This document shows, one piece after another, positions 1-60,484 of a stretch of DNA of 60,484 nucleotides. A program made the position numbers and the translations under genes. The stretch's first letter is position 1. The number at the start of each line of letters is the position of its first letter. The notes beneath the pieces are model-generated. The model was not told the origin of the DNA, searched no databases, and worked only from the letters and a program-made list of their open reading frames with translations. The stretch is from a virus (Duplodnaviria; Caudoviricetes), in the IMG/VR virus record IMGVR_UViG_3300009120_000002, positions 1 through 60,484 of that record, one strand, 5' to 3'.

Positions 1-1488
1 GATATCGCTCTCAAGGGTGAACCTGGCCGCCGACATTTCGTTCGCACGGTTATCGAGGATCCCGTCGATGTGTGCAGGTGTGAGCCCGGAATCTTTCAAC
101 AGGTCGAGGGCATAGGGTACTTTTTCCCACTCCCCATTCCGGATGGCAATCAGGTCGCGGGTCGGCAGGTTCATGCGTTCGATCTGGGCGGCGACCTTGT
201 TACGCTCAACGGCACCCTGGTTTTGATCGGGAACAGCCGGAGCCGTTGGCGTTGCGGCTTGATTCAAAGCCCCCATTCCAGCGCCAGGTCCGAACGCGAT
301 AACGGCCGACTCGAACAGCCCTTCCGTCATGTCCTGGTTCTCGTCAAAGAACTTCTTGCCCGCGTTGCCAAGTAACTGCTGCGTCACCTCTTCGATGGAC
401 TCAAGTTTACCCTGCTCGAACCCATCTTTCATCATTCTCCAGAGCTTTGGTTTTGAGGCAAACTCCTGGGCCACCTTGTCACCGAACGCCTCTGATGCTC
501 CCGGGTACTTCTTGAAGAGCGGAGCAAGGTTCATCTGTTCAATGAAACCAGCGGCGATACCGTAACCTGTCGCAATTTGCGCGACCTTCTCGCGGTCAAG
601 GTTGGGGTTTTTCTCAAGTATCTCCTGGAACTGCCCACCGGTTTCAAGAGCGCCCATGAGGCTGAATGACGCGGCACCGCCCATCTTTGGCCCGCCCATG
701 CGTTGCAGCAGGAAGGAGGCGCCCATTTGTGGAGCCTGCGACACCATCCTGTGAACAGTAGCGCCTATTTTATCAGAGAGTGTCATGTCCGGGGCGGTGT
801 ACACGTCCCAAAGATCAACACCCTTTGTCTTTGGAGATTCCCCGCCCTTGTGTTTCTTCAGAGCTTCCTCTGCACTCGTTGCTATCTGTCCGCCCTTTCC
901 TTCAAGGTAGTATGCGGCATCTTCGGCAAGCGGCTTCACGGCTGCGTCTACCCAGGACATTGCACCTTCAAACGCAGACTTGCTCGCACTGTGTTCAGCC
1001 TGGACATCCTGCAGGGTGCGCCCTGACGCATCTGCTTGATTCTGGGATATCAACCGGCTGATCGCCGGGGTGTTGGTTTCGAGTGCCTGCTCTTGCTCGG
1101 GTGTCGTGTTCTGGTCGGGATACAACAGGCCGCTGGCGATTTTACTCGGGCTGATGCTGCGCAAGTTTTCTGCGGCGGCCTCCATCGCGCCACCAACTGA
1201 TTTGCGCATCTGCAGAGCGCCCTGACGAAGGTCAGCGCCAAGGCCACCGATCACCCCGAGTCTATCATGCTCCTGTTGCGCTTTGGTTTGCTCAACATCC
1301 TCTTGCTGGCCAATGTTCTCGGCTGCGTTGATAATCTCCATGGTTGAGAGCGCACGCCTGGGCGGCTGTTGCTGTGCCTGGGTAGGCGAGGCCGGAACAG
1401 ACTGCGCCAGTAATCCAACCGCATCCTGTTGGGTTTTCTCTCCCTGCTCGATCTCGTCCAGTCGTGATAATACGTCTGCGATGGCCAT
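1..1488 (-). CDS. Probable N-terminal part of the giant virion polyvalent protein (partial; runs off left edge)
   Basis: Absent from the ORF track because no stop occurs in the window. My translation: ATG at 1488 after GGGAGAG, MAIADVLSRLDEIEQ... open for 496 codons to base 1. Ala/Gly-rich helical sequence, located after the internal virion gene. Confidence 0.75.
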   Translation of the reverse strand, partial: MAIADVLSRLDEIEQGEKTQQDAVGLLAQSVPASPTQAQQQPPRRALSTMEIINAAENIGQQEDVEQTKAQQEHDRLGVIGGLGADLRQGALQMRKSVGGAMEAAAENLRSISPSKIASGLLYPDQNTTPEQEQALETNTPAISRLISQNQADASGRTLQDVQAEHSASKSAFEGAMSWVDAAVKPLAEDAAYYLEGKGGQIATSAEEALKKHKGGESPKTKGVDLWDVYTAPDMTLSDKIGATVHRMVSQAPQMGASFLLQRMGGPKMGGAASFSLMGALETGGQFQEILEKNPNLDREKVAQIATGYGIAAGFIEQMNLAPLFKKYPGASEAFGDKVAQEFASKPKLWRMMKDGFEQGKLESIEEVTQQLLGNAGKKFFDENQDMTEGLFESAVIAFGPGAGMGALNQAATPTAPAVPDQNQGAVERNKVAAQIERMNLPTRDLIAIRNGEWEKVPYALDLLKDSGLTPAHIDGILDNRANEMSAARFTLESDI

Positions 1489-1536
1489 GTATGCGCTCTC
1501 CCGTGGGCTTTCTTGTTGGAGGGGTGTTTTTCTCTT

Positions 1537-2625
1537 TTATCGAGCAACTGCCTGTTGCTGGCTAAGTTGCTGCTTGAGGGCCTGGAACAGCATCGGGTTT
1601 GTCTTCCTGGTGGCGTTAAGGTAGGAGAGTTGCTCCTCGTCCGTCTTATAGACGGTGCCGATCTGTGCCGCTGCCGACGCCACATCCTCATGCAGTCGCT
1701 GCGGGTTGCTTTGGTAAATCTTCGCGTAGGCGTCAGCCGCTGCTGGCTGCTTGCCGGCAACAGGTGTGTTGCCTGGTTGCTGTTGCGGTTGCTGCTGCGC
1801 ACCAGTGGCCAGCGCTGACACGGCTGGGGCCTCTTGGAGCTGCCCGGTTTGCCGGTTCCCGACCATGACGGACTGTGGTTGCCCTGCCTGGTTGTCTTTT
1901 GTGATAAACTGAAACTGGTCTTGCTGGGTATTCTTCAAGGGCACCTGCACTCCGGAATAATCAACCGGGAACCCGGGGTTGGCGTTAGCCATGTTGTTGA
2001 CCTGGGATCCTGGTGCTCCAGCCAGGACGGCCTGAGACGCAAACTTTCGGTGGTCTCCGGCAGCGTCGAACTTTTCCTTCTGTCCCATCTGCTCCAAGGT
2101 GAACCCGTGCCCTTTGACGAGACGATCCATGGCGCCCTGTTCTCCGGTTTGTACCCGTTGCAGTGCGGCCCGGTTAGTGGCGTTGTTTCGTCCTGTTTCC
2201 GCAACCTCCCGCAACCTGGTCGTGGCCATGGCGCCATCGTTTGCCATACCTTGCCTCAAGGTTTGACCACCTTGCGACAACTGCTCCCGTGCAAGGGCTG
2301 CGGCGTTGCTCTGCGCAATGTTGTGCGCCTCTGTGTCCTCCTTGAACTTCGCCATTCTCCCTTTCCAGCCAAGACCCATGGCGGCGCCCTCTTCCCTCGT
2401 CAGGTACTTGGGTCCAGTAGTTGCGCTCTGGGCAGGGCTCTTCATTTTGTCGGAGTTCTCCATGCTTATTTCAAGCGGACTCTTCGCGGGTTGGGCAGGA
2501 GCCAACTGCTGAACCGTCTGTGGAACAGTGGCCGCTTCCGATCCGGTTCCTGTTTGGATCCCAGAAAGCGCGTTGACAGCCTGCTCGTCGTTGGTTTGTT
2601 TCTTTGCGGAGATCATAGTGCGCAC
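1537..2625 (-). CDS. Putative internal virion/DNA-ejection protein
   Basis: 362-aa Gln/Ala-rich low-complexity ORF directly upstream of the giant gene; function inferred from position. Confidence 0.5.
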   Translation of the reverse strand: MRTMISAKKQTNDEQAVNALSGIQTGTGSEAATVPQTVQQLAPAQPAKSPLEISMENSDKMKSPAQSATTGPKYLTREEGAAMGLGWKGRMAKFKEDTEAHNIAQSNAAALAREQLSQGGQTLRQGMANDGAMATTRLREVAETGRNNATNRAALQRVQTGEQGAMDRLVKGHGFTLEQMGQKEKFDAAGDHRKFASQAVLAGAPGSQVNNMANANPGFPVDYSGVQVPLKNTQQDQFQFITKDNQAGQPQSVMVGNRQTGQLQEAPAVSALATGAQQQPQQQPGNTPVAGKQPAAADAYAKIYQSNPQRLHEDVASAAAQIGTVYKTDEEQLSYLNATRKTNPMLFQALKQQLSQQQAVAR

Positions 2626-2640
2626 CTCGTGGTGTTTTTT

Positions 2641-3096
2641 TTAAGCGTAACCCTGTCCAGGGTGCATGAAAAGCATGATTGCTTTGACCGAGTAGAGCGC
2701 AACGAAAGCGCCGTTGACGTTCTCAACACCCCACGCCCAATATCGGCCATTGGCACCTCTGCCGACTGGAACGCGCACCTCTTTAATGTCGCCTCCTGTT
2801 GACCCGACATTATACTCTGTTACAAGGTTTCCGTCACAGAAGATCAGCAGTTTAACATCGCCTGTCGATCGTATTCCAAAATAGAAAAACCTTGGTCGTT
2901 TGAGCGAGTGTGTGCCGAAATCCATATCCCCAGATTTTATCAGGGCCGGAATGGAAACCCCGTCATCATTATATCCACCGATGGAAAACAACCCGGACGA
3001 TGTCGCGCCCAGGTACGTGTCACCGAACTGGCACATGGAGCTGAATGGCAGGGTGTTCTGCGAGATGGCGCGGTTTGCAAGATTGATTGTCAGCAT
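2641..3096 (-). CDS. Hypothetical virion protein
   Basis: 151-aa beta-rich ORF coupled to its upstream neighbour in the structural operon. Confidence 0.55.
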   Translation of the reverse strand: MLTINLANRAISQNTLPFSSMCQFGDTYLGATSSGLFSIGGYNDDGVSIPALIKSGDMDFGTHSLKRPRFFYFGIRSTGDVKLLIFCDGNLVTEYNVGSTGGDIKEVRVPVGRGANGRYWAWGVENVNGAFVALYSVKAIMLFMHPGQGYA

Positions 3097-4688
3097 TATA
3101 AAAGCTCCCGTATCCTAACGTCGTGGGGGATGAGGTGAAAACTCAGATCAATGTACATACCTTGCCCTTCATAGTCATTTGAAGTGTCCCTGTACACATC
3201 ATTGATAAAAGTGGAGAGACCTTCCATGTTGTCCACAAGACACCAATCTTCGGTGCGGTGGGTAACTGAACATTTTACAACATTAGTCTCTGTATATTCA
3301 AGTTCCTCGTCAAGATCAATGCGAACGAACAACAGTTGTGTTCGTGTCGCTGTTACAGCCGTGATATTGACTGCACCGCTCCATATAAAACATCCATTAG
3401 CATTGCCTCTAGCGTATGAAGCCCCTTCGATGGTGTAATGATCTTGTTCAATTGTAGTTTTGTAATGGTAATTCGCACCATATCTAGCCTCTTTTACAGT
3501 GTGGGTCGTTGATATAAATTTATCTGCGTCATCAACCTGATCAAGGTTCTCTAGATCTTCGAGTACAAAGAGCATTACTGTCTCTGTTTCCACAGTGTCA
3601 GAATTTGGATATGTGACCGGATCAGTTTTATAATCCACTGAAGTATTCTCATACCTTCTGAAGGTTATAAAATACAGAACTGAGTCATCATCATAGTAGC
3701 ATTTGTGACTCCATTGATAATACGGATCATCATCGTTGTCATACTCCAAATAGACTCTCGACCAGATGTTGTAGTGATGCAGCGCGTACCCTGTTCTGAC
3801 CCACGTTGGAGAATCATACCCTGGATCAACCACTAAGCTCTGTTCGCGTCTTGCATAGATCGCGCCAAGGTTGCACTCGACCCAAGTTGACCCTATAGAA
3901 AATGGGTATTGCGGGTTGCTTCTGTAAAAATAATAATTTGTTGGTGAATCAGTCTCCCCAGCCTCCCCATACGATGTAGAATCAAATTCGCAACCAATGT
4001 TATGCCATGCGGTGCGTATCGGTGTAGCTGTCTGGAACTGAAACCCTCGCTGCAAGAACGGTTGAACCGTATCTAGGGAGTCTGCAAAAACAACACGTCG
4101 AGCCTCAATGACTGGAGTTGATGGGTCTTGATCAATATAGGTAGGGACCAATGGTACTGTGTCAGTACCTATATCATACAGGGAATACTCCGTTACAGAG
4201 TATGAACCATTGTGTATCTTTAAGAGGGCATAGAGCCTCCAAGTGCGAGGAGCATGTTCTTTAGAATCGTTGAAGTTATAGAGTGCCGATGATAGAACGT
4301 GAAAAACAAAAAGAGGAAGACCTTCACCGTCAAACAGGGCCAGGGCTTTAGGTGTAAGCGTGGTTCCCATTGATGTTGATATCCCACCGGCCATGGGAAA
4401 GAGTCCAGCAGCGTACTCAAAATAGGAGGCCGCCTGCTCGGCATCCTCTTCAATCATACTCCGCTCACGGCACCCTACATCGGTGTGGATGTAGACCGGG
4501 ACATTCTCATACTCCACATCATCTAAAGAGATGATCACTGCAGTGGCGCTGGACAGTCCGACAACCTCAACCTCTTTCACGCAGGCCGTTTTCAGCACCT
4601 CGGCGCCTATTTCAACGGTGGCAAGATAAGGGTAATACTCTGACCCTTCAACCGAGTTCGGTGGAGTGTTCGGCTTAATGATCGCCAT
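3096..4688 (-). CDS. Hypothetical virion protein with AT-richer, Tyr/Thr/Asp-rich C-terminal region
   Basis: 530-aa ORF with GAGG SD; base composition visibly shifts below about 4300. Confidence 0.6.
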   Translation of the reverse strand: MAIIKPNTPPNSVEGSEYYPYLATVEIGAEVLKTACVKEVEVVGLSSATAVIISLDDVEYENVPVYIHTDVGCRERSMIEEDAEQAASYFEYAAGLFPMAGGISTSMGTTLTPKALALFDGEGLPLFVFHVLSSALYNFNDSKEHAPRTWRLYALLKIHNGSYSVTEYSLYDIGTDTVPLVPTYIDQDPSTPVIEARRVVFADSLDTVQPFLQRGFQFQTATPIRTAWHNIGCEFDSTSYGEAGETDSPTNYYFYRSNPQYPFSIGSTWVECNLGAIYARREQSLVVDPGYDSPTWVRTGYALHHYNIWSRVYLEYDNDDDPYYQWSHKCYYDDDSVLYFITFRRYENTSVDYKTDPVTYPNSDTVETETVMLFVLEDLENLDQVDDADKFISTTHTVKEARYGANYHYKTTIEQDHYTIEGASYARGNANGCFIWSGAVNITAVTATRTQLLFVRIDLDEELEYTETNVVKCSVTHRTEDWCLVDNMEGLSTFINDVYRDTSNDYEGQGMYIDLSFHLIPHDVRIRELL

Positions 4689-4697
4689 GGCGGTTCC

Positions 4698-5315
4698 TCA
4701 CTGGTACACCTCTCGAACAATGGGCCATTTCTTCATCATCCCAGGTATGGTCAACGGCACCACAACCATGGAGGTGAAAGCCGGCTCCTGCAACAGACAG
4801 AACCGGTCGCAGTCGTACTCTGGATAGTCCGGGTACTCTTCTATATCGATAGGTCCACCGATACTTACCATCACCATCTGCCCAACAAAATACTGTTCCC
4901 ACCCAGAGGCCCACACTTCACGGGCCATGACGTACTGTGACCCACGACACAACAACATATCGTAGTAAAACCTGCCGGCGGTAAGGGTGGCATCCAGTGG
5001 AGGAATGTCTTCCGGGTAAATCTTGACGATAAACCCGGTAGTGACGTGCGGGAAACACAGACACTCTTTCCTCACCTTCTTTTTCGGGGTCGGCTGTTCC
5101 CCTCCAGTGTAAATCTCGACAGTCCTTATTCCGAACCTCTTGGAACAGACGACAAGAGCCCCCGGGTACGGAACGACACGGTACTGCAACTGCTCTAGCC
5201 CCTGATACTCCATCAGTCGCTCAAGGATGAGCATGGACTTCTTGGCGTAACCGACCAGTGCCCTGCTCTCTTGAGAACTTTTGTCAAAGACAAATTTGGT
5301 GGGGACAGTAACCAT
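4698..5315 (-). CDS. Hypothetical phage structural-region protein
   Basis: 205-aa ORF tightly packed in the operon. Confidence 0.6.
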   Translation of the reverse strand: MVTVPTKFVFDKSSQESRALVGYAKKSMLILERLMEYQGLEQLQYRVVPYPGALVVCSKRFGIRTVEIYTGGEQPTPKKKVRKECLCFPHVTTGFIVKIYPEDIPPLDATLTAGRFYYDMLLCRGSQYVMAREVWASGWEQYFVGQMVMVSIGGPIDIEEYPDYPEYDCDRFCLLQEPAFTSMVVVPLTIPGMMKKWPIVREVYQ

Positions 5316-6695
5316 TTACGCAATCGGATCGTGCTCTACCTGGTGGCTCTCGCTCAACGACACGCCCATGTTATAACTGGCCGATGTGGATTCACCAGCA
5401 CTGTAGCCCCAATTTGCGGAGACATTGACTGCGGATACCAGAGATGCGACGGTCTGTGCGGTGATATTCGCCAGGTCAGCAGAGACTTTTTGACGGAGGT
5501 TGCCCTCTGCAGAATACCCCGATATGAGTGCTTCAGAGTCGGCTATGGCCGCACGGACTTCAAGCTCTGCCGCCGCAATTCTGGCTGTAATCAACTTGAT
5601 CGCAGACTCGTTGCGGGACGCCACCGCCTTCTCTGCCTCACCGAACCCCTGCACCTCTCCCAGATATACGTCTATCAATCCTTTGTTCTGCGCGGTGACC
5701 GCATCGGAGCGTGTTTTCAGCGCATCATACTGAGCCTTGAAAGTTTCAACGGCCCCCTTGTTCCCTTCAATCACGCCCCGCAGCACTTCAACCTGCGCCA
5801 TGACCGCTGTCTTGCGTCCCTCCCACACGGAGACATATCGCTTCACCCGCTCCGAAAAATCCTGCAGGACAGATGAAACCTGTGCTTTTGCCGCGTCGAG
5901 CGCACGCGCTGACCTGAGATCGGCAAACTTGCGGATGAGATCTTCGAGCACGTTGGCCTGTTGGAGGATCCACTGCTGGTGTTTCTGCTCACGATCGGCC
6001 TGCTCAACAATGATCTGGTTGTTTATGTCAGCGTCCTGCCGTGTGGCTCCGATGGCAAAATCGGTCTGCGCCGAAAGCAAGACCCCAGAAGGCAGGGCAA
6101 ACTGCATTGCGAGAGCATTGTCGTTGATCTTGTTCCATTCGGCCACCCTGGTCGCCTGCTGGCGATTCCTCGCCCGATCATACAGGGCTTGCTCGGCTAT
6201 AGGGTCGATACCGGTGTATCCATCCTGCAAGTAGACAAGCATCTTTGCCAGCAGCGGTGTGTAGACCGCAGTGGATGGCGCTGTCTCAGAATACGAGAGC
6301 GTAGGGTCGATGTCTTCCGGCTCCTGCAGCGGGTCGAATGCGGTGTCAACCGTAGGCAGGGCTGCGATCGTCGGGTTTGGGTAAGTGTCGGTCGGGTATT
6401 CTGCCAAAGCGAGCGGATCAAACACAGGAACCAACTGCCCAGATGTCTCAAGAGTATATTCAGTATCAACATCAGGGACAGGAACATCCACGACAGGGGC
6501 AGACGTAATGGCGGTGTTTAGATCCCCAAGGAAACCACTCTGCCCATCCTCGCCGACGAGCATCTCCAGCATCGATTCAGCTTTGGCCATCGTGTCATCC
6601 AGACGATCCCGCACCTCATTGAATGGGGCGACAGGGTGATCCATCTGGAAAACGGTACTGGAGATATAGCTACCTTCTACTTCAGCGTATGGCAT
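5316..6695 (-). CDS. Virion structural protein, long helical/coiled-coil
   Basis: 459 aa, GGAGG SD, extended Ala/Gln helical C-terminal half. Confidence 0.6.
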   Translation of the reverse strand: MPYAEVEGSYISSTVFQMDHPVAPFNEVRDRLDDTMAKAESMLEMLVGEDGQSGFLGDLNTAITSAPVVDVPVPDVDTEYTLETSGQLVPVFDPLALAEYPTDTYPNPTIAALPTVDTAFDPLQEPEDIDPTLSYSETAPSTAVYTPLLAKMLVYLQDGYTGIDPIAEQALYDRARNRQQATRVAEWNKINDNALAMQFALPSGVLLSAQTDFAIGATRQDADINNQIIVEQADREQKHQQWILQQANVLEDLIRKFADLRSARALDAAKAQVSSVLQDFSERVKRYVSVWEGRKTAVMAQVEVLRGVIEGNKGAVETFKAQYDALKTRSDAVTAQNKGLIDVYLGEVQGFGEAEKAVASRNESAIKLITARIAAAELEVRAAIADSEALISGYSAEGNLRQKVSADLANITAQTVASLVSAVNVSANWGYSAGESTSASYNMGVSLSESHQVEHDPIA

Positions 6696-6707
6696 TTTCA
6701 GCCTCCT

Positions 6708-7679
6708 CTATCGTGAAAAATGTAAAGGGTCAGGTGGTACGCTGTCGGCGGTTGGGGCAACCACGGCCCCCCTCGAAAACCCCAGCGGTGTAAAGGCTGC
6801 TGGTGCGGTCCCTCCAGAACGATTCGCATCTCTCTGGTACTGGAGCACACCGGAACTCCCCGGGTTTATGATCCTGGCTGACACCCGTCCGACCGGCTCC
6901 ATGATCTGCCCGTCGCAGACTATCCGGTGGTTGGCCGCCGCAGTGACAGCACTGACCGGCTCGGTAACAGTGCCATTGGCATATACCACGATGTGAGCGG
7001 TTGCCGTGGCGGCCACTGTCGGCACGCTCTCTTCGACATTACCATGCGCTACGCTCACCTGCTCGGCGGTGCCAGTAGCGGCAACAACACCGACCTCCTG
7101 TCGGACATCTCCGTAGCAGATATTTGGAGTCTGCGCCCTGCCGACCAGAGAGCCGGTGGGCTCAACGATGGAACCGACACCCTCAATGATAACCGAGGAT
7201 TCGCATGTGCCTGAGATGGTCGCCGACTGCCTGACCCGCCCGACCCCGTAGGTTGGTGTCGTTGCTGTGCCGGAAATGGTGTCGAATGATTTAAGGCGCC
7301 CGATGATGGCTGCATTTGCTGCCACCGCCAAAATCAGCCCTGCTGGTTGTACAACATCTCCTGTTCCGGAAACTACCTCGACATCAGACTCACCTGTAGC
7401 CGAAACCTCGGCCACTGGCTCAACGATATTACCAAGGACAACATGCGACTCCGCAGTAGCGGCAACCTCTCCTGCCGACTCGGATACGGCTCCTGTAGCT
7501 ATGATGGTGACAGTTGCGGCCGCCTCAACAGTGTCTAATGGTGCGGTGACATCGCCAACACATAAAATGGCTTGGATGGCTCCAACAACGAAGTTGAGGT
7601 TGTTCGCTGCCGGGGGAACATATCCACTGGCCAGCGTCGCTGCTATTGCCGATGGAGACGGTGGAGTATAGTCCGCCAT
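6708..7679 (-). CDS. Putative tail-associated protein with Val/Ala/Thr/Gly repeats
   Basis: Recurrent GxVxEPVxxVxAT-like units over 323 aa. Confidence 0.55.
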   Translation of the reverse strand: MADYTPPSPSAIAATLASGYVPPAANNLNFVVGAIQAILCVGDVTAPLDTVEAAATVTIIATGAVSESAGEVAATAESHVVLGNIVEPVAEVSATGESDVEVVSGTGDVVQPAGLILAVAANAAIIGRLKSFDTISGTATTPTYGVGRVRQSATISGTCESSVIIEGVGSIVEPTGSLVGRAQTPNICYGDVRQEVGVVAATGTAEQVSVAHGNVEESVPTVAATATAHIVVYANGTVTEPVSAVTAAANHRIVCDGQIMEPVGRVSARIINPGSSGVLQYQRDANRSGGTAPAAFTPLGFSRGAVVAPTADSVPPDPLHFSR

Positions 7680-8032
7680 TACTCTGGCCTTACATGGTCA
7701 AACACAACGGTGTTCTCGCCAACATCGCCTAAAACCTCCACCCGGAACTCATCGTTGCTGTTGCCGTTGACGATTGTGGAGAAATTCCCCTGACTGTCCG
7801 ACCAGGTAGAGGCACTCACCACCGTTTCAGATCCGCCTTTATATGCAATGATTTTACGAGATAACCCTGTCCCCCCAGGATTCTTGACCGTGCCTGCCAG
7901 TGTGAAGTTTACTCCGCTGTTACGCGGCTTCTTGATGGCGTCCCGCACAACTATTGCTCTGCGGAGAGGATAGAACGGCACCCCAGACCCGTGCAGAATT
8001 TTTTCGTTGCATCGGACAACTTTGACAGGCAT
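7679..8032 (-). CDS. Putative tail-associated small beta-sandwich protein
   Basis: Start reassigned to ATG 8032 (MPVKVV), which overlaps the upstream stop and has a GAGG SD. Confidence 0.5.
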   Translation of the reverse strand: MPVKVVRCNEKILHGSGVPFYPLRRAIVVRDAIKKPRNSGVNFTLAGTVKNPGGTGLSRKIIAYKGGSETVVSASTWSDSQGNFSTIVNGNSNDEFRVEVLGDVGENTVVFDHVRPE

Positions 8033-9054
8033 CAGGTGACCTCTTTCACGGCGATAAAATGGCCAGTCGTCACAGTGAAACATCGATAATTAACAGCCCC
8101 ATCCGAGACATCAGGATATACATTGAGGTCTGTCATCGACGTGCCGTTGTTTCGCCTGTAGACGTTCTTTAGCTCACCATAGTATTCATTCGTAAATGTC
8201 AACAGATACGGGGTTATGATGTGGTCTTGGTTCAGGTTCTCTGGGCTGCCGAATGATGGTGTGGTCATGTACGTCCATGCGCTTGTGGCAACACTTTTCG
8301 TGCCGACATGGTTGATCAGCAGGGTGCCGGTGGACCCCATTGTGCCTCCGGTTGGGGCAAAGTATCCTACGTCTGCCGCAACTTTTGCCCCGGAACTATA
8401 CGATGTCGCCAAACTCGACGCTACGATTGACCCAGATCCGATGGAACTGATAGTGAACATTTCAATGGATGCGTTGTTCCGGATGAACAACTTTTGCCCA
8501 GCCTTCCAGCTTGATGGAACTGAAGCAAAATTGATCGTGACGCCTGCACCTGCAGTTACTGAGTTTGTTGTGGCGTACACATCTTGCGGGTAGAGCGTGT
8601 TGACGACCTTACCAAACGGTGCTGGGTTGAATGTCGCGGACCCGGTAGTCGGCCTCTCTATCAGGAATACCGAGTCAAGATCTCCATACACCCACAAAAC
8701 CGGGACATCAGAATCGCCTACCGTGAAATTTGAGGTCGAGTTATACTGCTGGACGCCAGTGTTGGCGGCAGCGTCCCAATACAAAAAACCCTCAATGACG
8801 ATGAACCCCGAGATGTACCGCATCCGAAAATACAGATCGTCATTTCCTGATTCCCCAGGCGAGTAGATAACGATCCAATCGTTTGTCGAAATCGTGTCCT
8901 GGTTGACAGCGTAGCTAGAGTCAAACAGGGTCCACCCGATCCCGGTCGTCGAGTAATCATACGATCCGTTCCGGCGGCATATAAAATCGCGCATTCTCTT
9001 GAACAACTCCGCTTTGCTTGCGCAGTTGATGCCAACAAGGTTACGATATGCCAT
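8032..9054 (-). CDS. Putative tail/receptor-binding structural protein
   Basis: 340 aa, Ser/Thr/Gly/aromatic-rich, within the tail gene block. Confidence 0.55.
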   Translation of the reverse strand: MAYRNLVGINCASKAELFKRMRDFICRRNGSYDYSTTGIGWTLFDSSYAVNQDTISTNDWIVIYSPGESGNDDLYFRMRYISGFIVIEGFLYWDAAANTGVQQYNSTSNFTVGDSDVPVLWVYGDLDSVFLIERPTTGSATFNPAPFGKVVNTLYPQDVYATTNSVTAGAGVTINFASVPSSWKAGQKLFIRNNASIEMFTISSIGSGSIVASSLATSYSSGAKVAADVGYFAPTGGTMGSTGTLLINHVGTKSVATSAWTYMTTPSFGSPENLNQDHIITPYLLTFTNEYYGELKNVYRRNNGTSMTDLNVYPDVSDGAVNYRCFTVTTGHFIAVKEVT

Positions 9055-9056
9055 GA

Positions 9057-9527
9057 TTATCCCCTGGAAGGTGTATAGTTGAAGACGTTGACCACAACCG
9101 GAGCGCCATCAACGATGGTGGTCACCGTCATCTGCAGCTCTGCCGTTGTCGCGGTAGAGATGGCTCCGTCGAAGCGTACCGCAGTCGTGCTGGCCCCTGT
9201 GACGTACTCGTTGGCATAGAACCTGAAATACGTCGCTGTTGTCCCGGAACCTGCCGCAGGCAGACCGACACCACTCCACGTCTCCCCACTTGCCTTGGGC
9301 AACACCCCATTCGCAGGAGTGCCAAAATTTATGCCGTTGGTGGCAACACCAGCGGTGAAGGCTCCGCTGGCAAGCGTGATCAGGCACAACAAAGTGCCGG
9401 TCTCCGCGCTGTTGGTGTCTGCAGGTTGCGAAGCGCCACCAAAGATAGCAAGGACGCCATCCTCATACGCGGATGCAATCGCTTCGCAAACAACCTGGGC
9501 ATGTCCTGTGGAAAATCTCTCTGGCAT
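9057..9527 (-). CDS. Virion structural protein (tail region)
   Basis: 156-aa Thr/Ala/Gly-rich ORF with GAGG SD. Confidence 0.55.
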   Translation of the reverse strand: MPERFSTGHAQVVCEAIASAYEDGVLAIFGGASQPADTNSAETGTLLCLITLASGAFTAGVATNGINFGTPANGVLPKASGETWSGVGLPAAGSGTTATYFRFYANEYVTGASTTAVRFDGAISTATTAELQMTVTTIVDGAPVVVNVFNYTPSRG

Positions 9528-9542
9528 TGTGTCCTCTCTAAA

Positions 9543-10484
9543 TCAAATGGTTGCTGTGTGATAGGCAACCTTATCGATCGCCATGGTTGCGCCACTGCTG
9601 TATCCTGTTGGATATGCCACTTTTTCTCTGGTGATATTCAAAAAACTCCCGTCATCCATCCCCAGACAAATTCCATCACGGCTCCCCCAGAGCCGCCCGA
9701 ATCCAGGTGCATCGATCCCGACATCTCTCAGCGCGACCTTGCCGATGGCCAATGACCACTCAAGGGCCGGGTATTCGGCAACGATCTCCTGTCTGAAACC
9801 GTACCAGGTGTCAAGTTTGCGCAGGAACCAGGTGCGCTCACTGTCAGAAACAAAGATGCCGTTCTGCACTGGTGCGAGCATGACAACATTTGACTGAAAC
9901 CCGATGTACCCGGAGCGAGGATTAAACAGCCCAAACTGGAATGGGGAATGATTCACATAGACCACGGCGCCGATAGCGATGACTATCATGGCGTGTTTGA
10001 AAAACGCGATATGGTTCGCCGGGGGCATCGTCACAAAATCCCTGTCGTCATCCGGTCCTTGATAACTTCCTGACGGCCATGCGGAGCGGACTCCATTTCG
10101 GATGAACCCGTCCTGGGCACCATTGCCATAGAAAGTATCCGTACTGTTCTGCGCCCATGCCATGCGACGATTCTTAGCCAGACCAGTCTGCACTGCAGAG
10201 AGAGACAGACCCGGATTGACCCGCATGATAGCCGCGTCACTCGTCCGCTCCTGGACAACAAAACAGTCTCCCCCATCACAGAACAGGGAGTGGAACTCAC
10301 CGGCAACGGCCTCGGTGAATCCAGGACGAAGTTCTGGGAGTCCTCGGTCATCGATGTTGACGTTGACGAGTTGGGCAAACTCCGACACACCGGTCTTGTT
10401 GTCGTACCCGGCCTGCAGCCGTTGTGGATCGAGCCGTGTGTTGAGCCCCGCCGACGAGGTAAAGAGCGTGATCGGCTTTACCAT
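9543..10484 (-). CDS. Putative tail tube/nozzle (head-closure) protein
   Basis: 313 aa, beta-propeller-like composition, directly after the adaptor gene as in podovirus gene order. Confidence 0.5.
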   Translation of the reverse strand: MVKPITLFTSSAGLNTRLDPQRLQAGYDNKTGVSEFAQLVNVNIDDRGLPELRPGFTEAVAGEFHSLFCDGGDCFVVQERTSDAAIMRVNPGLSLSAVQTGLAKNRRMAWAQNSTDTFYGNGAQDGFIRNGVRSAWPSGSYQGPDDDRDFVTMPPANHIAFFKHAMIVIAIGAVVYVNHSPFQFGLFNPRSGYIGFQSNVVMLAPVQNGIFVSDSERTWFLRKLDTWYGFRQEIVAEYPALEWSLAIGKVALRDVGIDAPGFGRLWGSRDGICLGMDDGSFLNITREKVAYPTGYSSGATMAIDKVAYHTATI

Positions 10485-10994
10485 TGTTCCATCCTGGCGA
10501 TCGGTGGAGGTGGCAACGAAACGCCCTCCTTGAGAGAGAGCGCCAACTCATCGAACATCCCCAGGAAAAGGCTCATGTAGTGGTTAGTATCCACCTTCTG
10601 GCCCTCAAGCCCCTGCTCGACCTTCTCGTAGAGCTTCCACATGGCATAATGCTCGAACATATCTGAAAACCCGTCTGGAAGAATGGTGTCCATATCGGTT
10701 GACGAGGTGATCGTGCTTGGGACACGCTGATACCGGAGTGTCAGCACCGTGGACGTCACCGGTCGCGGAGCGTAGTATAGGAGTGGCCTGACCGCAGCCA
10801 CCCCTTTAACCTGCGTGCCGGTTTCGGATAACCGGTGGTCGTAGTATCGGCTCAACTGGTCCTTGCTGTTGCACACCTCGATGACGTTCCGAGGCGTGCC
10901 GTCGCTGCAGTGGTAGAAGGACAGAATCTTCATCAAAGCTGTCATCCTGGACGACACCCAGCACGTACTCTGCAATATCTCCACCGGTGGCCAT
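10478..10994 (-). pseudogene. Putative head-tail adaptor, split across two frames near 10915-10925
   Basis: SD-led start MATGGDIAEYVLGVVQDDSFDEDSVL (10994 frame) becomes non-protein-like, while FYHCSDG...LLYYAPRP...LTLRYQ...HYAMWKLYE lies in another frame whose N-terminus has no SD. Confidence 0.55.
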
Positions 10995-11007
10995 TGGTTA
11001 TTCTCCC

Positions 11008-11232
11008 TTATGCAGGGTCTGTGGTTGAAACTTCGGCCCAGGCGGCCTCCATCTCATCCTTGGTGAGCTGGAATCCGCACAGCTTGGCGAGCACCTTCAT
11101 GTTGGGGAGACCGGCGGTGGTGAATGATCCTTCGTCCTTGCCGTCGAGCATGGCGACGATCGCGGCCTTGATGGCCTCGTGCTTCTGCTCGGCTGTGAGT
11201 GCACCGCCGTCGCTTCTCGATCGGAACTTCAT
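11008..11232 (-). CDS. Small hypothetical head-region protein
   Basis: 74 aa with AAAGGAGG SD. Confidence 0.65.
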   Translation of the reverse strand: MKFRSRSDGGALTAEQKHEAIKAAIVAMLDGKDEGSFTTAGLPNMKVLAKLCGFQLTKDEMEAAWAEVSTTDPA

Positions 11233-11259
11233 GAATGGATCCTCCTTTCAGTTGTTTAT

Positions 11260-11293
11260 GAAAACCGCCAGGGTGTTGAAGCCCTGGCGGTTC
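11260..11293 (-). terminator. Intrinsic terminator-like hairpin after the capsid/decoration genes
   Basis: AACCGCCAGGG-loop-CCCTGGCGGTT followed by T residues on the minus strand. Confidence 0.6.
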
Positions 11294-11313
11294 ACACCTA
11301 TGGGTTAAGTTGA

Positions 11314-11712
11314 TCAGGACTCGGTGACCTGGTGGCGGCCCAAGACGATGTACTCAATGACCACATACGCCTCCAGCAGGGTGCTGGTGCCGGTCGATGG
11401 CGTAGCGCCGATGACCTCACCGCCCATCGGAACGCTATTCCCGAGGCCTGCTGCGGCAACGACGGTCTTGCCTGTTGCTGCTACGGACGTAGCGGTGAGC
11501 ATGCCGTTCGGTGTCCCGGAGGTTCCGAGTGCCAAGGTTAGAGCTGCGCCGGATGCCACCTTGACCCCAAGGTAAGCCTGGAGCTTGATGTGGTTGGCCG
11601 GCAGTTTGATCAGCGGGATAAACGCGGTGGTGGTGAAGTCCGCAGAGGTGATCTTTGCGACCGCGAAAAGGGAGCTTTGGCGCCCTTCAAAGTTCACAGT
11701 GGTAAGAGGCAT
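11314..11712 (-). CDS. Putative capsid decoration/cement protein
   Basis: 132-aa Ala/Thr/Gly beta-rich ORF immediately after the major capsid gene; AGGAG SD. Confidence 0.6.
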   Translation of the reverse strand: MPLTTVNFEGRQSSLFAVAKITSADFTTTAFIPLIKLPANHIKLQAYLGVKVASGAALTLALGTSGTPNGMLTATSVAATGKTVVAAAGLGNSVPMGGEVIGATPSTGTSTLLEAYVVIEYIVLGRHQVTES

Positions 11713-11773
11713 GGTGTATCTCCTATAAAAAGGTGGTTATGTCTCCCCCGGATTGCTCCAGGGGAGATCAGGA

Positions 11774-12868
11774 TTACATCGGCAGGTGATGATCAACGGC
11801 GATGACGCCGAAATCCTCAACCGAGTTGTCTGCGTTCGAGAAGAACTTAGGCTTCAGGAAGCCGAACATCTTGTCGATGTTGATACCGGTCTGGCTGTTG
11901 TACTGGAAGGTCTTCTCATCCCACTCCGGAGTGCCAAGGTCGGCCATACCAAGAGCCTGGGCTCCACAGAACAGGGAGCGAGTACCCTCGATTGCGTTGC
12001 CGCCGCCCCACTTGGTTGCGGTGCCGGTGGTCGAGTACACCATGTTGTGCTCATGGATGACCACGCCGTCCAAGGTGACGGTTGCACCAGTGAAGAAGGG
12101 GTTGTCTTTGCCGCTCGGAGCTGCATTGATGACCGCGTTCTTGTAATCGGCATCATTCTTCAGCGATGCCAGGGTGCCAGGTTTGACCAGGAGCACATAA
12201 TACTCCTTGCCGCCACTCATCAACGGTTTGACGTAGTGGTCCTTGGCGTAGGCAACCAGGTTGGTGATCATCTTGTAGTTCGGCAGGTAACCGGTGGTGA
12301 TGCTGCCGGTGCTCGATGTTTGCAGGGCGGACCCGGTCCACATCAATGACCGCTTCGTGGATGGTGCCGATACCTGAGACGCGAACGCCAGGGTGTTGAA
12401 CGCGGTCGACGCACGAGTGGCGCCGTTGGTCATTTTGTCGTAGCCGATACCAGACAGGGTGAGGAATGCCAACTGATCGAGCCGATTGGCGAGCCAGTAT
12501 GCCAGCTTGTCCTTTGCGTGCTCGCGGAACTTGATGACCGTCTTTTGCTCGGACATCTTGCCCTTGTTCTTCACACCGTGAGAGATCATATCAATAGTGA
12601 TGATCTGCTCGTAGGACTGCATGTCCTCCTCCATGCCCTCGCGCTCGTTGTCACCAACGACGCCGTCGCCCATCAGGTCGGCGACCAGGAACATGATGCA
12701 CTGCTCACCTTTCTCGGTCTTGGTCAGTTCGGTAACCCGCTGGATCATGGCGTCTTCGCCAGTCCCAACGAATTTTTTGATAAACATCTTGTCACGGGCG
12801 GCTTGCCAAGTGTCGCGTGACCAGACGAGTTTTTGTTTGGTGGTCAATCCGGCGAAATTCGTTGCCAT
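11774..12868 (-). CDS. Major capsid protein (DUF4043/N4-gp56-like)
   Basis: Start reassigned to MATNFAGLT (GGAG SD). Motifs IQRVTELTKT..G, GDGVVGDN..EG.EE, DKLAYWLA.R.DQ..F and NP.F.GA; position after the scaffold gene. Confidence 0.85.
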   Translation of the reverse strand: MATNFAGLTTKQKLVWSRDTWQAARDKMFIKKFVGTGEDAMIQRVTELTKTEKGEQCIMFLVADLMGDGVVGDNEREGMEEDMQSYEQIITIDMISHGVKNKGKMSEQKTVIKFREHAKDKLAYWLANRLDQLAFLTLSGIGYDKMTNGATRASTAFNTLAFASQVSAPSTKRSLMWTGSALQTSSTGSITTGYLPNYKMITNLVAYAKDHYVKPLMSGGKEYYVLLVKPGTLASLKNDADYKNAVINAAPSGKDNPFFTGATVTLDGVVIHEHNMVYSTTGTATKWGGGNAIEGTRSLFCGAQALGMADLGTPEWDEKTFQYNSQTGINIDKMFGFLKPKFFSNADNSVEDFGVIAVDHHLPM

Positions 12869-13144
12869 GGGAAATCTCCATTCGTGTAGGAAAAAAGGGT
12901 TTGACGGTCGGACTCTCCGATCGTCGCTTCTCTGGTTTCCTTGGAATGTCGCTCCCAAGCTGCGAGTGCGGATGCTTACGGCACCGAGTCGGCCCCCTCT
13001 ATCGCAGGGTGGCATTACGAATGTTCGCCGGGGTATAGGTGGCTAACCTACCTCCTTTGGGAGAAATGGCCCGGGACAGGGAAGGAGGTTGGACCTGCCC
13101 CGGGCCAAGGTGCGATGGACAGTCGCACCCTTACTGTTGATATC

Positions 13145-14188
13145 CTAGAGGAAGTCGCCGCGCTCCCGTCGCTTCTCGTCTTCGCTCAATCTGCTGAAAG
13201 AGTCTTCGTCTAGTTTCGAGACATCAACCTTGGCCGGCCCTTTAGGACTGGCGCCAAGGTCCATTGGTGGCGGTTGTCGGTTCTGTGCATCGGCCGCCTT
13301 GCGGATAGCCGCTTCCTTTCGCTGGCGAATCACTCGCTGCTGCGGGGTTTCACCCCCGTCTTGATCCTGGCCGCCAACGTCAACGTCTCCAGCCTTGACC
13401 AGTCCAACCTCAGCCACGGCTTCCTTCAGGGCTGAGATGCGGTCCATACCCTCTGACTGCAGGAGGTTGGCAAACACCATGACCTTTCTGTGTTCTCTGC
13501 TCTTGGGGTCGTTGAGGATCGGGAAGTCGGTGACCAACTGCTTGACGAACGAGGTGACTTTATGTTGCTCCTGCTGCTGCTGCTCCTCTGCCCGCTCCCT
13601 GGCCCGCTCTTCCTTGTTGATATTCCGCAACAGGGTGGCCGCCTCTCTAGTTTCTCCGGCATCGACCAGCTCCTGGTACTCGACATACTTTGCATCGAGA
13701 TCCCAGGCGGCATGTTCGGTTTGCACTTGAGCCGCCCCACCGGTTTCCTCCTGTTGCTTGAACGGGGTGATACCGGTCTTCAGGTCTTCAATGGTGATTT
13801 CTCGGTTGGCAACAGCCTTGGCAACCGCAGCGGCGCCACCGAAATCTCGGACAATCGACGGGTCGATGCTTCCGTCAACCAGACCGTCGGCGATAGCGGT
13901 GGCCGCTGACTTTGCCCGGGAGACCTCTCCAAGGCGAGACGCAGGAATCTTTCCATCTCCAGTGTCGCTGCCTTCTCCAGGATCCCCTGAAGCATCCTTG
14001 TCTCCCTGCTGGCCAGCTTCTCCGGCGTCTCCACGAACATCTTCGTCAGCCTGTAACTCGGGGTCGACAAAATCGTCTCCACGGTCCTCGTCTCCTGCGT
14101 TGCCATCTGCTCCGTCGCCTGCAGAGTCATCGTCGTCGATGTGCAGTTCTTCCTGCTCTTCAAGCTCGTCTTTCAATTCGGCTGGCAT
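13145..14188 (-). CDS. Capsid scaffolding protein
   Basis: Very acidic N-terminus, coiled middle, C-terminal EDEKRRERGDFL; lies between portal and capsid; AGGAGG SD. Confidence 0.7.
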   Translation of the reverse strand: MPAELKDELEEQEELHIDDDDSAGDGADGNAGDEDRGDDFVDPELQADEDVRGDAGEAGQQGDKDASGDPGEGSDTGDGKIPASRLGEVSRAKSAATAIADGLVDGSIDPSIVRDFGGAAAVAKAVANREITIEDLKTGITPFKQQEETGGAAQVQTEHAAWDLDAKYVEYQELVDAGETREAATLLRNINKEERARERAEEQQQQEQHKVTSFVKQLVTDFPILNDPKSREHRKVMVFANLLQSEGMDRISALKEAVAEVGLVKAGDVDVGGQDQDGGETPQQRVIRQRKEAAIRKAADAQNRQPPPMDLGASPKGPAKVDVSKLDEDSFSRLSEDEKRRERGDFL

Positions 14189-14496
14189 GGTTCAAGTTCC
14201 TCCTTTGTGAATGTGTTTTCGTCGCCGGCAATGTCCCGAACAAAGCGCCGGCGGATTGTCTTGACGGACTCCTCGTCGAGGTTGCCAATCATCTGGCGGG
14301 CCTCTTCTTTCGCTGAGAGCCGTTTCAGGTAATTGCCATTGTCAGCAGGCGAAAGCATGTGCACGGTGGCAGACACCATAGCTCCGTGCACCTCTGTGAC
14401 GTATTGGATGGCCGGTCCAAGATCTGCGTCGTCGATCAACAGAACAAGGAGCTGTTCTCCTGCAGGAAGAGGGTAAAGCGCTGCAAACTCACCCAT
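14173..14496 (-). CDS. Hypothetical protein
   Basis: Start MGEFAALY with GGAGG SD; overlaps both neighbours. Confidence 0.55.
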   Translation of the reverse strand: MGEFAALYPLPAGEQLLVLLIDDADLGPAIQYVTEVHGAMVSATVHMLSPADNGNYLKRLSAKEEARQMIGNLDEESVKTIRRRFVRDIAGDENTFTKEELEPCQPN

Positions 14497-14695
14497 GGCC
14501 TTCCTCCTCCAGCTTCTCGACCATTGGCATAATCCCGTGCTCATGCAAACAGCTCCCACACAGTACGGAAGCGTGCGGGTTGTCGACGGTGGTCTGTTCT
14601 CTCCGCGCTTCTGGCGGGCAGTTGCCCAAGACGAAGCACCGTTCGCAATAGAGAATCATCTCGGGGATCTCGACGGGCTCCTTAGTGGCGCTCAT
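14489..14695 (-). CDS. Small Zn-ribbon-like protein
   Basis: CERC and CGSC pairs; coupled to neighbours. Confidence 0.55.
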   Translation of the reverse strand: MSATKEPVEIPEMILYCERCFVLGNCPPEARREQTTVDNPHASVLCGSCLHEHGIMPMVEKLEEEGHG

Positions 14696-14841
14696 ACCTT
14701 CACCTCTGCGTAGGCGGTGCCTGGCCAGAGCACTCGGCCAGCATGAAAACCGTCGAACGCGGTCAGCAGCTCGTCAATCGACAAATCGGACAGATTGCCG
14801 TGTTCAACAATCCATCCATCTTCAGCTTTCTCTTTCATCAT
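14692..14841 (-). CDS. Small hypothetical protein (49 aa)
   Basis: My translation MMKEKAEDGW...AEVKV; GGAGG SD; ATGA overlap with the next gene. Confidence 0.45.
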   Translation of the reverse strand: MMKEKAEDGWIVEHGNLSDLSIDELLTAFDGFHAGRVLWPGTAYAEVKV

Positions 14842-14852
14842 CTCCTCCCTCT

Positions 14853-17054
14853 TCAATCGATGATTGGTGTTTCGATCCCAGCCTTGGCCCCGTCCGGACC
14901 GCTGGTGTCTGGTGCGCCACCGGCAAGCGACATACCCGCGTCAACGGGAGCTGGCGCCGTTGGTGGCTGAACCTGGTCAATGGGCATTCCGCCCAACTGT
15001 GCCACGGCCCCAGGATCCACCGGTTGCTGTGGTAATCCTTCCGTACTAGGGATGATCGGCGCCGCGTCCTGGTCCTCGAACCCTGACGAGCGCAGCATCT
15101 GGTCTGCGAGAGGCGCCAGCAAGGGACTGGTGGCCAGCACGCCGGCAGCCTGCACTGCGCTGTACTGTGCATCAACGCCGACGTTGACCATCTCGTTTTT
15201 AACCTTGCCAACCTGTGCCCGCTTGAGCTCGGCGGCAGCAACCAGGTCGTCTGCCTTGGCCTGTGCAACCGGATCTGCCTGCTGTACCTGCTCGGACATA
15301 GCCTTGGCGATCTGGTGCTTCTTGGTGAGCGAGGACATCTCGATTACCGCAGAGTCAGGAATGGCCACGCCCTTGGCCCGCATCTCCATGGCCTGCTGGA
15401 ACTGATTGTCTTGGAAGGTGGCCTGGGTCGGTTGATCGGTCACGATGATGCTGTACTCGCCAACGGTCAGGTCGTTGAGCACGGTCCCATCCGGCTGCAC
15501 GTCGTTGACAACGACAGGGACGCTCTTGATATCTGCGATATCTGATGTGTCAGTGATCATCATCACCCGGCGGGCTGTGTAGAAATCCTGCACCAGCTCC
15601 ATGATCTTGCTGGCTGCCATGTACCGGGTCCGGGCCAGGTTATCTAAAGGCCCGCCCATCTGGGTCTGCCCCATGTACTGCTTGGTTGCTATCGCTTCAC
15701 CGCTCACCTCGCGGCCATTGAGCCCCTGCAGCGCGTCCGATATCCCCGTGATCGTCTTGATCGAGTATTCGCACCGGTCCATCAGGCGGTCGTGACCTTC
15801 AGGGAGCCGATTCGGATCGATCTTCTTGACCTCTTTCCCGGCAACCTTTTCGATGACCAAGCCGGTCTGGCTGCCATAGTCGGCAAGCTGCGCGATGGTC
15901 ATGTTGATCAGGGCGCCTTGATCGACCACCCACCCACTGTTTGCCGTGGTGTTGATGATGTGCACCGTGGCGCTTTTGAGCTTGTTGTAGGCAATCTGCG
16001 GGCTGATGGCGTTATCCACCATGCCGCGACTGCGACCGCGCCGGAAGTACGGGAAATACGGAACGATGGTGTATGTCCGGTATGGGCTCCAATCGTCGTG
16101 CAGCAAGGTGTCAGATGTTGTGACGGTCCACCGGATACGCGGCAGGAAGCGCTTGCTCTTAATCGCACCGTTGGCAACGGCTGCCTGCTCCTGCTCGGGA
16201 CTCATGCCGATAGCGGTAATGACATCGCCGGTCGGGTACACGTAGCAGGGCTGCATGATCATCTGGCGCCATTGCCGGTCTACAACCAGCACGCGCTTGA
16301 CGCCCTTCTCGTCGGTCGTCTCACCCATGGTAGACAGTGCGCCTTCCTGGGCGAATCCTTCGGCGTCCTCCAGCTCGGCATCCATATCGCCACGGTATGT
16401 GCCACCATGGACTAGCTCGGCCTCGTTGGCCTTCGCCTCGCCGTATAGCTCGGCAATCCTGTCTATTGTTAGCCATCGCAACACAATGATATCGGACCAG
16501 CCTGCATCCTTATCGTTAGGGTCGTAGCCGCTGGCGTCCGGATCCGGGATCACATGCAACGGGTTGATTGCGCTGCAGGTGATGTCGCCGTTGATATTGG
16601 AGTTGAAGTCCACCTTGAACTCCAGGTAACCCCGACGCTGGATCATGCCATCGTCAAACACCTGGGTCTCTTTCCACCGGTACTGGATATCGTCGCAGAG
16701 CTGCATGACGATCTTCGACAGGGTTTCGGCGGTCTGCTCGCTGGTCCCTTCCTTGGCAGGCCGGAAAGCGATATCGACACGACTCTGAAGCTGCAGGCCC
16801 TTGGCGGTGTTGACTGCGGGGAAGATGTGGTTGTCTTCCATGGCCGGGCGACCAATCAGCTTGAGATAAGCAAGATCCTCATCGGACCACTGCAGGCCGG
16901 CGCCAAGATAGAAGTTCTCGCACTCCCTGGCCCGGTTGATATAGCTGTAATGGCCACGATCTTTGCCGTACTGGTAGCGGTCCCAATTCCTGGAGACGAC
17001 CGCCTGGTCGGATTCCTTGGTCCTGCTCTTGTCGATCACGCCTTGCTTGGCCAT
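14853..17054 (-). CDS. Portal protein (P22-like podovirus type)
   Basis: 733 aa after terL. FY.G..QWS, RP....N.I...V, DPDA, SG.AI motifs and a Gln/Ala/Pro tail; AAGGAG SD. Confidence 0.85.
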   Translation of the reverse strand: MAKQGVIDKSRTKESDQAVVSRNWDRYQYGKDRGHYSYINRARECENFYLGAGLQWSDEDLAYLKLIGRPAMEDNHIFPAVNTAKGLQLQSRVDIAFRPAKEGTSEQTAETLSKIVMQLCDDIQYRWKETQVFDDGMIQRRGYLEFKVDFNSNINGDITCSAINPLHVIPDPDASGYDPNDKDAGWSDIIVLRWLTIDRIAELYGEAKANEAELVHGGTYRGDMDAELEDAEGFAQEGALSTMGETTDEKGVKRVLVVDRQWRQMIMQPCYVYPTGDVITAIGMSPEQEQAAVANGAIKSKRFLPRIRWTVTTSDTLLHDDWSPYRTYTIVPYFPYFRRGRSRGMVDNAISPQIAYNKLKSATVHIINTTANSGWVVDQGALINMTIAQLADYGSQTGLVIEKVAGKEVKKIDPNRLPEGHDRLMDRCEYSIKTITGISDALQGLNGREVSGEAIATKQYMGQTQMGGPLDNLARTRYMAASKIMELVQDFYTARRVMMITDTSDIADIKSVPVVVNDVQPDGTVLNDLTVGEYSIIVTDQPTQATFQDNQFQQAMEMRAKGVAIPDSAVIEMSSLTKKHQIAKAMSEQVQQADPVAQAKADDLVAAAELKRAQVGKVKNEMVNVGVDAQYSAVQAAGVLATSPLLAPLADQMLRSSGFEDQDAAPIIPSTEGLPQQPVDPGAVAQLGGMPIDQVQPPTAPAPVDAGMSLAGGAPDTSGPDGAKAGIETPIID

Positions 17055-17063
17055 AATGCTCCT

Positions 17064-18632
17064 TTACGCTGATCCCAGGCCGGCCGGCCGCATGCCGCGG
17101 TTGATACCACCAGCCATCGATAGGCGTTCGCGCCATGATTTCTTTGGCTCTCGCACCCGGGCGACAGGGAAGACAGCCGACATATCAGGGTGGAGGATGT
17201 TGGCCAGGTCGTCGAGCATGTCGTCGTGGATGCACACAGGGAACGCGGTGTACTCGTTGTCCAGGAACACCTGGACCAGGTTCTCTCGCTTCCCTTCCTT
17301 GTTGGTCTTCAAAATGGTCCTGGGGAACCAAAAGCGCCCCTGCTCGAACTTGGGTTGTAACCGCTTGATGCGTTCTTCCTTGCTGACCCTGCCACCGAGT
17401 GGGGTGATAGAGAACCTGTAGGTTCTGCGGTCCATGGCTTCCTCGATATGCTGCACATCGGCCTGGATGCCATATTGCTCGTACCCGACACCATCAGGTA
17501 AGTAATCGCGGTGCAGGTCGAAGAGCGCTTCGGTGCGCTCGGCGAGGTTCAACCGGTCGCGGATGCAGTCGAGCACGTAATAATTCCGGTCCTCCCCGAG
17601 ACCGACCACCCAGAAAACCGTGTAATCCGACCCTTTCTTCTTGCTGTTCGCTGGATCGACCAGGATGTACCGGTTAAGCATCTCCAGCGGTGGCTCGATC
17701 TCGTAGTAGCGCATCCACTCCAGGTCAAACGACTGATTGCTCTCGCTGGTTGGGTTTTGAAGCATCTGGCAGCCGTAGATGTATGGCCCCATGTCTCTGC
17801 GCTTCCTGGCGTTGGTCTCTTGGTCGAGGAACACCGGGCGGCCCGAGGCGGTGCCGTCTTCCGTGGCCGCGTATATCCTTGCCGTGGCGATCTCGTCCTT
17901 GATAACGGTCCGGTAGGTGTCCGAGAAGTGATACCGGGTGCCAATGAACCGGCGTCGGCCTCCATGTGCCCCGAGGTTGAACGACAGGCGCATGGCGTCG
18001 GTTGTCTTTTCAATCATATCTGGGCTTGTTACTGACTCCAGGGTAACGACATCATCGTAGATCAGTAGGGCGTAATGCTTACTGGTGGGCTGCCCGTCAA
18101 CGAGCCCGTGTGCCTCGATGGTGGCCTCTTTCGGGTTGCTGCTGCGCTTGACCGTGATTCCCTTGTCCTCGGACCATGCGTTGCCGGCGGCCGGGGCCTC
18201 TTTCTTCGGATCCGCGTAAAGCGACTCCGGGAAAAGGCGCTGCAGGAAGGTGTTGGTTTCCAGCTCGTATTTGATCTGGCGCAAGAAGGCCCGGGCAATG
18301 GGCTTCGTGTGGCTGAAAATCCCAATGGTGATCTCGGGATCCACCAGGATATCCTGGATCGTTTTGGCGAACGTGACGATCGTGCTCTTGTAGTGCTCCC
18401 TGGCCCACAGGTCCAAGTAACCATCCGGATCGGCCTGGACCTCTCGGCAACGGTCAAAGAGCCAGTCAGAATCACGCACATCTTTACGATTGAGCGCATA
18501 GGCGAGCAGGTAGAAAAGATCAGTCTTGCACAGCTCGCGGCACGCCAGGTCAACAGCCTCGACGCCACCATGGGCGTCTGCAGCTTGCAGGATCTCGGCG
18601 TATTGGCCTATGCGCTCAGTCCTGGTCATCAC
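17064..18632 (-). CDS. terL: Terminase large subunit
   Basis: Walker-A-like WAREHYKST, Walker-B LLIYDD, GTRY coupling motif, nuclease VDPA...SDYT and HDDMLD. Confidence 0.9.
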   Translation of the reverse strand: MMTRTERIGQYAEILQAADAHGGVEAVDLACRELCKTDLFYLLAYALNRKDVRDSDWLFDRCREVQADPDGYLDLWAREHYKSTIVTFAKTIQDILVDPEITIGIFSHTKPIARAFLRQIKYELETNTFLQRLFPESLYADPKKEAPAAGNAWSEDKGITVKRSSNPKEATIEAHGLVDGQPTSKHYALLIYDDVVTLESVTSPDMIEKTTDAMRLSFNLGAHGGRRRFIGTRYHFSDTYRTVIKDEIATARIYAATEDGTASGRPVFLDQETNARKRRDMGPYIYGCQMLQNPTSESNQSFDLEWMRYYEIEPPLEMLNRYILVDPANSKKKGSDYTVFWVVGLGEDRNYYVLDCIRDRLNLAERTEALFDLHRDYLPDGVGYEQYGIQADVQHIEEAMDRRTYRFSITPLGGRVSKEERIKRLQPKFEQGRFWFPRTILKTNKEGKRENLVQVFLDNEYTAFPVCIHDDMLDDLANILHPDMSAVFPVARVREPKKSWRERLSMAGGINRGMRPAGLGSA

Positions 18633-19162
18633 CGCTTGATCATCTCCACGACATGAGGGGGCAGCTCCTGGTACACGTTCTGCGTGACCTCTGGCTTCTT
18701 CTGTGCGTTATCGGCGCCGAACAGGCCGATGTGTTTACCGGCCTGTTCGAGCGCTGTTGTCTTGGGCCAGAATTTAATCTCAGCAACGTGCTCAACCTCA
18801 CCCTCGCCAATCTGCCTTGTTGAGACTTTGACGGAAGAGATGGCCGCTGCGGTGGCATCGTCGATCTCGTCCATGCGCTTGAGACGGTTACCATCGAACA
18901 ACCTGCGGATATCACTGAACGCCAGGCGAGCTATTTCAAGCACCACCCTGTCTTGGTCGACCTCTGTGCGCTTTGCCCGGTCTCCCATGCGTTTTGCGAC
19001 AAACTCCTGAATGTCAGCATTTGTCAGTAGCTTATGCCCGTTTCTACGGGCTGTTTCTTCCGAGCACCTGTAGCCGGCCCGCAGGTATGCCTGAGTGGCG
19101 TTAAGGTCCACCAGGTACTGGTCAACGAAGGCTTGTTGTTTGGGTGAGAGTGTTCCTGCCAT
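18629..19162 (-). CDS. terS: Terminase small subunit
   Basis: LSPKQQAFVDQYLVDLNATQAYLRAGY, IARLAFSD and ALEQAGKHIGLF motifs; start reassigned to MAGTLS. Confidence 0.9.
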   Translation of the reverse strand: MAGTLSPKQQAFVDQYLVDLNATQAYLRAGYRCSEETARRNGHKLLTNADIQEFVAKRMGDRAKRTEVDQDRVVLEIARLAFSDIRRLFDGNRLKRMDEIDDATAAAISSVKVSTRQIGEGEVEHVAEIKFWPKTTALEQAGKHIGLFGADNAQKKPEVTQNVYQELPPHVVEMIKR

Positions 19163-19325
19163 TTTCCCAAAAAAAAAGCCCGACCTGGATACATGCGCAG
19201 AAGGGATCACTCCCTGGTGCGTACATATCCAGATCGGGCGGTTGTCAAGCTCCGGGTGTTTAACCCGCGAGGGACTCACGAAACCAATCGGTTGAACCTT
19301 ACCTTAGATCACTGATGGTGCAAAG
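19163..19325 (-). promoter_or_regulatory. Late promoter with leader terminator (attenuator) 1
   Basis: TTGCAC-N16-TAAGGT, then a long hairpin GCCCG...AGGGAGTGATCCCT...CGGGC and T9 (19169-19239) ending just before the terS ATG. Confidence 0.65.
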
Positions 19326-19347
19326 TTTTTTTTCATTCAGCTCTTTT

Positions 19348-19397
19348 TTGCTTGATTATATATTTTGATTGTTTATTATTTAATCAACCTGTTGATT
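19348..19397 (+). promoter_or_regulatory. AT-rich divergent promoter with repeated TTGATT/AATCAA operator-like sites
   Basis: TTGATT at 19352, 19365 and 19392; palindrome AATCAAC-CT-GTTGATT at 19382-19397; TTGATT-N16-TATTAT. Confidence 0.55.
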
Positions 19398-19594
19398 TCT
19401 GACAGGGGCCGGGAAGATCAGAAAAAACCCCCGGACAGGAGGCGGGAAGGTGGCCGCCCACACCCCAGAACATGAGGGAATCGCAGCAGAGGCAACCGGC
19501 ACCAGCCGTCCCGCGTACAAAACACTCTCGTTTGTTTTCGACTTTGGGCACCGGATTGACCGGTGGTCGAACCAGAAAACAAAGGAGGTAAGTT

Positions 19595-19879
19595 ATGGAA
19601 AGAATACAGTTTAACACTGGACGTTGGTACAGCGAACATGGTCAACGGATCGTCGCGGTAAAGGCTCTTGGAAAGATTTACTTCAACGACATTGACCGGG
19701 GGATCTTGGGAATGTTCGACGCTGCGGATGATGTGTTTGGTCCGGTCGAGCTGAACAAGATCGTGGTGATGTCACGGTATGATCACAACAACCACTCGTT
19801 CCCGATGTTCAGAACCGACGAGGAGAAGGCGGTAGAGAAAGAGCTGTACACCTGGAATGAAAGCGAGGTGGCCAGATGA
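19595..19879 (+). CDS. Hypothetical protein (plus-strand early cluster)
   Basis: 94 aa, AAGGAGGT SD. Confidence 0.75.
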   Translation: MERIQFNTGRWYSEHGQRIVAVKALGKIYFNDIDRGILGMFDAADDVFGPVELNKIVVMSRYDHNNHSFPMFRTDEEKAVEKELYTWNESEVAR

Positions 19880-19992
19880 CCAACATGAAACTGCGAATCA
19901 TAATGTCCCTGGCCCGTGCATACGGGCTGGGGTTCGGCGAGTTGTCGATGTTGATCAGGATCACAACCAGGAAACAAGGGAGAGCATTATGA
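19876..19992 (+). CDS. Small hypothetical protein (38 aa)
   Basis: My translation MTNMKLRIIMSL...; ATGA overlaps at both ends. Confidence 0.4.
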   Translation: MTNMKLRIIMSLARAYGLGFGELSMLIRITTRKQGRAL

Positions 19993-20213
19993 AATACGCA
20001 TACAGCACAAGGCTATATGACGATGGAAGGATAATCTTCGGTGGTGTTATCGCGGTTGACGACACAGCCAAGAGCACCGAGGAGCGCAAGGATAGGTTCG
20101 ACGTTTACATTGATGTGTTTGACACCAGGGATGAGGCCTGTACCAGCCTGCGGTTGGCTAGAGACGAGGCTTACCCCGGGTTTTCAGAACAATTTCCAGA
20201 AGCAGGGAGGTGA
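19989..20213 (+). CDS. Hypothetical protein
   Basis: Start MKYAYSTRL with GGGAG SD; acidic. Confidence 0.65.
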   Translation: MKYAYSTRLYDDGRIIFGGVIAVDDTAKSTEERKDRFDVYIDVFDTRDEACTSLRLARDEAYPGFSEQFPEAGR

Positions 20214-20216
20214 ATT

Positions 20217-20612
20217 ATGGATGAGCTGAAAGAGATCAAGCAAGCTGCAGACCGGTTAGTGTGGATACTTCAACAAGCTGACCATACCGTGCAGGTCGAG
20301 GACAACGAGGAAGAGGGCACGATGGTTTCCACGGTCTCCGGTGCCATGGTCAACGTGATAATGGGAGAGCGCGAGGCTTTATCAATCCTTGGTAAAAAGG
20401 TTATCCCGTGCATTGTCTACGATCTGGGTTACATGAAGACCTATGGCGGCGGATATTGGGAGCCTGAAGATTACGAGTTTTACGCCACAGAAAGTACACC
20501 ATCGGTCTGGGATGCCGCCGAGTATTGCCTGCTGTTTTCTCGCCGGCGCGAGGTATCGTGCATCCTAGAAGCGATATCACACCAAGAGCGAATACCTGTA
20601 GAGGGGGTTTAA
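20217..20612 (+). CDS. Hypothetical acidic protein
   Basis: 131 aa, GGAGGTG SD. Confidence 0.7.
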   Translation: MDELKEIKQAADRLVWILQQADHTVQVEDNEEEGTMVSTVSGAMVNVIMGEREALSILGKKVIPCIVYDLGYMKTYGGGYWEPEDYEFYATESTPSVWDAAEYCLLFSRRREVSCILEAISHQERIPVEGV

Positions 20613-20704
20613 AACGATGGAAGGTTTGTTGATACTTGCCGGTGTCGCCGGCATTATTCTTGTTTACGCCACGATTGAGTGGCTCAACTCTTAGGAGGTT
20701 AACC

Positions 20705-21022
20705 ATGGAATACTCTATTAACATCTGGGCCTGCAAGCCCTTTACGGACGACCTGTGCATGACAGGTATCGACGTGGCCACCAAGGCCGAGGCCTTGGCT
20801 ATCTACAACGACCCCGAGACGCACTTCGCGGATTACTTCAGGGTGATGCACGACCCGGAGGTTTGGGTCGAGGTCGTTGGCCCAGATCTCGAGGAAGAGC
20901 GGTGCTTGTGGAAGCGAAAGGACAGCCGCCGCGATGATGATGCCGAGTGGCGCCGTGAGATCGCCATGGAGGCCGGGATGCTCCATGGGGTCGACGCATA
21001 CAACGAAGTGATGGGCTATTAA
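20705..21022 (+). CDS. Hypothetical acidic protein
   Basis: Start MEYSINIW with AGGAGGT SD; ends EAGMLHGVDAYNEVMGY. Confidence 0.7.
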   Translation: MEYSINIWACKPFTDDLCMTGIDVATKAEALAIYNDPETHFADYFRVMHDPEVWVEVVGPDLEEERCLWKRKDSRRDDDAEWRREIAMEAGMLHGVDAYNEVMGY

Positions 21023-21062
21023 CCAACCGCGAACAGGGATCATATCATTGAGGAGGAGTAAC

Positions 21063-21608
21063 ATGGGCTACCTAAAAGATTTAGGCACGGGCCTCGTCGA
21101 CCACATCGACGAGGCAACCGGACTGCCGATGGATGAATATGGACACTACCTCGACCCAACCGACCAGGATACCGGCGAACGGATAGAAAACATCCAGCCT
21201 GGCGACGAGCTGTATAACCTGACCTCGCCTTACGGACACCTTGAGTTCGCTATAGGTTCGGGTGATGACTTCTACTGCTTCGACTATCGGACTGTAAACA
21301 CAAAGCAGGGGGAGATGATAGTCCTGCACTCGGTTATCAACAGCGAGACTGGCGGTTTTATTCAGGACGGAGAATACTGGATAGTGCCACCCAAGGGTGC
21401 CATCAACATACTGGAGGGCATGGTTGACTCCGCCATTGAATGGTGTGGAGAAAACGAGATTCGCCACTCTAAAAGTGGCTGGAATCAAGACCCTTGGTAT
21501 GTGTTCAGGGCGTTGGCAACTGACCTGCACAAAGCGCCATTCAAGGTTTCGCAGCGCATGTGCCGATACGGGACCAAACGGCTTGATGCTTGGATCGACA
21601 CTCTGTAA
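21063..21608 (+). CDS. Hypothetical acidic protein
   Basis: Start MGYLKDL with GAGGAG SD. Confidence 0.7.
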   Translation: MGYLKDLGTGLVDHIDEATGLPMDEYGHYLDPTDQDTGERIENIQPGDELYNLTSPYGHLEFAIGSGDDFYCFDYRTVNTKQGEMIVLHSVINSETGGFIQDGEYWIVPPKGAINILEGMVDSAIEWCGENEIRHSKSGWNQDPWYVFRALATDLHKAPFKVSQRMCRYGTKRLDAWIDTL

Positions 21609-21688
21609 CCCCCCCACCTCGGCAAGTGAATAAACTGCCGACTAACTATCCCCACTTAAAGCGCCCAAGTCGCAAGAAGGAGACCAAC

Positions 21689-22609
21689 ATGAAGACCATC
21701 AAGACCGCAATCGCTAACCGTATCGTCAACTCGGCTCAAAACCTCGGGTCGTCCGCCGAAACCGTCAAGGGTGCTCATCGATATATCATGCAGCACCAAA
21801 AACACCCTCTTTCCGCTAGGCTCACAACGAAACGCGAGTCTGAATGGAAAAGATCAGCTTGGGATGGAGATAAGAAGCGTCTCGCCAAACGGACGGCTAA
21901 GATTCCTCTCGGTCCCGCCAGTGCTGAGTATGTAGCGAAATCGGAGCGAAAGAGCCACCCTAACAGGAAGAACTGGAATGCTCCAAAGTCTAGTCTCCGC
22001 GAGGACAGATACACCTGGACGCGGGATGACAACATGGGCCGGTACTCTAGCCGATGTACATACGTCCGCTGGGAGTACACTCCCATGGTGACCTGTTATG
22101 GTATCGACCGTGGCAAACTCGGCCTGGAGTTTCATTGGATGGCTACTGTTTCCATGCTCCAGCCCCCAAAGGGATATAGGTGGGATCGCGACCGCAACGG
22201 TATGCGGCTAGTGTCGCTAACCATTGCAGATAAAGATTATCACCCGAACAGCGACGACCTCCGCGACTACAGCAAGCGTGCAATTTTGGCCGTTATCAAC
22301 GAGCGATACGCAGCCAGACAAAATGCCAAGAGAGCCGCTGTTGCTGATGCCAAGGCTGTACGCAAGGCCGAAAAAGAGGGTGCCATGATCTGCCTTCGCG
22401 ACTCGCTGAAGGCTGGTAATTGCGAGGCCGGCACCCGTGCTTTCGCTGGTCGCCACGGGCTCGATCCTCGTCGGCATTACAGCCCCACCGAACTGCTGAA
22501 AATCGCCAATGGTGATTCTCACCGTGTTAGGCTGGCGGTAGCTGTTGGGTTGAGGCGACACCGGCAGGAGATGGGTCGTGGCTATGCCCTACTCGCAGAT
22601 CATAAATGA
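21689..22609 (+). CDS. Hypothetical basic protein
   Basis: Start MKTIKTAI with AAGGAG SD; Arg/Lys-rich; C-terminal AGNCEAGTRAF. Confidence 0.7.
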   Translation: MKTIKTAIANRIVNSAQNLGSSAETVKGAHRYIMQHQKHPLSARLTTKRESEWKRSAWDGDKKRLAKRTAKIPLGPASAEYVAKSERKSHPNRKNWNAPKSSLREDRYTWTRDDNMGRYSSRCTYVRWEYTPMVTCYGIDRGKLGLEFHWMATVSMLQPPKGYRWDRDRNGMRLVSLTIADKDYHPNSDDLRDYSKRAILAVINERYAARQNAKRAAVADAKAVRKAEKEGAMICLRDSLKAGNCEAGTRAFAGRHGLDPRRHYSPTELLKIANGDSHRVRLAVAVGLRRHRQEMGRGYALLADHK

Positions 22610-22653
22610 GCACGCCCACCGAGGGCGCCATAACCAATAAAAGGAGAAACACC

Positions 22654-22848
22654 ATGCCAGGATGCGGAAAGCGAATCGAACAATGGGTGCCGACCAAGTA
22701 CAGCGGCAAAATGGTCCCCGCAGTGTGTGGCCAGACCGGGATCTACGGGGATCCCATCTTCTGCGACAAATGCGAGCCCTTGTATGAGGACAGGGACTGG
22801 AGAAGGGAGGCCGAGGAGAACGGTGAGCAATGGGATGAGGACTATTGA
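22654..22848 (+). CDS. Small Cys-containing acidic protein
   Basis: AAGGAG SD; four Cys including CDKC; acidic tail. Confidence 0.65.
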   Translation: MPGCGKRIEQWVPTKYSGKMVPAVCGQTGIYGDPIFCDKCEPLYEDRDWRREAEENGEQWDEDY

Positions 22849-22856
22849 TGTGATTT

Positions 22857-23057
22857 ATGGATGAGCTGACGAAAAAAAACACCCACGGAGGCCCTAACCG
22901 GGGCCAGGGGCGAAAAACGATCGGTATTGATCGGGGCGGGGTAATTCCCGTCCCGGTTAGCCTCTTTCGCGACCAGGTCGAGTGGCTTAGTCGCAAGAAG
23001 AATAAAAGTGCCGCCATCAGGGATCTGATCGACGCGGCGATGGAGATAGAGCCATGA
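22857..23057 (+). CDS. Probable ribbon-helix-helix DNA-binding regulator
   Basis: HGGPNRGQGRK arm, then strand VPVSL and helices DQVEWL / NKSAAIRDLID. Confidence 0.65.
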   Translation: MDELTKKNTHGGPNRGQGRKTIGIDRGGVIPVPVSLFRDQVEWLSRKKNKSAAIRDLIDAAMEIEP

Positions 23058-23311
23058 GAGGTAAAAGCTGGGTTTTGACCTATGACCACCTGGATCAAAA
23101 GAAAATGCAGGATCCAGGGCCTGATCACGTTCACCCGTTCAGGCTCCTAGACGATGACGGGGAGCTGTACTTCAGCGGCGCCATGACCGACCGCCTTTAC
23201 AACAGCGCCGGCGAAGGTATCTTTGAACCGCTTGATTATGCAATGGGCGCCTGGGGCTGCACCGAGCTGCAGGTTGTAAACCCGAGCACGGGTAACTATG
23301 AGACCATATGA
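23054..23311 (+). CDS. Hypothetical protein
   Basis: 85 aa with FRLLDDDGELYFSG and PLDYAM..WGCTE; ATGA-coupled. Confidence 0.7.
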   Translation: MRGKSWVLTYDHLDQKKMQDPGPDHVHPFRLLDDDGELYFSGAMTDRLYNSAGEGIFEPLDYAMGAWGCTELQVVNPSTGNYETI

Positions 23312-23324
23312 GGGGGGGGGCGAC

Positions 23325-23516
23325 ATGATCGGACCTTGTGCAACATGCACGCATTGCCTCCCTCACCGTGCGTTGGTGAGGGAGTTAAAATTGTACGGCA
23401 TATCGTTGTGCGCCCATCCTGGCAATTACGACCATATATTCCGCATCAGCCGTAAGGGTGGTTGCGGGCGGCAGGAGCCTATTTACGCCAAAGGTGGCAT
23501 CCAGGTGGGTGATTAA
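23325..23516 (+). CDS. Small Cys-rich protein
   Basis: CATCTHC motif; G-rich SD. Confidence 0.45.
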   Translation: MIGPCATCTHCLPHRALVRELKLYGISLCAHPGNYDHIFRISRKGGCGRQEPIYAKGGIQVGD

Positions 23517-23602
23517 AAAAATCGGGCAGGGTCAAAAAAGTTATGATCCTGCCCGTAAGAGTAGACAAACAAAATGCCGGTCAACCCGGCGAGGAGGTTG
23601 TT

Positions 23603-23788
23603 ATGACTGACCAGATCGAAACAAGACCTTTTGAGACGCAGCCTTGCGGTTGCCGGCGTTTTCCCTCTTTCACCGAGGGGAGATGGACCGACAATTTCGG
23701 TGATGGTCCGCGCACCTGGCAGACCGGAACCCATTTTCAACCGTGGACCGACACGTCAGAGTGTCGGGATGGACATGAGGAGGATTAA
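23603..23788 (+). CDS. Small hypothetical protein
   Basis: GAGGAGGT SD before MTDQIETR. Confidence 0.45.
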   Translation: MTDQIETRPFETQPCGCRRFPSFTEGRWTDNFGDGPRTWQTGTHFQPWTDTSECRDGHEED

Positions 23789-24015
23789 CCATGAACGAAA
23801 ACACCTGCCAACATTGTGGCCGAAGTCTCCGCGACGGGGAAACCTGTCGCTGGAGCGATTGTCCTCAAAACCGTTTTACGTGCCGGGAGTGCGGTCATAC
23901 CGGCTCTTGGCACGACCAACCCCCACTGTGCCACTGTGGATCGAGTGGCCCACACGCCGAGGACTAACCCACAGCAGCACCGCAGGGGATATGTCTGTAC
24001 CCTGCGGTGCTCCAG

Positions 24016-24043
24016 CCGGACCTTCACGGGTCCGGCTTTTTTT
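24016..24043 (+). terminator. Intrinsic terminator closing the plus-strand cluster
   Basis: AGCCGGACC-loop-GGTCCGGCT followed by a T tract. Confidence 0.7.
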
Positions 24044-24245
24044 GTTTGTTCCCTCCTGCAGGTTCCACCACAATCTCGTCCCCAACAGTCAAACTCCTCA
24101 CTCCTCCTGCCAATAAGCTCACCTTGATAATCACCACCCCGGTGGATCCTTCCCTCACTGCCCTTAGCAGCTTGTCCCTGGCCATCTGTAGGGAGGCGTC
24201 GATTGTGGCGGTGTTGCGTCCTAACCTTCTTTCAAGTGTCATCAC
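24024..24245 (-). CDS. Small YezD/DUF2292-like protein, candidate late regulator
   Basis: One helix then GSTGVVIIKVSLLAGGVRSL beta hairpin; last gene of the replication operon (the position of lambda Q). Family call is from pattern only. Confidence 0.4.
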   Translation of the reverse strand: MMTLERRLGRNTATIDASLQMARDKLLRAVREGSTGVVIIKVSLLAGGVRSLTVGDEIVVEPAGGNKQKKPDP

Positions 24246-24697
24246 GTCCCCGTTCCCGGCCCCGTCAGTGTTTCAAAATGCCCTATATGGGCCAGCCTGG
24301 TGCACTCCTTTTCTGCCTCGTCCCATGTCAACTGGCCAGCAAGAGCCGCGGTGATCACTCCGATTCGCTCTTTGTTCCTGGCGATCTCCTCGGGCGTGAG
24401 ATCATGCCGGCTCGTTGTGTCCTCGATCTGCATCTCGTTCACTGGTGGTTTTGGTGGCGACTCCCGATACCTTTCAACCCCTGCCAGCACGTCTGCCAGT
24501 TTTGGGAAAAACCGGCAGTTCTTGACCGCGTGCCGTATGCCTGCCGAGAATTGTTTCTGGGTAACTCCTTCCTCTGACAATAGGTCGTGCCAGTCAAACG
24601 CCAATTTTCCGATGGACGTGGCGTTGTGGCCTGCTTCCGGATAGTGGTTGAGCAGCTTGGCCAAGGCGAGTTGGACATCCGTTATTTGCAGCTTCAT
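24242..24697 (-). CDS. Putative replicative helicase loader/inhibitor
   Basis: Follows the initiator; WHDLL...HAVKNCRFFPKLADV pattern; GGAG SD. Confidence 0.55.
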   Translation of the reverse strand: MKLQITDVQLALAKLLNHYPEAGHNATSIGKLAFDWHDLLSEEGVTQKQFSAGIRHAVKNCRFFPKLADVLAGVERYRESPPKPPVNEMQIEDTTSRHDLTPEEIARNKERIGVITAALAGQLTWDEAEKECTRLAHIGHFETLTGPGTGT

Positions 24698-25370
24698 CGA
24701 TGTTCTCCAAGAGGTTGCCCACATCTTCCATGTACTGCTGACGGGGGGATATTTTGGTTGCTGTGCCGTTTTTCTTGCTATGCACCCTGGACCTCTTCTC
24801 CCAGGTGATCATGGCCGACTGCCAGTTCTTCATTTTCGTTCGCCCGACCATCCATCCGTTGGCTGTGTAATGAGCAACGAAGTGCTCCGGGTCTATTCCG
24901 TTGGCTCTTTGCTCGCAATACCCTTTGACCTCCTCAATGGTTGGAGGTGTGAAATTGCACAGAGTAGTTGTAGTATTCTTCTCTTCTTTAATTCTTCTCT
25001 TCTTTAATTGTTGTTGTTCGTTTGTTATCCGTTTGTTATCCGTTTGTTGCTCAGTGGTTTTTGGCCCCTGATATCCCGAGTAATTATTAATAGTTATGAC
25101 GGAAAATTTGTTTGTTGATTTTATCGAGATTTCGCCAGTTGCCCTGAGCTTGTTTATTGCCGTCCTGACCTGCTGGACGGACAACCCTGTTTGCTGCGCA
25201 AGAGAGAACAAACCAGTGGCCGTTGACCCCTTTGGGATCACTTGCCCCATGAATTTTCCCTCCTCGATGTTAGCGGTCAGCAGCAGGTGAATGAACAAAA
25301 CTTTACAGGGCATGTCTGTGTACCATTCCCATTCGGTTATTTTGCGGTGCAGCTTCACCCAACCAGACAT
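24594..25370 (-). CDS. Phage replication initiator
   Basis: GWVKLHRKI.EWEWY N-terminus, HTH (SLAQQTGLSVQQVRTAINKL), C-terminal FTPPT.EEV...F..HY.ANGW.VG..KMKNW. Confidence 0.8.
   Translation of the reverse strand: MSGWVKLHRKITEWEWYTDMPCKVLFIHLLLTANIEEGKFMGQVIPKGSTATGLFSLAQQTGLSVQQVRTAINKLRATGEISIKSTNKFSVITINNYSGYQGPKTTEQQTDNKRITNEQQQLKKRRIKEEKNTTTTLCNFTPPTIEEVKGYCEQRANGIDPEHFVAHYTANGWMVGRTKMKNWQSAMITWEKRSRVHSKKNGTATKISPRQQYMEDVGNLLENIDEAANNGCPTRLGQAAQPLSGSRPQRHVHRKIGV
25006..25052. repeat. Iteron-like repeats, probable replication origin inside the initiator gene
   Basis: TTTGTTATCCG twice in tandem plus TTGTT variants next to an AT-rich tract. Confidence 0.6.
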
Positions 25371-25381
25371 ACCGTCGCGCC

Positions 25382-25606
25382 TCAAAACAGCTTTAACTGT
25401 TGTGTGTTATTAGTTGACTCTTCGTTGTTTGCCTTGGTTTTCACCTGGCCAGGAACCAGTTCGGAAAGTAGCCTGCGGTTCGGCCGGCATCCCTCTGTGC
25501 ATCCGTCACAGGTCTGCGCGTCAAACATACTGATACACCACTCTTTGGCGCGGTGGTCCTCGACCGGTTGGTTGAGCGCTCTGGCTGATCTTGGGCAGAG
25601 TTTCAC
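25382..25606 (-). CDS. Small Cys-rich hypothetical protein
   Basis: 74 aa with CDGC; coupled to neighbours. Confidence 0.5.
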   Translation of the reverse strand: MKLCPRSARALNQPVEDHRAKEWCISMFDAQTCDGCTEGCRPNRRLLSELVPGQVKTKANNEESTNNTQQLKLF

Positions 25607-25962
25607 GCGTCCACCATCGATTCGATTTCAGAAAAATGGACCCAGAAACTATCCCCCCTGTGTTTGACTCGTCCGTCCGGGTAGTCTGCGCCCTGCAGGT
25701 GCACCAATTCGCCCAATGAACCAAGCAGGCGATACCATGGCCAGTCGTGTCGAGGGTTCTTCCAGGTGATGCACACTCGCTGCGGTTGCTCCATGGTGAA
25801 GATAGGTTTACTCTCCCCCATCGCCTCGACATAGGCGGCGCGCTTTCTGTAGTACCCTGCCGCTCTTTTCCTGTGATCTTGCTCAAAAAGCATAGCAGCC
25901 TCCCGCAACCACTCCGCGATCTGTCCGTGTGTTGGTTCGTTCATTATCTCACCCCTCCACAC
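25603..25962 (-). CDS. Hypothetical protein
   Basis: About 113-119 aa; GGAGGGGTG SD before an internal ATG. Confidence 0.55.
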   Translation of the reverse strand: MWRGEIMNEPTHGQIAEWLREAAMLFEQDHRKRAAGYYRKRAAYVEAMGESKPIFTMEQPQRVCITWKNPRHDWPWYRLLGSLGELVHLQGADYPDGRVKHRGDSFWVHFSEIESMVDA

Positions 25963-26662
25963 TCACCGGGATGCCGGTGGCCTCTTGAACCATCTTTTTG
26001 AATAAATCTGCGTTGCTGTTTCCATCGCTCAGGTGAAGCAAGTGTACCTGTCGGCACCTGCTCATGTCCTGGGCCTTGCAGAAATCAATCACCCGCTCAA
26101 TACTCATGTGTTTTTCCCGGACCCTCTTGGCCCGGGCCGGTTCAATGCGGCCGGCCTCGACATTGGCCGAGAGGATCGCCTCGGAATAGTTGGCCTCGAT
26201 CATGAGCACGTTGATCCGGTGAAACCTGTATTTGCAGTAGGCGGTGTCAGTCAGGAAAACCAACGAGTCACCGTCATCGTCGCATATCTCGAACCCAAGA
26301 GAGCCTTCGGCGTCATGCACGGTGTCAAATCCCCTGACGTTCCAGTGGTCGGCGATATTCCAGTGCATCAGGGAGTGATTAACCTGGACAGCACGGTGAT
26401 GATCGCTTGCCGCGAAGTATTCCAGTGTTTCCGGAGAGGCATAAACATGAATACCGCTCTTCAGCAGATCGGTTAGCGCCCGGGCATGGTCCCCGTGGTA
26501 ATGGCTCACCAGGCAGGCGTCCAGGCCGCTGGTTTGGAAGTGCAACCGGCGCCTGATCTCTTTCCAGGGTATGCCGCACTCAAGGAGAAGGGACCGCCCC
26601 CCCGATAGGAGGCGGTAGCAGTTGCCTTTTGATGATGAACTCAGGGTTTCAACAGTGATCAT
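25949..26662 (-). CDS. MBL-fold metallo-hydrolase
   Basis: SSSKGNCY, SHYHGDH, HDA, TDT, IEANY, HMS and LLHLSDGN motifs. Confidence 0.9.
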   Translation of the reverse strand: MITVETLSSSSKGNCYRLLSGGRSLLLECGIPWKEIRRRLHFQTSGLDACLVSHYHGDHARALTDLLKSGIHVYASPETLEYFAASDHHRAVQVNHSLMHWNIADHWNVRGFDTVHDAEGSLGFEICDDDGDSLVFLTDTAYCKYRFHRINVLMIEANYSEAILSANVEAGRIEPARAKRVREKHMSIERVIDFCKAQDMSRCRQVHLLHLSDGNSNADLFKKMVQEATGIPVSVEG

Positions 26663-26934
26663 GTTGTTTTTCCTGGCGCCGGAGGAACGATATTTTGTTC
26701 TTCGGCTGTACCGATCTCAAGTTTTGGCCTGTCCGGTGCCTGTATAAAGTCGATATGTGGTGTCGTCCCAATCAGCTTGGCGTACTCGATCTCCATTTTT
26801 ACGGTCGTGAGGATCTTTCCGGTCGCGTTGACGATCGCGTTCACATTTGCAGCGGTGGTTTTTCCAGAGCGGATCTTCTCGATCTCTTCTGCCAAAATAA
26901 CACGTAGGTCGTTCACAGTTTTGATTGCTTCCAT
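26659..26934 (-). CDS. Hypothetical helical protein
   Basis: 91 aa, GGAG SD. Confidence 0.65.
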   Translation of the reverse strand: MEAIKTVNDLRVILAEEIEKIRSGKTTAANVNAIVNATGKILTTVKMEIEYAKLIGTTPHIDFIQAPDRPKLEIGTAEEQNIVPPAPGKTT

Positions 26935-27431
26935 TTATTAATCTCCCTTTTTATTTGCAGAATTAATCGTTTAACCTCTATAAGTTCAGGAGGTATGTTT
27001 TTACTGTTTCCCCCCATTGTGTATGCAACATACCAAGTGGACAAATTGTCTCTATAAGCCTGCGCTCGTTCTAGTATTCGATCTTTATTCCTTTCCTTGG
27101 CAGCTCTTTCCTTAGCTCGCGACGAAAAAACATCTGTCCCCCTGGCCTCGCGTCTTTTTTTATTTATGTGTTCAGCGTTTTTTCTTTTATAGTCCAGACG
27201 TTTCTCCCTGTGTTTCTCGCGGTCTTTTTCAATGAGAAGACGATTTTTCAAGTTTATTGCATCTCTGTTGTTCTTTCTGTATATCCGTCTTGATTCTAAA
27301 ACTTCTTCTTTGTGGTTACAGACATACTTGCGTTTACTTTCCGCATGACACATTTTGCAACGTCCATATGGTAAGTAAAAAGATTCAGCTCCAAATATAA
27401 AATGGCCATTTTTACAGAGCGGAAGGCCCAT
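26913..27431 (-). CDS. Basic Zn-finger/helical protein (paralog A)
   Basis: CKNGH and CKMC; Lys/Arg-rich helix; ELIEVKRLILQIKR tail; AT-rich. Confidence 0.65.
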   Translation of the reverse strand: MGLPLCKNGHFIFGAESFYLPYGRCKMCHAESKRKYVCNHKEEVLESRRIYRKNNRDAINLKNRLLIEKDREKHREKRLDYKRKNAEHINKKRREARGTDVFSSRAKERAAKERNKDRILERAQAYRDNLSTWYVAYTMGGNSKNIPPELIEVKRLILQIKREINKWKQSKL

Positions 27432-27753
27432 GTTTCACGCCCCTTTTTAATTTTATTTGCAACCTTTTTAAGTCAGCCAGGGTTTCATCACAATCGTCCT
27501 TTTTAATGCACAGCAGTTTCCGAATATAGTTATCGGAAAGATCCTCGCGCGCCTTTTTGTCGTACTTGTTTATTATCTCTCTCCTTTTTTCTGTATTCGA
27601 CAATGCCCATTTTCTAGCATTGTTAATACACCTCTCTTTGTTGGCATAGTAATAGGTTCTCACTTGTTCTCTGTGGCAAGCCTTGCACCGTCCTTTTTTA
27701 TCGAAAGAAACAGAAGTGATCAGGTGCCCATTCTTGCAAAACGCCAGTCCCAT
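27412..27753 (-). CDS. Basic Zn-finger/helical protein (paralog B)
   Basis: CKNGH and CKAC; LADLKRLQIKLKR tail; GAGGTG SD. Confidence 0.65.
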   Translation of the reverse strand: MGLAFCKNGHLITSVSFDKKGRCKACHREQVRTYYYANKERCINNARKWALSNTEKRREIINKYDKKAREDLSDNYIRKLLCIKKDDCDETLADLKRLQIKLKRGVKHGPSAL

Positions 27754-27860
27754 ACTTCACCTCGTCACATAAAACCCCAGCCCACCACTGACGCGGCGCC
27801 GAACGCCACATCCCGGTGAGTTTGTACCGCGACAAGCAGCGGGCCAGGGGAGTTCTTGAT

Positions 27861-28721
27861 TTAGGCTACAGCGAATGGAGGTGCGTTTTCTGCGGGTGGT
27901 GGTTTGTAGTCAGGTCCGGATTCAATCACCTCGCCGGTCTGCTCGTCGATGGTCTCGCCGTTACCGTTACCGGTCGGTGGTGGCTGGATCAGGCCGAGTG
28001 GCGTGCTGTTGGCCTGCGCCCGGTATTCCTCGTCGAAATCGTTTTCGGCCTGCATGCCATCGGCCATATCAACGGTCATAAGCCCGTACTTGCTCAACAG
28101 TCTCCTGAGCATGGTCTTGATCGCCATCTGGTCGAACTCGGTCTGCCATGGCGAGCTATCGCGGCTGTATGCCTTGCTGTACTTCTGGGCATGCTTCTCC
28201 ATGTCGTCGCGGGTGCAGAACACTGACTTCTTGAACCCGTTTACGCTCTCGATGTAGGCGAAATAGCCGATGACGATGTCGCTCTTTTTCTCGCCGTCCA
28301 AGTCAAGGTTGCCGGTCAATTTTGAATAGCCTCGATACTCCCCCTCATAAACCACGTCGGCATTGAGGTATTTGTAGATCCCAGATCGCATGGCAAGCTG
28401 GATCATGCCGCGGTAGCCAAGTTGAAACTGCGGTATCTGCTTGCCTTGTTTCTTGTACGGGACAATGTAGGCAAACCCGAGAGACTTATTGATCGGCAGT
28501 TTGAGCGTAGCGGCCTTCAGCGCCTCGGCCACTACCATGGCAGGTTCGCACTGCTGCAGGTAGGTGTCGCTGGCGTACAGGTCAATCAGTGAAGCCACGA
28601 ACAGGTTACTATTCTTGTCCAGGGCGTTCTGGAATTGTTGCTGGACCGATGGTGATGCCATTACCTGTTTCAGTCGGTCCACGGGACGGGTTGCTATCTG
28701 GGTGTTGGTATTCTCAGTCAT
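27861..28721 (-). CDS. recT: RecT-family single-strand annealing protein
   Basis: LGFAYIVPY, QFQLGYRG.IQLA.RSG and W.T.FD.MA.KT motifs; start MTENTN. Confidence 0.9.
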   Translation of the reverse strand: MTENTNTQIATRPVDRLKQVMASPSVQQQFQNALDKNSNLFVASLIDLYASDTYLQQCEPAMVVAEALKAATLKLPINKSLGFAYIVPYKKQGKQIPQFQLGYRGMIQLAMRSGIYKYLNADVVYEGEYRGYSKLTGNLDLDGEKKSDIVIGYFAYIESVNGFKKSVFCTRDDMEKHAQKYSKAYSRDSSPWQTEFDQMAIKTMLRRLLSKYGLMTVDMADGMQAENDFDEEYRAQANSTPLGLIQPPPTGNGNGETIDEQTGEVIESGPDYKPPPAENAPPFAVA

Positions 28722-28767
28722 TGTAATCCCTCTCGGTATTGATAAAATTTTTGGGTGTTTTTTTAAT

Positions 28768-28840
28768 TGCTCGCCGGCGGGACTCAAACCCGCATCTCCC
28801 CGCTTTGCAGCAGGGGTGCTCTCAGTTACACCACGGCGAA
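28768..28840 (-). tRNA. Degenerate tRNA-like element (Cys GCA-like, probably pseudo)
   Basis: Cloverleaf TTCGCCG/CGGCGAG, D arm GTGT/GCAC, T arm GCGGG-TTTGAGT-CCCGC. The anticodon loop is only 6 nt (TGCAAA) and the T loop has TTT rather than TTC. Confidence 0.5.
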
Positions 28841-28878
28841 CAAACCGTTTATTCGTACGAACAAACCGTTTATTCGTA
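28837..28878. repeat. Exact 21-bp tandem duplication
   Basis: CGAACAAACCGTTTATTCGTA twice. Confidence 0.95.
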
Positions 28879-30810
28879 TGCTACCCGAAGCGCCTTATCC
28901 GCTTCGCTCACGACCAAGCTGATCACCTGGCAGGGCATGGCGGGCAGGCTGGTGACACTCTCGCGATTGTCCACCCACAGCGGCGCCTCGATCCCATACG
29001 ACCGGGAAAGCGTTTTCACGATGTCCATTCCGGCCTGGATCCGCGCACCATTATTAATGCTGCCATACGGCACGCCATTGACCGTGCACACACAGGTTTC
29101 GGCAATGCCACCGTTCACCTGTTGATCAAACAGCTTCCACCGAACCATCTCGAACTTACCGTTGATCGAGTCCTCCAGCATGCCGACCTTGGCCTGGATG
29201 AACTGCTCGATCAAATAAAGGATGTGCTCGGACTGCTCGAACTGCTCGGCCAGCTCTTTTTCGCGGGCCTTCAGCTCCTCAATGCGTCGGCGCTGCGCCT
29301 CGGCGGATTCGATCGCGGTGATCGTGGCATTGATCTCGTCAAGACCGCGCTGTTTCTCGGCAATCTCGGCGGTGACCTTGGCGACGGCGTCGGTATTACC
29401 TGCTGTCAGGTCGACGAGCTGCTGGGCCAACACCTGCCGCTTTCCGTCCATCTCAAGGAACTCGGGTAGGGTTTCAACCGGTGGCTGGGTTGCTTTAGAT
29501 TCGATGGTGGCCCGGACCTGGTCAGCGGACTTCCTTTTTCCATCCAACTCTCGGCACATCTCGGAAATCTGGGTGTCCAGATTCAGCATGGTCACTTCGC
29601 TTTCTTTCCATGCAGATTCGTTGGCCTGCCCTTCTTTCACGATCAACTCCAGCGCCATGGCCTTGGTGCGGTTGAAATCAGCCTCCTGCTTGTGCAACAG
29701 GTGTTCAGGGTAATCCTGACCGCAAGTTGGGCAGTTGCCACCAGCAACGAACACCTGGCCGTTCTTCTCGGTCCATCGGCCGGCAATGTTGCGGCTGAAC
29801 GCCTTGTGCTCTTCCACCTTCAGAGCGAGCGCTTCCAGTTTGCGCTTGTCGGCGTCGATCTGCAGCTCCAGCCGTTGCACCTCGTTGGCCAGGTCGTGCA
29901 ACTGCTTACGCTCTTCCTCGCACGAAGATCCGGCAGCCGACAGGTGCTTGTTGCGCAGGGCAAGAATGTCGTTCTCGATCTGGGACAGTTCTTTCCGTCT
30001 CTCGGCAATCTCCCCACCGCTAACCGTGGCCATCTTCTTCTCGCGGAGAAGGTAGATGGACCTTGTGATCGCCTGCGCCTGGGTGGCCAGTTGCTGAAGG
30101 TTCCCGGTGGCGTTCTCAGGGATCGCCCGGGTAGCCTCGTCAATACGGCCAGGGATCCCCGTTAGCTCGTCGTTGATCTTCTTGCGGGTGGCCATCTCCA
30201 CCTTCTTGGCGTCGTCAATGTCTCTGGTGGCGATTATGGTGCGGAGCGGTTCCAGGTCGGGCCGTTTCTGGAAAATGTCGGCATCGGTAATCTCAGGGCA
30301 GAGGCCAAGCAGCATTTGGCGTTTCACCTTCCAATCTGTCTGCTCGTTGAAATATGTCGGACTGGTCAGGCACATGAACAGCTTTTCAGGGGCGATACTG
30401 TCGATGAACGCCTGGTATTCACCTTTGGTTCTAGGCACGCCATCAATGAAGTGTTCGGTGACGTGTCCGGTGAACTCTTCCTTGGCCGATCCGCGCTTCT
30501 TGGTGTATTTCTCCAGGAAGACGCGCTTGAGCGTCACGTTCTTGCCGTCGATCTCCAGCACCGCTTCAACCTCGTGGTTGATCGCTGGGATCACAGCGCC
30601 GTTATCGTCGCGGGTTTTGATGTCGAAATCCTTGGCGCCTAAGCTGTTCTTCTCGAACATCAGGTAAAGGAAGGAATTGTAGAGAGATGTTTTGCCGGTG
30701 GCATTGTTTCCAAAGATGGAAACATTCCTGCCGCCATCGGTGTCCAGGGTGAATGACCGTATTCCCTGGAAGTTGGTAAGTATGAGTTTTTGCAGGTTCA
30801 TTGTGATCAC
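28870..30810 (-). CDS. Rad50/SbcC-like coiled-coil ATPase
   Basis: Walker A GNNATGKT, coiled coil with CPTC hook, C-terminal LWVDNRESV. Confidence 0.9.
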   Translation of the reverse strand: MITMNLQKLILTNFQGIRSFTLDTDGGRNVSIFGNNATGKTSLYNSFLYLMFEKNSLGAKDFDIKTRDDNGAVIPAINHEVEAVLEIDGKNVTLKRVFLEKYTKKRGSAKEEFTGHVTEHFIDGVPRTKGEYQAFIDSIAPEKLFMCLTSPTYFNEQTDWKVKRQMLLGLCPEITDADIFQKRPDLEPLRTIIATRDIDDAKKVEMATRKKINDELTGIPGRIDEATRAIPENATGNLQQLATQAQAITRSIYLLREKKMATVSGGEIAERRKELSQIENDILALRNKHLSAAGSSCEEERKQLHDLANEVQRLELQIDADKRKLEALALKVEEHKAFSRNIAGRWTEKNGQVFVAGGNCPTCGQDYPEHLLHKQEADFNRTKAMALELIVKEGQANESAWKESEVTMLNLDTQISEMCRELDGKRKSADQVRATIESKATQPPVETLPEFLEMDGKRQVLAQQLVDLTAGNTDAVAKVTAEIAEKQRGLDEINATITAIESAEAQRRRIEELKAREKELAEQFEQSEHILYLIEQFIQAKVGMLEDSINGKFEMVRWKLFDQQVNGGIAETCVCTVNGVPYGSINNGARIQAGMDIVKTLSRSYGIEAPLWVDNRESVTSLPAMPCQVISLVVSEADKALRVAYE

Positions 30811-31640
30811 CTCCTATCCTCAATCATCCAAGGTTCACGGCTAAATCGATCGTAGTATGTATTGACAGCTTCTTTCAGGTATCTGGACGTGTCACCAATC
30901 TGCAGCTTTGATGCGTCTGCCCTCTTGAGGTCAAAAACCAGGTACGCTCTACTGAACAAGTCTTCGACGGCCCTGGCGCTAACTTTACCTGCCAATACTT
31001 GCCCAGCGAAGGTTGAAGCAATTTTTGACAAATCGTGGAGATTGGAATTGTTCAGGCGGTTGTACGTCGTGTGGATGTATCCAAAATGTGTATCGTTCTG
31101 GATAATCCGTATTACAGCAGCCAGTTTCACCGGGGCTGTTGAAAAAATCTTCGATACCGTCCCATTGTTCTGCAGTAGCCGTCTCACGGTAGGACCGATG
31201 TTGTCGTGAACCTTTTTAACCATCTGGGGGGAGACAGTCTTGTTGCTTGACAGGATCCTTGCAAACAACGATGATGGTTGTAATTCGTATTTTTCAATAC
31301 GCAAACTGTCTGAAAATGTCCGCTTTGAACCGATATCGATCACCGAGTATGATTTAGGATCACACCCGGTGGTCACAAAGGTCATGCACGGCACGCCACT
31401 TTGAATCATGGCCAATAAGCGATGCTGACCGTCTATAAGGTTGCCGTTTCGATCAAAGGCAATGCCCTGGTGGGTGGTTATCCACTCCCCGTTTCGGATG
31501 TTTTCTGCGAGCAGTAACACCCTTAAAGGACGTACAGGCCTGTTGACCTTGTTGCGCTCCAGAAATTTAGCAGCCAGCTCAGGGGTTATAAGTGTGGCGA
31601 CGGTACGGACTTCGTGTGCGTTAAACTTTATTTTATTCAT
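30807..31640 (-). CDS. ParB/Srx-like N-terminal domain protein
   Basis: ITPELA..FL..N..NR, G.W, LIDGQHRLLA and ID.G.KR motifs. Confidence 0.75.
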   Translation of the reverse strand: MNKIKFNAHEVRTVATLITPELAAKFLERNKVNRPVRPLRVLLLAENIRNGEWITTHQGIAFDRNGNLIDGQHRLLAMIQSGVPCMTFVTTGCDPKSYSVIDIGSKRTFSDSLRIEKYELQPSSLFARILSSNKTVSPQMVKKVHDNIGPTVRRLLQNNGTVSKIFSTAPVKLAAVIRIIQNDTHFGYIHTTYNRLNNSNLHDLSKIASTFAGQVLAGKVSARAVEDLFSRAYLVFDLKRADASKLQIGDTSRYLKEAVNTYYDRFSREPWMIEDRR

Positions 31641-31882
31641 AGATCACCATCCTGTGAAACCCGGAGCGCTTTCTGTCGCAGTTCTGTTTTTCCTTCAGCG
31701 GCCGCGTTCAGTATGGCCATAAAGCGCGACCACTTCTTCGCTCTCTTCTTTTCAGCTTTGGAAAGGCTGCGCCCTGGTTTGTCGACGAACACCCGTCCAC
31801 GGTGCCCACTCCATACAACTTCTCCCCGCTTTGATCGTTTGTACCGGTCCTCATTGGCCCGTTGCACTTCTTTGTACGTCAT
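31637..31882 (-). CDS. Small basic hypothetical protein
   Basis: AAGGAGG SD. Confidence 0.55.
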   Translation of the reverse strand: MTYKEVQRANEDRYKRSKRGEVVWSGHRGRVFVDKPGRSLSKAEKKRAKKWSRFMAILNAAAEGKTELRQKALRVSQDGDL

Positions 31883-31901
31883 GGTTTTTCCTCCTTCTTT
31901 A

Positions 31902-32111
31902 TCAAATGGAAGGCAGCGCCAACCGTCGTGGCCAACCGGCAGCCGCGTGCAGTTGTGCTGACAGTGTTTGATTGGCCATGGTCAACTCCTCGTTGGTCCT
32001 TCGCGCCTTCTCTTTGCGCTCTTTGCGACGGCGCATCATGATAACGCTCACTCGGATTTCCAGCGGCAGGTCGTCTATGGTCAGTATGTCTTGAGTCATG
32101 GTGTCCCCCAT
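31902..32111 (-). CDS. Small hypothetical protein
   Basis: ORF in the early operon; start uncertain. Confidence 0.4.
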   Translation of the reverse strand: MGDTMTQDILTIDDLPLEIRVSVIMMRRRKERKEKARRTNEELTMANQTLSAQLHAAAGWPRRLALPSI

Positions 32112-32228
32112 GTGATGAGTTGTCCAAGCAGCACCCCGGCCAGGAACGCCAGGACGATGACGATCGCCACGAAAACGGCCGCCCTCTTTTCCTTGCTCGG
32201 GATCCTGATTTGGTAGATGGTCTTCATG

Positions 32229-32429
32229 TCACTTCACCCAACCGCAGCCTTCATTCCATGCCGCGTCCCGTGCACGTTCCCGCTTCTTGGCCTCGATATC
32301 GCCGAGGGTGATGTCGTTGTCGGCGTCGCAGTCGGGGCAGACCATGCAGTCGAGTTTTTTGGAATGCCGAAGCTCGTTGGGGTAGCAGTCCCTTGGGCAC
32401 CATCCGCAGCGGACTAGAGTTGTTGGCAT
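32229..32429 (-). CDS. Small Zn-ribbon protein
   Basis: CGWC and CPDC; GGAGG SD. Confidence 0.55.
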   Translation of the reverse strand: MPTTLVRCGWCPRDCYPNELRHSKKLDCMVCPDCDADNDITLGDIEAKKRERARDAAWNEGCGWVK

Positions 32430-32644
32430 TTGCTTTCCTCCATCTCATCAACGAGAGCCCTTGTCTTCACGTCAACATAGGCGCGGAAGGTGATCACGAG
32501 TTGTCTGTCACAGCCACCATCTTCGCAGTCGCAATAAACGATCTCGCTTTGTGAGAAGTACGAACCTTCGACTTTTTTTATGTTTTTGTGTCCGCAGTAG
32601 GGACAGGTGAACGTGACGGGCAGCTTGCATTTTTCCTGCTCCAT
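32414..32644 (-). CDS. Small Zn-ribbon protein
   Basis: CPYC and C...GGC; AGGAGG SD. Confidence 0.6.
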   Translation of the reverse strand: MEQEKCKLPVTFTCPYCGHKNIKKVEGSYFSQSEIVYCDCEDGGCDRQLVITFRAYVDVKTRALVDEMEESKCQQL

Positions 32645-32731
32645 GTGTATCCTCCTTCTGTCCTGGATAGGGATGGGTTGTTGTTGCCCATCGATCGGTT
32701 GCCTCCGGTCGATGGGCTTTTCTTTTCCGGG

Positions 32732-33022
32732 TTATTCCTGGCCAAGCAGCACGTCGGATTTGCGGCATCGATGAAACGTCACCACCCGCTTGTGGGGAAC
32801 GGACGTGATCTTCCCCGGCACGATGGCGCTTTTGATCTCGCGAGGTTTGCGCTCCGCAGGTTTGAAAATCCCCAAACCCTTGATCGTCACCGCGCACCCT
32901 GCCCCGACATGCGCGGTGATCTGAGCCGCGACTTGCTTGACAATTTCCCTTACCGTCCCCTGTGTTTTTCCGGTTGCTGCAGCCACCTTGGCTACCAGTT
33001 CTGACTGATTGAGCTTTTCCAT
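32732..33022 (-). CDS. HU/IHF-family DNA-binding protein
   Basis: LNQSELVAKVA, VTIKGLGIF...RKPR and VP.KRVVTF pattern. Confidence 0.85.
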   Translation of the reverse strand: MEKLNQSELVAKVAAATGKTQGTVREIVKQVAAQITAHVGAGCAVTIKGLGIFKPAERKPREIKSAIVPGKITSVPHKRVVTFHRCRKSDVLLGQE

Positions 33023-33053
33023 CTGTTTGTCCTCTTGTTTTGGTTGGTATATA

Positions 33054-33129
33054 TGGAGCCGCTGACAGGACTCGAACCTGCATCAATCTGCTTACAAGGC
33101 AGCCTCCCAGCCAGTTGGGCGACAGCGGC
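33054..33129 (-). tRNA. tRNA-Thr(UGU)
   Basis: 76 nt GCCGCTG...CAGCGGC-T-CCA; anticodon loop CTTGTAA; T loop GGTTCGAGTCC; the D stem has a mismatch. Confidence 0.8.
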
Positions 33130-33138
33130 TTTTCTTGG

Positions 33139-33339
33139 CTATGCCTGCTTGAACGCGGCGCCTCGTTTGTTTTTGAACTTCACGGCCTGACGGCGCGTTG
33201 GTTCGATCTTGGCGGCAGCACATCTTTTATTGAAATGCTCCGAGGAAAAAACACTGTCGGTCGCTTTCTTTCGATCCAACTCTTCCACCGTGGGCATCCA
33301 TGTCCCTGGTGTTCTGTATCCGGTTTTTTGGTTGATCAT
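33139..33339 (-). CDS. Small basic hypothetical protein
   Basis: 66 aa, GAGG SD. Confidence 0.55.
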   Translation of the reverse strand: MINQKTGYRTPGTWMPTVEELDRKKATDSVFSSEHFNKRCAAAKIEPTRRQAVKFKNKRGAAFKQA

Positions 33340-33460
33340 GTTTTCCTCTTTTGAAAAATGGGCAGGGGAACCGGGACCGCCCCGGCGAGAAGAGAGAAAC
33401 GAGAGATCACCCCCTGCCCAAACTGGTTATTTCTTCACCGCCTCGATCGCTTGCGCCGGC

Positions 33461-33706
33461 TTACTCACCGAGAATATCTATGGCGTCGAGCAGGCTGTCC
33501 GTTTCACTGCGGAGCGCGTCAAGCCCGTCTCCGATCTTAGCCTTAACGATAGCCTTGACCTTGGGGATATCTTTTTTCGAGACGTTGTAGGCGTTGAGCG
33601 CCGACTCGCATACGTGCTTATGGTCGGCCTTTGCCTGGGTGAGGGTGTTCTCGGCGGTGATCAGCTCATCGACGAGAGCCTTGAGGTCTTCTTTTTGGAT
33701 GTCCAT
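33461..33706 (-). CDS. Small helical protein, possibly GapR/DUF2312-like DNA-binding
   Basis: LKALVDELI..E......D.K.V...A...KVKAIVK pattern; GGAG SD. Confidence 0.45.
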   Translation of the reverse strand: MDIQKEDLKALVDELITAENTLTQAKADHKHVCESALNAYNVSKKDIPKVKAIVKAKIGDGLDALRSETDSLLDAIDILGE

Positions 33707-34066
33707 TTATTTCTCCCTTGGAAATGTTTCACTACTCCAGCCACCACCATCTCGCTTCGGCACCTTCTTCACCGCAACGAAGCGGTGCAGGTAGTAGATG
33801 CTGGCGGCCAATTTGATTTTGACTCTGGCGTCATCTGTCCAGAATCCCTTCACTTCTATGATATCGATGGTCAGATCGGCGTTCAGGACCATGAAATCAG
33901 GGGTGTATCGTGTGTTTGGTGCCAGGACAAAGGTTATGCCCTCGAACCAATAGTCGTGGACAAGACCGGCAGCCTTCTGTGCATCAAGGAAAGCGGCGTA
34001 TTCAGCCTCGGTCCTGTTCATCTCGCCTTTTTTCAGTCGGCCAAGGGCAAGCACGTTCTTGTTCAT
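33707..34066 (-). CDS. PD-(D/E)XK endonuclease (DUF1064/endonuclease I-like, possible resolvase)
   Basis: MNRTEAEY, YTPDF and IEVKG.W...ARVK.K motifs. Confidence 0.8.
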   Translation of the reverse strand: MNKNVLALGRLKKGEMNRTEAEYAAFLDAQKAAGLVHDYWFEGITFVLAPNTRYTPDFMVLNADLTIDIIEVKGFWTDDARVKIKLAASIYYLHRFVAVKKVPKRDGGGWSSETFPREK

Positions 34067-34383
34067 GGTCGCTCAACCTCCACGTTCACCATCCCCCGGA
34101 GCACTACGCCAGCCAGCATCGCCAGCCTGGCCCGGAACATCTCTGCACCCAGGTCGCCATGCTTGTGATCACTAGCAGCCAGCATGGTGTCCCTCAACTC
34201 ACCCAGGATGGCATATACCTGATCCATTGGGCAGTCTGGCCAGATCGGCCTTGTTGATTCGTCAATGGCCATGGCTCTCAGCATCTCGTTGACCGCCACC
34301 GGTATGCGATCATCTTCGCGCATCTTGGCGATATCCAGTTCGTCCATGCGTCGTTCGATTGAGAAGGTTGAGAAGGTTGTCAT
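34063..34383 (-). CDS. Hypothetical helical protein
   Basis: Start MTTFSTF overlapping the upstream stop; GGAGG SD. Confidence 0.5.
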   Translation of the reverse strand: MTTFSTFSIERRMDELDIAKMREDDRIPVAVNEMLRAMAIDESTRPIWPDCPMDQVYAILGELRDTMLAASDHKHGDLGAEMFRARLAMLAGVVLRGMVNVEVERP

Positions 34384-34694
34384 TCCGGCCCGACCTCCGT
34401 TCGTTTCTCTGTGCAGTGGTGGCAAAACATGATGGCGTTGAAGGCCATGCTCGCAGCGTGTGAACATCCGTCTTCTTCGTTCCATGCGTTCGGGTCGCGC
34501 TGGCACTTCACGGCGTGGCGCATCATGGCCGCAAAAAACCGGCGACGCGGATCGTCGAACGGTAGGGCGCAGTTGTGCCGCTCGTACTTTCTCAGCCCAA
34601 CCAGAAAGGCAGGGAGAACATTTCTGAGAACCTCAAGCGGTATTGCGTCCCAATCGAGCTTCCCGGTGTCGTCTTTCAATCCAACTGCTTCCAT
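34380..34694 (-). CDS. dATP/dGTP diphosphohydrolase-domain protein (DUF5664-like)
   Basis: GLKDDTGK.DW..IP, G.RKY..HN, AMMRH and SHAA..AFNA pattern. Confidence 0.7.
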   Translation of the reverse strand: MEAVGLKDDTGKLDWDAIPLEVLRNVLPAFLVGLRKYERHNCALPFDDPRRRFFAAMMRHAVKCQRDPNAWNEEDGCSHAASMAFNAIMFCHHCTEKRTEVGPE

Positions 34695-35039
34695 TCATCT
34701 CTCCATTTTCCGCAGGTAGTATGCCTGCTGTCTGACGTTGACCTTGCCGCGTCCGGTGAAGTAATGAGGCTTCATCTCTCCGCTGCGGCCACGGCGCTGC
34801 TTCTTCTTCGGGTTCCATTGCCCGGGCTTCCGTTCGTCGCTGTCGAAGTAAACCGTGACGACGACGTTTTCATCCATCACCACCACCATGTTTTCCAGGC
34901 GGTAGCGGCGAACCTCGCCGATCTCTTCACGCTCCAACCTGCCGCTCCGAACGACAGCCTCGATGGTGGCCCGGGAGATGTCCCTTTCGGTCATCCTGTC
35001 AAAAGCGTGGTTGGTGTACTTGATGTCGTCTGGTTGCAT
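34695..35039 (-). CDS. DUF4258-like protein
   Basis: YTNHAFDRM.ER.I and VVVTVY motifs. Confidence 0.65.
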   Translation of the reverse strand: MQPDDIKYTNHAFDRMTERDISRATIEAVVRSGRLEREEIGEVRRYRLENMVVVMDENVVVTVYFDSDERKPGQWNPKKKQRRGRSGEMKPHYFTGRGKVNVRQQAYYLRKMER

Positions 35040-35053
35040 GCTGTGCATCCCTC

Positions 35054-35791
35054 CTATCGGTTGAAAGCTGTGAGGTTTATGCTTCTGATCGAGGCGCCAA
35101 TGCTCTGGGCACGGCCGATCATCCCGACCCACGTCTCATGGGGAATCTCTCCGCGTCCCGCTCCGGTACTCTCCTTGTCCGACAAGTGAGACAGGTCTCC
35201 ATGCTCAATGTGCGGTAAATATGCAGGGTTGGTGTATTCAGGGCAGGTGGTTAGTGTTTTGCGGCGCATGTTATCGCTCTTGGCGCTCTCGTCCGCGAAC
35301 ATCTGCTTGGTGACAACTTCAGGCTCTCCCAGGCGGACCCACACATGGCGGAAGAAAGCCGGGCCACGGTTTAGATCGGGCCACAGTTTATAGAGCGATC
35401 CCACCGCTCGTTTGTGCTCTTCTCCTTCGACGAGCACCTCGATGACGGCGCGTCGGATGGTGTTCACCATCTCTTCACGGGTGCACTCCGTCCGACCCAG
35501 GGCCTTGAACCTGTTCATTGCGAACGCCGGTGACCGGTCTATGGCGATGGCCACCTTTTCCAGGCTGGAGTAATGCACGCCATCGACAGTGTATCCGCCG
35601 GTATGCTGCCGCTTTTTCTTTGCCTCGACCTGAAGAAGCAGGTCTTTTGTGATTCGCTCCGGTGTTCCAGCGGCATACCATACGGTCCGCAAACTCCGGA
35701 GTTCTAGCCCTTCTTCGCGTGCAACGTGGCCGAGGCTGCAGCGCACTCCATTCCAAATGACAGGTTTCGATGTGCTTGATTTTTTCGCCAT
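35054..35791 (-). CDS. Hypothetical protein, possibly with repeated small DNA-binding units
   Basis: 245 aa; repeated W/V.GV..SL..VA pattern; AAGGA SD. Confidence 0.55.
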   Translation of the reverse strand: MAKKSSTSKPVIWNGVRCSLGHVAREEGLELRSLRTVWYAAGTPERITKDLLLQVEAKKKRQHTGGYTVDGVHYSSLEKVAIAIDRSPAFAMNRFKALGRTECTREEMVNTIRRAVIEVLVEGEEHKRAVGSLYKLWPDLNRGPAFFRHVWVRLGEPEVVTKQMFADESAKSDNMRRKTLTTCPEYTNPAYLPHIEHGDLSHLSDKESTGAGRGEIPHETWVGMIGRAQSIGASIRSINLTAFNR

Positions 35792-35803
35792 GCGTGGATC
35801 CTT

Positions 35804-36016
35804 TTATATCCGGACCGCCCCTTTGCGGGGCCGTCCGATCTTGACAGACGGTTTGATTTTCGTGCTCTTTACCCAGGCGGCCAGAGATTCCCCGTCAAGC
35901 AGCACCTTGGCGCCTGGCTTGTACGCGGTAACCTTTCCGGCCTTTACCAATCGTTGTAGGGCACGGGTGCTGATGCTGTAGAGGTGTTCAGCTTCGGAGT
36001 ATGTGTGGAGGATCAT
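35804..36016 (-). CDS. xis: Excisionase-like HTH protein
   Basis: SEAEHLYSISTRALQRLVKAGKV.AYK.G..VL pattern; ATGA-coupled to cro. Confidence 0.7.
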   Translation of the reverse strand: MILHTYSEAEHLYSISTRALQRLVKAGKVTAYKPGAKVLLDGESLAAWVKSTKIKPSVKIGRPRKGAVRI

Positions 36017-36240
36017 CTCGCCCTCGCGTTTTGGTGGGCAATGTTGTACGCAATGAAAACCTTCTGGCGTAAAGCATTCCCGTCTGAAAGCATCCAATCT
36101 TCAAACGGAACACCTGATAGTTCTGCTAGGCGTTTCGCCTCAAGGCGCGATGGCCTTCGGTTCTCGCAGAAAATGTTTGCGAGCGTTCCCGGTTTAACTC
36201 TCAGCCACTGTGCCACATTGTATTGCTTTATAGTTTTCAT
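36013..36240 (-). CDS. Cro-like HTH regulator
   Basis: QYNVAQWLRVKPGTLANIFCENRRPS; divergent from the repressor; probably leaderless. Confidence 0.75.
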   Translation of the reverse strand: MKTIKQYNVAQWLRVKPGTLANIFCENRRPSRLEAKRLAELSGVPFEDWMLSDGNALRQKVFIAYNIAHQNARAR

Positions 36241-36246
36241 GTTCGG

Positions 36247-36325
36247 CAATATATTCGTTTTGAAAACAAACTCAACAAAAAAAACAGAGAAATATTGCTT
36301 TTTGTTTTCGATGTGAATATATAGT
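36247..36325. promoter_or_regulatory. Genetic-switch region with two operators and divergent promoters
   Basis: Pseudo-palindromes ATATTC-N5-GAAAAC (36251-36267) and GTTTTC-N5-GAATAT (36304-36320), inverted relative to each other, between putative -35/-10 boxes. Confidence 0.7.
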
Positions 36326-36343
36326 TGAGCAAGCGAGGAAATC

Positions 36344-36778
36344 ATGAGCATCGATTATGAGTTTTTGACAGAGCTTCGCCGTAAGGTGAAGGCCGAGAAG
36401 CGAGGGTTCCAGGCGGAACTATGCCGGATACTAGGGAAGGATCCGGCAACATTCTCGAACATGATTTCAGGGCGCAGGGAGTGTAGCGAGGAAGATAAAA
36501 TCAAGCTATCCCAACTACTAGGGATTGATTACGCGGGAATGGTCGAAAAAAGAATGGCCCAAGCAGCAACCTCAACCAACGCCACCAACTCGCACCAGAT
36601 TAACGCAGCCAGAACCGGTTCGATCTCGATTAAAACCAACCACGAGTCCGGTGGCCACCAGGTCGTTCTTTCCGACCTGGAGCACGAAGTGTTGGTCATG
36701 TTTCGGAAGTACGGAAACCAGACCATCTTGGAGCGGTGTTTGCGGAAGCTCCGAGAAGCGCAATCTATTTTCGGGTAG
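36344..36778 (+). CDS. CI-like XRE/HTH repressor without an S24 peptidase domain
   Basis: QAELCRILGKDPATFSNMISGRR HTH; short C-terminal helical domain; GAGG SD. Confidence 0.75.
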   Translation: MSIDYEFLTELRRKVKAEKRGFQAELCRILGKDPATFSNMISGRRECSEEDKIKLSQLLGIDYAGMVEKRMAQAATSTNATNSHQINAARTGSISIKTNHESGGHQVVLSDLEHEVLVMFRKYGNQTILERCLRKLREAQSIFG

Positions 36779-36847
36779 AGAGCGCCGACAAAATCGCAAC
36801 CACAGTCCAAGAGGCATGAACTTTAAAGGAAAGCGAGGTTTAGTGTT

Positions 36848-37036
36848 GTGGGACAGGTATCATTCTCGGTGTTGTCAACCGGACAACAGCCACCAGTGAA
36901 AATTTACGCAAGGAGATGTGGCCACATTGAGGTGCGTATTAATGTAACGATTGAACCGAAACCGTGCGGTCCCGTGTGTGGGAAGGACGGCACAGGCGAG
37001 AACCAACAGGACGCCGCGATCACCCAAGGGAGGTGA
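36848..37036 (+). CDS. Small hypothetical protein
   Basis: GAGGT SD, GTG start. Confidence 0.3.
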   Translation: MGQVSFSVLSTGQQPPVKIYARRCGHIEVRINVTIEPKPCGPVCGKDGTGENQQDAAITQGR

Positions 37037-37040
37037 TGCC

Positions 37041-37175
37041 GTGGACGGACTGGTTGTGCATTTTAAGGACATGCCAACAGCGAAGGTCGTTATCACTATC
37101 CGATGCTTCGAGATTCCAGATTGGCTGGCCGCAATTATAAGCGACCACGAATTACGCCAAATTTTACGCCAATAA
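37041..37175 (+). CDS. Small hypothetical protein (44 aa)
   Basis: GGGAGGTG SD before GTG (MDGLVVHF...). Confidence 0.4.
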   Translation: MDGLVVHFKDMPTAKVVITIRCFEIPDWLAAIISDHELRQILRQ

Positions 37176-37440
37176 CCAGCAAGAACCCGAAACCATTCGA
37201 TTTCCACAACAATGGGGTTCAGGGGGCCGGAGGTTCAAATCCTCTCGTTCCGACCAGTAAAAACAAGGGGTTAGGCGATTAAAACAGCCTCGCCCCTTTT
37301 CTTTTGGCGTAAATCAACAAAACACGCGCAGATCAGAGCAACGTCTCGTTTTTACGTGGATAAATCTTGTTTTGCGGGGTGACACAGGGTGACAAAGGGC
37401 GACACGATTACGCCAAATTTTACGCCAAAAATTACGCCAT
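37151..37440 (+). mobile_element. attP region: tRNA-Pro(GGG) 3'-half core with integrase arm-type and Xis-like repeats
   Basis: Core AATGGGGTTCAGGGGGCCGGAGGTTCAAATCCTCTCGTTCCGACCA at 37211-37256. TTACGCCA at 37152, 37164, 37408, 37420 and 37432, inverted at 37304-37312. Three 10-bp RGGGYGACAM repeats at 37376-37405. Confidence 0.85.
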
Positions 37441-38470
37441 GGGAACCATCAGGAAACGGAAAGGGAAACACGGGGTATCGTACCGGGCCGAGATTGCCGT
37501 TGCCGGCGTGCGAAAGTCGGCAACATTCGACACGCAATCTCAGGCGATGGCATGGATCGAGGAGACAGAGGGACTGTTGAGGTCAGGTCAACCGCTCCCC
37601 GGTGAGCTGCCGGTCGGTGACATGGACTTCCGATCAGCGGTAGAGAAATACACGCAAGCGGTGGCACTGAGGAAGAAGCAGAACACCAGGCGCCTGGACC
37701 AGGAGATAGGTCGGCGCCTGATCGGGTTCTTTGGTGGACGGTCGCTGGCGGAAATCACGGCCAGAGATGTGGTCGAGTACCGGGATTACCGGCTGCAATC
37801 GGTTGGCCCGGCGTCAATAATCCATGATCTGAGTTTCCTTTCATGCCTGTATCGGATGGCCAGGGTAGAATGGGAGCTGCAGGTTGAGGATCCAGGGCGG
37901 GACATCAGGAAGCCGTCAGCGCCTCGCCATAGGTTGGTCGTGCTCACGCCCGGGCAGATAGGCGCCTTGCTCGATTACTGCTGTGTGTCAAGATCTGAGC
38001 GTCTGTACTGCTACGTGCTGCTCCTGTTGCATACTGCCATGCGACCGTCAGAAGCTGCCGGCCTGCGGTGGGACCAGGTGCACGATTCGATCATCGATCT
38101 GACCGAGACCAAGACGGATCCGCGCCGGGTGCCGATGACATTGGAGATCAAGGCGTTGCTGCTTAAAATGCACAGGGAAGGAAGGTATGTCTTCCTTAGA
38201 GAACCATTGTCGCAGCAGGTCAAGGACCAGCCGTACCGGTTTTTTCGGAAAGCGTTTGAAAACGCCTGCAGGGAAGCCGGGCTGAATGGGTTCAGCCTCT
38301 ATGGGCTGCGCCACTCGGCCGCCAGTTACCTGATTATGAACGGGGTTGATATCCGGACCGTTGCCGAGATCATGGGGCACCGCAACATCTCACAGACGAT
38401 GCGGTACACCCACTTTCTCGATGCGCACAGGATTGAGGCTATTCAGGCGATTGGAGGGCTGGGGAAATAG
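37439..38470 (+). CDS. int: Tyrosine recombinase (phage integrase)
   Basis: N-terminal arm-binding MGTIRKR..YRAEI; catalytic TAMRPSE, TK, YGLRHS, MGH and TMRY; adjacent to att. Confidence 0.93.
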   Translation: MGTIRKRKGKHGVSYRAEIAVAGVRKSATFDTQSQAMAWIEETEGLLRSGQPLPGELPVGDMDFRSAVEKYTQAVALRKKQNTRRLDQEIGRRLIGFFGGRSLAEITARDVVEYRDYRLQSVGPASIIHDLSFLSCLYRMARVEWELQVEDPGRDIRKPSAPRHRLVVLTPGQIGALLDYCCVSRSERLYCYVLLLLHTAMRPSEAAGLRWDQVHDSIIDLTETKTDPRRVPMTLEIKALLLKMHREGRYVFLREPLSQQVKDQPYRFFRKAFENACREAGLNGFSLYGLRHSAASYLIMNGVDIRTVAEIMGHRNISQTMRYTHFLDAHRIEAIQAIGGLGK

Positions 38471-39011
38471 CCGTGGCGAACTGTTTAAACTCATCGTTGC
38501 GCGTGGATATCCATGGATCCCAGGACAGCCCGTTGATCCAGTCGAAATCGCCGGTGTAGCCTACGTGAGGAGCATTGATGTCCCGCCACTCCTTGTTCAG
38601 ATAGAGCATGAACCAGGAGCTGACCGGTGGCCATTTGTGTGTTGGGTCGCCATAAGCCCGGGCATTGCTCCAGTCGGGTGCAATGATAAGTGCTTTCGCT
38701 GACGGTTTTAATATCCGATACAACTCATTGAAGAATGTAATACGCTCTTCGCCGGTCAGGTGTTCGATGACGTGAGCACAATACACCTCGTCAACTGAGC
38801 TATCAACGATGTGCCAGCCTAACTCCGGTTCGGTCTCATCAAAATATTGGCCCCATTCTGGTACTGGAAAACTGTGGCAACACCAAGTATTAGCTCTAAA
38901 ATCCATCACATAATCAACACCATCAAAAGAGATCTGATCGATCCCGATAAAAGGGTGTTCATCAATTGATGTGGTCTTGTTTTTGCCGCATCCTAAATCT
39001 AATTTCAGCAT
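38439..39011 (-). CDS. Class I SAM-dependent methyltransferase (C-terminus overlaps the int end)
   Basis: KLDLGCG, VDEVYCAHVIEHL, ELYRILKP and DPTH motifs. Confidence 0.85.
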   Translation of the reverse strand: MLKLDLGCGKNKTTSIDEHPFIGIDQISFDGVDYVMDFRANTWCCHSFPVPEWGQYFDETEPELGWHIVDSSVDEVYCAHVIEHLTGEERITFFNELYRILKPSAKALIIAPDWSNARAYGDPTHKWPPVSSWFMLYLNKEWRDINAPHVGYTGDFDWINGLSWDPWISTRNDEFKQFATAISPALQSPE

Positions 39012-39019
39012 GGCTCCTC

Positions 39020-39739
39020 CTACCATGTAATGTCGGTAGCCACGTCGTAGTGACCTACCAATACTCGATTATCGATCGCGCACCGATAACCGTACTTTCG
39101 GGCATCGCCCCAGAAATACAAATCCTGAGTGCCAACGCCTTGGCCCTCGCTGCCATTCAGCGTCTTGAACCACGGTCTGCGCAGTCGGGTGTCCTTGAAC
39201 ATCTCCAGGCGCCACAAATTGAACCCCATCCCGGTCCCGCAACACTCCTGCACCTCTCCAGGCCGTGGAACCTGTGGCCGGAAATTCAACTGCGGGTCTT
39301 TCGGATCACCCCAGATCTGAGGAACTCCAGACTCGCCCTTGGTCCAGTACAGCCCTCCGACGCATGCAAATTCCGGGTGAGCCTCCATGGTCTCGATGAG
39401 CTTCGGCACCCCGTCCCACGGTGGAATGTTGTCGTGCTCGACGGTCAGGATGTACTCCCACAGGCCCAGATCGGGATGCGCCAGAATACCCTCAATCGCG
39501 TCGCTGTAAGCCTGCCCAACTTCCATGCCCAGAGCAGCGATCCTGTACACCTGTTGATTCGGCGGGAACGCCAAGGACCAGAAGGCCATCGCTGCTTTGG
39601 TTGGCATGCTGGCCGCTGCTGGGATAATCAGGACGATCCGCTGTTTTTTCCAACTACCTCCCTCAAGTATTCTCCTGCCGCTTTCTTCCAGCGAGGCGTT
39701 GTGTCTGCCCTCATCGAGGGATACAAACTGTGGTTTCAT
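39020..39739 (-). CDS. GT-A-fold (family-2-like) glycosyltransferase
   Basis: YILTVEHDNIPP (DxD-like), VGGLYW, GTGMGF.L, PWF, QDLYF and VGHYD motifs. Confidence 0.7.
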   Translation of the reverse strand: MKPQFVSLDEGRHNASLEESGRRILEGGSWKKQRIVLIIPAAASMPTKAAMAFWSLAFPPNQQVYRIAALGMEVGQAYSDAIEGILAHPDLGLWEYILTVEHDNIPPWDGVPKLIETMEAHPEFACVGGLYWTKGESGVPQIWGDPKDPQLNFRPQVPRPGEVQECCGTGMGFNLWRLEMFKDTRLRRPWFKTLNGSEGQGVGTQDLYFWGDARKYGYRCAIDNRVLVGHYDVATDITW

Positions 39740-40495
39740 TTACACTCCTATCCACGCTATTATTTGTCCACTTTTGAGCCAAACTGTTTCAGGCTCATAG
39801 ATTTGCCACGGGTTGTTGGAGATGGAGCGGACTTCTTCCGGAGTCAAGGTGCGGGAATAGACTATAGCGAAGTCCGTTGAACCGTTCCACTGGTATTGCC
39901 AATAGCCATCACCGGGATCGTAGATGCACCCAACGGCCACCCCGCCCGTGGCGTCGATATTCGCCGTCGAACTGGTATTGTCCGTTATTATGCGTTTTCC
40001 GTCGCAGTAGAGGTTTGTTTTAGTTCCGGTTGGCGCGTAAGTTGCGGCTAAAACATGGTAGGTGTTCAACGGCCAAGTAACCCCGTTGTTGATTGGATAA
40101 CCCCAAAATCCTACACAGTAATTCTGCCCATTATCAATACCTATATACAGGATTCCCCTGTCTGTATTTGTTTTGCCCACCCCTGCAAGCATACAATAGT
40201 CGCTATCATGGGACGTAAGTATCCCGCCAGCAACCAGTGTGATAGGGCAATTGCCAGAAAGAGGAGCTTTAAGATTGGTGGTAGACCTAAACCTACCATT
40301 TTCCAACCCTTTTGGGCCTATTGTGCCAGCCACCTTGCTTAAAGTGTATCGTGATCCGACGATAAAACTTCCGCCTTGTTCATTTACAGCGAAAGCGTCC
40401 ACCAATCCCTGCACACTCCAATGACCATCGGAGCGCAGAGGAGTGCAGGCGGGGGGCTTGCTGGTGCGGTCGATCTTGAGAGGGATAAAAGCCAT
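39740..40495 (-). CDS. LamG/concanavalin-A-like lectin domain protein
   Basis: YHVLAATY, LYCDG, WNGS....IVYSR.LT.EEV..I..NPW pattern; AT-richer core. Confidence 0.7.
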   Translation of the reverse strand: MAFIPLKIDRTSKPPACTPLRSDGHWSVQGLVDAFAVNEQGGSFIVGSRYTLSKVAGTIGPKGLENGRFRSTTNLKAPLSGNCPITLVAGGILTSHDSDYCMLAGVGKTNTDRGILYIGIDNGQNYCVGFWGYPINNGVTWPLNTYHVLAATYAPTGTKTNLYCDGKRIITDNTSSTANIDATGGVAVGCIYDPGDGYWQYQWNGSTDFAIVYSRTLTPEEVRSISNNPWQIYEPETVWLKSGQIIAWIGV

Positions 40496-40501
40496 GGCTT
40501 A

Positions 40502-40897
40502 TCAGACCGAGATTCCGTTCTTTCTGGCGAAGACATTTGGGGTATAGCTGCCTGCTGTAGTGCCGCCTTTACGAACATCCACCCTGTATTTGTAGACGTT
40601 GCTCAGAACGACAGTTCGGCGTACATACGCGCTGGCAGTGAAGGGGACGACGCCAGATATGAAGGCCACTGTGTCATCATCTTCCTCCGTTACGTCTAGC
40701 GTTGTGATCACTCTGAAGAACATATCAGCACCAGTCGAACCAAATAATGCCTGAATCTGGAGCACTACCGATTCTCCAGGGTTGAGCGTGTCCCATTGGG
40801 TAGTGTGATTGGCCGCGATATAATCGTCATCCACATTGGTTGTCTCGCTGAGAGCCGTATTGAGTCCGGTCAGAGTTGCTTTCGATCCCCAGGCCAT
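40502..40897 (-). CDS. Hypothetical beta-sandwich virion/fibre accessory protein
   Basis: 131 aa, AGGAG SD. Confidence 0.55.
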   Translation of the reverse strand: MAWGSKATLTGLNTALSETTNVDDDYIAANHTTQWDTLNPGESVVLQIQALFGSTGADMFFRVITTLDVTEEDDDTVAFISGVVPFTASAYVRRTVVLSNVYKYRVDVRKGGTTAGSYTPNVFARKNGISV

Positions 40898-40930
40898 GGT
40901 TATTCTCCTGTTACTGTTAGTTCAATCACG

Positions 40931-43900
40931 CTATCTGGATATCAATGTACACATTGGCATGATGGTAAAGGTGTTGGCGATTGCGCTCATGGGCATTGAT
41001 GCCGGCAGTGCTGTGCCACTATAGCCAGCAGAACCTGTCGAGGAGGCGACACCCCAGCCCCACTTAAATGACGCATTTGCGCCGACAGTAAAGGCCGCGG
41101 TACTGGAACCGATAGGGCCAGCGCTCTGTGCAGCGCCCATGATGTTGCCGGCCAGGGCTGGAACAAGGCCGATATTGGCCGACGATGAGGACATCCTCTG
41201 CAGGAATCCCAACCAGTACAGACCTTCGGTCAAGGTCACGGCACTGCTGAAACCGAATGTCATGATTCGGTTTCCAGCCGTTCCCCAAAGAGACTGTGCA
41301 GCCGCCGTGGCTGTCGCGGTCGCGGTCGTGTAGGTGTATCCACCCGCCGTACCATGGGTGCTGGGGAAAGAAAGCGTAGCCGAAGCGCCAGAACCCGTCA
41401 TCGCCAGGGAGTACGACCCTGACCTGATACTACTCAATGTCCCAGCGTTGTTGCTGAATAACCCGAACAAGTGCGAGATCGTCTGCTGGCCAGATACCGA
41501 CGAGGATATCCAGGAGCAGGTCATCAGTTGCTCGATACGGTTTATCGCAACATTGCCGACGATTGAGAGCGGCCAGAAGAACGCGGACGCTGTCGATGTT
41601 CCTGTCGCGCCCATCGTCTGGTTGCCGGTTGAGGCTGGGTAATAGGGGATGTAGGCAGAGCCGGTATGCCCACCGCCCCCAGCGGCAGCGGCAGAAATGG
41701 TGATTGTGTTCCCGTTTGGCGTGATGGTCAGGTTGATGCCCGACAAGCTGGACGTTGCCGGTACACTGAGGTCAAATCTTTGACCTGTGTTACTGGCGAT
41801 TGTCAAGGCCCCGCCACCTACTGAGAGCGCTACTGTACCGGAGGTATAGGTTGTCTGGCTGTTCTGGATAGCGACCCCGCCGCCAGCACCGGCAGCAGCC
41901 GATGCCGTGATAGTCGACCCACTCAGCCCGAAACTGACCCCATTGCTATTGTTGAACTGGATGGTTTGCAGGTTGCCGCTCGTCGTTCCTGCAGATACGT
42001 TGACCGCACCACCGCCACCAGGAGCCGCTGCAGACAAGGATAACGTGAGGCCTGCGCTTCCGCTGGCAGTTGTCCCTGATAGATTGGTCAGGTTGAGAGT
42101 TGGGTTGCCATGCGAGTGCGTTGAATTGGCGAAGGTGTTGTTGCTGGTATAGAAGTAGTTGCCACGCTCGGCAGTGCTCATGTAGTTGCTGGTCATGCCA
42201 GACTGCATGGCAGTGGTCAGCCATGCCGGATGGCTCATGCTCATCGAGAGGCCGAGGGTGTTGTGGGTCAGGGTTGCGCTGATCGAGCCGCCCGTAAAGC
42301 CACTGCCAGTGCCTGCAAAAGCACTGCTGGCATTGCTCGCCATCGCGGTCGTCAAGTACGCACCAGCACTCTGCAGGGCCGTCGTTATATTGCTCGCCAA
42401 ACCAAGAGTCGTTGATACTCCATTGACAGAACTGGACAGGCTGGAACCAACAGCACGACTCAGTGCTCCAGTCTGCCCATTAAACGAGACCATGCCCTGA
42501 GTCTGGACAGACTGCGCGAAGGTAGCGGTGGCAGTGATCGTCGAGCCGTTAAGGCCAAAAGAGACGTTGTTCGAGTTGCTGAACGAGGTGGCTCCAGGGA
42601 TGGTTGGCACGGTGTAACTGGCGGTGATCTGATTGCTGCCGCTCATCCCGAAGGAAATTCCATTGGAATTGGCAAATGCCACGGTTCCGGTGCTGACCGA
42701 CTGCGTTCCGGCACTGAGAGCTGCGCCACCGCCGCCGACCGGCGCCGCCGCTGAAAGTGACAAGGTAAATCCACCGGAGCCGCTCGCAGTTGTCCCGCTA
42801 ATATTGGTTAGATTGAGGGAAGGGTTGCCGTGGCTATGCGAGGAAAAGCTGGTGCCGAGCAGTTGGGTGCTGTTTGCCGCCGGAAATGCCGCAGCCGTGA
42901 TCGCAGAGGTCGCAGTGGTGTGTTGGAATAGGCTGCTGTTGGCAGTGGCAATGTTGTTGGTGGTTATGTTCGAGGCCGCGTAGTTGGTGGCGACCGTGGC
43001 GTAGACGCCCTGTGTCCCGGTGCTGAAACTCACCCCGCCGCTATTAGCTAGTGTCAGAGTGGAGAAGTTGTACGATCCGTTTGCTGCCGAGACAGCTACA
43101 GGCTGCACGGTTTGAGCCGGGACAATAGCGGACAGGGAAAGGTTGATGCCAGCGCTGTTTCCACCGGTCGTGCCGTTGAGGTTCGTCAGGTTGAGCGTAA
43201 CGCCGTGGCTGTGGCCGCTTTGCGCCGCAGTAGTGAGATACTGTCCATGGACATGATCGGATAGCGCTGCGGTCGTCAGGTAGGCTCCAGGAGGTTGAGC
43301 TGTTGTCAAGAACGCAGGAAAGTGTAGAGACAAACCAGAACTGTTGGCGCTCATAGAGACACCATTAGCAGTCAGGGCAGTGTTCAGCCCGATCGCGTCG
43401 TTGCTGGCCCGGGCCGTAGTGAGATAACCGGCATGGGTGTGCGTCGAGTTTGCAGCCGTGGTCAAAAATGCTGGGACACTTAGAGAGATACCACTGGAGT
43501 TGATGGTCGCCAGAACACCGTTTCCGGTCAGCGCTGAGTTAAGACCAACGAAGTTGCTGCCAGCGTTGCTCGCCATGGCGGTGGTGAGGTACGCACCTGC
43601 GTTCAGCGACAGTCCTCCACTGCCCACGGTCCAGGTGACGTTTGTCGCAGCGGTGTTGAGCCCGATCGCGTCGTTGCTGGCCCGGGCCGTGGTCAATGCG
43701 TTGTGGCTCGCTGTGATCCGCGTCGAGCCCGACATGCCAAAGCTGATCCCGTTCTCGTTACTGAAGAGGACCGACCCGGCCGTGGTCGCTGTTTGCGTAC
43801 CGGCCGCCAGGATATTGTACCCGTCGGCACCCCCTCCTCCTGCTGCTGCCGATAGGCTCAAGGTCAGCCCGTTGCTGTTGCTGGCCGTGGTTCCGGACAG

Positions 43901-44929
43901 GTTGGTCAGCGCCAGAGTGGGGTTGCCGTGGCTGTGGTTTGATTGCGCTGCGGTCGTCAGCCCGTTGTGCGAGGCGGTGATTGTGTTGCCGTTGGCGCCG
44001 AAGCTGATGCCGTTTGAGTTGGAGAAAACAGCGGTGCCGCTGGTCATCTGCGTGGTGCCAGCGGAAAGCCCGGAGATCCCGGTCTGTGCCCCGCCTGCAT
44101 TAGCCCCGCTTATCGTGACTGCGTTCCCGTTCTGGCTCAGGGTTATGTTGTTGCCGCCAGCCAAGGTGAGCACCCCGCTGCTGACCTGGGCCATAACGCC
44201 AGCGGTGTTGCCAGAGAGAGTGGCGTTGAAGCGACTCTGGGTCTGCACGCTCTGCGCAGCAACCGACAGGGAAAGGCCGTTGCTTGCCGAGGTGACCGAG
44301 ATATTGGTTGTGGCGACGGCGCCGTGGCTATGGGTGCTGTTGGCGAAGGTGTTGCCGGCCGTTGCTCCAGCGTTGCTGGCCATTGCTGTTGTGAGGTACT
44401 GGCCATGAACATGATCCGACAGGGCAGCCGTGGTGAGGTATTGGCCGTGGACGTGGTTCGACTGCGCTGCCGTCGTCAGGCCGTTGTGGCTCGCGGTGAC
44501 AGTGCTGCCATTGGTGCCAAAGCTGATGCCACCACCATCGCTGAAAACAAAAGCGCTCTGCGGCTGCACAGACTGGCTGAATGACGCGGAAGCAGTAATG
44601 GTGCTCCCAGCCTTGCCAAATGTCACGTTGTTGGCGTTACTGAACGAGAGAAACTCCCCACCACCGCCACCGCCCGCAGCACTGGCAGTGATTGTGCTCC
44701 CAGACAGACCAAACGAAACCCCGTTGCTGTTCCCGAACACTAGAGTTCTGGGGTTTGCTAGGGCAGAGGATCCGGCGCTGATCGCAGCGATAGCCCCTGA
44801 CATCGCCATGGTCATCAGCACTTGCCGGACCGACTGGCTGAGAGGGGCTGATACTACAATGGAGTCCCCATTGATTGGGACTGTAGCGCCTCGGCTCGTC
44901 AGAGAGACTGGACAGGTGATATTACCCAT
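40931..44929 (-). CDS. Long repetitive Ser/Thr/Gly/Ala/Asn-rich fibre protein
   Basis: 1332 aa with many F.N.NG(V/I)SFG..GSTITA, YLTTA and HxH (HSH/HVH/HTH) repeats, almost no charged residues, and a distinct C-terminal domain. Confidence 0.7.
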   Translation of the reverse strand: MGNITCPVSLTSRGATVPINGDSIVVSAPLSQSVRQVLMTMAMSGAIAAISAGSSALANPRTLVFGNSNGVSFGLSGSTITASAAGGGGGGEFLSFSNANNVTFGKAGSTITASASFSQSVQPQSAFVFSDGGGISFGTNGSTVTASHNGLTTAAQSNHVHGQYLTTAALSDHVHGQYLTTAMASNAGATAGNTFANSTHSHGAVATTNISVTSASNGLSLSVAAQSVQTQSRFNATLSGNTAGVMAQVSSGVLTLAGGNNITLSQNGNAVTISGANAGGAQTGISGLSAGTTQMTSGTAVFSNSNGISFGANGNTITASHNGLTTAAQSNHSHGNPTLALTNLSGTTASNSNGLTLSLSAAAGGGGADGYNILAAGTQTATTAGSVLFSNENGISFGMSGSTRITASHNALTTARASNDAIGLNTAATNVTWTVGSGGLSLNAGAYLTTAMASNAGSNFVGLNSALTGNGVLATINSSGISLSVPAFLTTAANSTHTHAGYLTTARASNDAIGLNTALTANGVSMSANSSGLSLHFPAFLTTAQPPGAYLTTAALSDHVHGQYLTTAAQSGHSHGVTLNLTNLNGTTGGNSAGINLSLSAIVPAQTVQPVAVSAANGSYNFSTLTLANSGGVSFSTGTQGVYATVATNYAASNITTNNIATANSSLFQHTTATSAITAAAFPAANSTQLLGTSFSSHSHGNPSLNLTNISGTTASGSGGFTLSLSAAAPVGGGGAALSAGTQSVSTGTVAFANSNGISFGMSGSNQITASYTVPTIPGATSFSNSNNVSFGLNGSTITATATFAQSVQTQGMVSFNGQTGALSRAVGSSLSSSVNGVSTTLGLASNITTALQSAGAYLTTAMASNASSAFAGTGSGFTGGSISATLTHNTLGLSMSMSHPAWLTTAMQSGMTSNYMSTAERGNYFYTSNNTFANSTHSHGNPTLNLTNLSGTTASGSAGLTLSLSAAAPGGGGAVNVSAGTTSGNLQTIQFNNSNGVSFGLSGSTITASAAAGAGGGVAIQNSQTTYTSGTVALSVGGGALTIASNTGQRFDLSVPATSSLSGINLTITPNGNTITISAAAAGGGGHTGSAYIPYYPASTGNQTMGATGTSTASAFFWPLSIVGNVAINRIEQLMTCSWISSSVSGQQTISHLFGLFSNNAGTLSSIRSGSYSLAMTGSGASATLSFPSTHGTAGGYTYTTATATATAAAQSLWGTAGNRIMTFGFSSAVTLTEGLYWLGFLQRMSSSSANIGLVPALAGNIMGAAQSAGPIGSSTAAFTVGANASFKWGWGVASSTGSAGYSGTALPASMPMSAIANTFTIMPMCTLISR
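43387..43690. repeat. Exact direct repeat of about 31 bp inside the fibre gene
   Basis: GCCCGATCGCGTCGTTGCTGGCCCGGGCCGT near 43387 and near 43660 (TARASNDAIG). Confidence 0.85.
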
Positions 44930-45296
44930 AGGTCTTATCCTTGGTCACTTTTATGGACCCCTGAAACCAGGTGGTCGGCATGCTGGAGGAGTCTGTCGTC
45001 TCAAAATCCAGCTCCCAGGTGCCGGCCTCCAGCGCGAGAAGCTGACGCGGAATTGCGAAAACATACGTGTTCGCGTTGACGATGGTGATGGTTCCCTGCC
45101 CTTGTCCCGGGTTGGAAGACAGTGCGTATCCAAGCACCCCGTCCTTGTCCCTGAAGTGCATGCGGCAGGAAACACAGGCCAAAGCTGGTGGCGTAGGCAC
45201 CCCGTTGACATCCTCAACGATTGGGCCGATTGTCATCCCGTCCCAGGCGTCTCCTCGGTAGTGCGGATCCATTGTGAGTTTCGGTGGTATGCCCAT
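44922..45296 (-). CDS. BppU-N-like fibre attachment protein
   Basis: Y.GD, G.W..D.E.T and T.FQG.I.V pattern; directly upstream of the fibre gene. Confidence 0.55.
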   Translation of the reverse strand: MGIPPKLTMDPHYRGDAWDGMTIGPIVEDVNGVPTPPALACVSCRMHFRDKDGVLGYALSSNPGQGQGTITIVNANTYVFAIPRQLLALEAGTWELDFETTDSSSMPTTWFQGSIKVTKDKTYG

Positions 45297-45306
45297 GGTT
45301 AACCTC

Positions 45307-45822
45307 TCAGCGCAGTGCGATAACAGTTCGAGATACCCACTCGCCCCGGTCGTTCCGGTAACCGGGGAGCACCCCCTCTTTGATCACCGTGCCAGGAGGA
45401 ACATCCTCCGAGGTCATCGTGGTTGAGGCGATCACATTTCCAGCAGCGGTCTTTCTGGACACCGTTTTGACAGTCAGTACCGTCAGTTTTAACCCGGAAG
45501 GCCCTGGACCATAATCGACAAGGTTGAATGGCGGGGAGTGGGGAGACTCTTTGCCGTCACTGAACAGGGCAGTCAGGGTGAAGGGAGTTGACGCCTTGAC
45601 CAGATCGACCGTGCACTCACCAGTGACGATAGCGGGGCCTGGAAATGTGCAGGCGAGAGTGCCTTCCTTATAGAGCTTGAACCCGGCTGTGGTAAGCCCT
45701 TGTGGAGGAATGTATTTGTCCCACTCAGCCTTGATTATGCGTTCGTAGGCGTTCACTGGCATTGAGGTGATTGCCCCGAGAAGCAGTACGGAGATAAAGA
45801 ACCATATTCGTGTCGGTTTCAT
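45307..45822 (-). CDS. Secreted protein with an Fn3-like domain
   Basis: N-terminal signal peptide; W....GFKLY and F.LTA...G.ES..S pattern. Confidence 0.6.
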   Translation of the reverse strand: MKPTRIWFFISVLLLGAITSMPVNAYERIIKAEWDKYIPPQGLTTAGFKLYKEGTLACTFPGPAIVTGECTVDLVKASTPFTLTALFSDGKESPHSPPFNLVDYGPGPSGLKLTVLTVKTVSRKTAAGNVIASTTMTSEDVPPGTVIKEGVLPGYRNDRGEWVSRTVIALR

Positions 45823-46040
45823 GGGGTTTCCTCGACAGGTTGAATAAAAATAGCCCGATCAGGGCAGCAGGCCACCAGGCTGGACAAGGTGGATCCGTGT
45901 TCGGCAGTGGCCGGTCCGCTGATCAACAGGCGGCCATGACGTTCGACGTGCAGGGCCAGGCCAGGACGGATCGCCTCGCAGGCATGGCAGAGAGCCAGGC
46001 CCCGACAGTGCGTCTGATCGATGGTGAGCTGGTGGGTCAC
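45819..46040 (-). CDS. Ferredoxin-like small protein (73 aa)
   Basis: GTG overlaps the endolysin stop; IDQTHCRGLALCHACEAIRP...ACCPDRAI resembles single-cluster ferredoxins. Confidence 0.55.
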   Translation of the reverse strand: MTHQLTIDQTHCRGLALCHACEAIRPGLALHVERHGRLLISGPATAEHGSTLSSLVACCPDRAIFIQPVEETP

Positions 46041-46384
46041 TTCGATCCCTCGTGCTCGAGGCTGTAGTGGTTGCCGTCCTGGAAACGGCCACCCCAGGAA
46101 CCACCCTGGCTCTCCCACCACTCGCCAAGCTGCAGGTGGGCGGAAGAGTCGGTTAAAAACTTTCCGCCTTTGAACAGGTTGAGATCAATGGCCAACCGCA
46201 ATTTGTGGCATGATCTGCCCGCACCGTACCCTTGCTTGACGCCAAACTCTCCATGCAGGCGGGGGTCACGGTATGCATCGCCCAGAGTCACCTCGAACCC
46301 AAGGGCGTTGGCTTGATCGATCAACCGTGCCACCATCCTGGCGAAGCGCTGCTGCTTTTGACTGAGTGTTTCTCGCGAGTTCAT
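46037..46384 (-). CDS. Endolysin, peptidase M15 family
   Basis: GDAYR, SCHKLRLAIDL, WGG.F.D.NHYS zinc-peptidase motifs; start MNSRET with GGAGG SD. Confidence 0.85.
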   Translation of the reverse strand: MNSRETLSQKQQRFARMVARLIDQANALGFEVTLGDAYRDPRLHGEFGVKQGYGAGRSCHKLRLAIDLNLFKGGKFLTDSSAHLQLGEWWESQGGSWGGRFQDGNHYSLEHEGSK

Positions 46385-46767
46385 TGATCCCTCCGTTCTC
46401 CGTGCGGGGTTGGGGTTGAGAAGTCCTGACGCCGACGATCCATGCGCTCGAAAATAGCTTCCACGTCCTTCTGGGTCTCTCCATGCAACGCCACCAGTAC
46501 CGCCAACTCGGTGCGGATAGCCTGAAGGTGCGTGGAGCTGTTTAACGCATGCTGGTCGATGGCACCCTTGACAATGGCAGCGATATCCTCTTTCAGGGTC
46601 GCCTGGCATTGCGATTGCTTATGCTCAAGAAGAGTGACCCGCTGCTGTATCGACTCCATCATCCCACGGGCAATCCAGCCTCCGACTGCTGCGCCGCTCA
46701 ACATGGAGCCGGCAAGACCCACCACCCATTTCCACAAGGTCCAGTCGCTCGCCGGGTCAGCACTCAT
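46381..46767 (-). CDS. Single-TM coiled-coil protein (holin/antiholin-like)
   Basis: One N-terminal TM, a coiled coil and a DRR tail, upstream of the endolysin. Confidence 0.5.
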   Translation of the reverse strand: MSADPASDWTLWKWVVGLAGSMLSGAAVGGWIARGMMESIQQRVTLLEHKQSQCQATLKEDIAAIVKGAIDQHALNSSTHLQAIRTELAVLVALHGETQKDVEAIFERMDRRRQDFSTPTPHGERRDQ

Positions 46768-46961
46768 GTCCCCACCCTCCTGTCAGCGACCTTGCCGACA
46801 ACGCCATTAAGTACCTGCAGCAGTACCGAGACGATCAGGCTGCTGTTCAGTTCGGCTGGAGGGATATACATGGTGTTGGTACGGATCGAGATCGCCATCC
46901 AGGTGATCACGTAGGCCCCTGCGAACAACAGCACCACGATTTTCAGGCTTTGTGATTGCAT
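46764..46961 (-). CDS. Putative holin (2 TM)
   Basis: Two hydrophobic segments and a basic tail. Confidence 0.5.
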   Translation of the reverse strand: MQSQSLKIVVLLFAGAYVITWMAISIRTNTMYIPPAELNSSLIVSVLLQVLNGVVGKVADRRVGT

Positions 46962-46977
46962 CGGATGATACCCAGAA

Positions 46978-47187
46978 TTATTTTTTCCCGCCCTGTAGAT
47001 GGGCGTCACCATAGGCGCTACCCGCCATCTCCATGTCCATCAGGTCATCGGTTGTCTTGTCAACAGCCCCGTTGGCCGTGATCCTGTTCTGTTCACCAGT
47101 CACTGTGATGTTGTAAGTGATCTGTGCGCAAGACGATAGCATCATGGCAACCAGGAGAGCTAAAGAGGCGGTTCGGAGGTTCTTCAT
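46978..47187 (-). CDS. Small lipoprotein
   Basis: MKNLRTASLALLVAMM-LSSC lipobox. Confidence 0.6.
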   Translation of the reverse strand: MKNLRTASLALLVAMMLSSCAQITYNITVTGEQNRITANGAVDKTTDDLMDMEMAGSAYGDAHLQGGKK

Positions 47188-47189
47188 GG

Positions 47190-47350
47190 CACATATCAAC
47201 CTTGTTTTGTGGTCAAAAAAAAAGCCCGGAACACAAGAGGGAATAATCCCTGCAAAAGTGTTCCGGGCTGACAGGAAGCCGCCGTTCAAGACGTCGGGCC
47301 GTTCAGAAATCGGATGTTTATTTTTATACGTTTTTTAGCATCGCTGCACG
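47190..47350 (-). promoter_or_regulatory. Putative late promoter with leader terminator (attenuator) 2
   Basis: GTGCAG...TATAAA, then hairpin GCCCGGAACAC...AGGGATTATTCCCT...GTGTTCCGGGC and T9 (47215-47268). Confidence 0.6.
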
Positions 47351-49318
47351 TTAAATGTTTGCGAATCTCCCGATATTGCGCAACTCCTCCTTGGTCGCGG
47401 GGAGATATGCACCACCTTTCGTTTGCGACTGCGCCTTGATGCGCCCTTGGTATGACCTGCGCAAAGTGTCACTGGTGATACCGAACAGCGGTTGTTTCTG
47501 GTTGAACTCTGTGATGTTCTCCATCGCCTCCTGTGCGGTTTTGGCGTCGTCTTTCCTGGTCGCCTGCACCCACCGGTTGATCAGCAGTTGTCTCCTATCA
47601 TTGATTCTGCGCTCATGGTTCTTGATCGCATTGGCTCCAGAGTACATCTCAGAGATGTTGGCAGGGGTGAACCCGAGTGCCTGGCCAAACAGCTCCATGG
47701 CGCCAAGGTTGTCAATCAAGGTGTCCTCTTGCCAGTTCTTGACGCCCTCCTGAGAGTACCTAACGGACTTCATGGCGTCTTTGATGAACTTAGGGAGCAT
47801 CATTTCCATGCCGCGCCACACCTGGCCATCGGCCATGGTTCCAGCACCGATGAAGATATTCGAGGCGTTGGTGGCAACCGGACCGAGCACCAGGTTGACG
47901 TACTGATTCCACTTGTCGCGGCCCTCGGCCTCGCGCTCAGGCGCCCTGAGCCACAGGTCACCCAATGAAACCCTGCTCGACAGATCGAGGGATCCAAGGC
48001 CAGGGATCATGCGCCACGGTCCGCTCGCTATCGCCTCGCTTGCGGTCTTGCCCACGGTGTCAGTGAGCAGATTGCGGAGCGACACCTCCAGGTCTTTTGG
48101 ATCATCATCGTCTCCAAATGCTGAAAAGAGGAACTGGACAACGGCCATAATGCCACCAAGCACCGGCATGCCCTGCATACCTGCCAAGAGGAAATGGCCG
48201 CCAAGGATCATGGCGAGCCTTTTCTTGGCCATGGCCTTGACCTCGGGTGATTCACCCTTGGCGGCCAGGTAGAACGACCGGCCCAACAACCACGTCATTT
48301 GCTGCGAATACTGCTTGAACAGCAAGAGCACCCGCTTGACATTGCCCTCCATCCACCTGGCGCGGTTGGCCTGGGTATAGTCGAAGTGCGACTCGAGCAC
48401 GATCTCCCTGGTCTCGTTGATCGCATCCTGGTGGCTCATGCCGTTTTTGATCGCCAGCCGGTACGCGGCCAGTGCGGTGACTTTCCGGTTGGCCAGCTCG
48501 GCGATATGGAACGGATACGACACCAGGCGCATGGCTCGCATGGCCGCATGTCCGTGCTTGGTTCGTGCCATGTTGAAGAAGTCGTTGCCGGCCGCCTGGG
48601 CCAGCGAGTGAGCTGCGGTCACGTCGATGGTCCCGTCGTCGATCAAGGCCTGGATCATGTCGCGTTCGGCCTGGGGCAGCTTTTTGTTGTTCACCAGGTC
48701 TGGCCCGTGCGCCAAGGTCGCCTTCGAGGTGAAGTAGTCGGCGCTGGCCGTCTTCAGCACGTTCATGGCGCTGATCGCTCCGGTCTGCTTGAACCGTGTG
48801 GCCAGGATAGGGAAGGCCACTAGAGGGGTCTGGCTTATGTTGACCAGGGCGCTGGCGATACTCGGTCCGATGTTCCAGACGAAACCTCCAGCAGTGAGCG
48901 CCTGGGAAATCGGGGAAATGTCAGGGTTGTTGAGGATCTTCAAGCGTGCGTTTAGCTCGTTGTACAGGTCGGTGATCTTGTCGCCTTCCTGGTCCTTGCC
49001 CATCATCTTCGATTCCTGCAGGATAGACTGCACGGCGGTTTCCAGCTTGTCGGCGTGCCGGATCCTGGCGATATGGTGCGCCGCGTGCTGCATGTTGTCG
49101 GCAAACGCCCGCATCTGGTCGCGGCTGTAGCCCTCAACCTTCTCGCGGTGTACAAAATGCTTGCGGTGCGAAAGGTCGGGCAGCGCCTTGATGAAGTGCT
49201 GGTTGATCTGGTCCTTCAGCTCTTCGAGTTGCTTCCCTGGAAGCCCGTTGGTTTTGTCCAGGATCTCGAAGATACCTTCGGTTGTCGACGTAGAGCTTCT
49301 TGACGGACTGGTACACAT
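47351..49318 (-). CDS. C-terminal module of the giant protein (PLxRFG/LPD-type region), out of frame with the upstream part
   Basis: LPDLSHRKHFVHR..GYS.D..RAF, SALVN.SQ, E.ANR..T.LAAY and HFDY...NR motifs typical of polyvalent-protein C-termini; N-terminus does not look natural. Confidence 0.65.
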   Translation of the reverse strand: MCTSPSRSSTSTTEGIFEILDKTNGLPGKQLEELKDQINQHFIKALPDLSHRKHFVHREKVEGYSRDQMRAFADNMQHAAHHIARIRHADKLETAVQSILQESKMMGKDQEGDKITDLYNELNARLKILNNPDISPISQALTAGGFVWNIGPSIASALVNISQTPLVAFPILATRFKQTGAISAMNVLKTASADYFTSKATLAHGPDLVNNKKLPQAERDMIQALIDDGTIDVTAAHSLAQAAGNDFFNMARTKHGHAAMRAMRLVSYPFHIAELANRKVTALAAYRLAIKNGMSHQDAINETREIVLESHFDYTQANRARWMEGNVKRVLLLFKQYSQQMTWLLGRSFYLAAKGESPEVKAMAKKRLAMILGGHFLLAGMQGMPVLGGIMAVVQFLFSAFGDDDDPKDLEVSLRNLLTDTVGKTASEAIASGPWRMIPGLGSLDLSSRVSLGDLWLRAPEREAEGRDKWNQYVNLVLGPVATNASNIFIGAGTMADGQVWRGMEMMLPKFIKDAMKSVRYSQEGVKNWQEDTLIDNLGAMELFGQALGFTPANISEMYSGANAIKNHERRINDRRQLLINRWVQATRKDDAKTAQEAMENITEFNQKQPLFGITSDTLRRSYQGRIKAQSQTKGGAYLPATKEELRNIGRFANI

Positions 49319-52300
49319 CTTTGGCCTCTTTGCTGAGAGCCCGGTATTTCGGAGCCAGTTCGTTGTAGTCGCGGAAACGCTTCACCTCTTTCTCGATCCG
49401 CTCGGTCGCCCTGGTGATGGACTGTTCCAGTCTGGCTTTTTCGGCGGTGAGCTTCTCGATATTACCTGCGCCTTTCATTTCCTCATTGATCTCGGCTATC
49501 CTGGCCAGGTTGTCATCGATGCGTTTGCGCAACGCCTTTGAATTGGCCCTTGGCTCGAACTGATCCAGATCGGGGTTGACCTCGCCAATGGTGGCCTTGA
49601 TCATCAACTCCGACATATCCTTTGCAGCTTTTTTCGAGAGCCCTGCCCACTGGTTGTACACCTCGTCAGCCTTGGTCATGATGCGCTTGGAGTCGGCGTC
49701 TTGTGCCCTGGTGGCCTGGTAGAACATCTCCATCTGCGGCAGGTCTCCGGCGAACACGTCACGCAACTGGCGCAAGGTGAGCGCCCCGAGGGTCTTCCTC
49801 TGGACTGCAGGGATAAGCGACTTGAACCAGTCGGCCGCCTTGGTGCGGAGGGCAACGTCGTCAACGTCAACGGTGTCATCGCCCTCTTTGGCCATGGCCT
49901 TGAAGTATTCCTGTTCGGCTGCAGCGGAATAGCCGCCTTCGGTGATCGCTTCGATAGCTGCGGCACGTTCCGGGCCAACAACATCGGCCAAGGGACTGCG
50001 AGAATACCGAACATCAGGGTTTGACCTGGAGAACTCACCGGTGTTGTCGAGTGCGCTCTTCACCTGGTTGGGATCAAAGACAACGACATGGCCACGGTCA
50101 ACAATGATAATACCGTCGTGTCCATTCAACTCTTCCATCCGCTTCCTGAACGCTTTGGCGCCGGCAGCGTTCGCCACCTTCTTCTCAAGCGCTGACGATT
50201 CAATGACAAGCGGGTTTTCGAGCCTGACATAGAATGGGTGGACCGTGCCCTCTGTTCCTCCTGAGTGCGCGGTGGCAATGGTCTCGCTACCGAGGAAGAT
50301 GCCCAGCCCAGCGAGTGCAGAGCTGTCGCCACGATGCTCTTTTGTCTGGTCGAATATCCACGGTGTTTCGTTGGACTGTAAGAAGTGAGGGTCTTTTGTC
50401 CCGTGGAACAGGACAAGAGGAACGCCATTCTTGGTGATCTTGGATTTTCCGAACCAACGCTTGAAAGCTGCGGTTGCGGTTTGGGGAATGGCGCGACTGA
50501 ACATGGGCTCTCCTGTCTCGTCTGTCCACTGCGCCATGGTCCCGTCTTTCTTCGGCTGCGTGGCGACGATGACGTTCCCTCGTCTGGTCACATTGCCAAA
50601 ATACTGAGAGACCTCGTCCATATACCATTCAGCTTTCTGGTGATTTTGCCACGAGACAGCCTCGCCGTTCTTGACCTTGGTGACACGGCTATTGCCGTCG
50701 CCGTCGCCCTCGTGGATCTGGAAGTAAGCCGTGCCGTCCTGCTTGATCGCCTTTGCAGCCTGCCTGATGACGAGGGCGCGTATATCTTTCTCCTGTATCA
50801 CGTTCAGCACGTTGTTGGCAGTGGCCGTGTCTGTTCGCGCCGCAGAAAGCTGCCTGACAATCTCGTCGTTGTGGCGCTTGTCACGATTGAACGGGTCAAA
50901 TAAGAGGTTCTCGACCCCAATGCTTTTCAGGTAGTCAGTCCCGATGTCGAATTTACCCCCTCCGATATCGACATTGACAGTTCCTTGCTTGAGCCACCCC
51001 TTTTTGAAGGTAGCTGCAATCTGTGGCAAAGATGTTGCTGCAGAGCTGATAGCCTGCACCATCCTGGAGAACTGAATGCGCGGGTCGGTGCTGGAGAACT
51101 CTCCGGTGTTGGAGACGGCGCTCTTGATCTGGGTCGGTGAGAGCGCTATGTAGGCATCGTCCTCAACAAGAGGATATTTTTTCAGGTAGTTTATCGCATC
51201 GGTTTTTGCTGCGTCAGGTGTTGCCCCGTACCCCCACGAGTACCCCTGGAACCAGGCGATGTATTTCTTGCTATCACCTGCGCCTTTGCCATAGGCCTCG
51301 TTAAACGTGACCGTTATATCCGGAACCTCTCCGTCCTTTAATGGGCGCTGCCCCTCGTACCTGTTTCTATAGACAACCCCGTCGTACCCCGCTTTTCTTA
51401 GAGCGTCGGTGATGATGGCAACAGCGTTTCTGAGTGGTCTTGTCGCAGCTATTCTCCTCGCTAATACGGGTTCTATGATTCCTTTCTTGCGGAGTTCTTC
51501 TGCAACCCTATGGACTGCATTGCCTCCACGACCAAAAACATCGTCGAGCCTTATCGGATTTTTTATTGATAAGTATGCAGGCATGACACTTCCACCGTTC
51601 TTCCTGGCAAAATAATTAGCCTGGGTTTCAGTGCCGAAATGGAAGCCGACGTCTGGGCGTTGTTTGCGCGGCTCGAATACATCAAAGAATGCGGCTGTCC
51701 CGTGGAATACCCGCAATGGCTTGCCATCCTTGTCCACCACCTTGCTGTCGCCGAACCACCTCTTGAACTCGGAGCTGTTCACGTCAACTGGCTTGAAGTT
51801 CACGGCCTCGCGCACTGACAGCATGGCACTCTGGATAGCGTTGCCACCGGTAGCGGCGTTCACGGCTGCCCTGGCGAATATAACTAGGTCTTTTTGGCTC
51901 AACGTATCGGGTGAGGATAGGCCGGCCTTGATCAACCACTTCTTGAAGAATGCCTTGATCCGGTCAACGATGGACAGCTCGGTGTTGGCGTTCTGTTCGA
52001 TCAGGTAGGCGGCAACCTCGCTCCAGTAGTGCTCCGGTTTGGTGCTGGCCGGCACCTTGGCCATGGCTGCCCGGATGGCGTCACCGGTAGCGCCCTTCGC
52101 ATCCTTCCGTCGCTCCAGGCTCTTGAGGATGGATTGATAGTCGGCATCTTTCGAGAAACCGAGCTGGTTGGCATGCTCGCCCAGCTCGTGCAGGAGAACC
52201 GGGAACGCCTGTCCTTTGGCGATACCGTCGCGGACAAGGTAGGAAACCCCGTTCACATAGGCGCCCTGAATAGCGCCGCCTTGGGAGTGTTTGACGGCAG

Positions 52301-55300
52301 GGTTTTCGGCCCCGTCAATGATCCCCTGCATCTCCTTTTGGCTGTCAACGATTACCACCTTTCCGGAGTTGAGCAGGCGCCTGGACCGGACACCACCGAG
52401 AGAGGAACGAAGCTCGCCCTCGATGTCGGCGCGTTCGCTGGCCTTTACCGCTGTGGGTGATTCGGAACGCCTTGACCCTTGTGTTGGCGCCTGGTTAGCC
52501 TCGTCTCTTAGTCTCCTGGCTATGGCGTGGGAATCGTCAACGTACCATGTCATCCCTCTACGGTCGAACAGGTTGAAAACGGCCCTGATATCATCAAGCG
52601 ACAGGGCATTCGTGCCCATCAACCCGGACCTTGACGTGAAACTTCCGGTAATAGCAAGAAGCTCCCTGTCGTCCCTGAAAAACCTGCCGGCCCGGCTGGC
52701 TGCAGCCTGGGTGACAATGCGATAGGTGTCGTTGCTCGCGGTGTGATAGATGCGAAGCTCTCCAGGTTGCCGCAGGTAGACTGCTGAGTTTCCAACCTCC
52801 TGCATGTACCTTATCGCAATTTCAGCGGTCGGGATGGTTACCGGGGATTCATTGATAGCTACGCCAGGATCGAAATTGTCAGGCATGAGGACGCCCTGGT
52901 GGATAACACCATCGGCCCTTGTAAAATTCACAATTTGACCATTTGACGCCTGGAATGTGCTGTAACCAGTGAACAGGTTGCCGGTTATCATCCATCTGTT
53001 TTCGCGGCTCACTGATCGTAACGTGTCGAACAGGTTAACGATGGTGTCAAAATCGTTGTGCGTTATTGTGACAGATACGGCCCCGCTGGTGTTGGCACCA
53101 AGTGGTGGGATGTGATATTGAGAAAACGGCCTAGAAAGCACGCGGATACTGTCGGCAACAGCCACCTTTGCTCTCCACGAAGAGAGTGCCAGCGGGTTCA
53201 CAGGGTTTCCCCTCTTCAACAGGTCGATAACTACACCTGGGATCTGGCTCAACGAAGGAACCCCGATATTCATGTCAACTTCGACAGTGTTCCCAACCGT
53301 GAAATATCGGATGAAGTTGTTGAAGGCTCTGAGGTTTGACCTCAACTCGTCCCGTTTGTCTTCAAGCCTTGCCTGGGCAGCCGCTCTTGATTGGTCACTG
53401 GTGGCCTCGTCGATCTGCTTTTGTATTTTTGAAAGCACATCGGCTGCGTATGCCTCGAAATCTCCCCGTGCGGCCTCTGCCTCATCAAGGCCGTGGCCCT
53501 CGTTCTCTTTGACCATCTCCCTTACCTGTTCGCTGGAAAAAGGATGGCCGATTCTTTTCATATCGATGTATTCAGCCTTTACTTCTCCCTGGAAAACACT
53601 GTCTCCAGATTTTGGGATTACAATTTGCTCCTCAAGCGTTCTGGCCTCAAGGTTCAGGGTCTTTGCCTCAAGGTCGTTTCTTCCTATCGAATCAAGCTCG
53701 GCAATGTACTCGTTGTAATTCTCTGTCAGTATTTCGTATATCTGCTCCTGCTGGTCGCGTTTCAACAGTGGTATCCTGCCGGTCAGTTTCTTTATAACCC
53801 CGTCAAGGTTTCCGGTCTGCGGGTCGTATGGAAAACCAAGGGCAGCGTTCAGAGCCGGGTTTTCTATCATGGCCCTGGCGGCCACCCGGTCGCCATACTT
53901 GTTCATAAAATCGACAGTTGATTTATCACTGAACAGCGATTCCTTGTCGGCTGTGGTGTTTGCGTTCAGGCCTGCCATTTTTCCGACAAGAACCGCCGCC
54001 CCCTTCCTTTCGGCTGGGATATTGGCAACGGCCTGGAGATATGCAGGCGCTATCACCTGGCCGGTCCTGTGGACGCGGCCAAGCATCTGCATGTGGACGT
54101 TGATGTCGGGCTCGGCCTGGACGATTATCATTGTCCGTTTGCCCTGGCCCTGGATCGGGTTTCTCTCGCTCGCGTGAAGGGATATTCCGGTCGATCCTGA
54201 CCGGTTCAAGATAATGGCCCGGTTTTTCCCTTGGTTGAATTTTTTTATCGTCTCGGTTCTTCCGTTCACGCTGCGAAGTTTTTCTGGCCTGAAGGCTAGT
54301 TTTGGAACCTTCCCGGAATAGTCGATCCGGTACGATCTTCCCGTTATTTCAAGGGGAGGGAATCCAGCCTTCTCCAGCTCGTTGATCATGTAATCAACAG
54401 GGGAAAGGGGAACCTCAGAGAGGTCCATTGCCTGGATCATTTTCGACACCCGCTTGTAAGCCGCAACACCAGCAGGTCCGAGGTCGGAATCTGAAAGCCA
54501 ATACTGGATAAGATCCCCGTTGGCGTCCCTTGTTCCATCTGAATACAGTCGGGTCTTGTAAAGGTATCTCACCACCAGGTCGTTGAATCTTGCATCAATA
54601 ACGTCGCCTTCATTGAGCATTTCAGCCTTTGCATACTGCTCGATGAAAGATCCCATGGTGTTTGAAACGGTCAGGACAACCTGCTCATGTCTGTCTCCAT
54701 CCTTCGAGTCTCTGCTATCCTGCAGTATCCGGATAGCCCTATCAACTGAAGGTTTCACCTTTAACGAGAGGAGCATCTGGCCAATGATATTGTGCATCAG
54801 CGACGTGAAATTTTGAGACTGCTGGCCTATGACGCCAACCGCGCTCGAGCCCACACCGCCGGCGCCCTGGAGCGCAGGGACGACAAATTCATCCTCGAAC
54901 TGCCGGATAGCCGCCATCGATTCTGATATTTTGTCAGCCGCTTCCAGGTTCACCTCTACGAGCATGGGCGTGTACTCCACGCCCTCGAACGATCGCTCCC
55001 TCCGGATATACTGCCCGGCCTCTGCAAGCATCGATGCGGTTATCTGTTGGAAAGGGATGCCGCCCTGAGAAATCGCGCCGGCGAGCTGAGAGATATCTCC
55101 ACCGACACCAACTCTAAGATCGGTCGCTGAGTACAGGCTCATGACCTCGGGGTTTTTTGCGTATGTTGCAGAGGAATAAACAACACCGTTTGCCCGTTGA
55201 ATTATCTGCCTGAAGAACAACGCCCTCGGGTGAGGCACGATTCCGGTCCTTCTGTCGGGCGCCAGGTTGTTCATGTTTTCCGAACCGCCGGCATTGTGAG

Positions 55301-58300
55301 ACTCGTCCATTATCAGCATTGCTTGCCCACCATCGACAAGCTGTTGGATGAATCGTCTCCTTGGGGACATGGTGTCGGTCCCCTTCGGGTAAAACTGGTC
55401 GTTCAACTGGTCGTATGTTGTAAATACGATTTTTGCAGTTTTTCCGGTGGTTGTCTTCGGCATCCCTTCAACTGAACCTAGAGTTGCATTCCAGCTTGTT
55501 GGGGATTTGAGGGTTATGGTGTTTTTGCTGTTTTCTTCATCCTTGTACAGGATGACAGATTTTGAATTTGTCTGAATTATTTCCCCGACAACATCACCGC
55601 TTCCGATATCAACGAGGTCTCGGTACATATCGGCATAGAGTCCCTGCTTCTCCGTGCAGAACACAGGAATTTTTCCGTTCAAATAGGCGTACCGTATCAT
55701 TGCAGCCACGAATCGACCCTTGCCAATCCCGGTCTGGTCACCAATGATAAAGCCACTCCCGTTGTCCATGTTGTCGATGGCCAGGGCAATGGCGTCGATC
55801 TGTTCTGCCGAAAAAGCTGCGAACAGCTCATCGCTGTCTTTGTACTTCAGCCGTTGAAGCACAAAATTATCGACGCTTCCGTGCTTCTCGGCGAGAGCAT
55901 ACAGGGATTTCGCTATCGCCTGCGCCATGTTGATAGGAACGAGTGTTCCGATAGGCTCTGCTTGGCTTACGGGGTGGTAGTGGGTTTGGCCTTGAGATGC
56001 GACAACCTCCTTCTTCTCGGCGTCTTTCTTCTCTTGGGCCTGGACCTCTGCTGCAAACCTTGCGATATAAGGTTTTACCTTTGTCCCCCACCTGCTCATC
56101 ACTTCCATGATGAAATCACGAAGAGAGCGCCCTAGCTTCTTGGTGTTTTCCCAAGCAAGAATGAAGTGCGGTTTGGCCTTCGCATAGGTTTCCTCGTCGA
56201 ACGCCAATCCTGACCCGAGGCGGTTTGACCCGCCGAACAGTTCGTTTAAACCGTTGAACGCCTCGTTGATTGCATCCTGGGCGTTCTTGATTATGTCGTT
56301 ATCTGGAGGTGGTGGAGTTTTGTCACTCTTCTTGTCGCGTGGAGGTTTCCTGTCGCGTGGAGGTTTCTTGTCGCGTGGAGGTTTCTTGTCCTTCTGCTCT
56401 TCCTGCTCTGGTTGCTGTTTTGGTTCAGGTCTAAACACTCGCGGTGCAGACTTCCGTTTTCTAGTTTTCCATACCCTGCGGTCTGTAAGGTCGTTGTTCT
56501 TCCTGGTCGGAGAATTGGCGAGCCTGTCGCGCGGATTCTCATCCTGCGTCCCGGCTTCGTCAGGTTCCTGTTGTTGCTCCTGCTGGTCACCTTGCCGTTG
56601 TTGCTGTTGCTGTGGTTGCTTTGTACCTGAAATCTCGTCCGCGACCTCATCGATCATATTGAGGATGTCGTCGAGCGACATGTCAATGATTTCTTCTGCT
56701 GCGGTTTTTACTCCGGATTGTCCACCTGTTCCTCCAGGGCTTCCATCCAGTCGTAAATCGTCAGCTCTTCCAGGAGTTCTCTGGCCCCCTCGATCTCCTT
56801 GAGTTCCTCCCCCTTGTTCAGCCTGGGCACCGGCAAGTAGCTCTTCAGCTCCGAGAGGTCGTCCATCAACGCCAGGGATATTTCCCTGTTGCTCATTTCC
56901 GCCGTCACCCCGTCCGGGAGCAAGCCCATCCCCGCCAGCCTGTTGATCAGGTCGTCCTTGGCTTCCAGGTTCCCTTCCTGTTGTTCCCGGTTCAGGAGCA
57001 AGGTTATCGTTCCCGGTATCTGTGCTTCCAGGTTGAGCATCGGGGTTGGAAAACCGGAGCCCTCCTGGGGTGGCACGCGGACCACGGTTAGGATTTGCCG
57101 CGTCCTGCTCGCTCCTGGTTGCATCCACACCAAAAACGGTTGCCGTTCCTGTTTCGATTCCATTTAACTGTCCTCCTATTTCGTCAAAAGATGAATAGAT
57201 TGGAGGAGCCGCGAACGATGGGTGCGCCTTCTCGGACTGACCGCGACCATGGATAACGATTATGTCTATCGGCCATCCTGCGCCCTGCTTCGCATACAGT
57301 TCCCCCGCGACCGTAAAGTGATCAGTGACCTTGTAGTTATCATAAATATAAGTGAAAAATTTCCTTCTGCCACCTTTTTTATACTCATTTGCCCGATCTT
57401 CCGAACTTCTTACAAGTTTATTCAGCCCGCCGATGATAAGAACGGCACTTCCGTCGTCACGCATGATAGACAGAGCCTGTAGGGATATCGCCCGGTCTAT
57501 TGCGGTTGTCTTGAACCCGTCGATATTGAACAGTTGCTCTTTCCCTGAGTCGTCCCTTACTGTTCCGAATGGTGGGTTTGTAACGACGATATCCACAGGG
57601 TCGGTGTTCTTTACGTCGAGCGCGTTCCCTTGTCTCACCCCTGAAATGCCAAGGCTTTTAAGAAGAGCTACCCTTGTTTCATCAAGCTCGTTGGCCATGA
57701 CCGTGTCGAGGTTTGCCCCGATAAGCAGCATGCCGGTCCCAGCGGTTGGCTCATAAACGAGCTGGCTCCTTGATCCGTCGATACCGGCAAGAACATTGGC
57801 AAGGTATGCGATAGGAGCCGGTGTTGAGTATGCCTGGTTCCTTATAGAGTCAGATGTTCTGGTGGCAAGGCGAGGTTGCATCTCGTAAAGAGCAACGAGC
57901 TGGTTGAATATCTGCGAGAATGACTGCCCGGAGCTTCGACCTTGACGGACGATATCCCTCCCGATCTTGACAACTGCGCTCTCGATCCCTTCGTCTATCG
58001 CCTTTCTAAACTCACCCGATTGAGTGTCGATCCTGTCTCCGAACCTATCTGCGATCCGTTTCCTGGCAGACTCGATATTGTTGAAGTTCCACCCGCCGGC
58101 CTGGTAGAGGTTGTAGAAGTATTCAGAGAAAAACACCGTGGCGTCTGGCCACGATTTCCAATTAACCTTTGCTGTTGGGGTTTCAGGCTCGATCTTATCA
58201 ATCTCTTTTTCGCGCTCTTTCTCGAACCGTTCCTTGTCAGCTTTTGCTTGCTCTCTCTCTGCAATCTTCTTGTTGAACTGAGCGACCGCATTGTTGTACG

Positions 58301-60482
58301 CCTCGGTCTCGGTCATACCAAACCCGGAGACCGAAAGGAAAGGTCCGCTTTCAGTGATAATGACCGCCTTGTGCTTGTTTCTGAGGTGCTCTTGAAATTC
58401 ACTCTTGGGAACGATGTACGTCGAAAGGATGGCATTGTTTGGCATAGGGACAATGGGCATTATCTCCCTGGTCCCTATAATAGCCTCCCTGATGTTACCC
58501 TTGTCCACCACGACACCCCTGGTGTTTTCTATGGTGGCAAGATGCTTGTCGATGGCCTCGTCGGTGCTTTCGACCTCGCTTACCAGATCTCTCTGTCGAC
58601 CTGGCTCTGGAGCGAGCCTGTCTATTTCCGCTCTTATCCTTCTGATGACAGAGTTCTCGATTGCGGTTTGGTCAAGGCTAGGTTGGTTCTTCTTTTTTGC
58701 ACCCGTCAAGCTCTTGGCGTAGGCTATTGCTTCAGCCTCCTGGTCTGCTTCAAACTCTTTGACCCCAACGGTTTGCTCCGCGTCAGTGTCTCGCAGGACC
58801 ACGCGATATTTCCCTGTAACCTTGTCTTTGAATACCGTTGCTCCAGTGCCGTCTTCTTCGTCGGAAAAAGTGTCGACCTGTTCCAGATTTTCTGGGGTGT
58901 TTTCCTGGAACTGCTTGTCGCGCTCGGTTTCTGTTTTTCCTGGTTCATCCTTGAGCTGTTCAACTGCCCTGTCGTATGCAGCCTCCTCGGTGTCACCGTA
59001 CCCGTAAACAGGGAAAACGTCAGGGCTTCCAGGTTTCGTTATTGCTACTCGGTACTTCCCTTTACTCTTGTTGTAATCACCGACAGAATGAGACACATTG
59101 AAAACCAAACCATCTCTTCCTGGAACGGGGAAAGATGCCCCGTGGCCTGCTTTTCCGGTTGCGGGGTGTACTCCACCTTCACCACCTTCTCCGGCAATCA
59201 GTTTTTCAACGTCTCTAATATGCTTTTCAAGCCTATCATCAGTGACCGTCCCTTGGCTGTCCCGCTTCGCTTTCAGGTCAGCAAGCAGGCTTTTCAACTG
59301 CTCCGTGGTGTAATCATCATTCGCTTCTTGTGTCTCACCGGTGGCTGGTGAGCTGGCTTGTCGTTCTGCAATGAGCCTGTCAGCACGCTCGATGATCTTC
59401 TTGTTGACCTCGATCCTGTTCTCGGCCCAACTGCGTTCTATTGCAGAAAGTGGGCTCCCGCCCCTCTTCTCCCCACTATCCAGTTTCTTCTGTGACCGCT
59501 TGATTTCATCATTGAGCTGTTCAACAATGTTCTTGGTTGCCTCGGGTTTATCACCAAGGTAAGCGTTGTTTATCCTGTCAAGATCGTATGGTGAGAATTG
59601 GTATTCACCTTTCTCGTCGCGGTATCCTGCGTATGTTCCAAGATCGTTTTTTGTCCAATGGCTAGTCCCGGGTTTTTGTGTCCAACCGGTTGACGGCAAA
59701 TCGGTTTGTGTATCATCTGGGGCGAATGGTGATCCACTAACTTCTTCACCGGCCTTTACTTGGCCTGCTTTGGTTTGATCACCGTCAGCTCCCTGAACCT
59801 CATCTGCCGGCAGAGGACCGGAGACTTCCGGCGAGGCCGTTTCATCTAATGTGCGAAGAACTGCACCCCTTAGTTTTGCTCGAATATCTTTTTTTAACTC
59901 TGCCCTTTCTTCAGGTGTATCTGCAAGTTCAAGAAAGGCGGTGTATTTTTTTACAGCCTTCTTCTCTTCCTCGGTTACAGTTAGACGTAGCGTGTCAAAA
60001 CCCCCATACGACGCGACAACATTCCCATCTTGGTCCATGGAAATAATGGCATCTTTACCGTTGGCTATTCTCTCTCGTATTTTGGGTTTTACGCGTGTTT
60101 CTTCATTATGCTTGCGATTCCACTCGGCCTCTTCCAGCCTCTTTTGTTCCAACTCCTGTTCCGGTTGTGCTGCTGCAGTTTGTTCAATTCTTGCTCCACC
60201 GCCTCCGGTGTCAGCTTGTCCAGCGGGAAGTGTTCCATCTCCAACAGATCCTCCGTCAGGTTGTCCCTGTAAATCAACCGTGCCATCGACTCCTCCTTGT
60301 TCTGTTGCATCTTGCGCAACACCGGCGTCTGACTGTTGCGCCTGCTCGGTATTATCCGACGTTTCAGGGCCGGAAAGAGCCCGGGCGCCGGTCGCTTCCT
60401 GGTGTGCCTGGCGAAGCCTCGCCTGCTGGTTGGCCGTGAATGTCCAGTGCTCCAGGTCGGCGTCGGTGAACAGGTCGGGCCT
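49134..60482 (-). CDS. Giant DarB-like polyvalent virion protein (partial; open to the right edge)
   Basis: Frame open from 60482 (3783 codons). N6-MTase EPTAGTG/NPPFG (~57560-57760); Strawberry-notch-type SF2 ATPase GDQTGIGKGR, DESH, RSGSTGISLHA (~53600-55990); HELGEH (~52180); two FKRWFG...HGT...NP...DG...QIKS ART-like domains (~51070-51790, ~50000-50480); second MTase DIGGGKFD/NVLNVI between them. Confidence 0.85.
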   Translation of the reverse strand, partial: RPDLFTDADLEHWTFTANQQARLRQAHQEATGARALSGPETSDNTEQAQQSDAGVAQDATEQGGVDGTVDLQGQPDGGSVGDGTLPAGQADTGGGGARIEQTAAAQPEQELEQKRLEEAEWNRKHNEETRVKPKIRERIANGKDAIISMDQDGNVVASYGGFDTLRLTVTEEEKKAVKKYTAFLELADTPEERAELKKDIRAKLRGAVLRTLDETASPEVSGPLPADEVQGADGDQTKAGQVKAGEEVSGSPFAPDDTQTDLPSTGWTQKPGTSHWTKNDLGTYAGYRDEKGEYQFSPYDLDRINNAYLGDKPEATKNIVEQLNDEIKRSQKKLDSGEKRGGSPLSAIERSWAENRIEVNKKIIERADRLIAERQASSPATGETQEANDDYTTEQLKSLLADLKAKRDSQGTVTDDRLEKHIRDVEKLIAGEGGEGGVHPATGKAGHGASFPVPGRDGLVFNVSHSVGDYNKSKGKYRVAITKPGSPDVFPVYGYGDTEEAAYDRAVEQLKDEPGKTETERDKQFQENTPENLEQVDTFSDEEDGTGATVFKDKVTGKYRVVLRDTDAEQTVGVKEFEADQEAEAIAYAKSLTGAKKKNQPSLDQTAIENSVIRRIRAEIDRLAPEPGRQRDLVSEVESTDEAIDKHLATIENTRGVVVDKGNIREAIIGTREIMPIVPMPNNAILSTYIVPKSEFQEHLRNKHKAVIITESGPFLSVSGFGMTETEAYNNAVAQFNKKIAEREQAKADKERFEKEREKEIDKIEPETPTAKVNWKSWPDATVFFSEYFYNLYQAGGWNFNNIESARKRIADRFGDRIDTQSGEFRKAIDEGIESAVVKIGRDIVRQGRSSGQSFSQIFNQLVALYEMQPRLATRTSDSIRNQAYSTPAPIAYLANVLAGIDGSRSQLVYEPTAGTGMLLIGANLDTVMANELDETRVALLKSLGISGVRQGNALDVKNTDPVDIVVTNPPFGTVRDDSGKEQLFNIDGFKTTAIDRAISLQALSIMRDDGSAVLIIGGLNKLVRSSEDRANEYKKGGRRKFFTYIYDNYKVTDHFTVAGELYAKQGAGWPIDIIVIHGRGQSEKAHPSFAAPPIYSSFDEIGGQLNGIETGTATVFGVDATRSEQDAANPNRGPRATPGGLRFSNPDAQPGSTDTGNDNLAPEPGTTGREPGSQGRPDQQAGGDGLAPGRGDGGNEQQGNIPGVDGRPLGAEELLAGAQAEQGGGTQGDRGGQRTPGRADDLRLDGSPGGTGGQSGVKTAAEEIIDMSLDDILNMIDEVADEISGTKQPQQQQQRQGDQQEQQQEPDEAGTQDENPRDRLANSPTRKNNDLTDRRVWKTRKRKSAPRVFRPEPKQQPEQEEQKDKKPPRDKKPPRDRKPPRDKKSDKTPPPPDNDIIKNAQDAINEAFNGLNELFGGSNRLGSGLAFDEETYAKAKPHFILAWENTKKLGRSLRDFIMEVMSRWGTKVKPYIARFAAEVQAQEKKDAEKKEVVASQGQTHYHPVSQAEPIGTLVPINMAQAIAKSLYALAEKHGSVDNFVLQRLKYKDSDELFAAFSAEQIDAIALAIDNMDNGSGFIIGDQTGIGKGRFVAAMIRYAYLNGKIPVFCTEKQGLYADMYRDLVDIGSGDVVGEIIQTNSKSVILYKDEENSKNTITLKSPTSWNATLGSVEGMPKTTTGKTAKIVFTTYDQLNDQFYPKGTDTMSPRRRFIQQLVDGGQAMLIMDESHNAGGSENMNNLAPDRRTGIVPHPRALFFRQIIQRANGVVYSSATYAKNPEVMSLYSATDLRVGVGGDISQLAGAISQGGIPFQQITASMLAEAGQYIRRERSFEGVEYTPMLVEVNLEAADKISESMAAIRQFEDEFVVPALQGAGGVGSSAVGVIGQQSQNFTSLMHNIIGQMLLSLKVKPSVDRAIRILQDSRDSKDGDRHEQVVLTVSNTMGSFIEQYAKAEMLNEGDVIDARFNDLVVRYLYKTRLYSDGTRDANGDLIQYWLSDSDLGPAGVAAYKRVSKMIQAMDLSEVPLSPVDYMINELEKAGFPPLEITGRSYRIDYSGKVPKLAFRPEKLRSVNGRTETIKKFNQGKNRAIILNRSGSTGISLHASERNPIQGQGKRTMIIVQAEPDINVHMQMLGRVHRTGQVIAPAYLQAVANIPAERKGAAVLVGKMAGLNANTTADKESLFSDKSTVDFMNKYGDRVAARAMIENPALNAALGFPYDPQTGNLDGVIKKLTGRIPLLKRDQQEQIYEILTENYNEYIAELDSIGRNDLEAKTLNLEARTLEEQIVIPKSGDSVFQGEVKAEYIDMKRIGHPFSSEQVREMVKENEGHGLDEAEAARGDFEAYAADVLSKIQKQIDEATSDQSRAAAQARLEDKRDELRSNLRAFNNFIRYFTVGNTVEVDMNIGVPSLSQIPGVVIDLLKRGNPVNPLALSSWRAKVAVADSIRVLSRPFSQYHIPPLGANTSGAVSVTITHNDFDTIVNLFDTLRSVSRENRWMITGNLFTGYSTFQASNGQIVNFTRADGVIHQGVLMPDNFDPGVAINESPVTIPTAEIAIRYMQEVGNSAVYLRQPGELRIYHTASNDTYRIVTQAAASRAGRFFRDDRELLAITGSFTSRSGLMGTNALSLDDIRAVFNLFDRRGMTWYVDDSHAIARRLRDEANQAPTQGSRRSESPTAVKASERADIEGELRSSLGGVRSRRLLNSGKVVIVDSQKEMQGIIDGAENPAVKHSQGGAIQGAYVNGVSYLVRDGIAKGQAFPVLLHELGEHANQLGFSKDADYQSILKSLERRKDAKGATGDAIRAAMAKVPASTKPEHYWSEVAAYLIEQNANTELSIVDRIKAFFKKWLIKAGLSSPDTLSQKDLVIFARAAVNAATGGNAIQSAMLSVREAVNFKPVDVNSSEFKRWFGDSKVVDKDGKPLRVFHGTAAFFDVFEPRKQRPDVGFHFGTETQANYFARKNGGSVMPAYLSIKNPIRLDDVFGRGGNAVHRVAEELRKKGIIEPVLARRIAATRPLRNAVAIITDALRKAGYDGVVYRNRYEGQRPLKDGEVPDITVTFNEAYGKGAGDSKKYIAWFQGYSWGYGATPDAAKTDAINYLKKYPLVEDDAYIALSPTQIKSAVSNTGEFSSTDPRIQFSRMVQAISSAATSLPQIAATFKKGWLKQGTVNVDIGGGKFDIGTDYLKSIGVENLLFDPFNRDKRHNDEIVRQLSAARTDTATANNVLNVIQEKDIRALVIRQAAKAIKQDGTAYFQIHEGDGDGNSRVTKVKNGEAVSWQNHQKAEWYMDEVSQYFGNVTRRGNVIVATQPKKDGTMAQWTDETGEPMFSRAIPQTATAAFKRWFGKSKITKNGVPLVLFHGTKDPHFLQSNETPWIFDQTKEHRGDSSALAGLGIFLGSETIATAHSGGTEGTVHPFYVRLENPLVIESSALEKKVANAAGAKAFRKRMEELNGHDGIIIVDRGHVVVFDPNQVKSALDNTGEFSRSNPDVRYSRSPLADVVGPERAAAIEAITEGGYSAAAEQEYFKAMAKEGDDTVDVDDVALRTKAADWFKSLIPAVQRKTLGALTLRQLRDVFAGDLPQMEMFYQATRAQDADSKRIMTKADEVYNQWAGLSKKAAKDMSELMIKATIGEVNPDLDQFEPRANSKALRKRIDDNLARIAEINEEMKGAGNIEKLTAEKARLEQSITRATERIEKEVKRFRDYNELAPKYRALSKEAKDVYQSVKKLYVDNRRYLRDPGQNQRASREATRRAEGPDQPALHQGAARPFAPQAFCTPREG
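56332..56385. repeat. 18-bp tandem repeat x3 (KPPRDK)
   Basis: (T/C)TGTCGCGTGGAGGTTTC three times. Confidence 0.95.
56708..57163 (-). CDS. Nested +1-frame gene inside the giant gene (151 aa)
   Basis: AGGAGG-N8-ATG; globular-looking Leu/Glu-rich product while the host frame reads as a Gly/Arg/Asp/Pro linker. Confidence 0.65.
   Translation of the reverse strand: MESKQERQPFLVWMQPGASRTRQILTVVRVPPQEGSGFPTPMLNLEAQIPGTITLLLNREQQEGNLEAKDDLINRLAGMGLLPDGVTAEMSNREISLALMDDLSELKSYLPVPRLNKGEELKEIEGARELLEELTIYDWMEALEEQVDNPE
60089..60286 (-). CDS. Nested +1-frame gene inside the giant gene (65 aa)
   Basis: AAGGAGG-N5-ATG; MARLIYRDNLTEDLLEMEHFPLDKLTPEAVEQELNKL helix while the host frame is a Gly/Gln/Asp linker. 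Confidence 0.5.
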   Translation of the reverse strand: MARLIYRDNLTEDLLEMEHFPLDKLTPEAVEQELNKLQQHNRNRSWNKRGWKRPSGIASIMKKHA

Positions 60483-60484
60483 GC

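Follow-up and report, generated by a model that had tools for sequence, protein, structure and literature searches.

A short +1-frame open reading frame nested in a DarB-like giant phage gene is most likely a by-product of linker encoding

At the cut end of a giant gene in a 60,484-base virus record, a short open reading frame (ORF) opens in the +1 frame behind a strong ribosome-binding-like sequence, which raises the question of whether a second protein is encoded within the first. With a probability of about 70%, we take this ORF to be a by-product of how a linker of the giant (host) gene is encoded, rather than a gene that selection maintains. The host gene lies on the minus strand at 49134–60482, where 3782 aa could be read, and its 5' end is cut by the end of the contig; since our window is the whole 60,484-base record, any domain upstream of the ORF does fall outside it, as originally stated. 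Pfam matches in the host gene were AAA_34/ResIII (1557–1845), Helicase_C_4 (2045–2206), ART-PolyVal (two stretches), and LPD39, and PHROG DNA methyltransferase matches were found at residues 878–1001. The gene thus has an adenine methylase followed by an SF2 helicase, together with polyvalent-only domains, which identifies it as DarB-like; a methylase-helicase dyad with LPD39, as seen here, is described for DarB of phage P1 and polyvalent proteins in passages of Iyer et al. 2017 (PMC5512222). In addition, the downstream piece at 47351–49318 matches the end of PHROG 10089 (“DarB-like antirestriction”), and host residues 3336–3734 share 70% identity with P0003, a related protein.

Read on the minus strand from 60298 to 60089, the sequence bears out the AAGGAGG-N5-ATG arrangement and the 65-codon ORF that had been described. 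The Shine-Dalgarno (SD)-like AAGGAGG (60298–60292) is formed by host codons CAA GGA GGA (Gln-Gly-Gly) and is followed by a five-base spacer, AGTCG (60291–60287); the ORF (60089–60286) then runs from ATG (60286–60284) to TAA (60091–60089) and encodes P0001, MARLIYRDNLTEDLLEMEHFPLDKLTPEAVEQELNKLQQHNRNRSWNKRGWKRPSGIASIMKKHA. As (60482 − 60286) mod 3 = 1, it occupies the +1 frame of the host gene, and the host residues spanning its start read EQGGVDGTVDLQGQPDGG, as previously quoted. A second +1 ORF of 151 codons (56708–57163, minus strand; product P0021) opens with AGGAGG-N8-ATG, its ATG directly after a +1-frame TAA, and is in the same relative frame, as had been claimed ((60482 − 57163) mod 3 = 1). 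Among the marks of an overprinted gene, an open frame, a start codon, and a plausible ribosome-binding site are all present at 60089–60286. The SD-like motif and its spacing resemble those of real starts in the same phage, and the predicted unpaired probability of positions −18 to +3 was 0.60, within the range of real starts (0.52 ± 0.10, n = 24) and reached by just 10% of internal out-of-frame ATGs (0.44 ± 0.11, n = 86). Both results count against the by-product reading and favor the alternative of a real small overlapping gene, one that would use an SD and ATG of its own within the giant mRNA to make ~40 functional residues forming an acidic helix, although we consider such a gene unlikely overall. 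Because the site is like the real ribosome-binding sites of the phage and is predicted to be accessible, occasional initiation at 60286 may well occur, and the resulting peptide would probably be noise. Residues 1–40 of P0001 are protein-like, as the original prediction noted, and switch sharply to a junk-like tail, the last 25 residues of which overlap a protein-like host helix. AlphaFold2, given the single sequence, returned a mean pLDDT of 60.9, with no residue at 90 or above and one helix at residues 27–45; the junk-like C-terminal third and the low-confidence fold both argue against a real gene. Contigs of runs X1–X4 showed almost no depth over 59724–60106, and just one of their listed variants (60290) falls a few bases from where the ORF starts.

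The composition of the host gene around the ORF belongs to a larger unit. A conserved host motif (DLEHWTFTANQQARL...; 60369–60482, minus strand, GC3 0.84) is the only section of host residues 1–240 common to relatives, and beyond it lies a 262-codon orphan block of low GC3 (host residues 39–300; 59583–60368, minus strand) that holds the ORF. GC3 in this block was 0.33–0.41 against ~0.60 expected (z −2.2 to −5.1 across four sub-blocks): 0.407 at residues 39–65, 0.333 under the ORF (z −4.6), 0.366 at residues 132–243 (z −5.1), and 0.368 at residues 244–300, where the +1 frame is open without a listed ORF. Low GC3 begins 27 codons 5' of the ATG at 60286, and the signal is common to 169 adjoining codons, 112 of which (host residues 132–243) are closed in +1. 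Because GC3 is also reduced where the +1 frame has eight stops, low host GC3 characterizes the block and not the ORF, and its reach far past the ORF speaks against a gene kept by selection. One feature does concentrate under the ORF: of 11 Gly codons there, 8 are GGA, compared with 1 of 9 at residues 132–243 and 96 of 322 gene-wide, an enrichment that favors a real gene over the by-product reading.

How might linker encoding alone yield such an ORF? In the host segment, a charged helix comes after a hydrophilic linker rich in Gly, Asp, Glu, Gln, and Ala. A stop can arise in +1 only where a host NTA or NTG codon, with its T at position 2, precedes a purine, and because such codons are rare in the linker, the +1 frame stays open. 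In the orphan block, third positions are A/T-rich and first positions mostly G (many GNN codons ending in A); read one base later, these become G/C-ending codons with A/T in the middle, giving the look of an acidic, Leu-containing protein for ~40 residues. The +1 reading of the purine-rich host helix EQKRLEEAEWNRKHNEE then supplies the Lys/Arg/Asn/Ser tail; Gly-Gly written as GGA GGA produces AGGAGG, and Asp-Gly written as GAT GGC produces ATG. Ordinary alternative-frame ORFs in hydrophilic or GNN-rich coding sequence are alike in owing their openness to scarce position-2 T and their GGAGG to Gly-Gly. What sets the ORF at 60089–60286 apart from them is its perfect AAGGAGG-N5-ATG, together with a +1 codon score that is unusually good (rank 12 of 156).

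Chance expectation was quantified by synonymous shuffling. The length of the ORF alone is ordinary, as the +1 frame of the giant gene contains 12 ORFs of at least 50 codons. We therefore counted AGGAGG (or GGAGG)-N4–10-ATG followed by at least 50 open +1 codons in 2000 gene-wide shuffles. Two AGGAGG cases were observed against a shuffle mean of 0.143 (P(≥1) 0.137; nominal P(≥2) 0.006, which counts against a by-product), and the GGAGG pattern had a shuffle mean of 0.267 (P(≥1) 0.245, P(≥2) 0.021). Shuffling within 60- or 120-codon blocks preserves the GGA-rich codon usage of each region, and P(≥2) then climbed to 0.04–0.15. At the locus itself, 12–33% of the 60- or 120-codon block shuffles produced an SD-ATG ORF with at least 50 open codons, and with 240-codon blocks the chance of a match was 0.03–0.06. 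Since the pattern was picked after being seen, these figures carry no significance for a single ORF. Given the host protein and local codons, the probability of zero stops over ORF codons 1–45 was 1.000, so the +1 frame cannot close there. The +1 codon-usage score over the same codons was 0.334 (shuffles 0.316 ± 0.039, P 0.32), and over the whole ORF 0.264 (shuffles 0.174 ± 0.058, P 0.066; stop-free shuffles, P 0.35). Codon quality in the alternative frame was therefore no better than expected from the host protein and its local codons, and these account fully for the codon signal, which weighs against a real gene; this shuffle-based test separates true nested genes from other ORFs poorly, with family members (see below) ranked 4–70 of 156 and the present ORF 85.

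An argument for a real gene comes from relatives, whose DarB-like giant genes contain a conserved TnpV-like gene of about 102–176 codons, written in +1 across a linker that is junk-like in the host frame. This nested gene is real and conserved, and is present in two metagenomic relatives (L002 and L003) and seven named phages: Erwinia phages Pavtok and PEp14, Klebsiella phage LASTA, Ochrobactrum phage POI1126, Agrobacterium phage Atu_ph08, Vibrio phage VvAW1, and Microcystis phage Mwe-JY07. The family spans eight host genera with between-genus tblastn E values down to 1e-34, five of its 11 members match Pfam TnpV, and the gene damps host third-position variation (10 differences per 105 sites vs 44 per 150). 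P0006, a true nested protein, was modelled from a shallow alignment of near-identical sequences and reached pLDDT 78.3, with values near 90 in its core. The passages of Iyer et al. 2017 (PMC5512222) located for overlap, nesting, frameshift, alternative reading frames, and TnpV make no mention of genes nested in polyvalent genes. The existence of nested +1 genes in this gene family raises the prior for the ORF studied here, counting against the by-product reading, and the two have the +1 frame, the kind of host gene, a linker with lowered host GC3, and an ATG with an SD-like motif in common; in the family, the linker is Gly/Arg/Asp/Ala-rich, host-frame GC3 falls by 0.15–0.46, and the SD-like motif precedes the ATG in the four loci where it was read. 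In contrast, conservation, a Pfam TnpV match, a confident fold, third-position suppression, and a positive codon-usage contrast characterize the family and are not seen for the ORF at 60089–60286, which also sits at another place in the host protein. The upstream frame differs as well: the TnpV-like start follows a +1 stop within 20 codons in six loci (L006, L008–L012; farther in L014, L003, and L007) and the ATG of the 56708–57163 ORF directly follows one, whereas the +1 frame is already open for 65 codons 5' of the ATG at 60286. Searches for similarity to the H-W...P...AAE...G...EA motif gave no support for family membership, which we rejected: P0006 tblastn on the window found nothing within the giant gene, the family HMM in six frames had a best E of 1.4, hhalign against the family (alignment A2) gave probabilities of 0.06 for P0001 and 0.11 for P0021, and the window holds no copy of the TnpV-like gene. 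The proposed nested-gene design has a real precedent in relatives and is not supported for this ORF, which is unrelated to the family. The idea of an enzymatic domain followed by a nested partner also failed, as the TnpV-like gene lies ~190 residues upstream of the methylase core (in LASTA; likewise in L002 and L003) and not after an enzyme domain, with no Pfam domain anywhere in the roughly 850–920 residues that precede the conserved HWT(F/Y)TA motif of the relatives.

Codon-usage contrast between frames placed the ORF near these genes and outside their range. For 156 alternative-frame ORFs of at least 60 codons in nine giant genes or parts of them, we subtracted the host-frame score from the score in the alternative frame to obtain the contrast D. 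Confirmed nested genes had D of +0.13 to +1.09, with eight of eight in the top nine; the ORF at 60089–60286, taken from GTG 60322 (77 codons), had D = −0.10 (rank 12), and the ordinary ORF ranked after it, −0.26. Its rank favors a real gene over a by-product, as does that of the 56708–57163 ORF in the same frame (10 of 156), which coincides with a host GC3 dip (0.355). When the frames were compared along the entire gene in 40-codon windows, +1 scored above frame 0 in 18 of 375, another point against the by-product reading; these start at host residues 51–71 (the present ORF, with +1 the best frame over residues 51–110), 421–431, 1131–1231 except 1181 (the 56708–57163 ORF), and 3721–3741 (a true frame change).

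Homology searches returned little for either frame. P0001 had no candidate in a 5.8-billion-cluster collection, no usable Atlas match, no exact record, no Pfam or PHROG match, no phage tblastn hit below E 2, and no relative among viral contigs; against 1.84 billion representatives, only two tandem-repeat proteins (1202 and 1021 aa) matched, in 18 and 3 weak stretches, and these were read as spurious. P0021 likewise had no homologue in phages or viral contigs, and its exact sequence was absent from the protein collection. Host residues 1–420 found one protein, P0003, aligning just to residues 1–38 and 243–435 and lacking window residues 96–184. Host residues 40–245 had no match among shorter proteins, and tblastn of the host segment against phages and a single-protein query of viral contigs were both empty. 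The missing P0001 homologues count against a real gene, though they weigh little because the host segment also lacks homologues; with peptide and underlying segment both orphan, conservation of the ORF cannot be shown. Four related loci (L002, L003, L004, and L005) match host residues 1–63 only; they and P0003 have the flanking motif and lack the ORF. The two that were read, L002 and L003, diverge from the window 5' of the ATG and do not carry the ORF, a further point against a real gene: downstream, stops interrupt +1 in L002, and in L003 this frame reads as a run rich in Arg, Pro, and Thr with no similarity to P0001. The ORF position is a module-swap point in a variable linker, as the place of the window's orphan module is taken in L003 by an InPase domain. 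Together with the gap in P0003 and the sharp change within P0001, this fits the idea of a relic, in which module swapping severed the 5' end (SD, ATG, ~40 codons) of a former nested or neighboring gene that has no present function and now continues, up to the first stop, through host sequence to which it is unrelated. Such a history would account for a good start site without detectable constraint; however, residues 1–40 have no homologue pointing to a parent gene, and low GC3 from 27 codons before the ATG better fits one block-level cause, so we hold a relic to be somewhat less probable even than a working gene.

SD-like sequences serve as frameshift stimulators in prfB and dnaX, and a perfect 7-base anti-SD match within a long mRNA could act on the host frame as a pause, frameshift stimulator, or in-frame internal start, making the ORF irrelevant, but this is very improbable: a programmed frameshift was rejected as 60298–60260 has no X XXY YYZ slippery heptamer or stop-codon context, no in-frame ATG, GTG, or TTG occurs within 10 bases downstream (GTC GAT GGC ACG GTT GAT), the Rfam search of 59500–60484 had no match, and the motif is not special in a gene whose sense strand has 17 GGAGG sites (10 on Gly-Gly) and 8 AGGAGG sites.

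Overall, we found no evidence that the ORF at 60089–60286 is a selected gene, and a by-product of linker composition remains its most likely reading. In the Rz/Rz1 pair of phage lambda, one gene lies fully within another in +1, much as the present short ORF, with its own start, lies within a longer gene; Rz1, however, combines conservation with a lipoprotein signal and a function that has been demonstrated, and nothing comparable was seen for the ORF. There is only a slim chance that it is translated and functional, one of at least two lineage-specific small +1 genes (with 56708–57163) in linkers. If so, its micro-protein would work or be packaged with the polyvalent protein, mirroring the TnpV-like gene of relatives, and the ORF would be a further case of the wider design that this gene demonstrates, in which DarB-like polyvalent genes would hold small proteins in disordered linkers and both products would come from one late mRNA.

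An AAGGAGG at 60298-60292 on the minus strand of the window is followed by five bases and then by the ATG at 60286, which opens a 65-codon ORF running to the TAA at 60091-60089 in the +1 frame of a giant gene. Reading the minus strand confirmed this arrangement as the original prediction had described it, together with its claim that the ORF shares its relative frame (+1) with a 151-codon ORF at 56708-57163. The length of the ORF is uninformative, since the +1 frame of the giant gene holds 12 ORFs of at least 50 codons; seven of its stop-free runs reach at least 100 codons. The combination of a Shine-Dalgarno site, an ATG and at least 50 open +1 codons was found twice in the gene, at 60286 and 57163. 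In 2000 whole-gene synonymous shuffles, which erase local codon usage, the combination with AGGAGG appeared 0.143 times on average (P = 0.137 for at least one case and 0.006 for at least two), and that with GGAGG 0.267 times (P = 0.021 for at least two). GGA accounts for 96 of 322 Gly codons gene-wide, for 8 of 11 under the 65-codon ORF and for 22 of 37 under the 151-codon ORF, and Gly-Gly underlies 10 of the 17 GGAGG sites of the gene. Shuffles confined to 60- or 120-codon blocks gave P = 0.04-0.15 for at least two cases and a 0.12-0.33 chance of a match at the 65-codon locus (0.03-0.06 with 240-codon blocks). Across 26.9 kb in 23 other genes of the window, no such feature was seen, with 0.14 expected. 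For a pattern that was defined only after being seen, one such ORF is unremarkable and two are mildly unusual.

The base composition of the host linker offers an explanation for both the open frame and its protein-like appearance. A stop in the +1 frame would need T at position 2 of a host codon, and codons of this kind make up 12-15% over host residues 1-130 (counted from the first residue read) and 25-35% in folded domains. Most codons of the linker begin with G, and reading it one base later gives an A or T middle base and a G or C end, which accounts for the "acidic helical" look of the first 40 residues; the basic tail is the +1 reading of a purine-rich host helix, EQKRLEEAEWNRKHNEE. If neither the host protein nor its local codon set is allowed to change, the first 45 +1 codons cannot gain a stop, and their codon score (0.334) equals the shuffle mean (0.316 +/- 0.039). 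Another, short Gly-rich linker of the same protein (GEGGEGG...; host residues 421-470, window 59070-59220, minus strand) also scores better in +1 than in frame 0 despite carrying +1 stops, which shows that linker composition alone can imitate the signal.

The host gene is a very long ORF (49134..60482, minus strand; 3782 residues read) that is open at its 5' end, which lies off the edge of a linear record estimated to be 87% complete. Its product is a DarB-like polyvalent protein with PHROG matches to a methyltransferase (residues 878-1001) and Pfam matches to AAA_34/ResIII (1557-1845), Helicase_C_4 (2045-2206), ART-PolyVal (two stretches) and LPD39 (3558-3740), all read from the minus strand. 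The gene is broken near 49281 (window 49134-49381, minus strand). Compared with the related giant protein P0003, it lacks about 100 codons there (those of P0003 residues 4305-4409) and shifts frame; the long ORF ends in a tail of 48 out-of-frame residues, and the homologous protein continues in +1 as an ORF at 47351-49318, 74% identical to P0003 residues 4405-5053. Contigs from two of the wastewater sequencing runs, X1 and X2, break off at 49280 with loose ends, suggesting that relatives carry extra sequence at this point, and the break reflects either a deletion variant or faulty assembly.

The 65-codon ORF lies over a low-GC3 block of 262 host codons (59583-60368, minus strand; residues 39-300), in which GC3 is 0.33-0.41 versus about 0.60 expected, flanked by regions with GC3 of 0.84 and 0.575. 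GC3 is 0.333 directly beneath the ORF (residues 66-131; z -4.6), 0.407 at residues 39-65 (z -2.2), 0.366 at residues 132-243 (z -5.1) and 0.368 at residues 244-300 (z -3.9). Because residues 132-243, a protein-like host module, have 8 stops in the +1 frame, the dip cannot be credited to the ORF. No homologues of residues 40-245 were found among shorter proteins, and the host segment had no relatives in phages or viral contigs. Residues 1-420 matched P0003 only, the alignment covering residues 1-38 and 243-435, and four related loci sharing a conserved HWT(F/Y)TA motif (L002-L005) matched residues 1-63 only. Lying between conserved segments, the block resembles a module that was gained recently and differs in composition. 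DNA nearly identical to the window was found in neither plasmids nor phages, and no relative was found among genome contigs; 59500-60484 contained no tandem repeats that could be the source of the GGA-rich linker and no match to Rfam families.

The original prediction had also suggested a recurrent design in which enzymatic domains are followed by nested partner genes. In kind, nesting holds for the DarB-like gene family, in the form of a conserved TnpV-like +1 gene, and it is not demonstrated for the 65-codon ORF. A scan of the relatives' giant genes for a Shine-Dalgarno site, ATG and open +1 frame gave one match, in L003 (caGGAGGagccgacaATG at L003:5808, then 104 codons). Its product, P0006, is real-protein-like, and its exact sequence is found in a cluster of 28 members that were called on short contigs, while the overlying host frame is Gly/Arg/Asp/Ala-rich with GC3 of 0.38 versus 0.76 for the gene. 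Homologues of about 102-176 codons sit inside the DarB-like giant genes of named phages. The nested gene lies at L003:5778-6122, at L002:5892-6200 (67% identical to P0006), and in Pavtok (NC_070921.1 32014-32328), PEp14 (NC_016767.1 31778-32092), LASTA (NC_054965.1 8719-9021, minus strand), POI1126 (NC_070932.1 about 26779-27015), Atu_ph08 (NC_070876.1 19549-19815), VvAW1 (NC_020488.1 8523-8756, minus strand) and Mwe-JY07 (PP395639.1 44889-45095). Its offset from the CDS start is 5002 bases in Pavtok, 4702 in PEp14, 5107 in POI1126, 4531 in LASTA, 5083 in Atu_ph08, 2185 in VvAW1 and 5461 in Mwe-JY07; all seven equal 1 modulo 3, which places the gene in the +1 frame in seven of nine annotated records, as whole-gene computation confirmed in six of the seven. 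In PBC5 (NC_003324.1), the TnpV-like sequence shares its frame with the annotated CDS upstream, whose end is the stop of the family, and no annotation covers the DNA that follows; in Itty13 (NC_070969.1), the CDSs annotated across the region are on the opposite strand. Both exceptions look like annotation or sequence problems; alternatively, the fusion in PBC5 may be genuine.

Eleven TnpV-like members aligned with 13 invariant columns, and nine of them start with MNL(N/Q)xW; the Pfam family TnpV matches five of the eleven (best E 1.8e-4), and AlphaFold2 predicts a helical bundle for P0006 (mean pLDDT 78.3, near 90 in the helical core). Between Pavtok and PEp14, 10 of 105 host third positions differ inside the nested gene versus 44 of 150 just upstream, and identity over the overlap is higher in the nested frame (0.86) than in the host frame (0.80). 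From the alignment, the Pfam matches, the fold and the suppressed host third-position variation, we take this to be a real dual-coding region. The model had no match in PDB at E <= 0.001, and a PDB sequence profile search returned designed helical proteins only. In the +1 records examined the giant CDS is annotated alone, the nested gene is unannotated in nine RefSeq records, and no description was found in the literature, including part of the text of PMC5512222; as a dual-coding region it seems to be undescribed. The proposed order of enzymatic domain and then nested partner fails, as the 850-920 residues that precede the motif in the relatives contain no Pfam domain; the true nested gene precedes the methylase core by about 190 residues (in LASTA, and likewise in L002 and L003).

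With this family as a positive control, we compared 156 alternative-frame ORFs of at least 60 codons from nine giant genes or parts of them by D, the difference between the mean log codon scores of the two frames (alternative minus host). Eight TnpV-like genes held eight of the top nine places (D +0.13 to +1.09), the 151-codon ORF ranked 10th (-0.02) and the 65-codon ORF, taken from GTG 60322, 12th (-0.10), with the next ORF at -0.26. The 65-codon ORF, which has no homology to the TnpV-like family, is intermediate by composition. A 40-codon frame scan preferred +1 in 18 of 375 windows of the giant gene, starting at host residues 51-71, 421-431, 1131-1231 (except 1181) and 3721-3741, the last being a genuine frame change. 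The D rank and the frame scan are the main evidence against dismissing the ORF, and we discount them because local-codon shuffles reproduce the score and the GC3 dip spans a block four times longer. A local synonymous-shuffle test gave a first impression of separating the 151-codon ORF and the family from the 65-codon ORF, which was undone by running all 156: the family ranked 4-70 and the 65-codon ORF 85, in a test that is anti-conservative and non-discriminating (34 of 156 at P <= 0.02) and carries little weight either way.

The 151-codon ORF (minus strand) is a better nested-gene candidate than the 65-codon ORF: it opens with AGGAGG-N8-ATG, its ATG directly follows a +1 TAA, and the fall in host GC3 (0.355) matches its extent, over a junk-like Gly/Arg/Asp/Pro host frame. 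It had no homologues in phages or viral contigs. A further +1 ORF in the Pavtok giant gene (L015:2510-2737, host residues 837-912) is preceded by GGAGG, shows a dip in host GC3 of 0.41 and ranks 6th of 156 with D of +0.35; it may be a second nested gene of this phage and is kept in three Erwinia phages only, at 68-74% identity.

Searches with the peptide of the 65-codon ORF yielded no candidate in a 5.8-billion-cluster collection, no usable match in Atlas, no exact copy in the protein collection, tblastn matches to phages at E >= 2 only and no relatives in viral contigs. Its only two phmmer matches among 1.84 billion representatives were repeat proteins (P0004 and P0005) aligned over many weak stretches, rejected as repeat artefacts. 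Downstream of the motif, the +1 frame has stops in L002 and in L003 is open, Arg/Pro/Thr-rich and unrelated to the peptide. Parts of 56000-60484 were present in eight wastewater runs, with no RNA run listed, and contigs from four runs (X1-X4) had nearly no depth over 59724-60106. Among the variants listed (693 further differences are unlisted), a single one falls no more than a few bases from where the ORF opens: 60290 C>T, which lies in the spacer between Shine-Dalgarno site and ATG and turns a host Val into Ile. Contig joints that leave out 59805-60193 and 57134-57252 were set aside, since their sides are short and other organisms may be their source.

We consider the 65-codon ORF to be a by-product of linker composition, with a probability of about 0.7. 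That it is a real small nested gene seems unlikely. Its start site is plausible: real genes of this phage use GGAG or GGAGG at similar spacing, and predicted accessibility at its start (0.60) is high within the range of real starts, so that occasional translation from ATG 60286 seems likely. Somewhat less probable still is a relic, left when a former gene was cut short at a module-swap point; L003 carries an inorganic pyrophosphatase module (about 4240-4650, host residues 994-1131) right after its HWTYTA motif, where the window has the orphan module, which marks the position just after the motif as such a point. We regard it as very improbable that the Shine-Dalgarno-like signal acts on the host frame itself.

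Overall, the 65-codon ORF alone is best treated as noise, and it shows how a Gly-rich, A-ending linker can imitate a gene including its Shine-Dalgarno site. The wider question matters more than this single case, and testing the nested-gene idea on relatives revealed a conserved small +1 gene in DarB-like giant genes. If such nesting is widespread, proteins would be missed systematically when giant phage genes are annotated, and the "disordered linkers" of polyvalent proteins would in part be the out-of-frame shadow of other genes.
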